This document shows positions 1 to 43,500 of a DNA stretch of 43,500 nucleotides, piece after piece. The notes under the pieces are model-generated. The model was not told the DNA's origin. It ran no database searches and saw only the letters and a program-made list of their open reading frames with translations. Both the position numbers and the translations under genes were made by a program. The stretch's first letter is position 1. Each line of letters opens with the position of its first letter. Source of the DNA: Deltaproteobacteria bacterium TL4 (GTDB taxonomy: Bacteria > SAR324 > NAC60-12); contig JBBCAX010000306.1 in the NCBI GenBank assembly GCA_051382335.1, positions 1 to 43,500 of the forward strand. Reading direction: 5' to 3'.

Positions 1-194
1 CTTGATGCGATTGGATAGAGAACTGAGGAGCGGGATATAAAGAAGGTGGCTGTTTATGTGATTGAAATCATAGTATTTAAAACACGAACACTTATGGATC
101 GTGACTATTTGTATCCATGTTCAAAATTCGTTTCCTTTCGGCAAGCTTTGGGGGTTCTCATTTCAGGAGGGCACTCCTGAACAAAGGCTATTTT

Positions 195-1160
195 CTACCA
201 TTCTAAAACATACGCGAAAATCAAGGGAACCACAATCGTCGCATCTGATTCGATCATGAATTGAGGTGTATTCACTTCCAGTTTCCCCCAGGTGATTTTT
301 TCATTTGGAACGGCACCACTGTAGGAACCATAACTGGTGGTGCAGTCACTAATCTGACAAAAATAAGCCCAGGTCGGTACCTCAATTTTTAAATCAAACA
401 AGAGGCAAGGGACCACACAAATTGAAAAATCTCCGGAAATGCCTCCTCCAATCTGGAAAAATCCAATAGGCGCTATTGCAGCGTTTGAAGCATACCATCG
501 CATTAATTGAGTCATATACTCAATGCCACTACTCATCATTTGAGGGTGCATTTTTCCCTGAAAACACAAAGCGGCGAATTTGTTACCCAAAGTACTGTCT
601 TCCCATCCGGGAACAAACAAAGGGAGTCGCTTTTGCCAAGCTGCCACCAACCAGCTATCCATCGGATCAATCTGCTTGGGCAGTTTGTCGTATGAATGAT
701 CTAACATACGATACAAATATTCATGAGGCAACGCTGGTTTTTGCGCGGCATACCATTCCGAAACCCAAAATTTTTCAATGAGGCCAATGGCTTCATCCTC
801 AGGAATACAAGTGTCGGTGACTCTTCTTAATTTTTGATTAAACAGATCTTTTTCATCCATTGAGGAAAGGTATCGATATTTCGGAATTCGAACATAATGG
901 TTATGAGCCACTAGATTAAACAGATCTTCTTCCAGGTTCGCTCCTGTACAACAAATCGCGTGAACCTTATCCTGACGGATCATTTCTGCCAAGCTTTTCC
1001 CCAATTCCGCGGTACTCATCGCACCTGCCAAAGTCAAAAACATCTTGCCGCCATTCTGAAGATGTTGTTTATAGGCTACAGCCGCATCTTTCAGAGTCGC
1101 TGCGTTATAGTGGTTGTAGTGACGTTCGATGAATTTACTGATCACTTTTTCCATGGACAC
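195..1160 (-). CDS. Deoxyhypusine synthase-like protein (probably polyamine/homospermidine biosynthesis)
   Basis: DHS-family motifs TLAGAMSTAELG, TGANLEED, IGGG, YGSYSGA-x-PNEKITWGK (catalytic-Lys region) and ESDATIVVPL. Start could be the second Met (1154). Confidence 0.9.
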   Translation of the reverse strand: MSMEKVISKFIERHYNHYNAATLKDAAVAYKQHLQNGGKMFLTLAGAMSTAELGKSLAEMIRQDKVHAICCTGANLEEDLFNLVAHNHYVRIPKYRYLSSMDEKDLFNQKLRRVTDTCIPEDEAIGLIEKFWVSEWYAAQKPALPHEYLYRMLDHSYDKLPKQIDPMDSWLVAAWQKRLPLFVPGWEDSTLGNKFAALCFQGKMHPQMMSSGIEYMTQLMRWYASNAAIAPIGFFQIGGGISGDFSICVVPCLLFDLKIEVPTWAYFCQISDCTTSYGSYSGAVPNEKITWGKLEVNTPQFMIESDATIVVPLIFAYVLEW

Positions 1161-1222
1161 TCCTATTTTGGTTGTTGATTGTTAGGGTTATCGTTACATC
1201 ATTATTGGCACGTTTCAAGGCA

Positions 1223-1290
1223 CCTGGTAACGTATTAATCCGAAGCTCCAGCTTGGAACCAGAGACGCGCTGGCACTTGGGAACCAGAGA
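1223..1290. repeat. Degenerate REP-like palindromic remnant
   Basis: AAGCT-CC-AGCTT inverted repeat (1243-1254) and a direct repeat CTTGG(G)AACCAGAGA at 1252-1265 and 1276-1290, in the divergent intergenic region. Confidence 0.45.
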
Positions 1291-1496
1291 TACGTAACCT
1301 GCGATTTCTGCCCTACGCATACCAAATGAGCCTTCAAATGTCAAAAAGCAAGAATCCTTTTTCGGCAAGATCAAATCCTGTTGTATTTCCCCTTTACTCC
1401 AACCTTGTTTTCTTATAAGAAACAACTAAAAGTAAACCATTTCCCAATCTCTCACTCACTGTATCCATAAAATTAATTAAAGAAAGTAGTTTTACT

Positions 1497-3596
1497 ATGA
1501 CCTCTCTTTTTACTGATATTACTCCAACCCTGGAACGGGTTGTCGGTGGAATTTGGAAAGACAACACCCTCGTGTTTAATCTTTATGCGCCTGATCTTGA
1601 AAAGGTAGAATATGTTTTTTATGCGAACCCTTACGCCCTGGCGGAAGATGTTGAATTCGCTCCCAGGGCTCATGTGATTTTAGACAAGCACCGTTTTCTA
1701 AAGGGTCAGCAATGGCAATGGGAAACTCGTTTGGCAGGGAACGATGCTTCTTTTCAGGAGCTAGGATATCTGATTCGTGTTTGGAAAAAAGAAAAGGGTA
1801 CCCTTGTGTCTCATTGGTGTCTTGATCCTTACGCGAAAGAAAGTACGGGGGGTGAGCAATGGGGCGTGCCCATGGGATTCCTCGTCAATGAGCAAACCTT
1901 GACCCTTCAAAAAACCTCAAGACCTCGGAAAAATGCCTTTGATGGCGTTCGCCGCTTACCCATCATACGACCATCTTTGCCGCTTGCGGAAAATCGGCCT
2001 CCCGCACCGCAGTATCCTGAAAATCAGATGATTATTTACGAATGTCATATTCGAGGCATGACCAAAAGTCCTACGGCTTCCCTCAAAAATGAAACCCATG
2101 CTGGAACCTACCGGGGCTTGGTGGAATTGATTCCCTATTTGAAAGATCTGGGAGTCACCTCGGTTGAATTATTGCCCCTTTTTGATTTTGATGAAAATGA
2201 AAATCCTAATGTATCCCCAAAAAATAAAGAACGGCTTTACAACTACTGGGGCTATTCAACTTTGATGTTTTTTGCTCCGAAACAGAGTTATGCGGCAACC
2301 CCCCAGCGTTGTGTTGAAGAATTTAAAGAGATGGTGGACGCGTTTCATCAGGCAGATTTGGAAATCATTTTGGATGTGGTTTATAATCACACGGCAGAAC
2401 AGAATAAAAAAGGCACTATCGACCATTTCAAATACTTGGCCCCTCATAGTTGGTATCTCCATGACAAGCATGATCTGTTATCCAATTATTCCGGGTGTGG
2501 AAACACCTTGAATTGCTCGCATCCTGTAGTCAAGCAACTGATTATTGAGAGTTTACGATATTGGCATCAAGAGATGGGAGTCGATGGTTTCCGCTTTGAT
2601 TTAGCCCCCATTTTAAACCGGAATCACCAGGGAGAATTAACCGCGTTTCCCCATTTTGTTTGGGAGTTGCGTCAGGATCCCGCCTTGTGTCACGTAAAAT
2701 TAATTGCGGAACCTTGGGACGCGGGAGGCGGTTATCAGTTGGGACACTTTCACTATCATGCCCAATGGCTGGAGTGGAATGACCGCTATAGAGACACCCT
2801 TAGAAAAGCCATCAGAGGGGATCACGGAAATATCGGAGCCTTTAAAAAAGCCCTTCTGGGAAGTCCTGACACTTTCCCAAAACTCAAATCCAGTGAGATG
2901 GCAAGTGTCAATTTTCTCACAGCTCATGATGGGATGACCTTATATGATTTGGTTGCTTATAACCATAAGCACAATAAGGCTAATGGCGAACACAACCGTG
3001 ACGGTCATGGTGAGGACTACGCTTATAATTGCGGGGTAGAAGGCCCCACCGCGGATCCTCAGATCCTGGCACTTCGACTCAAAAAAATCAGAACCGCCCA
3101 TTTGCTGCTCCAGCTTTCGTCAGGAGTTCCCATGCTGACGGCGGGGGACGAAATGGGAAGGACCCAGAATGGGAACAATAACATGTATTGCCAGGATAAT
3201 CCCCTCAACTGGATCAATTGGCAGCAGCTCAAAGACTATCAGGAACTTTTTAAATTCGTTCAAACCGCCATTTCTTTCAGGAAACAGCATCTTGAGTTTT
3301 TGTTTTCAGGCAAAAGTCATTATCAGTGGTATAATAACCTTGGAGAGCCTGAAGATTTGAGATTTCATATCCGGACCTTGATGTGGCGTGTGACTCATGT
3401 GAAACAGCCGAAAGCCTCACTTTGGGTTTTGCTCAATTGTTACCATGAGCCCGTTGAGTTTCGTATTCCTGAAAAGGATGCGCTACACTGGATCTTTGAT
3501 ACGTCCCATCCCGATTTTACACACCAAAAAAGGGAGGTCTCTGCCATCAAAGTTGACAGTTTTTCAGTCCACCTTTATCACCATAAGCTAACATGA
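1497..3596 (+). CDS. glgX: Glycogen debranching enzyme / isoamylase (GH13)
   Basis: DPYAK, NYWGYST, DVVYNHT, NYSGCGNT, catalytic GFRFD, AEPWD and HDG, TQNGNNNMYCQD. Confidence 0.95.
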   Translation: MTSLFTDITPTLERVVGGIWKDNTLVFNLYAPDLEKVEYVFYANPYALAEDVEFAPRAHVILDKHRFLKGQQWQWETRLAGNDASFQELGYLIRVWKKEKGTLVSHWCLDPYAKESTGGEQWGVPMGFLVNEQTLTLQKTSRPRKNAFDGVRRLPIIRPSLPLAENRPPAPQYPENQMIIYECHIRGMTKSPTASLKNETHAGTYRGLVELIPYLKDLGVTSVELLPLFDFDENENPNVSPKNKERLYNYWGYSTLMFFAPKQSYAATPQRCVEEFKEMVDAFHQADLEIILDVVYNHTAEQNKKGTIDHFKYLAPHSWYLHDKHDLLSNYSGCGNTLNCSHPVVKQLIIESLRYWHQEMGVDGFRFDLAPILNRNHQGELTAFPHFVWELRQDPALCHVKLIAEPWDAGGGYQLGHFHYHAQWLEWNDRYRDTLRKAIRGDHGNIGAFKKALLGSPDTFPKLKSSEMASVNFLTAHDGMTLYDLVAYNHKHNKANGEHNRDGHGEDYAYNCGVEGPTADPQILALRLKKIRTAHLLLQLSSGVPMLTAGDEMGRTQNGNNNMYCQDNPLNWINWQQLKDYQELFKFVQTAISFRKQHLEFLFSGKSHYQWYNNLGEPEDLRFHIRTLMWRVTHVKQPKASLWVLLNCYHEPVEFRIPEKDALHWIFDTSHPDFTHQKREVSAIKVDSFSVHLYHHKLT

Positions 3597-5080
3597 AACG
3601 ATCTTCCGGTATTTTACTCCACCCCACGTCACTCCCCAATCCTTATGGAATTGGAGACTTTGGTCCATCGGCGTATGTCTTTATTGATTTTCTGAAAAAG
3701 TCGAAGCAGCACTTATGGCAAATATTACCTTTGGGTGTTCCTTCTTACGGGAATTCACCTTATCAATGTCTCTCCGCCTTTGCCGGAAACCCGTTACTCA
3801 TAAGTCCCGAATTACTGGTTAAAGAGGCGTTGCTTCCTGACGAAACGCTGAAGACCTGCCCCGAATTTAACAGGGGGCCTGTTGATTACGAGCGGGTGAG
3901 TGCATGGAAAAATAAAATTTTTCAAGAAGCCTTTCACGTATTCAAGGCGCATCAGTCAAAATTTCAAAGCCGTTATCAAAAATTTAACGAGGAACATCAG
4001 CACTGGCTCAGTGATTTTGTCCAGTTTATGGCGCTTAAAGAAGCACATAATCTGACTTCCTGGAATCTTTGGTCCGCAGACTTGGCCTTGCGGAAAAAGG
4101 AGGTTTTGGACGTATGGTGTCAGCAGCATCAACCAGAGCTTGAATACCATCAATTTCTTCAATTTCTGTTTCATGAACAATGGGCCGCGTTACGTGAATA
4201 CGCGCATCGGCAGTCCCTCAGCATCATCGGGGATCTCCCCATTTTTGTCGCGTATGATAGTGCTGACGTTTGGTCTCATCCTGAATTGTATTTTCTCGAT
4301 GAGCGTCAAATACCGACAGTGGTTGCAGGCGTTCCTCCTGATTATTTCAGTAACACAGGACAGCGATGGGGCAATCCTTTATATCGTTGGGATGTCATGA
4401 AAACTACAGAATATAGCTGGTGGCAACAGCGCTTACGCTATTTATTGACGCAAGTCGATCAGGTTCGGATTGATCACTTCCGAGGCTTTGAGCAATACTG
4501 GGAAATTCCCGCAACAGAAGAAACGGCCATCCGTGGACGGTGGGTCGATGGTCCCAAACGGGACTTTTTTGACACCTTAAAAGCCAAAATGGGAACGCTT
4601 CCGATTATTGCCGAGGATTTAGGCATCATCACGCCAGAAGTTGAAGCATTGAGGGATGAGTATTCATTTCCCGGAATGAAAATCCTTCAATTTGCCTTTT
4701 TTGAAGGAAAGGATAATCCCTACCTCCCGCATCACTATGAAAAAAACACGGTGGTTTATACGGGAACCCACGATAATAACACGACTCGGGGATGGTTTGC
4801 GGACATTTCTGAAGGGGACAAAAAACGGGTAGAAAATTACTGCGGCAAAAGCTTGGCGGAAGAAACAATCTGTGCGGAGTTAATTCGCTTAGCCTGGGCC
4901 TCTACCTCAAAATACGTCATTGTGCCTCTGCAGGATGTGCTGAAGCTGGACGCCTCCGCCCGGATGAATTTCCCGGGAACTACGGTCGATAACTGGGGTT
5001 GGCGTTATGAACCCTCAATGCTGACGGAAGAACATTCGCAATGGTTGGTTTCCTTGACGGAAATATATCAACGTTGTTAA
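3593..5080 (+). CDS. malQ: 4-alpha-glucanotransferase (amylomaltase, GH77)
   Basis: RSSGILLHPTSL, GVPPDYFS, GQRWGNP, RIDHFRG, AEDLG, YTGTHDN, RMNFPGT; ATGA overlap with glgX. Confidence 0.97.
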   Translation: MKRSSGILLHPTSLPNPYGIGDFGPSAYVFIDFLKKSKQHLWQILPLGVPSYGNSPYQCLSAFAGNPLLISPELLVKEALLPDETLKTCPEFNRGPVDYERVSAWKNKIFQEAFHVFKAHQSKFQSRYQKFNEEHQHWLSDFVQFMALKEAHNLTSWNLWSADLALRKKEVLDVWCQQHQPELEYHQFLQFLFHEQWAALREYAHRQSLSIIGDLPIFVAYDSADVWSHPELYFLDERQIPTVVAGVPPDYFSNTGQRWGNPLYRWDVMKTTEYSWWQQRLRYLLTQVDQVRIDHFRGFEQYWEIPATEETAIRGRWVDGPKRDFFDTLKAKMGTLPIIAEDLGIITPEVEALRDEYSFPGMKILQFAFFEGKDNPYLPHHYEKNTVVYTGTHDNNTTRGWFADISEGDKKRVENYCGKSLAEETICAELIRLAWASTSKYVIVPLQDVLKLDASARMNFPGTTVDNWGWRYEPSMLTEEHSQWLVSLTEIYQRC

Positions 5081-5155
5081 ATCTAGACGCTGAGGGGGGC
5101 TATTTTAGCGGTTTTGTTATAGTTCGTATTTTTGTTTTAATTTCCGGGAAACCTT

Positions 5156-5902
5156 ATGATTTGGGATGATTTGGACGCCAGACTTAAAAATGTTTCGGAC
5201 TTGTTGGAAAAGGACATTGTCGAGGAATTATTAGGTTTGGAAGGCGCGAAAGCGATTGCGGAGCTGTCTTCGATCACACGAACCCTGGTCATTCCAGAGT
5301 CTCTTGTTAATGAACTCCTTCGCTTGTATTTGGAAAAGAAAAGGAACGAGCATGAAGTCAAAGGCGTTCATGCTCTTTTCGCAAAACTTCACCCCGGATA
5401 CTTCAATCTTATCGCCAAGGGACATCGTTTTTTTGACTTTGAACTGACTTTATCCTTTCTCATCATTGACTGTCAAATGACAGAAACCCAACGGGTTATT
5501 CAACTGCAACAAGTCCGGCCCAGTCAACTGTACGGCGTTGATCCCCTGGGTCGGTTTTTAATAGGAATGCTCGTCTCTGTGACACGAATCTTCAATTTTG
5601 ACATGGTAAAGTTCCTGTTAAAACGCAGACAACGTTTTGTGATTGAAGGTGAGATCTATACCTTGAATCTGCCTCATACGTTTATCGGAAAATTCCTGAG
5701 TTCGAATCTGAACCTGCAAAAAATCACTGCCTTGTTCCAAATCGAAGAAATCATCTGTAAGCGGGAATATTTTGATGTCATCCTTTCCTTAAAACAAAAA
5801 CCTCCTCTGCGTAAAACCTTCAGTGCTGTAAAAAACCTCGTTACGCAACAAACCGGGCGCCTCCGTGAGCGAGTGCACCTTGATTTAGATCTCAAAAAAT
5901 AA
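5156..5902 (+). CDS. Hypothetical protein
   Basis: 248-aa ORF filling the gap between malQ and lnt on the same strand; no motif recognised. Confidence 0.75.
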   Translation: MIWDDLDARLKNVSDLLEKDIVEELLGLEGAKAIAELSSITRTLVIPESLVNELLRLYLEKKRNEHEVKGVHALFAKLHPGYFNLIAKGHRFFDFELTLSFLIIDCQMTETQRVIQLQQVRPSQLYGVDPLGRFLIGMLVSVTRIFNFDMVKFLLKRRQRFVIEGEIYTLNLPHTFIGKFLSSNLNLQKITALFQIEEIICKREYFDVILSLKQKPPLRKTFSAVKNLVTQQTGRLRERVHLDLDLKK

Positions 5903-5914
5903 GTAAATGGTGTC

Positions 5915-7543
5915 ATGCCTCGATTGTCTTTTTCAGAAATCACAAAAGTTCAAGGCTATAAACTATTTTTAGCCAGTCTTTCAGGGGGGTTGTTGGTTTT
6001 TTCCTACCCTGACCATGAATATTACGGCTTGGTTTGGATGGCCTTTATTCCCTTATTCTTTGCACTGCAACAAGCCTCTTATAAAGAAGTCTATTGGCTT
6101 TCTGTGTGGGTTGGCATGATTCTGGTTTGCGGTGGGTATCCCTGGATTAGCCATGTCGCGGAACATTTCATGAGGTTTCCTTTTCCTCTGCAGTATGTGT
6201 TATGGTTAGGAAATGGTTTTTTTGTGGCGCAATTATTTGCTCTGATTTTCCTTGGTTTTACATATTTTAAATCCCGGACCGCTTTTCCAACAGTCTTCCT
6301 GTTTCCTGTGCTCACGGTCACGCTGTGGTCTTTTTTTCCTAATATTTTTTACTTCACCTTAGGGAATGGAACATCCTCTTTTTTGACCGCACTGCAAGCG
6401 ACCGAATTTACAGGCGCGTTTGGTTTGGATTTTATGATTGCGCTCAGCAATATTTTAGGATTCGAGCTTCTTCGTTATCGCAAAATACCTTCCCCGCCCT
6501 GGTGTCTGATCCTGGGGGTTTTGATGCTGGGTTTATGGTTGGGGTATGGTCGTTTTACCTTAAAACAATGGGATCAGAAAATTGAAACGTGGGATACCAA
6601 AAAAATAGGGATAGTTCAAATGAACCGTCCGATGACTTACCCTCCAAGTCCGCCAGAACCCGGCTACAGTTATGAATATCCCATGGCGCTGGATTTGAGC
6701 AAGGAACTCGCGAAGCAGGGAGCGGAAGTCATTGTGTGGCCTGAAGGACTGCCGGTTAAATATGGGTATAATAGCCAAGCGCGTCAGAATTATTCAGACG
6801 CGGTCAAAGCCATGGACGTGCCCTTGATCATCCACGGCGGCATGGTTGAGTTTGTTCAGGGACAAAGAATTTACAGGAATTCCTCATTTTTGTTGAGAGC
6901 GGATGGAACCCTGGGCGGGATTTACCACAAACGATTTTTAGTCCTATTAGGGGAGTACATCCCTTGGTTGGGTTATCAGGAAGAATGGGTTGAGCGTCTG
7001 GGAATTCCGCCATCAATTACTCCGGGGGCGCGGTTGGTGGTGTTTAAAACGGCAGGAATGCTCCTTCAGCCCTTGATTTGTTATGAGATCATTTTCAGTC
7101 ATTTTGTCGCCGAATCGATAGGAGCGGATTCCGCGGGGAAAGTGCTGGTGGTGCAGAGCAATGATGGTTGGTATGGCAAAGGTGCCCAATCGGCCCAACA
7201 TCGTTCTTCCACCGTTTTGAGAGCCGTTGAAAACCGGGTGCCTGTGATTCATGTGATCAACAATGGCGAATCCTCTGTGATTGCGCCTAACGGACGATAT
7301 ACCTACCTTGCTGGGAGTTGGGTAAGAGAATACAAGGTGATTTCCATGCCCTATCATCCGCGGGAAGGCGGAAGTTTTTTCACCCATCATCCTGGACTCT
7401 TTTTAAATACCATCCGGACCCTGGCCTGCCTGCTTATTTTTTGGGTGGTGACACGACGTTGGCATGGTTCCAGGAAGTCGGGGCAGCGTAACTGCTCCGC
7501 TAGGATTTTCGGTAGTGTCTTGTCAATCAGCACGGCAGATTAG
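5915..7543 (+). CDS. lnt: Apolipoprotein N-acyltransferase
   Basis: N-terminal TM helices plus nitrilase domain with E-K-C triad (VWPEG, YHKRFLV, PLICYE), SNDGW and RAVEN. The 3' end overlaps convergent rlmI by 21 nt. Confidence 0.93.
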   Translation: MPRLSFSEITKVQGYKLFLASLSGGLLVFSYPDHEYYGLVWMAFIPLFFALQQASYKEVYWLSVWVGMILVCGGYPWISHVAEHFMRFPFPLQYVLWLGNGFFVAQLFALIFLGFTYFKSRTAFPTVFLFPVLTVTLWSFFPNIFYFTLGNGTSSFLTALQATEFTGAFGLDFMIALSNILGFELLRYRKIPSPPWCLILGVLMLGLWLGYGRFTLKQWDQKIETWDTKKIGIVQMNRPMTYPPSPPEPGYSYEYPMALDLSKELAKQGAEVIVWPEGLPVKYGYNSQARQNYSDAVKAMDVPLIIHGGMVEFVQGQRIYRNSSFLLRADGTLGGIYHKRFLVLLGEYIPWLGYQEEWVERLGIPPSITPGARLVVFKTAGMLLQPLICYEIIFSHFVAESIGADSAGKVLVVQSNDGWYGKGAQSAQHRSSTVLRAVENRVPVIHVINNGESSVIAPNGRYTYLAGSWVREYKVISMPYHPREGGSFFTHHPGLFLNTIRTLACLLIFWVVTRRWHGSRKSGQRNCSARIFGSVLSISTAD

Positions 7544-8713
7544 CCCTTTTAGGTAGCTACCCTCCGGAAAATTGAGCGAGGTAGGATGATCCGTGGCCTG
7601 TTCCAGTCGCTGAAGAATCTGAGCTTCCCGCTTTGCGTCCAGTGCCGCATCGGCTACTATTTTTTGAAACAAAGGCGGTTCCAATAATCCTGAACAGGAA
7701 AAGGTAAACAAAATGCCTCCGGGACGCAGTAAGCGAAACGCCAGCCAATTGATATCCTTGTATCCCCTCAGCGCTTTAGGCATTTGGTTGCGGGAATCCG
7801 CGAATTTTGGAGGATCCAGAATAATCATATCGAATTGCCGTCCCTGATTACGGTAATGTCGCAATATCTCAAAGACATCGGCCTGTTCATTGGCTACCAG
7901 GGATTTGTCGATATGGTTGAGTGCCATGTTTTCTTCAAGCAACTGGAGGGTTGGCTGTGAAATTTCTATGTTGGTGAGGTGCTTTGCTCCACCAGTCAAG
8001 GCGTAAATGCCGAATCCTCCGCTGTAGGCAAAGCAGTTCAGAACTTCAGCCTGACTTACGTAGGGTAGCAGGTGCTTCCGATTTTCCCGTTGATCCAGAT
8101 AAAAACCGGTTTTGTGTCCATTGAGGAGATCCACCAGAAAGGTTCGTGAATTTTCCTGAATTTCCACAAGCGGTGGCGGTGTTTTTCCCCAAAGAACGCC
8201 CTTCACCGTAGGCAAGCCTTCTTTAAGCCGAACCTCCGCATCTGAACGTTCGTAGATGCCGCTGTTTGGCAGCAGTTGATTCAGTTGGTCCACAATTTCC
8301 CGTTTCCAGAATTCAATCCCGGCACTCAGACACTGAATCACCAGAAATTCCCCGTACTGGTCCACAATCAACCCAGGCAAGCCATCCGATTCAGCATTCA
8401 CCAAACGCAGAGCTGTCGTGGACTGACTGGCTAATAAAGGTTTTCGTCTTTGAATCGAAGTGTGCAGGCGTGAATGAAAAAATTCAGCGTTGATGAGTTC
8501 TTTAGGGTCAAACGTCCAGATACGGACAGAAATCTGGGAATGGGGGGAAAAGGCGCCTCTGGCCATAAATTGCCCATCCGTCGATTGAATTTCGACCGTT
8601 TCACCAAGAGGAGCCATCTTTTCTGAGAAAGACGCCAAGGCTCCAGAAAACACCCACGGGTGATGTCGCCGTAGCGATTTTTCTTTCCCGGGTTTGAGTT
8701 TGAGGGGGATCAT
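7523..8713 (-). CDS. rlmI: 23S rRNA m5C1962 methyltransferase, RlmI/RlmK family
   Basis: PUA-like N-terminus (RRHHPWVFSGA), ESDGLPGLIVD, GHKTGFYLDQRENR, LNCFAYSGGF, ILDPPKF, FSCSG, FPEGSYLKG. ATG 8713 chosen; GTG 8725 is the alternative start. Confidence 0.93.
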   Translation of the reverse strand: MIPLKLKPGKEKSLRRHHPWVFSGALASFSEKMAPLGETVEIQSTDGQFMARGAFSPHSQISVRIWTFDPKELINAEFFHSRLHTSIQRRKPLLASQSTTALRLVNAESDGLPGLIVDQYGEFLVIQCLSAGIEFWKREIVDQLNQLLPNSGIYERSDAEVRLKEGLPTVKGVLWGKTPPPLVEIQENSRTFLVDLLNGHKTGFYLDQRENRKHLLPYVSQAEVLNCFAYSGGFGIYALTGGAKHLTNIEISQPTLQLLEENMALNHIDKSLVANEQADVFEILRHYRNQGRQFDMIILDPPKFADSRNQMPKALRGYKDINWLAFRLLRPGGILFTFSCSGLLEPPLFQKIVADAALDAKREAQILQRLEQATDHPTSLNFPEGSYLKGLICRAD

Positions 8714-9315
8714 GTTATTTGTCACTTTCTTTCATGAATGATTTTGAGCCAGGATCTCACGGAAATTTCATCGCTCATCTTCCCTCTTTTACAAAAGATA
8801 ACGGCGTATGAGCCATCCCAAGAGAATACCGTCTCCTCGTTTGTCTGAAAAAATAGCCTGTATTTGGCCTCCACAAAAAGTGCCTACAAAATGTAACCGC
8901 TGGGATGTCGAATGTCAATAAAGATTAATCAATGTGCCGTTATCTTACGCTACCGATGTTTTTGGGGATCGAAAAAATATGAAAACTGTAAGGTGGGATG
9001 AGGAAACTTCTCAATCATAATAATCAAGCACCTCGGTTGCTCTTTCTGTGATGAAGGCATTGGCGCAGTCCTTTGTACCGATTGAGACGATGTCTTTTTT
9101 TGATAGATGAAAACAGAGTGATCTCTTTGCTGAGGTTCAAGGAAATGTAAATCCTCAATATAGCCAATTTAGCACCCATTTCAATAACATATGTTTTTTC
9201 TGTTTTTCTTCTTAAGGAAGTGCCATTACTGCAAAGATTCTTCTTGGGCCCCCTTGGTTCCTCTTTCAACGCTTCGTCCTTGAATATTTTCGAATATTTT
9301 TAGTTTAATATTACA

Positions 9316-9328
9316 TTTCAATCAGTTA
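9316..9328 (+). promoter_or_regulatory. Putative IHF-binding site
   Basis: TTTCAATCAGTTA against consensus WATCAANNNNTTR (1 mismatch), with an AT-rich 5' flank, about 40 bp upstream of a sigma54-like motif. Confidence 0.45.
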
Positions 9329-9368
9329 CTAAGAAGCGGTACCCCGTTGGAATTTCCCCCAAGATTCG

Positions 9369-9385
9369 TGGTACACATTTTGTAT
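9369..9385 (+). promoter_or_regulatory. Putative sigma54 (-24/-12) promoter, variant -12
   Basis: TGGTACACATTTTGTAT = GG-N10-GT; consensus is GG-N10-GC. Confidence 0.4.
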
Positions 9386-9440
9386 TTCATCAATACCAAT
9401 GGAAACACTTCAAAAATCACATTCAACTAGAGAGGAAATT

Positions 9441-9602
9441 ATGGAAGTCAGAGGCTTTATCGAATTAGAGAGTTATGCCAGAGCACAAAATGTTGTCATC
9501 CCTAACTTGATGGACTGGGCGTTTAATCAAGTACTTGCCGGAAAAAGTTTAAGTGATTTGGTGAAAAACATTGACGACATGGAAAAAGAAACTTTTTTAT
9601 GA
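9441..9602 (+). CDS. Small hypothetical protein (53 aa)
   Basis: ATG 9441 preceded by the RBS-like GAGAGGA; protein MEVRGFIELESYARAQNVVIPNLMDWAFNQVLAGKSLSDLVKNIDDMEKETFL. Confidence 0.65.
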   Translation: MEVRGFIELESYARAQNVVIPNLMDWAFNQVLAGKSLSDLVKNIDDMEKETFL

Positions 9603-9955
9603 TACAGGCTTTAGGTTAAGGCGTTATCTTTACTCGTTTCAACAAAGAAACACAGCAATTCCCACGGAATGCGGCAGTAGATCTTTCCTCGGTGAAAAAG
9701 CCACATTCCCTGCCTCTCGTGAACCACAAGGGATCCGTGCGTAACGGTTCTTTTTCAACGCTTCAGATTTCATTTTTTTTATCTTATTCTTAGGCAAAAA
9801 TCTTAAACGAAAAAACTTGTGGTTTATGTCATTTTTTCCTAACTTCTCTGCCTTTGTCGCAAGTTTGTTCTAAACTTGCGCGGCATTCATTGAGAAAGTC
9901 CCTTAAAAAACACGAAATCCAGCACATCACCATCCTTTTCCAATTGAGAGCAATT

Positions 9956-11401
9956 ATGTTAATTCGATATTCAAAATGGTTGACTTTATTGATATTATTT
10001 GTTTTACCTTCGGTGTTAACCTATGCGCAGGATGCCGGAGAACTGGAAAAACTCATTCGTGCTTCCAAAACACGGGCGCAGTTAGTGAAGCAAATTCAAA
10101 AGGGTGTGGTTCATATCCGCGTGGAAAAAATAATTAAGGGCCATGCGGGTCTTCAGCTTAATAATCCCTATGATTTGTTTAACGATGAATTTTTCAAACG
10201 ATTTTTTCCGGATCTGCAACATCCACGTCGTGATGAACGGACGCCCAATGAGCCACCGCTTGTCCAGGAAGGGTTGGGATCAGGTTCTATTGTTTCAAAG
10301 GACGGATATATTTTGACAAACCATCATGTGGTTGGAGACGCAGATAAAATTGTGGTGAAGCTTTATGATGGAAAAGAGTTGCAAGCAAAGCTTATTGGAA
10401 CCGATCCACAATCGGATATTGCGGTAATCAAGGTCGAGGACAAAGATCTGCCCTTATTGCCTATAGGAAATTCCGATGAAATTGAAGTCGGAGAATCTGT
10501 GATTGCGGTTGGTAATCCCTTCGGACTCTCACAAACGGTAACTTACGGTATTGTCAGCGCGAAAGGAAGATCCAATATTGGCATAGCGGATTATGAGGAT
10601 TTCATTCAAACCGATGCGGCCATTAACCCTGGAAACAGTGGTGGCCCTTTGTTGAATTTACGAGGGGAAATCATTGCGGTAAATACAGCAATTTTTTCAC
10701 GGAACGGAGGGTATCAGGGAATCGGGTTTGCGGTTTCGATCAATATGGCCAAACAAATCATGGAGTCCTTGATCAACACAGGAACGGTGTCCCGAGGATG
10801 GTTGGGAGTCGGTATTCAGGACGTTTCTCCCGACTTGGCAAAGATTTTTAATCTCAGCAGCACCAAAGGTTCTTTAGTCACAGGCGTCATGCGGGAAACT
10901 CCCGCAGAGAAGGCACAGCTTCAAAAAGGGGATGTTATCGTTAGTTTGAATGATAAGCCCATTGAAAATAGCAACCAGCTTCGTAATGAAATTGCCAATG
11001 CGAAAGCGGGAACGGAGGTCAAACTTAAGATTAATCGAGAAGGAAGCACCAAAAATATAACGATTGTCCTCGGGGAACGTCCTGGAGACCCCACTGTTGC
11101 CCGTCAGGAAAACGAAGTTGAGGCACTTGGAATGAAGGTCCAGGACTTGACTCCTGAACTGGCTGAACGTTTGGGGTATGAATTAAAGTCCGGAGTGTTG
11201 ATAGCAAAAGTGACTCCCAATTCTGCGGCAAGCAAGGCCGAACTGAAAAGTGGAATGCTGGTTCAGGAAGTCAACCGTCAGAGTGTTCAGAGCGAAGTTG
11301 ACTATCATAGAGCGTTGAAATCCGCAGACCTTAAAGAGGGGGTGTTGATGCTGGTACAAACCCAGCAAGGGTCGAAATACGTCATTCTAAAACAAGAATA
11401 A
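9956..11401 (+). CDS. degP: DegP/DegQ (HtrA) periplasmic serine protease with two PDZ domains
   Basis: Signal peptide from ATG 9956; GSGSIV, ILTNHHVV (His), SDIAVIK (Asp), DAAINPGNSGGPL (Ser), RGWLGV PDZ1 and a second PDZ. Confidence 0.93.
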   Translation: MLIRYSKWLTLLILFVLPSVLTYAQDAGELEKLIRASKTRAQLVKQIQKGVVHIRVEKIIKGHAGLQLNNPYDLFNDEFFKRFFPDLQHPRRDERTPNEPPLVQEGLGSGSIVSKDGYILTNHHVVGDADKIVVKLYDGKELQAKLIGTDPQSDIAVIKVEDKDLPLLPIGNSDEIEVGESVIAVGNPFGLSQTVTYGIVSAKGRSNIGIADYEDFIQTDAAINPGNSGGPLLNLRGEIIAVNTAIFSRNGGYQGIGFAVSINMAKQIMESLINTGTVSRGWLGVGIQDVSPDLAKIFNLSSTKGSLVTGVMRETPAEKAQLQKGDVIVSLNDKPIENSNQLRNEIANAKAGTEVKLKINREGSTKNITIVLGERPGDPTVARQENEVEALGMKVQDLTPELAERLGYELKSGVLIAKVTPNSAASKAELKSGMLVQEVNRQSVQSEVDYHRALKSADLKEGVLMLVQTQQGSKYVILKQE

Positions 11402-11469
11402 TTTTCTGTTTTCTTAAGATTCCTGGAGAAAACTATTTTGATACGAATCATGATTTTTGATATAGCTTT

Positions 11470-13248
11470 ATGAAAGTACTGATTGTGGGAAGTGGTGGTC
11501 GAGAGCATGCTCTTGCCTGGAAAATGAGACAAAGCCCTCAAGTTTCTCAAGTTTATGTCGCTCCTGGAAATGAGGGGATGAAGACTCATGCCGAAACTGT
11601 GGCTTTGAAGTCTCATGAGGAAATCATAAAGTTTGTTGAAGAGCAGCAAATACAACTGACAGTTGTTGGACAGGAAGTTTATCTGGTCAACGGTCTCTCC
11701 GATGAACTTGAAGCCAGAGGCCATCACGTTTTTGGCCCAAGTGCCGCCGCGGCACAACTTGAAGGCAGTAAATCCTTTTCCAAAGATTTCATGAAAAGGC
11801 ACAACATTCCTACAGCCGCTTATGGTGTTTTTACAGAGCTACTACCTGCCTTGGCCTATCTCAAAACCCAAGCTGCGCCCTATGTCATTAAAGCCAATGG
11901 ACTTGCGGCAGGAAAAGGCGTGTTGATCTGTCTGTCTTTTGAGGATGCGGAACAACAGGCTCGTGCCATTTTGGAAAAAAACGCGTTTGGTGACGCGGGA
12001 CGCAGTATTGTGATTGAAGCATTCATGCAGGGGGAAGAGGCTTCCTGTTTTGTTTTCACGGATGGAAGCGCGATGGTGCTTTGTCCTTTTGCGCAAGATC
12101 ACAAACGCATTGGTGATTTAGACTCCGGCTTGAATACAGGCGGCATGGGCGCCTACATTCCAGCACCTGTCGTTACCGAGGACGTAAGACAAAAGGTCCT
12201 CGAACAAATTGTCACACCGACTATCGTCGGCATGGCCAGCGAAGGAACGCCTTACAAGGGCGTTTTGTATATTGGTTTGATGATTGAGAATGGCGACCCC
12301 AAAGTGGTTGAATACAATTGTCGTTTTGGAGATCCTGAATGTCAGCCTTTGATGATGCAGCTTAAAAGCGATCTCTTCCCCCTGGCCATGGCTACGGTCA
12401 AAGGCACGCTGGCTTCTGAGAAACCGGAATGGCATGAGGGTGCCGTTGCCTGTGTTGTGCTTGCGTCTGAAGGGTACCCTGGCAGTTATCAAAAAGGAGA
12501 AATTATTTCTGGCTTTGATGCACACCAACCTGCGGAAAAGGAACAGGATTACTGTGTCTTTCATTCTGGAACCCGACTGGACGGTTCCGTGTACCGGACT
12601 GCTGGAGGACGCGTCCTGGGGGTGACCGCGAGGGCACCAAATTTGGAGAAAGCGCTGCGACGAAGCTACGAAGTGATTTCCTCTATTCATTGGAAGGGGA
12701 TGAATTATCGAACTGATATTGGCTTGAAAGGCTTGTTACATTATCGCGATCAACGGCCTAAAAATAGTGTCGGTATTCTGATTGGAAGTCAGAGTGACTT
12801 GGAAGTTGCCCGTAAAGCGACAGCCGTCCTGGAAGAGTTTAAAGTAGGATACCGCTTGGCTATTTCGTCGGCGCACCGTACCCCAGAACGTACACGGCAA
12901 TTTCTTCATGATTGTGAAAACGAAGGAATTGAGGTTTTTATCGCGATGGCAGGTATGGCCGCACATTTACCGGGTGTGATTGCCGCAGAAACAACCAGGC
13001 CTGTGATTGGTGTACCGATTGCCGCTACCATGCAAGGTATTGACGCCCTTTTGGCGATTGCACAAATGCCGCCTGGCATTCCGGTATCCACCATGGCAAC
13101 CAACGGTTCTGTCAATGCGGCGCTGAGCGCAATCGAGATCCTGGCTATTCGTTATACGGACTTGAGGGCACGACTTCGTCTTTATCGAATGGAAATGAAG
13201 CAACAAGTGATCAACGCACATCTCAGTGCTGGCCTGGAGGAACTCTAA
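11470..13248 (+). CDS. purD: Fused phosphoribosylamine-glycine ligase (PurD) and N5-CAIR mutase/AIR carboxylase (PurE)
   Basis: aa 1-~418 PurD (GSGGREHA, LAAGKGV, QDHKR, NTGGMG, EYNCRFGDPE, GGRVL, YRTDIG); aa ~434-592 PurE (GSQSD, SAHRTP, AGMAAHLPG, PVIGVP, QMPPGIPV); no stop between them. Confidence 0.96.
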   Translation: MKVLIVGSGGREHALAWKMRQSPQVSQVYVAPGNEGMKTHAETVALKSHEEIIKFVEEQQIQLTVVGQEVYLVNGLSDELEARGHHVFGPSAAAAQLEGSKSFSKDFMKRHNIPTAAYGVFTELLPALAYLKTQAAPYVIKANGLAAGKGVLICLSFEDAEQQARAILEKNAFGDAGRSIVIEAFMQGEEASCFVFTDGSAMVLCPFAQDHKRIGDLDSGLNTGGMGAYIPAPVVTEDVRQKVLEQIVTPTIVGMASEGTPYKGVLYIGLMIENGDPKVVEYNCRFGDPECQPLMMQLKSDLFPLAMATVKGTLASEKPEWHEGAVACVVLASEGYPGSYQKGEIISGFDAHQPAEKEQDYCVFHSGTRLDGSVYRTAGGRVLGVTARAPNLEKALRRSYEVISSIHWKGMNYRTDIGLKGLLHYRDQRPKNSVGILIGSQSDLEVARKATAVLEEFKVGYRLAISSAHRTPERTRQFLHDCENEGIEVFIAMAGMAAHLPGVIAAETTRPVIGVPIAATMQGIDALLAIAQMPPGIPVSTMATNGSVNAALSAIEILAIRYTDLRARLRLYRMEMKQQVINAHLSAGLEEL

Positions 13249-13868
13249 TGAGTACACAGCTTCCTATCGCGGTTTTGGTTTCTGGAAGCGGAACCAACTT
13301 ACAGGCCATTATTGATGCCAAGGAGAAAGATCATCTTCCCGTTGAGATCAGAGTCGTGCTGAGCAATAAAGAAAACTCGTTTGCGTTAGAGCGTGCGAAA
13401 CGTCACAACCTCCGTACCCTTTATGTTTCTCATAAAGATTATGATTCCCGTGAGGCGTTTGACGACGCTGTTCACAACGAACTGAAATCCTTAAAGGTTG
13501 AGTTCATTGTTTTAGCAGGTTTTATGCGCGTGCTTTCTGCTAAGTTTGTTGATCTATGGAAGAATCGTATCATCAATATCCATCCTTCTTTACTCCCCGC
13601 ATTTCCTGGTATCCATGCTCAAAAGCAGGCGTTTGAATATGGAGTGAAGGTTACGGGATGTACCGTTATGTTTATTGACCGTGGTGTCGATACGGGTCCC
13701 ATTATTATTCAAGCACCTGTCCCTGTTCTTTCCGATGATACGGAAGAATCCTTAATGGAACGTATTCTGAAGGAAGAACACCGAATTTTACCTCAAGCTC
13801 TCCGATGGATTGCTAACGGAGAGGTAAAAGTTGAGGACAGGCGTGTGATTTGTCCATCATTTCCGTGA
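13248..13868 (+). CDS. purN: Phosphoribosylglycinamide formyltransferase
   Basis: SGSGTNLQA, LAGFMR, INIHPSLLP, DTGPII, EHR. Confidence 0.97.
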   Translation: MSTQLPIAVLVSGSGTNLQAIIDAKEKDHLPVEIRVVLSNKENSFALERAKRHNLRTLYVSHKDYDSREAFDDAVHNELKSLKVEFIVLAGFMRVLSAKFVDLWKNRIINIHPSLLPAFPGIHAQKQAFEYGVKVTGCTVMFIDRGVDTGPIIIQAPVPVLSDDTEESLMERILKEEHRILPQALRWIANGEVKVEDRRVICPSFP

Positions 13869-13898
13869 GTTCATTGGTCCTAATAGAAGAAAATCTTT

Positions 13899-15128
13899 AT
13901 GGAAAATACTATTCTGATTTCTAATGTCAGTGATGCCTCCTTTGCTATCAGTGTTGCTCATAACTATGAACAGCAAGTTGAAATATCTGATATTGTTTCA
14001 CTCAAAACTTTTGCAAACCAAGAGTTCTGTTCTCGTTTTTTGCTTGAGGGCGTTACTGAAGAAACCCTGGGTTACGGGCTGAAGGGAAAGTCCGTTTGTA
14101 TTGTTTCAACAGCGTCTCCCCACTACACCCGCAATGAATTAGCAATGCGGAATTTTATTTTGGCAAGAGCAGCAAAAGAGAATGGCGCGGAGTATGTGGC
14201 CTTGATTGAACCTGATTTATTTTACTCAGCCCAAGATCGAGGCCCCAGAACCATAGACCACCCTCAAGTCACTGACTTTGACTCTCGCCAAAAGTTTGCG
14301 GGACAGCCCTGTTCTTCATTGCTCTATGCCCAACTGCTCAAAGAAGCAGGGGTAGACTTGGTGATGACGGTACATAATCACAAACCTGAAGTCATGAAAC
14401 ATATCTATCAGAACACCTTTCAAGGGGATAACGCTTTAGGTAAACTTTGTTTTATCAATCTTGATATTTCTCACATTGTAGCCAATTATATTCTGAATTC
14501 AGGGCTAGCACGACTGGAGAATCACGGAAAGTATGTTGGCTTTGTCGCCCCCGACCGAGGTGCGACCGGTTTCGCAAATCATGTACGCGAATACACGGGA
14601 CTTCACAATTCAGTTCTGGTAACCATCGATAAGAAGCGTCATGGTCAGCGAGAGGTGGAGTTGAATATCTCCGATGATATTGAGCTGCTGAAAGGACGGG
14701 ATGTTTTTGTGTTGGATGATATGGTTCGGACCGGAGGGACGATTTCTGCGAACATGAATCTGCTCGCGGAAAATGAAAAGGCGTGTCCTGAAAATATTTT
14801 CTTCTACTGTACCCATACCTATATTTCACCCGAAGGAAGAGAAAATCTGAATTCGAAGAATTTAAAGCAGTTCATCACAACCAACACGATCCCGAATATT
14901 TTGAACAGGGATGATCAAGGACGTTTACGGAAAAAAACGGTTGTCTTGAAAATTGAAAAATGGATTGCGAATGCCATTGTGCAGTGCCTTGAACATGGGA
15001 ATGATCCCTCGAATTATTATGGACTTTCCAGTGTTCCCCATGCCGGAGCGTGGTATGATGTTGATATTTCTTCTAAAAATCCACGGCGTTATCAAAAACG
15101 AGTCGCCCAATATGAATTGGAAATTTAA
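13899..15128 (+). CDS. prs: Ribose-phosphate pyrophosphokinase-like protein (divergent, 409 aa)
   Basis: YSAQDR loop, VAPDRG, IDKKR, PRPP-binding VLDDMVRTGGT, CTH and TTNTIP; lies in the pur cluster. Confidence 0.8.
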   Translation: MENTILISNVSDASFAISVAHNYEQQVEISDIVSLKTFANQEFCSRFLLEGVTEETLGYGLKGKSVCIVSTASPHYTRNELAMRNFILARAAKENGAEYVALIEPDLFYSAQDRGPRTIDHPQVTDFDSRQKFAGQPCSSLLYAQLLKEAGVDLVMTVHNHKPEVMKHIYQNTFQGDNALGKLCFINLDISHIVANYILNSGLARLENHGKYVGFVAPDRGATGFANHVREYTGLHNSVLVTIDKKRHGQREVELNISDDIELLKGRDVFVLDDMVRTGGTISANMNLLAENEKACPENIFFYCTHTYISPEGRENLNSKNLKQFITTNTIPNILNRDDQGRLRKKTVVLKIEKWIANAIVQCLEHGNDPSNYYGLSSVPHAGAWYDVDISSKNPRRYQKRVAQYELEI

Positions 15129-15144
15129 TGTTTTTTAGATTGGT

Positions 15145-16077
15145 ATGAACTCTTCACAAGCTATTTTGCTCATCAAAACGCTTCAAGAAAACCTGGTCGC
15201 TTTATTTGGGCGTCCTTCTCCTGTCATTCGATACGCGCTGGCCTCAATACTCGCTGGGGGACATATCCTGTTGGAAGACATTCCCGGGATGGGAAAAACC
15301 ACTTTTGCCCAAATGATCAGTCACGTCCTCCAGCTTGATTTTCAACGCATTCAATTTACCTCAGATCTGATGCCTTCGGACATCGTCGGAGTTGAAATTT
15401 ATTTACAACAACTCGGAAGCTTTGAATTCAAAAAAGGTCCTTTGTTTCATAATTTAGTACTTGCCGATGAACTCAACCGAGCGTCTCCCAAGACCCAGTC
15501 TGCTTTATTGCAAGCCATGACGGAAGATGCGATTGATATTGGGAACCATCAACATCCGCTACCGCAACCGTTTGTTATTATTGCGACGCAAAACCCTGTC
15601 ACCTTTGCTGGAACCTATCCGCTTCCGGAGTCACAACTGGATCGCTTTATGGTCAAACTTTCCATCGGATATCCGCCGGAGATACTCGAAAAACAATTGA
15701 TTCAAAAATCCCAACTTAACATCTTTGAAAATCAACGTCCAGAATTGAAGCCCAAAAATCCGGTGAATCTCCTTGAGTTACGCTCTGCCGTTGAAGAGGT
15801 AGCGGTCCGGAACGAGTTAATTGATTATTTGTATCAGATCGTGAACCGAACCAGAAATCATTCGGAAATAAAGATGGGAGTCAGTCTGCGCGGTGCGTTG
15901 TTATGGATGCGCCTGTGTAAAGGACTGGCGTTATGTCACAAAAGAGACTACGTCATCCCTGATGATCTATGTGATTCCTTTATTCCTGCAAGCTTACACC
16001 GTATGGTCTTTAACCGTCCGGAGCAGGGGGAAAAGATTGCAACCGAGTTGCTAGAGGAATTTCCTTTTCCTGCATAA
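15145..16077 (+). CDS. MoxR-family AAA+ ATPase
   Basis: LLEDIPGMGKT, RIQFTSDLMPSD, LADELNRASPKTQSALL, ATQNP, GTYPLPESQLDRF. Confidence 0.93.
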   Translation: MNSSQAILLIKTLQENLVALFGRPSPVIRYALASILAGGHILLEDIPGMGKTTFAQMISHVLQLDFQRIQFTSDLMPSDIVGVEIYLQQLGSFEFKKGPLFHNLVLADELNRASPKTQSALLQAMTEDAIDIGNHQHPLPQPFVIIATQNPVTFAGTYPLPESQLDRFMVKLSIGYPPEILEKQLIQKSQLNIFENQRPELKPKNPVNLLELRSAVEEVAVRNELIDYLYQIVNRTRNHSEIKMGVSLRGALLWMRLCKGLALCHKRDYVIPDDLCDSFIPASLHRMVFNRPEQGEKIATELLEEFPFPA

Positions 16078-16098
16078 TTTTACTTTTGGAACAATAAC

Positions 16099-17484
16099 AT
16101 GGCCTTAAAAAATATTATTCTTCTGGGGATTGGAGGCGTGGGTTGGCATTTAGCCAAGCGTTTGGTTCATGAAGGACATTCTGTGACTGTGATTGAATCA
16201 GACCCCAACATCATTGCCTATGCAAGTGAGCAACTGGACGCCCGTATTGTGACTGGTAGTGCCATGGAAAGTTCAAAATGGGAAGAAGCTCATGCGGAAA
16301 AAGCGGACTTATTGATTGCGGTTACCGATAATGACGCTTTGAACATGCTCTCCGCGCTGATTGCCGATAAATTCAAAATTCCTCAAAAAATTGCAAGAGT
16401 ACGCTCTCTGGATTTTGGTGAGGGGGCGCCCTTGCTTTCAGCAGAATCGTTAAAAATTGATCTGATGATTCATCCCGAAGAGTTGGTGGCTCAGGAAATT
16501 GTCAAACTGATTCAACGTTCTGCAGGTAACGATTTGATTGATATTGGTCAGGGACAGATGAAAGTCCTGGCTTTCAATGTCAACGAAAACTCTCCTTTTG
16601 TGAACAAAACTGTCGAAGAAATTTCATTACTCCATAGTAAAGTTCCCTTCAAAGTTGTTGCTATTGCCCGAGGTATCACTACCATCATTACCTCTGGTGA
16701 ACAGGTCGTTTTGCCGAATGATCATTTATTTATCTTTGCTTCTAGTGAAGATATCTATCGGTTAATGAAAATCATAGGAATTCAGCATCAAAGTCTTCAC
16801 CGCCTTATGATTTTAGGAGGAGGGTTAGTCGGAAAACGTGTTGCTGAATTGTTGGAAAAAACGATGAAGGTCAGTATTATAGAGAATAATGAGCAATATG
16901 CAGAGGAACTCGCCCTATCCTTATCCAGAACTCAGGTTCTTCATGGTGACGGAACGGATGCGAATGTGTTGATCATGGGAGGACTCACAGAGATGGACTC
17001 CTTTATCGCAACGACGGGAGACAATGAAACGAATATCATCAGTTGTTTGTTAGCAAAACATTTAATGAATAAACGAAACCGGGAAGAATACGGCAGTGTT
17101 GGTAAAACCATCGCATTAGTTAATAAAGAAGATTATATGGTCTTGGCATCCACCATCGGATTGGATATCGCATTGAACACTAAAATTTCCGCGGCAAATG
17201 AAATATTTAAATTTATTGGTCGGAGTGAACTGCTCTCGGTGGCGCATTTGCATGGTGTTGACGCAGAAGTTGTCGAAGTTGTTGCTGCACCTCGGTCTTG
17301 GGTTACGCGGAAACCGTTACGGAAATTGATGCCTGGATTAGCAGACGGTATTCTTCTGGGAGGATTAGTCCGCGAAAATATATGGTCGATCACAACTCCT
17401 GATACTCATATCCAGGAAGGGGATCGGGTTATTGTTATTTGCGCGTCTCAAGCTCTGAAAGATGTTCGTAAATTATTCAATTAA
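16099..17484 (+). CDS. trkA: Trk potassium uptake regulatory subunit
   Basis: Two RCK-N Rossmann motifs (GIGGVG, GGGLVG), each followed by an RCK-C domain; 461 aa. Confidence 0.92.
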   Translation: MALKNIILLGIGGVGWHLAKRLVHEGHSVTVIESDPNIIAYASEQLDARIVTGSAMESSKWEEAHAEKADLLIAVTDNDALNMLSALIADKFKIPQKIARVRSLDFGEGAPLLSAESLKIDLMIHPEELVAQEIVKLIQRSAGNDLIDIGQGQMKVLAFNVNENSPFVNKTVEEISLLHSKVPFKVVAIARGITTIITSGEQVVLPNDHLFIFASSEDIYRLMKIIGIQHQSLHRLMILGGGLVGKRVAELLEKTMKVSIIENNEQYAEELALSLSRTQVLHGDGTDANVLIMGGLTEMDSFIATTGDNETNIISCLLAKHLMNKRNREEYGSVGKTIALVNKEDYMVLASTIGLDIALNTKISAANEIFKFIGRSELLSVAHLHGVDAEVVEVVAAPRSWVTRKPLRKLMPGLADGILLGGLVRENIWSITTPDTHIQEGDRVIVICASQALKDVRKLFN

Positions 17485-17821
17485 GTCACCATGGCTTTAT
17501 GGTGGTTTGGGTGTGTGTTTTCTGTTTGTCAGTTGCTCCTCGACGCCTCAGGCTTATGATTATCCCACAGCAGCATCGCAGGAAATTGACAGATTTTGTC
17601 AATTTGCCATGCATCATTGGGGAAAACGTCATTTTGTTGTAGAAACAGGGAAAGTTATTTTGCAACGTCCTTTTTACTCAGGAGCTGCCAGCCAGGCTCC
17701 TTTGACATCACTGCCAGATGGAATTTATTATTGTGGTCAAGAAACACCTCAAAAGTTTCCTTGCGCGGTTGGCGCGACTCGTGGGATGAATGGAGAAAAT
17801 TGTCTTTTTGAAGCTCAGTAA
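17462..17821 (+). CDS. Putative lipoprotein
   Basis: Hydrophobic N-terminus ending in lipobox-like FVS-C; four further Cys in the mature part. Overlaps the trkA 3' end. Confidence 0.6.
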   Translation: MFVNYSIKSPWLYGGLGVCFLFVSCSSTPQAYDYPTAASQEIDRFCQFAMHHWGKRHFVVETGKVILQRPFYSGAASQAPLTSLPDGIYYCGQETPQKFPCAVGATRGMNGENCLFEAQ

Positions 17822-17864
17822 AATAGGGTATTAAAAAAATAGAAAAATCTTAAATTTGGGCTTG

Positions 17865-17893
17865 TTGCCGTATCCACTTCTATGATATATCTT
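17865..17893 (+). promoter_or_regulatory. Possible sigma70 promoter for ftsA
   Basis: TTGCCG-17 bp-TATCTT in the AT-rich spacer upstream of ftsA. Confidence 0.3.
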
Positions 17894-17984
17894 ATCAAAT
17901 CTAAATTAGGGATTGCGTTATTTAAATTAATCCTCTATTTATATGAGAATATAGTCTTGAAAAGGATAGTGGCGAGGAGCATGG

Positions 17985-19421
17985 ATGCCAACACGTAATA
18001 AAAACAACAATATCATTGTCGGACTTGATATTGGTACAACCAAAATATGTGCTATTGCGGCGGATGCGAATAGTCGTGATGTTTTGAATATTGTCGGTGT
18101 AGGGACGGCAAAATCGGAAGGCTTGCGCAAAGGTGTCGTGGTTAATATCGAAAAAACCGTGCAAGCCATCAAGAAAGCCGTCGAAGAATGTGAGTTGATG
18201 TGTGGTCAACAAATCCATTCTGTTTATGCGGGTATTGCGGGACATCACATCAAAGGCCGAAATAGTCACGGGATGGTCACGGTTTATCATAATCGTACTG
18301 TTTCCAAGGAAGATATTCGCCGTGTTATTGATGCCTCTCAGGTATTGATACCCAATGATCGCGAGGTTCTGCACATCTTACCTCAAGAATTCATCGTAGA
18401 CGACCAGGATGGTGTTCAGAATCCTCTGGGGATGTCGGGTGCCCGACTGGAAGTCAATGTTCACATCGTAACGGGCTCTGTCACTTCTGCGCAAAATATC
18501 ATTAAATGTTGTAATCTTGCAGGTTTGGATGTAGAGGACATTGTTCTCGAACCCTTAGCCTCCAGCCAGGCGGTGCTCAGTTCGGATGAGCAGGAAGTAG
18601 GCGTGGTGTTGGTTGATATTGGAGGAGGAACCACCGATATTACCATCTACACGGAAGGAAGTATTGTTCATACGGCTGTGCTTGCTTTGGGGGGAAATCA
18701 TTTAACTCATGATATTGCGATTGGATTACAAACGCCGTTAGCAGAAGCCGAAGAAATCAAGCACAAGTATGGCATCGCCATGCTAGGTAAGCTCAAATTA
18801 TCTTCACGTACCTTCAAAAAGATGACATCCCACCTTCCTGAAGATATCCTCACTCAACTCAAAGTAATCGAAAATAAAGAGTTCAATAAAGAAGAAGACT
18901 TTCTCACAGAAGTCAAGACATTGATCGGAGTCGAACAGACCAATCGTTTTAAAACCTTGTTGCGAAAATACGCAACCATGGACTCGTTGGTTGAAGCTGA
19001 TGAAATGATCCAGGTTCCAAGCGTCGGAGGGCGAAAAGCGCGGACGATTCAGAAGCAAGTGCTGGTTGATATCATTGAAGATCGATTCCGTGAAATTTTT
19101 GAGTTTATTGCACAAGAAATTGAAAAATCCCAGTATCGTAATGTTGTGGCATCCGGTGTCGTGATTACCGGAGGAACCTGTATTATGCCCGGAGCGGATG
19201 AGCTGGCACATGAAGTATTGAAATTGCCTGTACGTGTGGGATTTCCAGAAAACGTCAGTGGATTGCAAGAGCTCATTTATTCGCCAAAGTATGCCACGAG
19301 TGTTGGGCTGGTGCGATATGGACTCAATAATCAAAGTAAAGTTCGGTTTTCAGGAGACGAAACTAATTTATTTCACAAAGTCTCTCGAAGGATGAAAGAC
19401 TGGCTACATGAGTTTTTCTAA
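17985..19421 (+). CDS. ftsA: Cell division protein FtsA with a 66-aa insertion
   Basis: RBS GAGGAG; GLDIGTTK, GLRKGVVV, VDIGGGTTD, GGNHLTHD, VITGG and C-terminal amphipathic helix (RRMKDWLHEFF). Confidence 0.97.
   Translation: MPTRNKNNNIIVGLDIGTTKICAIAADANSRDVLNIVGVGTAKSEGLRKGVVVNIEKTVQAIKKAVEECELMCGQQIHSVYAGIAGHHIKGRNSHGMVTVYHNRTVSKEDIRRVIDASQVLIPNDREVLHILPQEFIVDDQDGVQNPLGMSGARLEVNVHIVTGSVTSAQNIIKCCNLAGLDVEDIVLEPLASSQAVLSSDEQEVGVVLVDIGGGTTDITIYTEGSIVHTAVLALGGNHLTHDIAIGLQTPLAEAEEIKHKYGIAMLGKLKLSSRTFKKMTSHLPEDILTQLKVIENKEFNKEEDFLTEVKTLIGVEQTNRFKTLLRKYATMDSLVEADEMIQVPSVGGRKARTIQKQVLVDIIEDRFREIFEFIAQEIEKSQYRNVVASGVVITGGTCIMPGADELAHEVLKLPVRVGFPENVSGLQELIYSPKYATSVGLVRYGLNNQSKVRFSGDETNLFHKVSRRMKDWLHEFF
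18780..18977 (+). other. In-frame 198-nt insertion in ftsA encoding a helical module
   Basis: Removing it restores YGIA-MDSLVEADEMIQVPSVGGR, ungapped against E. coli HGCA-LGSIVGKDESVEVPSVGGR. CCATG direct repeat at 18778-18782 and 18976-18980. Confidence 0.85.
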
Positions 19422-19502
19422 TACCTGGAAGTCAGTGTCATAGCAGATCATTTTCTGATTAGGCGGAAGAGAATGAAAGTTTTTACCCCTGCGCTTCTCC
19501 GT

Positions 19503-19692
19503 GTTTCCAGGAAGGGACGACAGGGATGTTTTCGTGCGAGGTGCGCGTGACAGGTGTGACTATGGAAGTTCACCGGCAGACCAGGATGGTGTTGTTCTAC
19601 TTGATGTAATGAATGGGGCCCTAAATTTGTAAAGGGAGGATGTCTGTTGTGCTAATCATGGATCTCTTGTTCAAGGGATGGCCTTTCTTTTT
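19503..19692 (+). ncRNA. Putative CsrA/RsmA-binding RNA (sRNA or ftsZ leader)
   Basis: Cluster of GGA motifs, several in stem-loops: GACAGGGATGTT, GGTGTGACTATGGAAGTTCACC, ACCAGGATGGT, TTCCAGGAAGGGA; ends in a weak hairpin plus T-run. Confidence 0.5.
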
Positions 19693-19805
19693 GAAATTGT
19701 GGTTGAGTTCATGAAATCAGAGTAGGAGTTGCGTAGATACAATGATACAGGGGCGTAAATTGGATCATCGCTCATTTTTCAAAAAATAGAGTGGTAGAGG
19801 TAACT

Positions 19806-21473
19806 ATGGTAGGTTTTGCGGAGATTAAGCCCATACAGAGTGATAATCCCGTCATCAAGGTTTTTGGTGTAGGCGGGGGCGGTGGAAATGCAGTCAATCG
19901 CATGATTACCGCTGGAGTTAGAGGTGTAGAATATATTGTTGCGAATACAGATCTCCAGGATTTGAGGAAGTCTCAGGCCTCCAACAAACTTCAGTTGGGC
20001 ACGTTATGCACCAGAGGCTTAGGAGCCGGTGCCAAGCCGGAGGTTGGTAAAAACGCAGCGGAGGAAAGTGTGGACCAGATCAGGGACTACACGCAGGGAG
20101 CGGACATGATTTTTATTACTGCAGGAATGGGTGGCGGCACGGGTACAGGTGGCGCTCCTATTATTGCAAAAATCGCAAGGGAATCCAAAGCCCTTACTGT
20201 TGGAGTGGTCACTCTTCCTTTCCATTTTGAAGGGAAGCAGCGTGCACGTAACGCAAAGGCAGGAATTGAGGCTCTCAAGGCACAGGTTGATACTTTGATT
20301 GTGATTCCTAATAATAACCTTCTCAAGATGGTTGATCCTCGGACTTCGATGATGGAGGCTTTCATTCTTGCCGATGATGTATTACGACAGGGAATTCAAG
20401 GTGTATCAGATCTGATTACTCGTGATGGTATCGTAAACTTGGATTTTGCTGATGTTCGCACTGTTATGGCCAATAAAGGTAAGGCGGTTATGGGGACGGG
20501 GGTTGCTGTTGGTGAGAACCGTGCCAGAAAAGCCGCGGAAAAAGCAATCCATAGTCCTTTGCTTAGTGATTGCAAGATTACGGGGGCTCAAGGCATATTG
20601 ATTAACGTCGTTGGAAGTGAATCCATGACGCTCCATGAAGTTCAAGCGGCCGCGGCATTCATTGAGGAACAAGCTCATGAAGATGCAGATATCATTTGGG
20701 GAGCTTCTGTTAATGCTGAGCTGGGTGATAAAATTTTAATTACGGTGATTGCGACTGGGTTTGATAACTCCGAGGAAGGAGAAGATGACTTCAGTGATTT
20801 TCGAAAGACAGCGGTTCGATCTTCATTTGCGCAGCAACGCATACAACCTGAAACACCGGTATCCCCGCTTTCTTATCAAACGGCCAGTCAACCCACACCA
20901 GTTCCAGCGCAAGGGAGCCCCTTGATGTCTGAAGCCTCTTCAGTTAAAGCTTCGGAGGTCATCCCCTCTTTGCCGCGTCTCAAACCTTCTACCTCAGTAC
21001 ATGTTCCGTTGAGTGCTACTGTGGAGTCCGTTCCTCGTGAACCGTTACAAGCGCCCGCATTTTCTTCTTCTGAACCTCTTAAAGAACAGATCGTGATTGA
21101 TGAAGAACGACCTCGGACTCCTGAATATCTGTCACGTCCTGGGCTCTCTGTTCGACCTGAGTATTCTACAATGCCTAGATATATGGCAAAATCTGAAGCC
21201 TTGGAGACGCCTGAGTATGCTCCACACTCTGAATTTTCGACGAAACCGAGTCCTCATCAGGACTATGCAACGTCATCGCTTCCGCAACAAGAATACGTAC
21301 ATACGGCAGACAGTGTTTTTGAACTGGAAGAGCCCGATATTCTTGAGGAAGTAGAAACTAACCCTAAAATTCCGGAATGGGCTTATGTTCAGCAACGAAT
21401 ACGGCCTGATTTTTGGAATGACTTGGACGTTCCTGCGTTTATTCGCCGACGAAAGAAACAAATGGGACGATAG
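19806..21473 (+). CDS. ftsZ: Cell division protein FtsZ with a long linker
   Basis: ATG 19806 after [47 protein letters not shown] and C-terminal peptide [10 protein letters not shown]. Confidence 0.98.
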
Positions 21474-21682
21474 CTTTTATATTTTTATAAATGAAAAAAC
21501 TTGTGGTTTTATTCAATTTTTCTGTATCTATGGCATAGGCAGAATTGAATCGTTCCCATGCGGATCTCTTTTTACGGGATGAGTAGTAATATTTAGGTAT
21601 TACTACTTGTCTTACGTTGAACAGCTTCCAAGATGCCCCCCTTTGAGCATCAATAATTACCATCTTTTGTCAGGGTTATTCT

Positions 21683-22537
21683 GTGTACTTGAAACTGTCT
21701 CGGTTGTTTTTTACGTTAGTGATTGGTACTGTCGGGGGGATGAGTAGCTGGGCCTTGCTACAGATTTTTTACTTTTTTCACATGCGCCAACCGCTCCCTT
21801 TATTGGATCAGTTTATCTATGAAGGTGTTATGGCAGGCATAGGATTCGGAGCGTATATCAATGCCAACGAAGCCTTACTCAATAGCAATCGTGAAGCCAT
21901 AGTTAAACGCATGTTGTGGGGAACCTGCCTTGGTGGCCTCAGTGGACTGATCAGTTTTACTTGTGCACAAAGTCTGTTAGCTTTCTACACGCCCATCTTG
22001 TGGATCCGTTTGACAGCCTGGACTTTGTTAGGATTATGTATTGGTGGTGTTACAAGCTATCAACTTCCTTTATCAAAACGTTTTTTCTTTCAAATCCTGG
22101 GTGGTGGGATAGGTGGAATTTCTGGTGGTATTCTTTTCGAGTTTTGTCAAAAGATCCCCTATGAATATCTGGGTAATTTTTTTGGTTTAATAGTGTTCGG
22201 TGTGTGTCTATCCCTTGCTATGACCTGTATTGAAACTTTGTTTTCCAAAGCATATTTGCGGGTACTTTGTGGAAATAATGAAGGACAGGTTTACTTACTG
22301 GATAAAGATCAATTTTTAATAGGATACTCCTCTCAAAGCGACATTATGCTATCGGGCTATGCTGAAGTTTGTGACAAACATGCTCGTATTTACCAGCAAA
22401 AGAGTCAATGTATTATGCGTACAGCGCAAGTGGGAGGACAGATATTAATAAATTTTCGTTCAGTGAATCAACAGGTTATGAAAAAGGGAGACATCATCAA
22501 AATTGGTACAGCATTATTACAATACTGTGAGATCTAA
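21683..22537 (+). CDS. Multi-pass membrane protein with C-terminal FHA-like domain
   Basis: About 6 Gly-rich TM segments, then LIG..DI.L...V...HARI and MKKGDIIKIG (FHA pattern); GTG start. Confidence 0.8.
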   Translation: MYLKLSRLFFTLVIGTVGGMSSWALLQIFYFFHMRQPLPLLDQFIYEGVMAGIGFGAYINANEALLNSNREAIVKRMLWGTCLGGLSGLISFTCAQSLLAFYTPILWIRLTAWTLLGLCIGGVTSYQLPLSKRFFFQILGGGIGGISGGILFEFCQKIPYEYLGNFFGLIVFGVCLSLAMTCIETLFSKAYLRVLCGNNEGQVYLLDKDQFLIGYSSQSDIMLSGYAEVCDKHARIYQQKSQCIMRTAQVGGQILINFRSVNQQVMKKGDIIKIGTALLQYCEI

Positions 22538-24274
22538 ATGATGCATCCTATAATTGATAGTATATTACGGCCAAAGTGGGCTTACTTTGGTTTGCAGGTC
22601 TTGGTGTGTAGTCTCAGTTTTTTTTATTCTGAGACGGTGAGGGCACAGGACTTTAAAATTACGGCGGTTGATTCTAATCCTGGTTATATTGGGAGAGAGC
22701 GACATATTTTTTTCAATGTGATTGGAGACCAGAACGAGTATCTCTCGTCTCTTCAGCAAAAAGATGTTTCCCTAAAAGTTAACGGAGAGCCTTTTGCCAA
22801 TTTTCAGGTAGCAGCTCGGAAGCAGCTGTATCATCTGACAACGGCAATTTTAGTTGATTCAACGGCAATTACCCCTCAAGCGCTTGAGCTTGTCAAGGCG
22901 TCGATTAAACCCTATCTGTCGCAGAAACAGGGGCAGGATAGAATTTTATTAAACTCCAATCACCCGACTTCCGCAAGTAAAGAATTTGCTCAAACCATCC
23001 CCGATCTTGATACTCAATTAAGTCTTATCAAGTTCACACCCTCGCCACCTCAAGCTATCGCCAAGTTTATTTTCGATAATGTAAAAATTTTTCCAATTGC
23101 TGATAATCGTCGATGGGTCATTACCATTTCCTCAGCACATGCTTTTACACAAAAATACGATGATCAGGAATGGGAGCCTTTAAAAATCTTTTTAACCACA
23201 CGAAAAATTACCCCGATTCATCTGTTAATCGAAAGTCATGCGTCCCAAAGTTTACTGGACAGCATTACTCAGAAAACGGGGGGTGTCGCGTATACCCTAA
23301 AGGATCTTGAGGAGCTTCCAAAGTTTTTGCAAAAGATTTCAGCGATGCAGCAAAGTGAGTATGTCCTTTCTTATTATCTGAATTTGATTGGCAATAAAAC
23401 GCACGAAGTCGAGTTAAAAATCCAATTTGGAGAGGAGAGTAAGGTCCAGCAGAGTGATGTGACGGTGGTCCCTATTTGGCCACTTTCAGATTCTTCTTTT
23501 CCCTTAAGTGGCAGTTTGATGATTTTGTTTGCGGCCCTGGCGTTCATTGCATGGCAAGTTAGGGACAGGAAATATCTTCTTTTTTCTCATCCTGAGCCTG
23601 GATTTCAAGTTTTGACACCAGGGGAGGAAGATCAATTTATCGCTCTCGAAGCCAAAAATTATACGTTGGACTTTCTCTCTGAGATAAAAACCAAAGGAGG
23701 CCTTAGACTGTCCGCAAATTTAAATAAGGTGACGATGGTTCCACATCAGGGGACTTTTTTGTTGGAAGATAAGAATTACAAAAATGCACTTCTGATTAAT
23801 CGCAGACGAATCCACAGGATCCTTCTTAAAAATGGGGATATTTTAGATATTGGAGAGTTGACGCTGCTGTATCGCAACGAAAATTATCAACCAACCTCAA
23901 TAATAGGCGAGGACGGCAATGCCGATGAGGAACTTACGCCGATACAAAGTAAAAAACTTAAAGGCCCTGTGCGTAAGGACATCCCTGTGTTGATTGCGGA
24001 AAAAAATAAACAAGAAAACTACCTGATTAAAAATATTACTTTCATTGGTAGTTCCAGCATAAACGATATTGTTTTAAAGCACCCACAAGTCGCGTCGAAA
24101 CACGCAAAGATTGTGCGCATCGGAGGACAATATAAAATTCAAACAATGAGTACTCAAGAAGGAACCTTTGTCAACAACCGTCGCATTGAACAGCGATTCT
24201 TACGGGATGGAGACGAAATCTCAATTGGCGAGTACAGTTTCAAGTTTCGTATGGCAAGGACTCCCTCCAAATAG
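22538..24274 (+). CDS. Membrane-anchored protein: periplasmic VWA-like domain, TM helix, two cytoplasmic FHA-like domains
   Basis: Signal-like N-terminus; AILVDS, ITQKTGG and EYVLSY (VWA-like); TM at ~aa 322-340; LKNGDILDIG and HAKI..GTFVNN..LRDGDEISIG. Confidence 0.8.
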   Translation: MMHPIIDSILRPKWAYFGLQVLVCSLSFFYSETVRAQDFKITAVDSNPGYIGRERHIFFNVIGDQNEYLSSLQQKDVSLKVNGEPFANFQVAARKQLYHLTTAILVDSTAITPQALELVKASIKPYLSQKQGQDRILLNSNHPTSASKEFAQTIPDLDTQLSLIKFTPSPPQAIAKFIFDNVKIFPIADNRRWVITISSAHAFTQKYDDQEWEPLKIFLTTRKITPIHLLIESHASQSLLDSITQKTGGVAYTLKDLEELPKFLQKISAMQQSEYVLSYYLNLIGNKTHEVELKIQFGEESKVQQSDVTVVPIWPLSDSSFPLSGSLMILFAALAFIAWQVRDRKYLLFSHPEPGFQVLTPGEEDQFIALEAKNYTLDFLSEIKTKGGLRLSANLNKVTMVPHQGTFLLEDKNYKNALLINRRRIHRILLKNGDILDIGELTLLYRNENYQPTSIIGEDGNADEELTPIQSKKLKGPVRKDIPVLIAEKNKQENYLIKNITFIGSSSINDIVLKHPQVASKHAKIVRIGGQYKIQTMSTQEGTFVNNRRIEQRFLRDGDEISIGEYSFKFRMARTPSK

Positions 24275-24330
24275 AGGATGGGATCTCTCCCTTCCTCTAC
24301 TGAGGCAGTCAGTCAAACTGCCTTTCTGCT
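24272..24330. terminator. Two hairpins between convergent genes (possible terminator)
   Basis: TAGAGGA-T-GGGA-tctc-TCCC-T-TCCTCTA (24272-24299) and AGGCAGT-7 nt-ACTGCCT followed by TTCTGCTTT; U-tracts are weak. Confidence 0.35.
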
Positions 24331-24461
24331 TTCGTCATTTCTAAACAGGGTTGCTCGCACAAAAACGGGATGAAACTTTTTTGCATCTTTCCTTTTTGCC
24401 CACAAAAGTGAGCCTCTCGCTCTACAACTTGGTGAGTGACGGCTTTCGCTGGATGTTCTCC

Positions 24462-25412
24462 CTAATGCTGTTTCAGTTCGCGATAATAATTAAAAATTTC
24501 TTTAAGTGGATGCTTGGATTGAAAGTCAAACGTCTGATTGAATAGATTTCCGTCCATGATGATGGGATACTTGAAGTAGTTAATCATATGTGGCGGAAAG
24601 TTTTTAATTTTAAATAAAGAACAAAGTTTTCGAGAAAGAACAGGAGGAACGGAAGGTATGGGGATTTCTTCACAACCTGCCAAATTCAAGGCTTTTGTGT
24701 AAGGGACCCAATCCTCAGGAGCAATGTTGTAAATGCCAGGTTTATTGCCTTTGTAGGATTTTGCAATGGCAACAGCCAAGTCATCAACGTGGATAAACTG
24801 CATTAACGGCGCATAACCTAAAAGCACCGGAGATCGCTGTTGCATGAGTAATGAACTGATTTGATTATGAATACCTGGACCTACAATATTGCAGGGACGC
24901 AATACGGTGACTCTTGAACGGCGATGTCTTAACATCGTGATGGCAACCAGGTTTTCCAACTCGACCCCATCGACCAACTGTGACGACCAGTTTGACGCTT
25001 TCAAAGGGAAGCTTTCATCAATAAGTGAAGGATTATAGGGATGGGCTCCGTAAACATGGAACGTGGACAGGACAACGGTATGATCGACTTCGTACTTACG
25101 ACCCAGTTCCAGCAAACGTTGAGTTCCTAGCACATTGATGTTGTATCGTTTAAAACGATCCTGTTGCGTCATCCGAATTCTGCCTAAATGGAGTATGCCC
25201 TCAAATTGATGCTTACGAAAAACCTCTTCAAATCCACGTTTTGTGAAATCCAAACGATACTTAACCAACCGATCGTCATAATGAGATTCCTCTCGGAAAT
25301 CGACACCAATGAGTGTGTAGTCCTCTTTCATTTTTTCAAAAACACGATGCGCTAACTCGCCACCGGCGCCTGTTATTAAAACTTCAGGTTTTTTCCGCTC
25401 TGTCATAATCAA
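24462..25412 (-). CDS. NAD-dependent epimerase/dehydratase (extended SDR)
   Basis: VLITGAGG, NVLGT, STFHVYGA, VLRPCNIVGP, QFIHVDD, GIYNIA; canonical YxxxK not evident. Confidence 0.88.
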   Translation of the reverse strand: MIMTERKKPEVLITGAGGELAHRVFEKMKEDYTLIGVDFREESHYDDRLVKYRLDFTKRGFEEVFRKHQFEGILHLGRIRMTQQDRFKRYNINVLGTQRLLELGRKYEVDHTVVLSTFHVYGAHPYNPSLIDESFPLKASNWSSQLVDGVELENLVAITMLRHRRSRVTVLRPCNIVGPGIHNQISSLLMQQRSPVLLGYAPLMQFIHVDDLAVAIAKSYKGNKPGIYNIAPEDWVPYTKALNLAGCEEIPIPSVPPVLSRKLCSLFKIKNFPPHMINYFKYPIIMDGNLFNQTFDFQSKHPLKEIFNYYRELKQH

Positions 25413-26224
25413 CGTCCCTTTCCACGTTTTTTAAAGCCTTCATCAATCAAGGCATAAATTTCATTCTTTACTTGCTTCACTTTTTCTTCCATCTCTATTT
25501 CACTCGAAATGTTGCCCTCAAAACACAGCGGTTTTCCAAAATGCAGATAAACTTTAGAAGGAAAGACAAACGGCGGTGTGATCGGAACATAGGGTAGTCC
25601 TAACAGGCTTGCCAGAGAATCAAAACTTCCCAGGCTCGGCATCGTTTCTTCACACCCGACGATACCTACAGGAACAATGGGTGCCTTCGTTTCTATCGCA
25701 ATCCGCATGAATCCTGTTCCAAAGTGTTGTAATTCATATCTCTTCTTCCAGGGTTTTCCTGAGCCGCCTACCCCTTCAGGAAAAACAATAACGGCCTCAT
25801 CCCGCTCTAACATTTTGACACAATTGACAGGATCGCCTACAACGGAACCCATTTCATTCATAATGTTCCCAAGATATGGGACTGTAGGGAAAAAGCGTTC
25901 AATCATCGCGCGAGGAACCCGTGGACCGAAAGGATTGGTTAAGACAGCGATACCAACCAAGACGCCATCCATCGGCAGTTGGCCGCTATGATTTCCAATA
26001 ATAAGAACCCTCCCTTTCTGGGGAATATTCTCCAAACCAAAAGCCTCTGTCCTAAAATATTTTTCATACAACCACCGTCCGAATTTAGATCCCTCATTGA
26101 TAAGACGGTCATTATACCCCCAGGGATCATAGCCCAAACTTCCTACAGTTTTGTGCGTATCGCCAACAACTGTTTTGAGCGCATTCATGCGGATCAACTC
26201 CTTTATTTTTTCTGCCCATGCCAT
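25409..26224 (-). CDS. Lysophospholipid/glycerol acyltransferase (PlsC family)
   Basis: NHSGQLPMDG (HX-D motif), VFPEG, GFMRIA, PIVPVGIVG. Confidence 0.9.
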   Translation of the reverse strand: MAWAEKIKELIRMNALKTVVGDTHKTVGSLGYDPWGYNDRLINEGSKFGRWLYEKYFRTEAFGLENIPQKGRVLIIGNHSGQLPMDGVLVGIAVLTNPFGPRVPRAMIERFFPTVPYLGNIMNEMGSVVGDPVNCVKMLERDEAVIVFPEGVGGSGKPWKKRYELQHFGTGFMRIAIETKAPIVPVGIVGCEETMPSLGSFDSLASLLGLPYVPITPPFVFPSKVYLHFGKPLCFEGNISSEIEMEEKVKQVKNEIYALIDEGFKKRGKGR

Positions 26225-26395
26225 ACGAATCCTTTATGCTGTGAATGAAAATATCTTTGTTAGATTTGACGCTTAATTGATAAAATCAGACCACTATTAT
26301 CAGGCATAACAAGTTTAGATCAAAATAGAAATGATAAATCTATTTTTTTTAGCCTACCCCGAAAACCGTTGCAGGCCTTGTCTGCTTTTTACAGC

Positions 26396-26944
26396 TCAGC
26401 GGGGTCTTATTTGATAGATTCCCTTTGAACGGGCAACAATCTCTCCCTCTACATTTTTCAGGACACTTTCTAACTCAAAATCACATTTTCCATTTTGTGA
26501 GACTGTTGCTTTGATTCTTTTAACTTCTTCAGGCGCAATTAGCGGTGATTCAACAAACACATCAGTTTTAGCGGCTTGAATGAAAGTGATACTCATTTCT
26601 TTGACAATCGGGATATATTTGGTTCCAAAACTAAACAAAGAAACAACCCCACCCGGGGCTTCTGCCAATGTGAACAAGGCTCCGGCATACATGATGTTGA
26701 CATGGTTTTTGTTTAATTTAAAAGGCATCTTACATCGAACCATGTTCGAGTTTACTTCAACAATATCCAATCCTGATCTGGCAACAAAAGGAATCGCTAA
26801 GCCTATGCCTTTGCTCAAAAGACTCAGGGTGCTTCGTTTAAGAACACCTCGAACAGGATTCTCCTTCTCATTTTCGGAATTTTCAAACAAAGCCAACACA
26901 GAGGTTTCTAGTTTTTCCAAGACTTGTTCAGTTAACTTACTCAT
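26396..26944 (-). CDS. Hotdog-fold thioesterase (PaaI/DUF4442-like)
   Basis: NKNHVNIMYAGALFTLAE motif and IPIVKEMSITF. Confidence 0.85.
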   Translation of the reverse strand: MSKLTEQVLEKLETSVLALFENSENEKENPVRGVLKRSTLSLLSKGIGLAIPFVARSGLDIVEVNSNMVRCKMPFKLNKNHVNIMYAGALFTLAEAPGGVVSLFSFGTKYIPIVKEMSITFIQAAKTDVFVESPLIAPEEVKRIKATVSQNGKCDFELESVLKNVEGEIVARSKGIYQIRPR

Positions 26945-27040
26945 AAAACTGTCCTTTTCATTATTTTAGCGGGTTGACTTCAATTAGAAGTATACAAAAA
27001 TCCCCTTTCATTAAGCGGGTAGCCTTTCACCACAAAAGAG

Positions 27041-27721
27041 TCAAACAGGATTCGAAACCTCAAGAACATAAATTTTGTTTGCAATATCAAAGGGAAGGGT
27101 TATTTGCCCATATTCTGAGACCAAAGAAAGAGAGTGTAAAACCTCAACACGTTCACTCACCTGATGCTGTTTTCCTGGTATGAGTGAATGATCGTGTAAC
27201 CGTTTAAGCAATTCAACAGACGCTTCAATGGACTCATCAATCATGACCACTTCAATATGAGTTCCCTGCTTTGCCTTATCCAAAGGGAAACAATTTTCGG
27301 CAAGATCCTTTGTTGCGCCTGAGAGGGGGCATCCATGAGGGCAATGTTCCGGAAATTGAAGGAACGCTGTCAATTTTTGCACCACTAATGGAGTGAGTGC
27401 ATGTTCTAATTTGTGAGCATGTTCATGGACTTCATACCACGAAATTCCTAATGTTTTATAGAGAAAACACTCTGCCAGATTATGTCGAAAGGCCATTTCT
27501 TTCGCCTTTCCCATTCCTTCACTGGTCAACTGAATTTCCTTATTTTTTGTGATAGAAATCAAGTTATCCCGATGCATACGAGAAAGAGTTGCGTGAACTG
27601 TGGAAGGCGTGATTTGGAGTCGATGGGCTAAAGCAATGGCTTTGACAGGTTTCTTCGTAATCTGAAGATGATAAATCGACTGTAAGTATTCTTCTATAAC
27701 AACAGTGGTCTCTGTATCCAT
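27041..27721 (-). CDS. DtxR/MntR-family metal-dependent repressor
   Basis: EEYLQSIY wHTH, RHNLAECFL, AHKLEH, CPHG-x-P and C-terminal FeoA-like domain; ATG 27721 after GAAAGG. Confidence 0.92.
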   Translation of the reverse strand: MDTETTVVIEEYLQSIYHLQITKKPVKAIALAHRLQITPSTVHATLSRMHRDNLISITKNKEIQLTSEGMGKAKEMAFRHNLAECFLYKTLGISWYEVHEHAHKLEHALTPLVVQKLTAFLQFPEHCPHGCPLSGATKDLAENCFPLDKAKQGTHIEVVMIDESIEASVELLKRLHDHSLIPGKQHQVSERVEVLHSLSLVSEYGQITLPFDIANKIYVLEVSNPV

Positions 27722-27823
27722 AATGGAACCTTTCAATTTTTAGGAGCATGACAGAAGGGTTATGAAACGGTTTTATTTCCCCAGAAAAATGGTACAGTCA
27801 CCAATTCCTCTTTCTTGTCACTT

Positions 27824-27901
27824 TCCTACTAATCGTTTTCAGTGTCCATACAAAAATGGGTACAGGCCCCCTCCTACTAATCGTTTTCCGTATCCATACA
27901 A
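27824..27901. repeat. 30-bp direct repeat duplicating the dmeF 3' end
   Basis: TCCTACTAATCGTTTTC[A/C]GT[G/A]TCCATACAA at 27824-27853 and 27872-27901. Confidence 0.9.
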
Positions 27902-28836
27902 GGTTCACCAGGTGCGAAATTTACCTCGATGGTGACATGTTTGAGTTCCTTGAAATTGGTGAGGAGTTCTTTGTAATAATCGGGGGGCTGGGGATGATGG
28001 GTTACTACAGAAAGAATCAAAGCGAGATGATTGGACGCTACTCTCCATATATGAAAATCCGTAATTTTATTATCGGAATCAGATTCGATTCTGGAACGTA
28101 TTTTTTCTATAGTCTCAGGATCAACGTCACTGTCCAGCAGAATTTTTCCGGTTTCCCCCAACAACCCATAGGACCAACGGAAAATCAGGATAGCACCGAC
28201 GATTCCCATAACGGGGTCCATCCAAACCCAGCCTAACATTTTTCCGGAAAACAGAGCTACAATCGCCAGCACAGATGTCATGGCATCCGCAAGAACATGC
28301 AAATAAGCCGCTTTGAGATTGTGATCCTGGTGATGGTCATGTTCGTGTTCATGCTCGTGACTATGTCCATGGTGGGGGTGAGGTTGTTCTTTTAGTAAAA
28401 GGGCACTGAACAGGTTAACCAACAGGCCAACTGCGGCAACGGCAATGGCTTCATTGAATTGAATGGCTTCTGGAGTCATAAAGCGTTTGAACGATTCCAT
28501 TCCCATAATAAAGGCAACCACTCCTAGGGCGACAGCACTGGCATAACCTCCGAGAGCACTCACTTTTCCTGTACCAAAACTGAAACTTGAATCATCAATA
28601 TGATTTCGTGCGTAGCGATAAGCAAATACGGTAATGCCCAATGCCGCGGCATGTGATGCCATGTGCCATCCATCCGCAAGAAGAGCCATTGACCCATAAA
28701 ACAACCCTGCGGAGACTTCAACCACCATCATCACGGTAGTTAATGAAATGATGAACATCGTATTTCGCTCACCCTGAACATTTTCAATGTTAAATCGGTG
28801 AGTGTGTTTCCATTGATCTAATTGATAAATATGCAT
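27877..28836 (-). CDS. dmeF: CDF-family Co/Ni/Zn efflux transporter, DmeF-like
   Basis: W.H.H.F N-terminus, SMALLADGWHM, FSFGTGK, His-rich loop HPHHGHSHEHEHEHDHHQDH, AAYLHVLADA, HVTIEV. Confidence 0.92.
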   Translation of the reverse strand: MHIYQLDQWKHTHRFNIENVQGERNTMFIISLTTVMMVVEVSAGLFYGSMALLADGWHMASHAAALGITVFAYRYARNHIDDSSFSFGTGKVSALGGYASAVALGVVAFIMGMESFKRFMTPEAIQFNEAIAVAAVGLLVNLFSALLLKEQPHPHHGHSHEHEHEHDHHQDHNLKAAYLHVLADAMTSVLAIVALFSGKMLGWVWMDPVMGIVGAILIFRWSYGLLGETGKILLDSDVDPETIEKIRSRIESDSDNKITDFHIWRVASNHLALILSVVTHHPQPPDYYKELLTNFKELKHVTIEVNFAPGEPCMDTEND

Positions 28837-28867
28837 AAAGACTTTTAGATTGAACGTGCTTGGTTAG

Positions 28868-28969
28868 TATAGTGCTCAAGGAAAGTTTTGTCCTGGGAGC
28901 GAGGGCATCTTGCCCTCACCGGAGGGGGGACGCCCTCCCCCCGAGACAAAACTTATCTGGACATCTATA
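28868..28969 (+). mobile_element. MITE/REP-like element, copy A
   Basis: Imperfect terminal inverted repeats TATAGTGCTCAAGGAAAGTTTTGTC ... GACAAAACTTATCTGGACATCTATA around a GC-rich palindromic core (GAGGGCA-tct-TGCCCTC). Confidence 0.75.
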
Positions 28970-29025
28970 TCCCGCAAAGGCGATGCCCCCTCTGTTTGCC
29001 CAAAGCGAGATACTGAGACGATTGA

Positions 29026-31467
29026 TCAAGTAATCAGCAAAGAGCCGATTTGGTAAACGGCAACCGATAAAACGAAAGCAATCACGGTATTAAAAACCAT
29101 ACTGAACCCTGCCCACTTCCAGGAGGTTTCTTTTGCTATAGCAACTACCGTCACAAAACAGGGTGAATAAAGCATTACAAAGACAAGCAGACTGAGCGCT
29201 GTTAAAAAATTCCAATTTGGATCCTCACGTAACCGTTCTGAAAGTTTGTCAGAGGCTTCAGGATCCACTTCTCCCAGGGAGTATGCTGTCCCTAAACTGG
29301 CAACAATAACTTCTTTGGCAGCAAACCCTCCAAGCAGAGCAATATTAACCCTCCAGTCAAAACCAGCCAGGGAACTTACCCCTTCCAGGGTGGTTCCAAC
29401 TCGCCCGGCAATGGAATGTCTCAAAGCAGTTGCTGCTTCCTTGTTGTCGATTTTTAAGATAGCCTCACTTAACGCTATTTTTTGATCGGTATTGTTGATC
29501 GTTTTCATCTGTGAGGTGACTTGGTCCCGTTCAGCCTGAAACTCCTGTTTTTGATCTGAAGGCAGTCTCGGAAAAGTCATTGCGGCCCACAATAAAATCG
29601 AAATCGCCAAAATCACGGTTCCCGCTTTTTTGATGTACTCCCATGCCCGTTCCCAAGTGTGAATCAGAACCCCTTTCAACGTTGGCAAACGATAAGGAGG
29701 CAGTTCCATGACAAAAGGGGTGGAATCCCCTCTGATTAAAGTGGAACGTAAAAATCGAGCTACCAGCAAAGCGACCGTCCAACCCAAAAGAACCGTAAAA
29801 AACAAAACCCTTGCCCCATCATGAGGAAAAAACGCTGCGGCCAGCAGCATCACCACAGGTGTTTTTGCGCCACAGGTTAAATAAGGCGCGGTTAAGATGG
29901 TTGCCAATTTTTCTTTTGGACTTTTTAACGTCCTTGTCGCCATAACTCCCGGAACCGCGCAGCCTCCGACAATTCCTCCGGAAATAATATACGGCATGAC
30001 GGATGCGCCATGAAGGCCGACCATCTGCATGACTTTGTCCAGGATGTAGGCGATTCTGGCCATATACCCTGAGTCTTCCAAGATTGCAACCATAAAAAAC
30101 ATAATTAAAATCAATGGCACAAATCCTAGAACACCTCCGACTCCAGCTATAATCCCTGACACCACCAGCGATTGCAAAATCCCTTCAGGCATGATTGCGG
30201 TCATCGCATCACCCAGTACACCAAAAAAGCTTTCCAACCACCCCATTGGGTACTCACCTAAAGAAAAGGTGATTACAAACATTCCATAGAGAATACTCAA
30301 CATGATTAATGGGCCAGCAAAGGTATTGGTCATCACTTTATCAATCTTGTCGGAAATTTCAATTCGTGTGGAGCGACCATTTCGTATTAAAACACCCTTG
30401 TTGATTAATGCGGTAACGAAGCCATAGCGATAATCCGCAATGATTTCGTCAGGAGTGGTGTCCAAAGTATCTTTACAATGGGAGGTGATTTTAACCAGAA
30501 CTTCCAGCAATTCCTGATTGACTTTTTTGTCTTTTTTTCCCCCCATGCCAATAATATGAGGATCATTTTCCAGATATTTGATGGCAGTCCACCTTGCTGG
30601 AATCAAATCTGTTAAAAAATTATTATCGTTAATGATTTTTTCCATCGTTTGCAGTGCAATGTCTAAATCACTGCCATAAGAAATACGCAACGGATCCGAT
30701 TGCCCCTTGCGTTCTTTTGCGAATTTTATGGATTCTGCAACCAGTTGTGACTTCCCGACTCCTGTTCGGCCTACCGTTTCAACAACAGGAACGTTCAGAA
30801 TTTGCGACAATTTTTCGCAGTCAATATTGTTTCCCTTCTTGCGAACTTCGTCAATCATGTTCAATGCGACAACTACGGGCAGGCCCAACTCTAAAAGTTG
30901 GACGGTAAAATATAAATTCCGCTCTAAACTATTGGAATCCACAACATTGACAATAACATCCGGACGATCGTGGATCAGGTGATTTCTCGCGGCAATTTCT
31001 TCTTCGGAGTAAGGAGTGAGAGAATAGGTTCCAGGTAAGTCGGCTACCTTTATCATGAGATCATTGGTAACCATTCGCCCTTCACGTTTTGAAACAGTAA
31101 CTCCCGGATAATTACCTACCTTTTGCCGGGATCCGGTTAGTAAATTAAAAATCGTAGACTTACCAGCATTCGGATTTCCCGCAAGCGCAAGGCTTATCTG
31201 TTCTGTGGAACCATAAAAATCATCATCGTCCCTTTTAACTTCAACATCAATAAAATCCGCCTCTTTGTTTCTCAATGTTAAGGTGAAATCCTTTAAACGT
31301 AAAGCGACAGGATCTTTTAACGGTGCTCTACCGATAACAGAAATTTCTGTGTCTTTAACAAGGCCCATGTCTCTGAGCCGTCTTCCAAGTTCACCTTGGG
31401 CATTGATTGACGTAATTGTTCCAATTTCATTAACCTTCATATGACGAAGACTGATCATCTTTCCCAT
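29026..31467 (-). CDS. feoB: Ferrous iron transporter, FeoA-FeoB fusion
   Basis: N-terminal FeoA (RRLRDMGL..RAPLKDP); G motifs GNPNAGKS, NYPGVTV, DLPG, NMID; LEDSGYMAR, FVMELPPY, AAKEVIV, YSPC. Confidence 0.96.
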   Translation of the reverse strand: MGKMISLRHMKVNEIGTITSINAQGELGRRLRDMGLVKDTEISVIGRAPLKDPVALRLKDFTLTLRNKEADFIDVEVKRDDDDFYGSTEQISLALAGNPNAGKSTIFNLLTGSRQKVGNYPGVTVSKREGRMVTNDLMIKVADLPGTYSLTPYSEEEIAARNHLIHDRPDVIVNVVDSNSLERNLYFTVQLLELGLPVVVALNMIDEVRKKGNNIDCEKLSQILNVPVVETVGRTGVGKSQLVAESIKFAKERKGQSDPLRISYGSDLDIALQTMEKIINDNNFLTDLIPARWTAIKYLENDPHIIGMGGKKDKKVNQELLEVLVKITSHCKDTLDTTPDEIIADYRYGFVTALINKGVLIRNGRSTRIEISDKIDKVMTNTFAGPLIMLSILYGMFVITFSLGEYPMGWLESFFGVLGDAMTAIMPEGILQSLVVSGIIAGVGGVLGFVPLILIMFFMVAILEDSGYMARIAYILDKVMQMVGLHGASVMPYIISGGIVGGCAVPGVMATRTLKSPKEKLATILTAPYLTCGAKTPVVMLLAAAFFPHDGARVLFFTVLLGWTVALLVARFLRSTLIRGDSTPFVMELPPYRLPTLKGVLIHTWERAWEYIKKAGTVILAISILLWAAMTFPRLPSDQKQEFQAERDQVTSQMKTINNTDQKIALSEAILKIDNKEAATALRHSIAGRVGTTLEGVSSLAGFDWRVNIALLGGFAAKEVIVASLGTAYSLGEVDPEASDKLSERLREDPNWNFLTALSLLVFVMLYSPCFVTVVAIAKETSWKWAGFSMVFNTVIAFVLSVAVYQIGSLLIT

Positions 31468-31475
31468 GTTTTTCC

Positions 31476-31637
31476 TTAATTTTTATGAGAGGGATTGAGT
31501 TTTACTGAAGAGTCACAACCTTCGGAATTACAACATCCACAACCACCGCCTGACGTCGATTTTTTAAAGGTTCGGTATAAATAAAACACCGCACCCCCCA
31601 AGATAACACTTAACACCATACCTTCAACTGCTCCCAT
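31476..31637 (-). CDS. FeoB-associated Cys-rich membrane microprotein (53 aa; not in the ORF track)
   Basis: RBS AAGGAGG; MGAVEGMVLSVILGGAVFYLYRTFKKSTSGGGCGCCNSEGCDSSVKLNPSHKN = TM helix plus GCGCC..C; its stop abuts the feoB RBS. Confidence 0.88.
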   Translation of the reverse strand: MGAVEGMVLSVILGGAVFYLYRTFKKSTSGGGCGCCNSEGCDSSVKLNPSHKN

Positions 31638-31666
31638 GATTGACCTCCTTCATTTCAAAATTTAAT

Positions 31667-31728
31667 GTATTCGGATATACAGATACTTCATAAGATAATC
31701 TTCTACGCCAATAACAATAATATGTCAA
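31667..31728 (-). promoter_or_regulatory. Putative feo promoter with downstream palindromic operator
   Basis: Minus strand TTGACA (31728-31723), 17 bp, TAGAAG; imperfect palindrome GTATTCGGATATACAGATAC (31667-31686, 14/20 self-complementary). Confidence 0.45.
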
Positions 31729-31849
31729 TAAAGAAAGATATATTTACTACGTAAAGAAATAAATAAATTTTATCTTGTGAAATAATAAATTAGTATAGTA
31801 TTATTTTTATATTTAATAACAGTAACACAATGATAACAGAAGGAGCTTC

Positions 31850-32467
31850 ATGAACGATTGTTGCAGTAATACCGCATGTGAGTTGGAAAAACTCAAAGAG
31901 CGGCAGTATGACACTTTGAAATGGGTTTTGATTATTAATGCGGGAATGTTTTTGATTGAGTTAACGGCAGGGATTATGGCTCACTCCACTGCACTGATGG
32001 CGGACTCACTGGATATGCTTGGAGACGCCATTGTTTATAGTTTCAGTCTTTATGTTGTGAGTCGGTCCGATTACTGGAAAGCCCTTTCTGCGATCCTCAA
32101 AGGAGGAATCATGGCAAGCTTTGGGTTTTTTGTTATGGGGCAGGCCCTCTATAAAGTTTTAGTTCCGTCTGTTCCAACTTATGAAACGATCGGGAGTATT
32201 GGTCTTCTTGCTCTCGCAGCCAACGCTTATTGTTTGTTTCTTCTAGGGAAACATCGAGAGGAGGACATCAACATGCGCGCTGTGTGGCTTTGTTCCCGTA
32301 ATGATATTATTGCCAATGTCTCTGTTTTAGGCGCAGGTGTTGGAGTTTGGATCACGCACTCACAATGGCCTGATATCATGGTTGGTACTGCCATTGCCAT
32401 CCTCTTTCTACGCTCATCGTTCCATGTACTCAAAGAAGCGATCGGGAGTGTTTCAAACATCACCTAA
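31850..32467 (+). CDS. CDF-family cation transporter (short form lacking the C-terminal domain)
   Basis: RBS AAGGAG; MNDCC N-terminus, STALMADSLDMLGDA, WLCSRND, WPD. Confidence 0.9.
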   Translation: MNDCCSNTACELEKLKERQYDTLKWVLIINAGMFLIELTAGIMAHSTALMADSLDMLGDAIVYSFSLYVVSRSDYWKALSAILKGGIMASFGFFVMGQALYKVLVPSVPTYETIGSIGLLALAANAYCLFLLGKHREEDINMRAVWLCSRNDIIANVSVLGAGVGVWITHSQWPDIMVGTAIAILFLRSSFHVLKEAIGSVSNIT

Positions 32468-32616
32468 CAATCGCGCTCTGATCACTGATAATTTCCCTTT
32501 AATTCGATAATGTTGCCAAAAAAATTTGAATAGTAGACTTGATCAATCGCCTTATTATATGAGATACTTCAAACAATGGCCTTGAACTTAAGAAGAAACA
32601 GAACAGGTAGTGAAGT

Positions 32617-33762
32617 ATGATAATTAGAGTTACGGTTATTGTTTTTACCCTCAGTTGGATATATTTTTGTGGAGGCGTTAGCCCGTATCTTCTAGCTGTA
32701 GAACTTCACCCTGAGCAGCTTAAAGTTTTTGAGGAGGAAAGTAAGACCATGGAAATGATGCGTCTTAAACTTAAAGAACTCCTGGAAAGACAAGAGCTTC
32801 AAGCGGCCTTAAATGCTGGAAATGATGTGTATAAAGATTTTCAAGAACTCGAACAGTGGCTGGAGCGTTTGAATCGTGAACCTTCTGATGCGATGATGGA
32901 AAAAGTCATGAAGATTCTGGAGGAATTTGAAAAGCAGTTGAGCTCTATCTTGGAGCGCCAGGAATATGCGTCGACCTTAACATCAGGGGAGCCAGAGCCT
33001 CAAAAGACCACAGCCAAGCCTCTTGCCTCATTAATGCAAAACATACGTCAATTATTACGGGAAGGTAAAATTCAGGAAGCGCAGGAATTACTGAATCAAA
33101 TGCTTGCGGCATTTGATCAGCAGCAACAACAGCTCCAAAATTCGTTAAGCTCTTTTTATCAATCAAAATATGCTGAATTGCAAAAATCGCTTCAAGACTT
33201 AAGTGAAAAAGTCCAACAGGCACAAGTGAATGAAAACCGTGTTCAATCTTTGCTTCGGCCCTATTTGAGATCGGTTAAAATGACAGAATCTACGCAACGA
33301 AGTGCCTCCTCATTTCAAGAACAGGTGTCTCAATTAGCGCAAAAAATGCGGAGTCAGATGGAAAGCATGCCTCAGTCTCCTTTCCTTGCGATGGAGGACC
33401 TATCTGCGATGATTCAACGTGTTCAACAAGACTCACAAAAAACCAGTAGTGAGATCAGTACAGGTGAAACCGCACTTTCTTACCAAGCAACTCAAAGCAC
33501 TCAAATCACGTTACAGCAGCTTCAACAAACGTTAACCTCCATGAAACAGCAAGTCCAACAAATGGCTTCTCCTCGTAACAGTTCAGAGTCGTTGGGGCGA
33601 CGGGGGCAATATTGGGGGGAAAAGGGAGTTCGTCCTTTAAAATTTGAGTATGACTTTCAAGCGAATCCTCAGTATCGGGGAGAAGTGCAACGTCTTAATC
33701 AACAGAAACATCCTCAAATGACGCCTCGTCAATACCAGTACCTTCAAGAAGTCATCAAATAA
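32617..33762 (+). CDS. Exported Gln-rich coiled-coil protein (DUF4175-like)
   Basis: Signal-like N-terminus; helical Q/E/M-rich body including 'IRQLLREGKIQEAQELLNQM'; ends in YLQEVIK. Confidence 0.65.
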   Translation: MIIRVTVIVFTLSWIYFCGGVSPYLLAVELHPEQLKVFEEESKTMEMMRLKLKELLERQELQAALNAGNDVYKDFQELEQWLERLNREPSDAMMEKVMKILEEFEKQLSSILERQEYASTLTSGEPEPQKTTAKPLASLMQNIRQLLREGKIQEAQELLNQMLAAFDQQQQQLQNSLSSFYQSKYAELQKSLQDLSEKVQQAQVNENRVQSLLRPYLRSVKMTESTQRSASSFQEQVSQLAQKMRSQMESMPQSPFLAMEDLSAMIQRVQQDSQKTSSEISTGETALSYQATQSTQITLQQLQQTLTSMKQQVQQMASPRNSSESLGRRGQYWGEKGVRPLKFEYDFQANPQYRGEVQRLNQQKHPQMTPRQYQYLQEVIK

Positions 33763-34043
33763 TCCTAAAGTTTATTATTTTTCTGCCGATATTTCTAATA
33801 CGATCATCCCGTTTTAATGTTTCGTGCAATCCCCTTATTGATAAAAAAATGAATGGAAAATCCATTTTCTTTTCATTTTTGGTAAGGGTGAATATGCTCT
33901 TGTTGCATCCAAAAACATAACAACTCAAAAGATCGTTCTTTAAAGAGTGATCCATGTTTTTACTCTGTTCATATTTTATGAAATAAGTAAAAAAGAGGTA
34001 ATGACTCTTGAGGTTTTTAATTAATAAGTAGCATGAGGTCAAA

Positions 34044-34886
34044 ATGCCACCATTAAAGTATACGAATGTTTATATCGGCGCTGTTTTCTTAATGTTATTA
34101 GGGTCTGCTTTTGGCACCTACTTCTTTTTAACCGGAATGAATGGAACAAGTATCCTGATTTCCAATGCTTATGGCACAAGTACTTATTATCTTGATAAAA
34201 ACCAATATGACTTGTATTTGAATGGACTCGTTTACTGTGTGACCTTTGTCGTGGCATCGGGTTTATTTTTAGCGGTGATTGTGGTTCCTAGTGCAAATCA
34301 GGTTCAACAGCGTGTTGCTGCGCCTTACGGTTCTGGAATGCAACCTGCGGGCATGGCTCCGGGAAGGCCGCAAATGGCACCTCCAGAGAAGCCGCAAATG
34401 GCACCGCCTCCGCAGATGGCGCAACCCATGGCACCGCCTCAAGGACAACAACTTGGAGGCACGGGTTCTCAACCCAAAATGGGTGCACCAACCTCTGGAC
34501 AGCAGCCTTTAGCTAAAGGACAAAATGCTGATCAGACGTTAGAAGAAAATGATGCGTTTGAGGAAGAAAATGAGGAGCGAGAGAGTGATTCTGGTGATGC
34601 GGATGTGGTTTATGGCACAGGGAAAGTAACAGAAGATTCGATAGTGGAATTTATCCACCGACACCCTGACAGCGCGGTCAAATTTCTTTTCAGAAGAAAC
34701 TTGGACGGCAAACCTTTACAAAATAAAGAAGAAGAAATCTATACAGTCTGGCAGAAACGTGGTTTGTCTCGTAACAAAGTTCGAGACTATGTGTTCCAAA
34801 TCATGGAATGGACGAGTATGCCGAATGTTCCTGTTCACGAAATCTGGTCACAATTACGAGATCAAATTTTTGAACTCACACATTGA
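34044..34886 (+). CDS. Hypothetical membrane protein with PQMAPP repeats
   Basis: RBS GAGG; two N-terminal TM helices, a Pro/Gln/Met linker, an acidic tract and a C-terminal helical domain. Confidence 0.8.
   Translation: MPPLKYTNVYIGAVFLMLLGSAFGTYFFLTGMNGTSILISNAYGTSTYYLDKNQYDLYLNGLVYCVTFVVASGLFLAVIVVPSANQVQQRVAAPYGSGMQPAGMAPGRPQMAPPEKPQMAPPPQMAQPMAPPQGQQLGGTGSQPKMGAPTSGQQPLAKGQNADQTLEENDAFEEENEERESDSGDADVVYGTGKVTEDSIVEFIHRHPDSAVKFLFRRNLDGKPLQNKEEEIYTVWQKRGLSRNKVRDYVFQIMEWTSMPNVPVHEIWSQLRDQIFELTH
34367..34440 (+). repeat. Intragenic tandem repeat CCGCA(A/G)ATGGC encoding PQMAPP
   Basis: PQMAPP-EK-PQMAPP-PQMAQ-PMAPP in the translation; GCCGCAAATGGCACC occurs twice. Confidence 0.8.
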
Positions 34887-34899
34887 TAATGGGAGACTT

Positions 34900-35820
34900 A
34901 TGACATCGAGTAGGGCTTTTTCTGGTACCTCAACTTATCTTTTAGATGAAAAACTTTCGGAGGCTTTCCACATTGCACGTTTGCTTGGAAAACCTCTGCT
35001 CCTTGAGGGAGAACCGGGCACAGGAAAAACCAAACTCGCTCAGGAATATGCGTATTCAGAAAATTTGCCAATTTTTGAAGTCCCCATTACCTCTGAAAGC
35101 AAGGTTTCTAATCTGGTTTCTCGTTTCGATGAAGTACAACGCCTGATGGATGCACAAGCGATCATTGCAAACGCGCAGATGAAGCAAGCCAAAATCGATA
35201 TGATTATTTCTACAGGGGATCGTAAAGTCGATCACCTGGAAGATTATGTCCATCTGGGGCCTCTAGCCAAGGCTTATAACACCCCTCATTCTGTACTTTT
35301 GCTTGATGAAATAGATAAAGCGCCCCGGGAGCTGCCCAATAACCTCTTATTTTTACTTTCAGAACGCAGGATTGTGATTCCAGAAACCCAACAAGTCATT
35401 GAATGTACCCCTGAGTCCATGCCTACTATCGTCATTACATCAAACCACGAACAAGATTTACCCGCGCCCTTTGTACGACGCTGTATTTATGCCTACATAG
35501 AGTTTCCCTCTCCAGAACGTATGCGTGATATCATACGGCTTCATCACCCTAATGCTAATGATAAAATGGTCCAGACTGCCATTGAAATTTTTTATCAATT
35601 ACGAGACCTGGATTTAACGAGAAAACCGTCTACCGCTGAAATTTTGGATTGGATCACTTATCTGATACGCGAAAATATTTATGACGCCAAATCCATTCAA
35701 AGGATACAAGGCGCACAGACTTTGGTCAAACATAGAGATGATCGCGAACTGTTGGAAATCATACAAAAAGAGGGTATCTCCGCGGCAAAACGGCAACAGA
35801 CCAGCAAAACTTACTGGTAA
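34900..35820 (+). CDS. MoxR/CoxD-like AAA+ ATPase
   Basis: ATG 34900 after GGGAGA; PLLLEGEPGTGKT, LLLDEIDKA, ITSN, LPAPFVRRC, KPSTAEILDW. Confidence 0.9.
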   Translation: MTSSRAFSGTSTYLLDEKLSEAFHIARLLGKPLLLEGEPGTGKTKLAQEYAYSENLPIFEVPITSESKVSNLVSRFDEVQRLMDAQAIIANAQMKQAKIDMIISTGDRKVDHLEDYVHLGPLAKAYNTPHSVLLLDEIDKAPRELPNNLLFLLSERRIVIPETQQVIECTPESMPTIVITSNHEQDLPAPFVRRCIYAYIEFPSPERMRDIIRLHHPNANDKMVQTAIEIFYQLRDLDLTRKPSTAEILDWITYLIRENIYDAKSIQRIQGAQTLVKHRDDRELLEIIQKEGISAAKRQQTSKTYW

Positions 35821-35903
35821 TCAAAAGCCGTCATTGGTGAAGAATTCTTTAACCCCGACCCCATGATAACTTACATTTCATTAACTCTTATATTGCTGAA
35901 CGT

Positions 35904-36545
35904 ATGGGTTTAATCTCTGCCTTGATACTGGGATACTTGATAGGAAGCATTCCTTTTGGTTTGATGATTAGCAAGTATTGGTTAGGTGTCGACATCCGTG
36001 AACATGGAAGCGGTAACATCGGAATGACCAATGTCCTTAGAGTTGGAGGGAAATTACCCGGGCTATTGACCTTTCTATTAGATTTTTCAAAAGGCAGTGC
36101 CGCACTGTTAATTGCTGTGAATCTGTTTGAGTTGAGTCCTGTTCCAGAAACGTTGAAAATTCAACTTGGCGGTGTTAGCGCAAGTGTCATTTGCGGACAT
36201 GTTTTTTCCATATTTTTGCGTTTTAATGGTGGGAAAGGAATCTCAACAACATTGGGCGCTCTCCTCGTTTTAGATTATTGGATTGCACTGATTTCAGTTT
36301 CTATATGGATCAGTGTGTTTCTGGCAAAACGTATTTCCAGTTTAGCCGCAATTGTGATGCTTTCCTCGTTACCCTTTTTATTTCTTGTCATTCCATGGCT
36401 TCGAGCTGAAGACATTAATTACGTACAGTTTGCTATTTTTTTAATGCTTTCTTTGTTATTGATTTATAGACATAGGGAAAATATTCGGCGCCTGTATCAC
36501 GGTGCGGAACAACAACTAAAAGCAAAAAATCCAAATGAGGAGTAA
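35904..36545 (+). CDS. plsY: Glycerol-3-phosphate acyltransferase
   Basis: YLIGSIPFG, GSGNIGMTN, DFSKG, GH, F.GGKG, RHRENI.RL. Confidence 0.96.
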   Translation: MGLISALILGYLIGSIPFGLMISKYWLGVDIREHGSGNIGMTNVLRVGGKLPGLLTFLLDFSKGSAALLIAVNLFELSPVPETLKIQLGGVSASVICGHVFSIFLRFNGGKGISTTLGALLVLDYWIALISVSIWISVFLAKRISSLAAIVMLSSLPFLFLVIPWLRAEDINYVQFAIFLMLSLLLIYRHRENIRRLYHGAEQQLKAKNPNEE

Positions 36546-36561
36546 ATGAATCCCATTTCAG

Positions 36562-36640
36562 TATACTTCTCCAGAAAAGTTTTGTCTTGGGAGTGCTGCC
36601 TCTTGCCCGCAAAAGTAAGTGGGACGCCTGCGCTCCCAGC
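36562..36640 (-). mobile_element. MITE/REP-like element, copy B (degenerate, one end missing)
   Basis: TATACTTCTCCAGAAAAGTTTTGTCTTGGGAG..TGCCCGCAAAAG..GGGACGCCTGCGCTCCCAGC aligns with copy C and with the reverse complement of copy A. Confidence 0.7.
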
Positions 36641-36690
36641 AGGAATTGATCGTCCCGAGGACAGAAAGCGGAGACCTCCCCATGAGTGAT

Positions 36691-37404
36691 TTAAAAAGCA
36701 AAGTAGTATTCCCAATACAAGGTATGGAGTTGAGATTCTGCCATGGCGGGTTGATTTCGAGTTTGGGTCAACAAGGGGGAATAAAAACTATGGTTGAGAC
36801 GGTATTGCAACAAGAGATAATCCGTGACAAAGTAAGTGCCTCCGACTCCGATCACAAAAGAGCTTTCTTCAATCAAATCCTCACCACCGAGGAAACGAAT
36901 TTGAGCAAATTGAAGACCGGTTCCGTAATAAAAATAAACATCTCGATAAACACGAGGTGCTTTAAAAATCCAAAAGTTATTTTGAATGACTTCGATGCCA
37001 TTGAATACTTTGCCTTTATAGATCAGCGTCTGATCCGAGTCAACAATTGAGGCATGTCTGGAGTATTCAAGAACTTTATCACGCCAAAGGAGTCCCAGGT
37101 TAAACGCAACGCCATTATTATCAATATTTTTATTTTCGACAATCTGATCCAATAGATGAAAGCGTAAAAAGCGAAAGCCTGTGCCAAAGTACATGCCTTG
37201 CCAACGGCTGGGGGTTCTTTGATTCAGAAATTTGGGCTCAGAAATCAAAGACCGTGAGGCCTGACTTCGGGTTTCCATAGACGCTGGAGAGGGCGGAGTT
37301 TCAGCAATCGTGAGGGTGGAGCACACCAGCGATAATCCGCAAAGGAGCCCCCACCTCAGGAAGGCCTTATGATCTTTATTAAATAAACTAACCAATCCCA
37401 TCAA
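36691..37404 (-). CDS. Putative outer-membrane beta-barrel protein
   Basis: Signal peptide, alternating aromatic/Gly strands (YFYYGTGLQF) and C-terminal Bam signal YWEYYFAF; directly downstream of lptD. Confidence 0.75.
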   Translation of the reverse strand: MMGLVSLFNKDHKAFLRWGLLCGLSLVCSTLTIAETPPSPASMETRSQASRSLISEPKFLNQRTPSRWQGMYFGTGFRFLRFHLLDQIVENKNIDNNGVAFNLGLLWRDKVLEYSRHASIVDSDQTLIYKGKVFNGIEVIQNNFWIFKAPRVYRDVYFYYGTGLQFAQIRFLGGEDLIEESSFVIGVGGTYFVTDYLLLQYRLNHSFYSPLLTQTRNQPAMAESQLHTLYWEYYFAF

Positions 37405-37433
37405 TCCCTTATTATATTTTGAACAGGTGCGTG

Positions 37434-40052
37434 TTACTCAATAGATTGTAATGCTGTGGGCAACTCCAGATTTCCTAATGAAATATGGACAGAAATCACC
37501 CGGTTTAGAATTTCTTTTTTTCTACCACCGCTGGTTGTGGTGGTTTCCACAGATTCTTTGAGCTCAAAATTAACTTCATAACAACCGGAGCAACGGTACC
37601 GAAGACTCAGGGCATCAGAAGTCAAACGCCGTTTGAAGGTCGTATTTTCCGCATCCAGGTTGAAGGTTCCCGCAAATCCCAGCATGAGTTCCTCCGTCGC
37701 TTCAAACGTATTATCAAAGGAAAGCGTTGAGGCCTTGCTATGATAGACATCTTCTGGGGTACTGTAGGCTCGTTCATTGCTGAGAAAACTGATCACCGAT
37801 TTGTTGGCAGGGGTGACTTCAACTTTAAAATCCGCTCTGGATTCAATGATTCTAAAAAGTTGATGATGATAACGAACAAAAAAATCAACAGAAAATTTGG
37901 GTCCAGGATTGAGATTCAATTCAATTTGTAACGGAAGTAAAGGCTCACCGGGTTCCGTTTCTGTATTATTAATCACAGGACCTCTGAAAACTTCATTGGC
38001 CTCTTCTCGCAGCAAATTATAGCGTTGAATAAGGTTTAACCTTGCGTAGATCCAGCTGGGGCCCTCTTGTGTCGGACGATTTAATTTACTCGAAATGGGA
38101 ATAAATACGCCTCGTTGGACAATTTCCATGATTTTCTGATTTTGTTCCACACTCAGTTCATGGTCTGTCAGTTTATCGACCGCATCCCAAAATTCCGTTT
38201 CAGAAGCAAACTCGTGATCTTGAATGTTTTCGAGGCGGTTAAGGAGGTGACGGGGAAAGTTTTGATTTCGTAATTGTTTTAGGGAGTTTGCTGTGATTTT
38301 TAAACTTCGTTCGAACAAGCGCCGCTTTGCCAATAAAATATTGTCTAAACGGAAAGTCAAAAGGCGTCTTGCGGCTAAGGAGTCACTGGGGTCAAAATTG
38401 GCGGCAATACTTTGATCTTGATTGACATCCTGGACCGAGTCAAACAACACCCGAGGAGTCATTAAATGTTTAAATCGACTGAACATTCCCTCCTGAATAG
38501 TCCACGTTTTAGTCAGCGTCGTGTTGATTTCCGCATTGATTTGTTCAATTTCTGTGGAAAAGCTGTCTTTATCCGAAGTCGGGGAATGATAAACATCATA
38601 AAAAGACAGCCGTTTTCCATAGACTGTAAGCATTTTAAAGTATTCCAAAAAGGGAAATTGGTAACTGAGCTGAGGGGTGGTAATGATACGCGTTCCATTG
38701 GTTCCTTTTTCACGTCTGAAACGAGTCGCACTCCCTTCTGCCGAAAGAACAATGGGTTCATTCCAAGGTTGATTACTCAGGTGAAAGGTCAATTCAGGAA
38801 GTCGTTGAACACGGTCTTGTACCAGGTTATGATTCAATAACGCAATTTCCTGAAAGACCCGTTCTTGGGTAAAAAGTAGGGAAGTGTACCCTATTTCATA
38901 TTGTCGTGCGATAGAAAGCGACATTCTTTGCGCATAATTCGGATCAGGAATGAGCACTTGATCATATTCCCGTTGGTATTGCGCGTCACTAAACACTTGT
39001 CCGGATAAAATCATCCGGGTGGTTTCATCCAGTGTTTGATTGTGATTCAGTTCATACTTGAAACGTGGAATGCGTAATTCCAAATTTTTAGTTTCTTCTT
39101 CGGTTAAGCGTCCGCTCTCATTAAAGGGATCACGAAAGATATTTTCCCAGACTCTGCGATATTTCATTTCTCCCTGCATCCCGGGAAAAAAGGCATACTT
39201 ATAATCAAAATTCAGGGCCACACCCCGTAACTCAATCCACTCGGAGGTCAGGGTCAAATCATGATCAGGCGCAATGGCCCAGAAGTAAGGAATGCCAACA
39301 ATATAGCCCAATTTGAATTTTTTTTCAGTGCTGGAAACATGTTGATATTCAGGAGGCAGAAAGCCTGACTGACGTCGATTAACCGTGGGCCAAAACAAAT
39401 AAGGAAAATAAAAAACGGGGATCTTACGCGCATAGAGCGTTGCGCCTCTTGCTGAAGAAAAATTTTGCTCGTAGTAATTCACTTCACCACTTTTGATCAT
39501 CCAGGCCGGGGTTTCAGGATCACAGGTGGTGATACTACAGTTGGTGGCTACATAATGAGACTGGCTGATTCTCCGAACTTTCTCAGCAGTCATATACACT
39601 TTATTTTCCGAATCATAGAGGATCACATTATACATGATCATCTGTCTTGTTTCCAGATCCATCTCCAAACGGTCAACGGTTGCGATCACCCGGGCATCCG
39701 TATACCGGACAAAGCCTGTGGCGACCAATAAGTTACTTTTCCGGTCAACTCGAATCTCTCCGCCTTCCAAGGTGATCTCGTTCCACTCAATTTTAGCATG
39801 CGTGTAGATATAAACATCAAGTTTACGATCATGTACATAAGATTGTGTTTGAATACTGAATTGTGGAAATTGAAAAGCAGGGGGCTTCGTTGAGTTAGGC
39901 ACGTTTGCTGGTGATGAGGGGGAAACCGCACTCGATGTTTGCGCATAAACTGACTGCCAAGATAGCCCTACCGTACTCCCTAAGAGTCCGATCAGTAAAA
40001 AGGCGCAAAACCATTTCAAATTGAAGAAAAGCGTGAGTTTCAAGTCTTTCAC
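37434..40052 (-). CDS. lptD: LPS-assembly protein LptD (with an inserted module)
   Basis: Signal peptide, OstA-like jellyroll, ITTC..PAW, PVFYFPY, RQSGFLPP, IPYFWAI, RLPEL, FKHLMTP, C-terminal Cys pair; GTG start. Confidence 0.9.
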   Translation of the reverse strand: MKDLKLTLFFNLKWFCAFLLIGLLGSTVGLSWQSVYAQTSSAVSPSSPANVPNSTKPPAFQFPQFSIQTQSYVHDRKLDVYIYTHAKIEWNEITLEGGEIRVDRKSNLLVATGFVRYTDARVIATVDRLEMDLETRQMIMYNVILYDSENKVYMTAEKVRRISQSHYVATNCSITTCDPETPAWMIKSGEVNYYEQNFSSARGATLYARKIPVFYFPYLFWPTVNRRQSGFLPPEYQHVSSTEKKFKLGYIVGIPYFWAIAPDHDLTLTSEWIELRGVALNFDYKYAFFPGMQGEMKYRRVWENIFRDPFNESGRLTEEETKNLELRIPRFKYELNHNQTLDETTRMILSGQVFSDAQYQREYDQVLIPDPNYAQRMSLSIARQYEIGYTSLLFTQERVFQEIALLNHNLVQDRVQRLPELTFHLSNQPWNEPIVLSAEGSATRFRREKGTNGTRIITTPQLSYQFPFLEYFKMLTVYGKRLSFYDVYHSPTSDKDSFSTEIEQINAEINTTLTKTWTIQEGMFSRFKHLMTPRVLFDSVQDVNQDQSIAANFDPSDSLAARRLLTFRLDNILLAKRRLFERSLKITANSLKQLRNQNFPRHLLNRLENIQDHEFASETEFWDAVDKLTDHELSVEQNQKIMEIVQRGVFIPISSKLNRPTQEGPSWIYARLNLIQRYNLLREEANEVFRGPVINNTETEPGEPLLPLQIELNLNPGPKFSVDFFVRYHHQLFRIIESRADFKVEVTPANKSVISFLSNERAYSTPEDVYHSKASTLSFDNTFEATEELMLGFAGTFNLDAENTTFKRRLTSDALSLRYRCSGCYEVNFELKESVETTTTSGGRKKEILNRVISVHISLGNLELPTALQSIE
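38118..38303 (-). other. ~62-aa helical module inside LptD, homologous to the FtsA insertion
   Basis: LKITANSLKQLRNQNFPRHLLNRLENIQDHEFASETEFWDAVDKLTDHE... (aa 584-645) interrupts beta-strand sequence and aligns with the FtsA insert. Confidence 0.7.
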
Positions 40053-40098
40053 ATCGCATGAAATTTCAAAATAAAAACAGAGGGGCTGATTCTCTTTG

Positions 40099-40203
40099 AT
40101 AGACTTTCAGATAAGTCTTTCCTGGGAATGGGGGCATCCTGCCCGCAAAAGCAGGCGGGATGCCCGCGCTCCCAGCCCAAAATACTTTCCTGAAACACTA
40201 TAG
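40099..40203 (-). mobile_element. MITE/REP-like element, copy C
   Basis: The reverse complement begins TATAGTGTTTCAGGAAAGTATTTT and ends AAAGACTTATCTGAAAGTCTAT, matching the ends of copy A; core GGGCATCCTGCCCGC-aaaa-GCAGGCGGGATGCCC is a long hairpin. Confidence 0.8.
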
Positions 40204-40380
40204 TAAGGAATGTTCAAGAAACGTGCAGAGGGCGTCATCACCGACAATAAAGTTCAAGCCATAAAGTGAATGCTTTTAGCAAACTAATCGCAAATCCTCA
40301 AAATATTTTTGGGAAGGCTCCTCTTTTCTTCCAGGGGATCTCTTCCTGCGTGGTATCCAAGGGGATTTCCAGACGTTGAT

Positions 40381-42975
40381 TCAGGAGACGGTAAAGATCA
40401 GTTTTCCATGAACTACATCAATGAGCATTTCTTTTTCAGGACGCAGCGTTCCTTCGAGTAATTTCGTCGCGATGACGTCTTGAATTTCACGTTGAATCGT
40501 CCGCTTCATAGGACGCGCGCCAAAAGCGGGGTCATAGCCTTTTTGAGCAAGGTATAACTCGGCGGTATCCGTTAATTTAAAATGAATATTTTGATTGGAA
40601 AGATTTTTTTCCAGTTTCTGAAGTTGGAGTCTGCATATTTGACGAATATGCGACAGAGAGAGTCCTCGAAAAACAATCACCTCATCCAGACGATTGATAA
40701 ACTCGGGCCGAAAATGCTGGAGTAACGCGATTCTGGCAATTTGTTGCAGATTCGAAGGTTCCTGGTCATCAGATGCTTGAACGACTTCATGTCCCAGGTT
40801 AGTGGTCATGATGATGATAGTATTTTTGAAATCCGCTGAGCGTCCCTGAGAATCGGTGAGTTGCCCATTATCCAATATCTGCAGGAATAAATTGAAAACA
40901 TCCGGATGCGCTTTTTCTATTTCATCAAACAAAAGGACCGAGTAAGGACGTTGCCTGACCGCGCCTGTGAGTAAGCCCCCTTCTTCAAAACCTACATAGC
41001 CGGGAGGGGCGCCCATCAGTTGGGTGACCGAGTTTTTTTCCATATATTCTGACATATCAAAACGTAATAATGATTTTCGGTCATCAAACAAAAAATCGGC
41101 AAGGGCGTAGGCTAACTCCGTTTTTCCAATACCGGAACTGCCTAGAAAAATAAAAGAACCGATCGGCCGTTCAGGATCTTGAATGCCCGTCCGACTACGG
41201 CGGATCGCGTTGGCGATACTGGATAAGGCCTCTGATTGTCCAATCACGCGCTCCGCTAAACGTTGTTCCATTTTCAACAATTTTTGTTTTTCACTTTCTA
41301 ACATTTTGGCAACAGGAACCCCCGTCCATTGTGAAACAATATTCGCAATGTCTTCTCTGTCCACCTCCTCTTTCAACAAGCGATGTTCTTGACGCAGAGC
41401 CAATTTTTGATTGGCTTGAGTCAATTGTTGCTCCAATTGATCCAAGGTTTCATACCGAAGTCGTGCCGCAAGCTCCAAGTCCCCTCGACGTTGTGCGTCC
41501 TGCTCTTCATTACGAACTTTTTCCAAAGATTCTTTGAGTTCATAAACGTGCTTCAGTTGCGATCGTTCTTCTTGCCACATGTTCTTCATTTCCTGGCTTT
41601 TCTCTTTAAGCTCCACCAATTGAAGCCGGATGTGCTTGAGACGCTCTCTTGACGCAAGATCGTCTTCTTTTCGTATGGCGGTCCGTTCAATTTCGAGCTG
41701 CATGATTTTACGTTCCAACTGATCCACTTCCGTGGGGACAGAGTCCATTTGGATACGGAGTGTTGCAGCCGCTTCGTCTATTAAATCAATGGCTTTATCG
41801 GGTAAAAACCGATCGGTGACATAACGGTGAGACAGCGTTGCCGCGGCAATAAGTGCGGAATCCTTGATACGAACACCGTGATACAAAGCATATTTCTTTT
41901 TAAGTCCTCTCAAAATGGCGATTGTTGACTCTACGTCAGGTTCATGAATGAGCACTTGTTGAAAACGACGGGTTAGGGCAGGGTCTTTTTCTATGTATCG
42001 TTTAAACTCCTTGATCGTTGTAGCGCCAATACATCGTAATTGTCCACGGGCCAAGGCGGGCTTTAATAAATTCGCGGCATTCATACTCCCTTCCGCGCCT
42101 CCGGCTCCCATGAGCGTATGGAGTTCATCAATAAACAAAATGATGCTGCCCATAGACTCCTCAATTTCTTTAAGCAAACGCTTCATCCGCTCTTCAAACT
42201 CGCCTCGAAAATTAGTTCCCGCGATTAAGGCTCCGACATCAAGACTTAATAAGCGTTTGTCCTTTAAAGAATCAGGAATATCTCCCGCAATGATTCGATG
42301 TGCCAGACATTCCACAATCGCTGTTTTTCCAACTCCGGATTCTCCAATAATAACCGGATTATTTTTTAAGCGCCGTGAGAGGATTTGTATCACACGACGG
42401 ACTTCTTCGTCTCGGCCAATGACAGGATCGAGCTTGTTTTGCTTCGCCAACTCCACCAGATCCACACAATAGGTATCTAACGCTTGAAGTTCATGAGTGG
42501 CCCGGAGGCTTTTATGTTCTTGATGCGTCAACCGGGATAACAGTTGTCTGAGGCCCTCTGCCGTGACTTGATGCTTTAAAAAAAGCTGATGCACCCTCCC
42601 TTGTTGGTGCTCTAACAGACTCAGTAACAAATGCTCCGTCTTGGTATATTTTTCTGATAAAAGCATTGCCTCTTTTTCCGCCCTGATGATGATGCCGTGG
42701 AGCGATCTGGAAATATAGGCCTGACTGATTTTTTCCGTGACCGGAGCCTCTGATTCCAGGAAGGTCTTTATCTCGTCTGTTAGCGCGGAAATATTAACGC
42801 CTAATTTTTCCAGATAGGGACACACCATACTTTCTTCTTGACGTAATAAACAATAAAGCAGGTGTTCCGGTTCAACCTTTTCATGACCTTGTTCCTTAGC
42901 AAATTGCTGGGCTTCCAACAACGATTCTTCGGCTTTAGGGGTAAAATGACTTAAGGAAATACTCATGACGCTCAC
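40381..42975 (-). CDS. clpB: ATP-dependent disaggregase ClpB
   Basis: Clp N-domain, [25 protein letters not shown], coiled-coil M-domain, [30 protein letters not shown]. Alternative start ATG 42966. Confidence 0.97.
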
Positions 42976-43002
42976 TTTTCTTTAAATAATAATCCAATCG
43001 TG

Positions 43003-43018
43003 TGGTATGGCTCTTGCT
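43003..43018 (+). promoter_or_regulatory. Sigma54 (-24/-12) promoter
   Basis: TGGTATGGCTCTTGCT = TGG-N10-GC with TTGCT at -12, pointing away from clpB. Confidence 0.6.
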
Positions 43019-43024
43019 TTTTAA

Positions 43025-43231
43025 GTGGTAACGTGGGTTATTGTTTTTATAATGTGTTTATTGATTATAGGACTTCTTATGGATACCGTATCTGATCATT
43101 CAATTCCGACTATTTCTTTCAACATGGCGCTTCAAAAATTTTTGTTTGACGCTGATTATTTAGAACATCGAAAATTAGGAGCGGCTTTATCGGTATTATG
43201 CCTTTTAATGGGCATACTCGTGATGGCCTGA
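43025..43231 (+). CDS. Possible small membrane protein
   Basis: 68-aa ORF with two hydrophobic segments. No clear RBS; the start may be ATG 43052. Confidence 0.35.
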   Translation: MVTWVIVFIMCLLIIGLLMDTVSDHSIPTISFNMALQKFLFDADYLEHRKLGAALSVLCLLMGILVMA

Positions 43232-43500
43232 TACTTTGGAAGAAGTATAGCGTTTATCGTTGTAAGTCAAAATCAAATGCAGGCATATTTTTTTTGATTC
43301 GAAATCAATCCCTTTAAATTAATAAGAAACCAATGAAAAATCAATCATTTATTAATACCAGTTGGATAGAACGTTTATGCCTTTTAATGGGCATACTCGT
43401 GATGGCCTGATACTTTGGAAGAAGTATAGCGTTTATCGTTGTAAGTCAAAATCAAATGCAGGCATATTTTTTTTGATTCGAAATCAATCCCTTTAAATTA
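43196..43500 (+). repeat. Perfect direct repeat with 179-bp period (truncated by the window end)
   Basis: 43196-43321 is identical to 43375-43500 (126 bp visible). Confidence 0.95.

Follow-up and report, generated by a model that had tools for sequence, protein, structure and literature searches.

Outside the gammaproteobacteria, CsrA is mainly known as a regulator of flagellin that is itself checked by FliW, and the known input of this FliW-type CsrA is flagellin, acting via FliW. A FliW-controlled CsrA is characterized by an adjoining fliW gene, a C-terminal extension and Asn55 (PMC13407953), and CsrB-type RNAs have not been characterized for this type (PMC13407953; PMC7652899). FliW is reported to be anti-correlated with BarA-UvrY, and a joint action of FliW and decoy RNAs in one species was left open by a review of 2020 (PMC7652899). 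Two described RNAs are especially close to the element considered here. RsmW of P. aeruginosa is derived from a 3'-UTR and carries three of its seven GGA motifs in loops (PMC4950607). The flaA mRNA of C. jejuni, which has ANGGA loops in its leader, is repressed by CsrA and also titrates CsrA, in a FliW-containing organism without CsrB-type RNAs (PMC4894983). The sources for the CsrA motifs were the CANGGANG hexaloop (PMC4894983) and A(N)GGAX (PMC4005645). At the ftsA-ftsZ junction of E. coli, an antisense RNA, StfZ, has been described (PMC9628754). Our literature search retrieved no paper on CsrA in SAR324 and no description of ftsA as a CsrA target or of the spacer element discussed below; CLIP supplement tables and most subscription papers were outside this search, and the accessible text of three papers (PMC13443453, PMC9438474, PMC3627812) contained nothing on the spacer element.

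The locus belongs to a SAR324 assembly of 6.59 Mb (43.4% G+C), and the window, that is, the whole stretch of DNA that was analyzed, comprises 43,500 nt of one contig (C306). The ftsA gene (17985-19421, + strand, 478 aa, Pfam FtsA and SHS2_FTSA) is preceded by trkA and a short ORF, not by ftsQ. It is followed by ftsZ (19806-21473, + strand, 555 aa, Pfam Tubulin and FtsZ_C), and the region from the ftsA stop codon (19421) to the ftsZ ATG (19806) forms a spacer of 384 nt (19422-19805, + strand). Among the relatives searched, none of which is of the same genus, the nearest FtsZ cores are 75% identical to that of this genome. The genome has three FtsZ-like genes (on C306, C30 and C121), and at least two are present in most relatives of the family. 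Two FHA-domain membrane proteins adjoin ftsZ downstream (21683-24274, + strand); judged by eye, an FHA-type gene also seems to be located 3' of ftsZ in some relatives. FtsA contains a 66-residue in-frame insertion (residues ~268-332; 18786-18980, + strand) that is missing in the 13 closest relatives shown. The insertion has no Pfam match and has weak relatives at several other loci of the genome (C84, C123 and C104; E values from 1e-4 to 2e-3); a length-limited search matched no other protein, and the ESM Atlas returned nothing above 0.78. This distribution suggests a small module that may insert into proteins.

CsrA, FliW and the start codon of ftsA

The preliminary description had proposed that the spacer is either an operon-derived CsrA sponge or a CsrA-controlled ftsZ leader that links carbon status to division. 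A csrA gene, expected under both proposals, is indeed present in one copy, in the order flgL-csrA-fliW (G000:C367). All genomes checked for csrA contain it (41 of 41), so that finding the gene here is not diagnostic by itself. The encoded CsrA has a C-terminal extension and Asn55, a residue shared by 29 of the 31 CsrA proteins examined, and fliW is found at the csrA locus in 26 of 30 relatives. Thus, all three features of a FliW-controlled CsrA are found in this genome. As csrA lies in flgL-csrA-fliW and encodes Asn55, and is therefore of the FliW/flagellin type, the link to carbon status is unsupported; the input of CsrA is here likely to be flagellin status rather than carbon. Ten flagellin genes are present (on C95, C182, C188, C212, C256 and C396), all of which have a GGA at the Shine-Dalgarno (SD) position, and several of their leaders contain an upstream ANGGA hairpin. 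The sequence TAATCATGGAT is common to two flagellin leaders of C188 and to the spacer (19654-19664).

The start region of ftsA reads GAGGA-GCAUGG-AUG-CC, and thus the start codon lies inside the CsrA consensus CANGG-AUG. The site, G-CA(U)GGAUG-C (17979-17988, + strand), is located right after the SD motif GAGGAG and over the ATG at 17985, and represents a predicted translational operator. In this genome, CANGG|AUG is found at 4 of 1961 starts; the other three genes (C335:6910, − strand; C32:1037, − strand; C437:8538, + strand) are candidate CsrA targets. Counting this genome and only those genomes that have an ftsA start (three loci lacked a start and two gave no match), CANGG precedes the AUG of ftsA in 37 of 38 genomes of the family f1 (11 of 12 genera), compared with 0 of 12 in the sister family f2. 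The sole miss in f1 is a match of 38% identity in one genome (G005). Across the genera, variation at the site is confined to the outer base (in G057) and to the N, which is C instead of U in G012, while the SD motif varies. Positions −6 to −1 of ftsA match at 5.9 of 6 positions across genera; the values for three controls are 2.0 (ftsZ), 1.5 (csrA) and 2.4 (fliW). As the related genomes are not independent, this conservation is to be read as constraint and not as a p-value. The motif is not coding in any frame, because stop codons lie close upstream for each frame in some genomes.

A second CANGGA, with U or G as the N, is located 60-95 nt upstream of ftsA in 26 of 37 f1 genomes (5 of 11 genera), against a background of 14% of the leaders in this genome, in which the second ftsA site is absent. 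Upstream AUGs would be difficult to reconcile with the G and C variants, and a palindromic DNA operator with the invariant GG in the center. The leaders of P. fluorescens hcnA (PMC4005645) and B. subtilis hag (PMC7652899) likewise have a site of the ANGGAX hexaloop type at the ribosome-binding region, and ftsA resembles them further in its second upstream site, present in five genera. It differs from them in being a core division gene and in that the last base of the GGA is also the first base of the start codon. A conserved ANGGAX over the ribosome-binding region, as expected for a CsrA-repressed mRNA, is thus found for ftsA, and the conservation of the site argues that it is very probably a CsrA operator and that CsrA represses ftsA across the family. 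Of the two results of this study, that on the ftsA start is the firmer one; the evidence for the spacer comes from a single genome.

CsrA-type motifs and predicted folds of the spacer

For the motif counts, genes were called crudely as the longest open frames, the intergenic strands served as background, and E. coli CsrB and CsrC served as positive controls. The excess of GGA on the sense strand of the spacer, which had drawn attention to it, was reproduced (13 on the + strand versus 2 on the − strand), the ANGGA motifs at 19633, 19658 and 19674 are present, and ACAGGGATGT (19520-19529) fits the SELEX core, as had been stated; the pattern ACARGGATGT has 39 occurrences genome-wide on both strands. 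Compared with dinucleotide shuffles of the spacer, the number of GGA is not significant (p=0.09) and that of ANGGA is marginal (p=0.03). When CSRNA_FIND (PMC1488887) was emulated for AGGA/ANGGA counts with 5106 uncleaned intergenic strands, the spacer was never above the cut-off. The richest 180-nt window of the spacer has 9 AGGA/ANGGA sites (CsrB 13, CsrC 12) and is tied with three others, of which one is a tandem repeat, one a fragment of a gene and one a coding-like element present in several copies; once the repeat and the two coding-like ties are dropped, the spacer is the top single-copy non-coding strand at this window length. A count of 9 was matched in 72 of 279 shuffled genomes, and the plain GGA-type count is a tail value that lies within genome-wide chance.

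The motif A(N)GGANG, which was picked post hoc among about six motif definitions (as was the 107-nt window used below), occurs 8 times per 180 nt in the spacer; the runner-up among 2984 intergenic strands has 5, CsrB has 8 and CsrC has 4. Among 222 shuffled genomes, one attained this count. Genome-wide, the density is exceeded by only four tandem repeats, and the spacer is the densest non-repeat cluster of this CsrA motif in the genome. NG follows 10 of the 13 GGA of the spacer, compared with 21% in the background. For CA(N)GGANG the spacer is no outlier (3, tied). The spacer is not coding-like (codon score −3.5, versus 17.2 +/- 6.7 for real genes) and contains no tRNA or tmRNA. A repeat or mobile element was also considered and is excluded by the single copy in the genome and the absence of terminal repeats.

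Three of the four hairpins named in the preliminary description are at the positions given there, whereas GAC-AGGGAT-GTT occupies 19519-19530 and had been placed off by one base. In a fold of the whole spacer, only 1-2 of the 13 GGA are in hairpin loops (p>0.5); the corresponding numbers are 9-11 of 22 in CsrB and 3-5 of 14 in CsrC. In the same fold, 19486-19500 pairs with the SELEX-like site. By this fold the spacer ranks 12th among the 2984 strands, with a flagellin leader at the top, and motif-fixed shuffles equaled it in 36 of 200 cases. Folding stability was no greater than that of shuffles (z values of −1.36, −0.22 and +0.81). In 107-nt windows of the 2984 strands, the segment 19494-19600 (+ strand) ranks first, with three stable GGA loops. 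This core module is predicted to form four adjacent hairpins, which hold GGA loops at 19510 (CAGGAAG), 19564 (UAUGGAAG) and 19584 (CAGGAUG) as well as the SELEX-like ACAGGGAUGU (GGA at 19524). The value of three loops holds over window lengths from 90 to 160 nt but is lower than those of CsrB and CsrC (3 versus 3.4-5.8 for CsrB). None of 9 shuffled genomes reached 2.8 GGA loops, 1 of 500 motif-fixed shuffles matched the core module (the ends of which were hand-picked), and the A(N)GGANG count and the GGA loops were jointly reached by 1 of 179 shuffled genomes.

The predicted folds also indicate how the core module is embedded. A 9-bp hairpin of −8.1 kcal/mol (19448-19476, + strand) lies behind the ftsA stop codon and 5' of the module, and a pyrimidine tract (19486-19500, + strand) is predicted to pair with, and mask, the sites 19515 and 19524 in a read-through transcript. 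Opening of site 19524 would cost 3.9-4.2 kcal/mol with the tract and 0.5-1.0 kcal/mol without it. In an RNA starting at 19501-19504, the sites 19510, 19524, 19564, 19584 and 19660 are predicted to open at ≤1 kcal/mol, like most CsrB sites, while the 3' spacer sites need 2.5-8.4 kcal/mol. A long hairpin of −18 kcal/mol (19631-19692, + strand, also delimited as 19631-19690) ends in a U-rich tract; it hides the GGA at 19635, 19638 and 19676, CAUGGAU (19660) stays accessible in its loop, and a processed RNA might end with this hairpin. The weak hairpin with a T-run described earlier at 19673-19692 does exist, at about −3 kcal/mol, but it is not a called terminator, and it competes with the long hairpin. 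A strict scan called neither a promoter nor a terminator in the spacer. The −10-like hexamer TACAAT (19738-19743, + strand, 5/6), which has no recognizable −35 element and is not called by the strict scan, is a weak candidate for an internal ftsZ promoter. Sigma-28 and sigma-54 patterns were absent from the spacer; because they were also absent at the 10 flagellin leaders, these patterns are not valid here. At its 3' end, the spacer contains the ftsZ SD motif GAGGU and its spacing (19797-19805, + strand), a stretch that lacks GGA and is similar to the last part of the 21-nt spacer found in the closest relatives. The ftsZ start region 19791-19812 has a look-alike within the spacer (16 of 22 bases), namely the hairpin with the AUGGA loop (19547-19568), which possibly is a duplication remnant or a mimic.

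Relatives and known Csr/Rsm RNAs

Rfam gave no match in the window, and with the threshold relaxed to E<=10 the spacer was still not matched by CsrB, CsrC, RsmY, PrrB_RsmZ or rsmX; genome-wide searches with the CsrB, PrrB_RsmZ and RsmY models did not list the spacer. A DNA search of 63 genomes of the order (many of them incomplete and none of the same genus) revealed no homologue of the spacer, but only matches of 24-46 nt (E values of 0.002-0.05) in 4 genomes, of which the one in G009 is at another locus. A covariance model built from the single sequence likewise found 0 of 63 genomes. The ftsA-ftsZ spacers of relatives span 21-161 nt in 28 of the 29 loci with both genes, and in further loci (99 of 105) the longest is 298 nt. 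With no homologue found and spacers of only 21-161 nt in relatives, conservation of the GGA loops in the same spacer of relatives, a point on which the preliminary description had made its proposal depend, is not supported. A metagenome search yielded 25 loci, none closer than ~82% FtsA identity, and a 17-mer of the spacer had one match in viral contigs. In the 19 family relatives listed, the regions preceding ftsA and following ftsZ contain no GGA cluster (<=3 per 180 nt). Altogether, the spacer element is confined to this lineage among the genomes searched. The 298-nt spacer, of an uncultured Desulfobacteraceae (L108), contains 11 GGA and 5 A(N)GGANG per 180 nt. In three loci of one genus (g5; L017, L018 and L019), the ftsZ start reads GCAGG|AUG, that is, CAGGAUG over the start codon, and the spacers, which measure 120-161 nt, contain 4-7 GGA.

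With CsrB/CsrC and RsmX/Y/Z, the spacer shares tandem A(N)GGA hairpins, and a ACCAGGAUGGU hairpin is common to CsrB and the spacer; also the A(N)GGANG density per 180 nt equals that of CsrB. However, the spacer has no Rfam match and no terminator, the genome has no UvrY/GacA orthologue, and the element has fewer loops, is unconserved and is not a free-standing gene. Of the criteria of Kulkarni 2006 (PMC1488887), the intergenic location applies to the spacer, whereas a Rho-independent terminator and activation by BarA-UvrY/GacS-GacA do not: the best match to UvrY in the genome has 25% identity and is not an orthologue, and only partial hybrid kinases match BarA. By the criteria tested, the spacer does not belong to the CsrB/Rsm sRNA families. 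In view of the lack of an Rfam match, a called promoter, a called terminator and a UvrY orthologue, a gene of the CsrB/RsmZ type is not supported. The other part of the sponge proposal fared better: a CsrA-binding segment is likely, in view of csrA, the motif outlier and the conserved consensus at ftsA in the same operon.

With RsmW, the spacer would share the binding of Rsm/Csr proteins, the position 3' of a coding gene from which it is separated by neither a terminator nor a clear promoter, and the release by processing (PMC4950607; bioRxiv 10.64898/2026.09.03.749296). RsmW differs in that it was shown by northern, RACE and binding experiments, ends its transcript, and belongs to a gammaproteobacterium with Gac/Rsm (PMC4950607), whereas the spacer, a putative binding segment, lies between two division genes and occurs together with a CsrA of the FliW type. 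The double role of the flaA mRNA in a FliW organism is also the one proposed here, but flaA has two sites in the 5' leader of a very abundant flagellin mRNA (PMC4894983), whereas the putative decoy sites of the spacer follow the gene that would be repressed and belong to an mRNA for cell division.

Possible roles of the spacer

Judging from motifs and folds, the spacer probably binds CsrA to some purpose. The reading we prefer is that of a lineage-specific, mRNA-derived CsrA decoy, similar to RsmW and flaA, which would act by titration and is carried by the same mRNA as the ftsA site; we assign it a probability of roughly 40%. It is somewhat unlikely that the spacer instead reflects chance, that is, an ordinary lineage-specific expansion (an ftsA 3' region plus an ftsZ promoter/leader) on a purine-rich strand, with the ftsA site as the only functional one. 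Gaps of at least 300 nt separate 413 of the 3328 co-directional gene pairs of the genome, the count-only test (72/279), the missing conservation and the lack of excess structure fit this explanation, and with very many genomes screened, 1-in-200 events get flagged. The lead of 3 A(N)GGANG over the next strand (1/222) and the joint result for count and loops (1/179) speak against it, as does the location of the spacer on the one mRNA that has, at the ftsA start, a CsrA consensus of its own that is conserved independently. We regard as doubtful, and less probable than chance, a control in cis, in which CsrA bound to the spacer alters processing, stability or ftsZ read-through and thus sets the FtsA:FtsZ ratio, for example by a shift between the 19631-19690 hairpin and the weak 19673-19692 hairpin with its U-run, or by shielding of RNase sites. 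The predicted sites are located on the ftsA-ftsZ transcript, the GGA at 19635/19638 pair with the U-rich tract in the −18 kcal/mol hairpin and thereby exclude the terminator-like one, and ftsZ is named among the conserved CsrA targets that a modelling preprint predicts for gammaproteobacteria (PMC12889724). However, the cluster stops at least 114 nt before the ftsZ start, the ftsZ SD motif is mostly unpaired and lacks GGA, and the folding energy of the terminator-like hairpin and the opening costs of the 3' sites given above are unfavorable. Classical repression of ftsZ through a CsrA-controlled leader, the second proposal made earlier, does not agree with the sequence, since ftsZ has no GGA over its SD motif or start codon, as a CsrA-repressed mRNA would, and the nearest GGA is 44 nt upstream.

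Two further explanations concern hidden coding information. That the sites serve as operators of small ORFs within the spacer is improbable. A 27-codon ORF (19526-19609) starts with CAGGG|AUG behind an SD motif, the same design as in ftsA, a 21-codon hydrophobic ORF with a GTG start (19649-19714) has a very strong SD motif hidden in the long hairpin, and the anti-SD pairing amounts to −7.0 and −11.5 kcal/mol. Yet GGAUG sites contain an AUG by construction, the frames are not coding-like and have no Pfam match, the 27-aa ORF is found in 0 of 63 relatives, and a 24-aa frame has one weak match, inside a long ORF, among 40 relatives. The view that the spacer arose as a partial copy of ftsA that has since decayed, its GGA stemming from Gly/Asp/Glu codons, is largely refuted and has a minimal probability: a 15-nt exact match to ftsA, the rank of ftsA (6 of 1183 genes) in a comparison with the spacer, a colinear DNA alignment that beats 199 of 200 shuffles and one frame with a score of 42 had pointed to it, but nhmmer with ftsA DNA profiles found nothing at E<=100, the FtsA protein profile scores −3 bits, a value that 22 of 1590 strands equal or surpass, and the codon score is far below that of genes.

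Returning to the decoy, titration is preferred to occlusion because the cluster lies at least 114 nt from the ftsZ start. CsrA would block initiation at the ftsA start codon, and the spacer (~19500-19692) would relieve this repression by binding at least two CsrA dimers, either within the mRNA, as in C. jejuni flaA, or as an excised RNA of ~190 nt, as in RsmW. By analogy with known systems, a cut behind ftsA would release the ~190 nt RNA in the manner of RsmW, and unsecreted flagellin would sequester FliW and raise the level of free CsrA, which would tie ftsA to the flagellar checkpoint. The folds predict that the unprocessed mRNA hides the best site, which would open if the RNA begins at ~19501-19504. 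The most elaborate version, in which FliW-gated CsrA represses ftsA family-wide and a 190-nt sponge is an addition of this lineage, a self-relieving switch with its best site unmasked only by a cut and an RNA antagonist beside FliW, is tentative and rather unlikely in all its parts. If it were true, SAR324 would couple cell division to the flagellar checkpoint. If the spacer binds CsrA, it would be a decoy born within a division operon, and the family-wide CsrA consensus at the ftsA start offers a direct test case for a post-transcriptional coupling of motility and division in SAR324.
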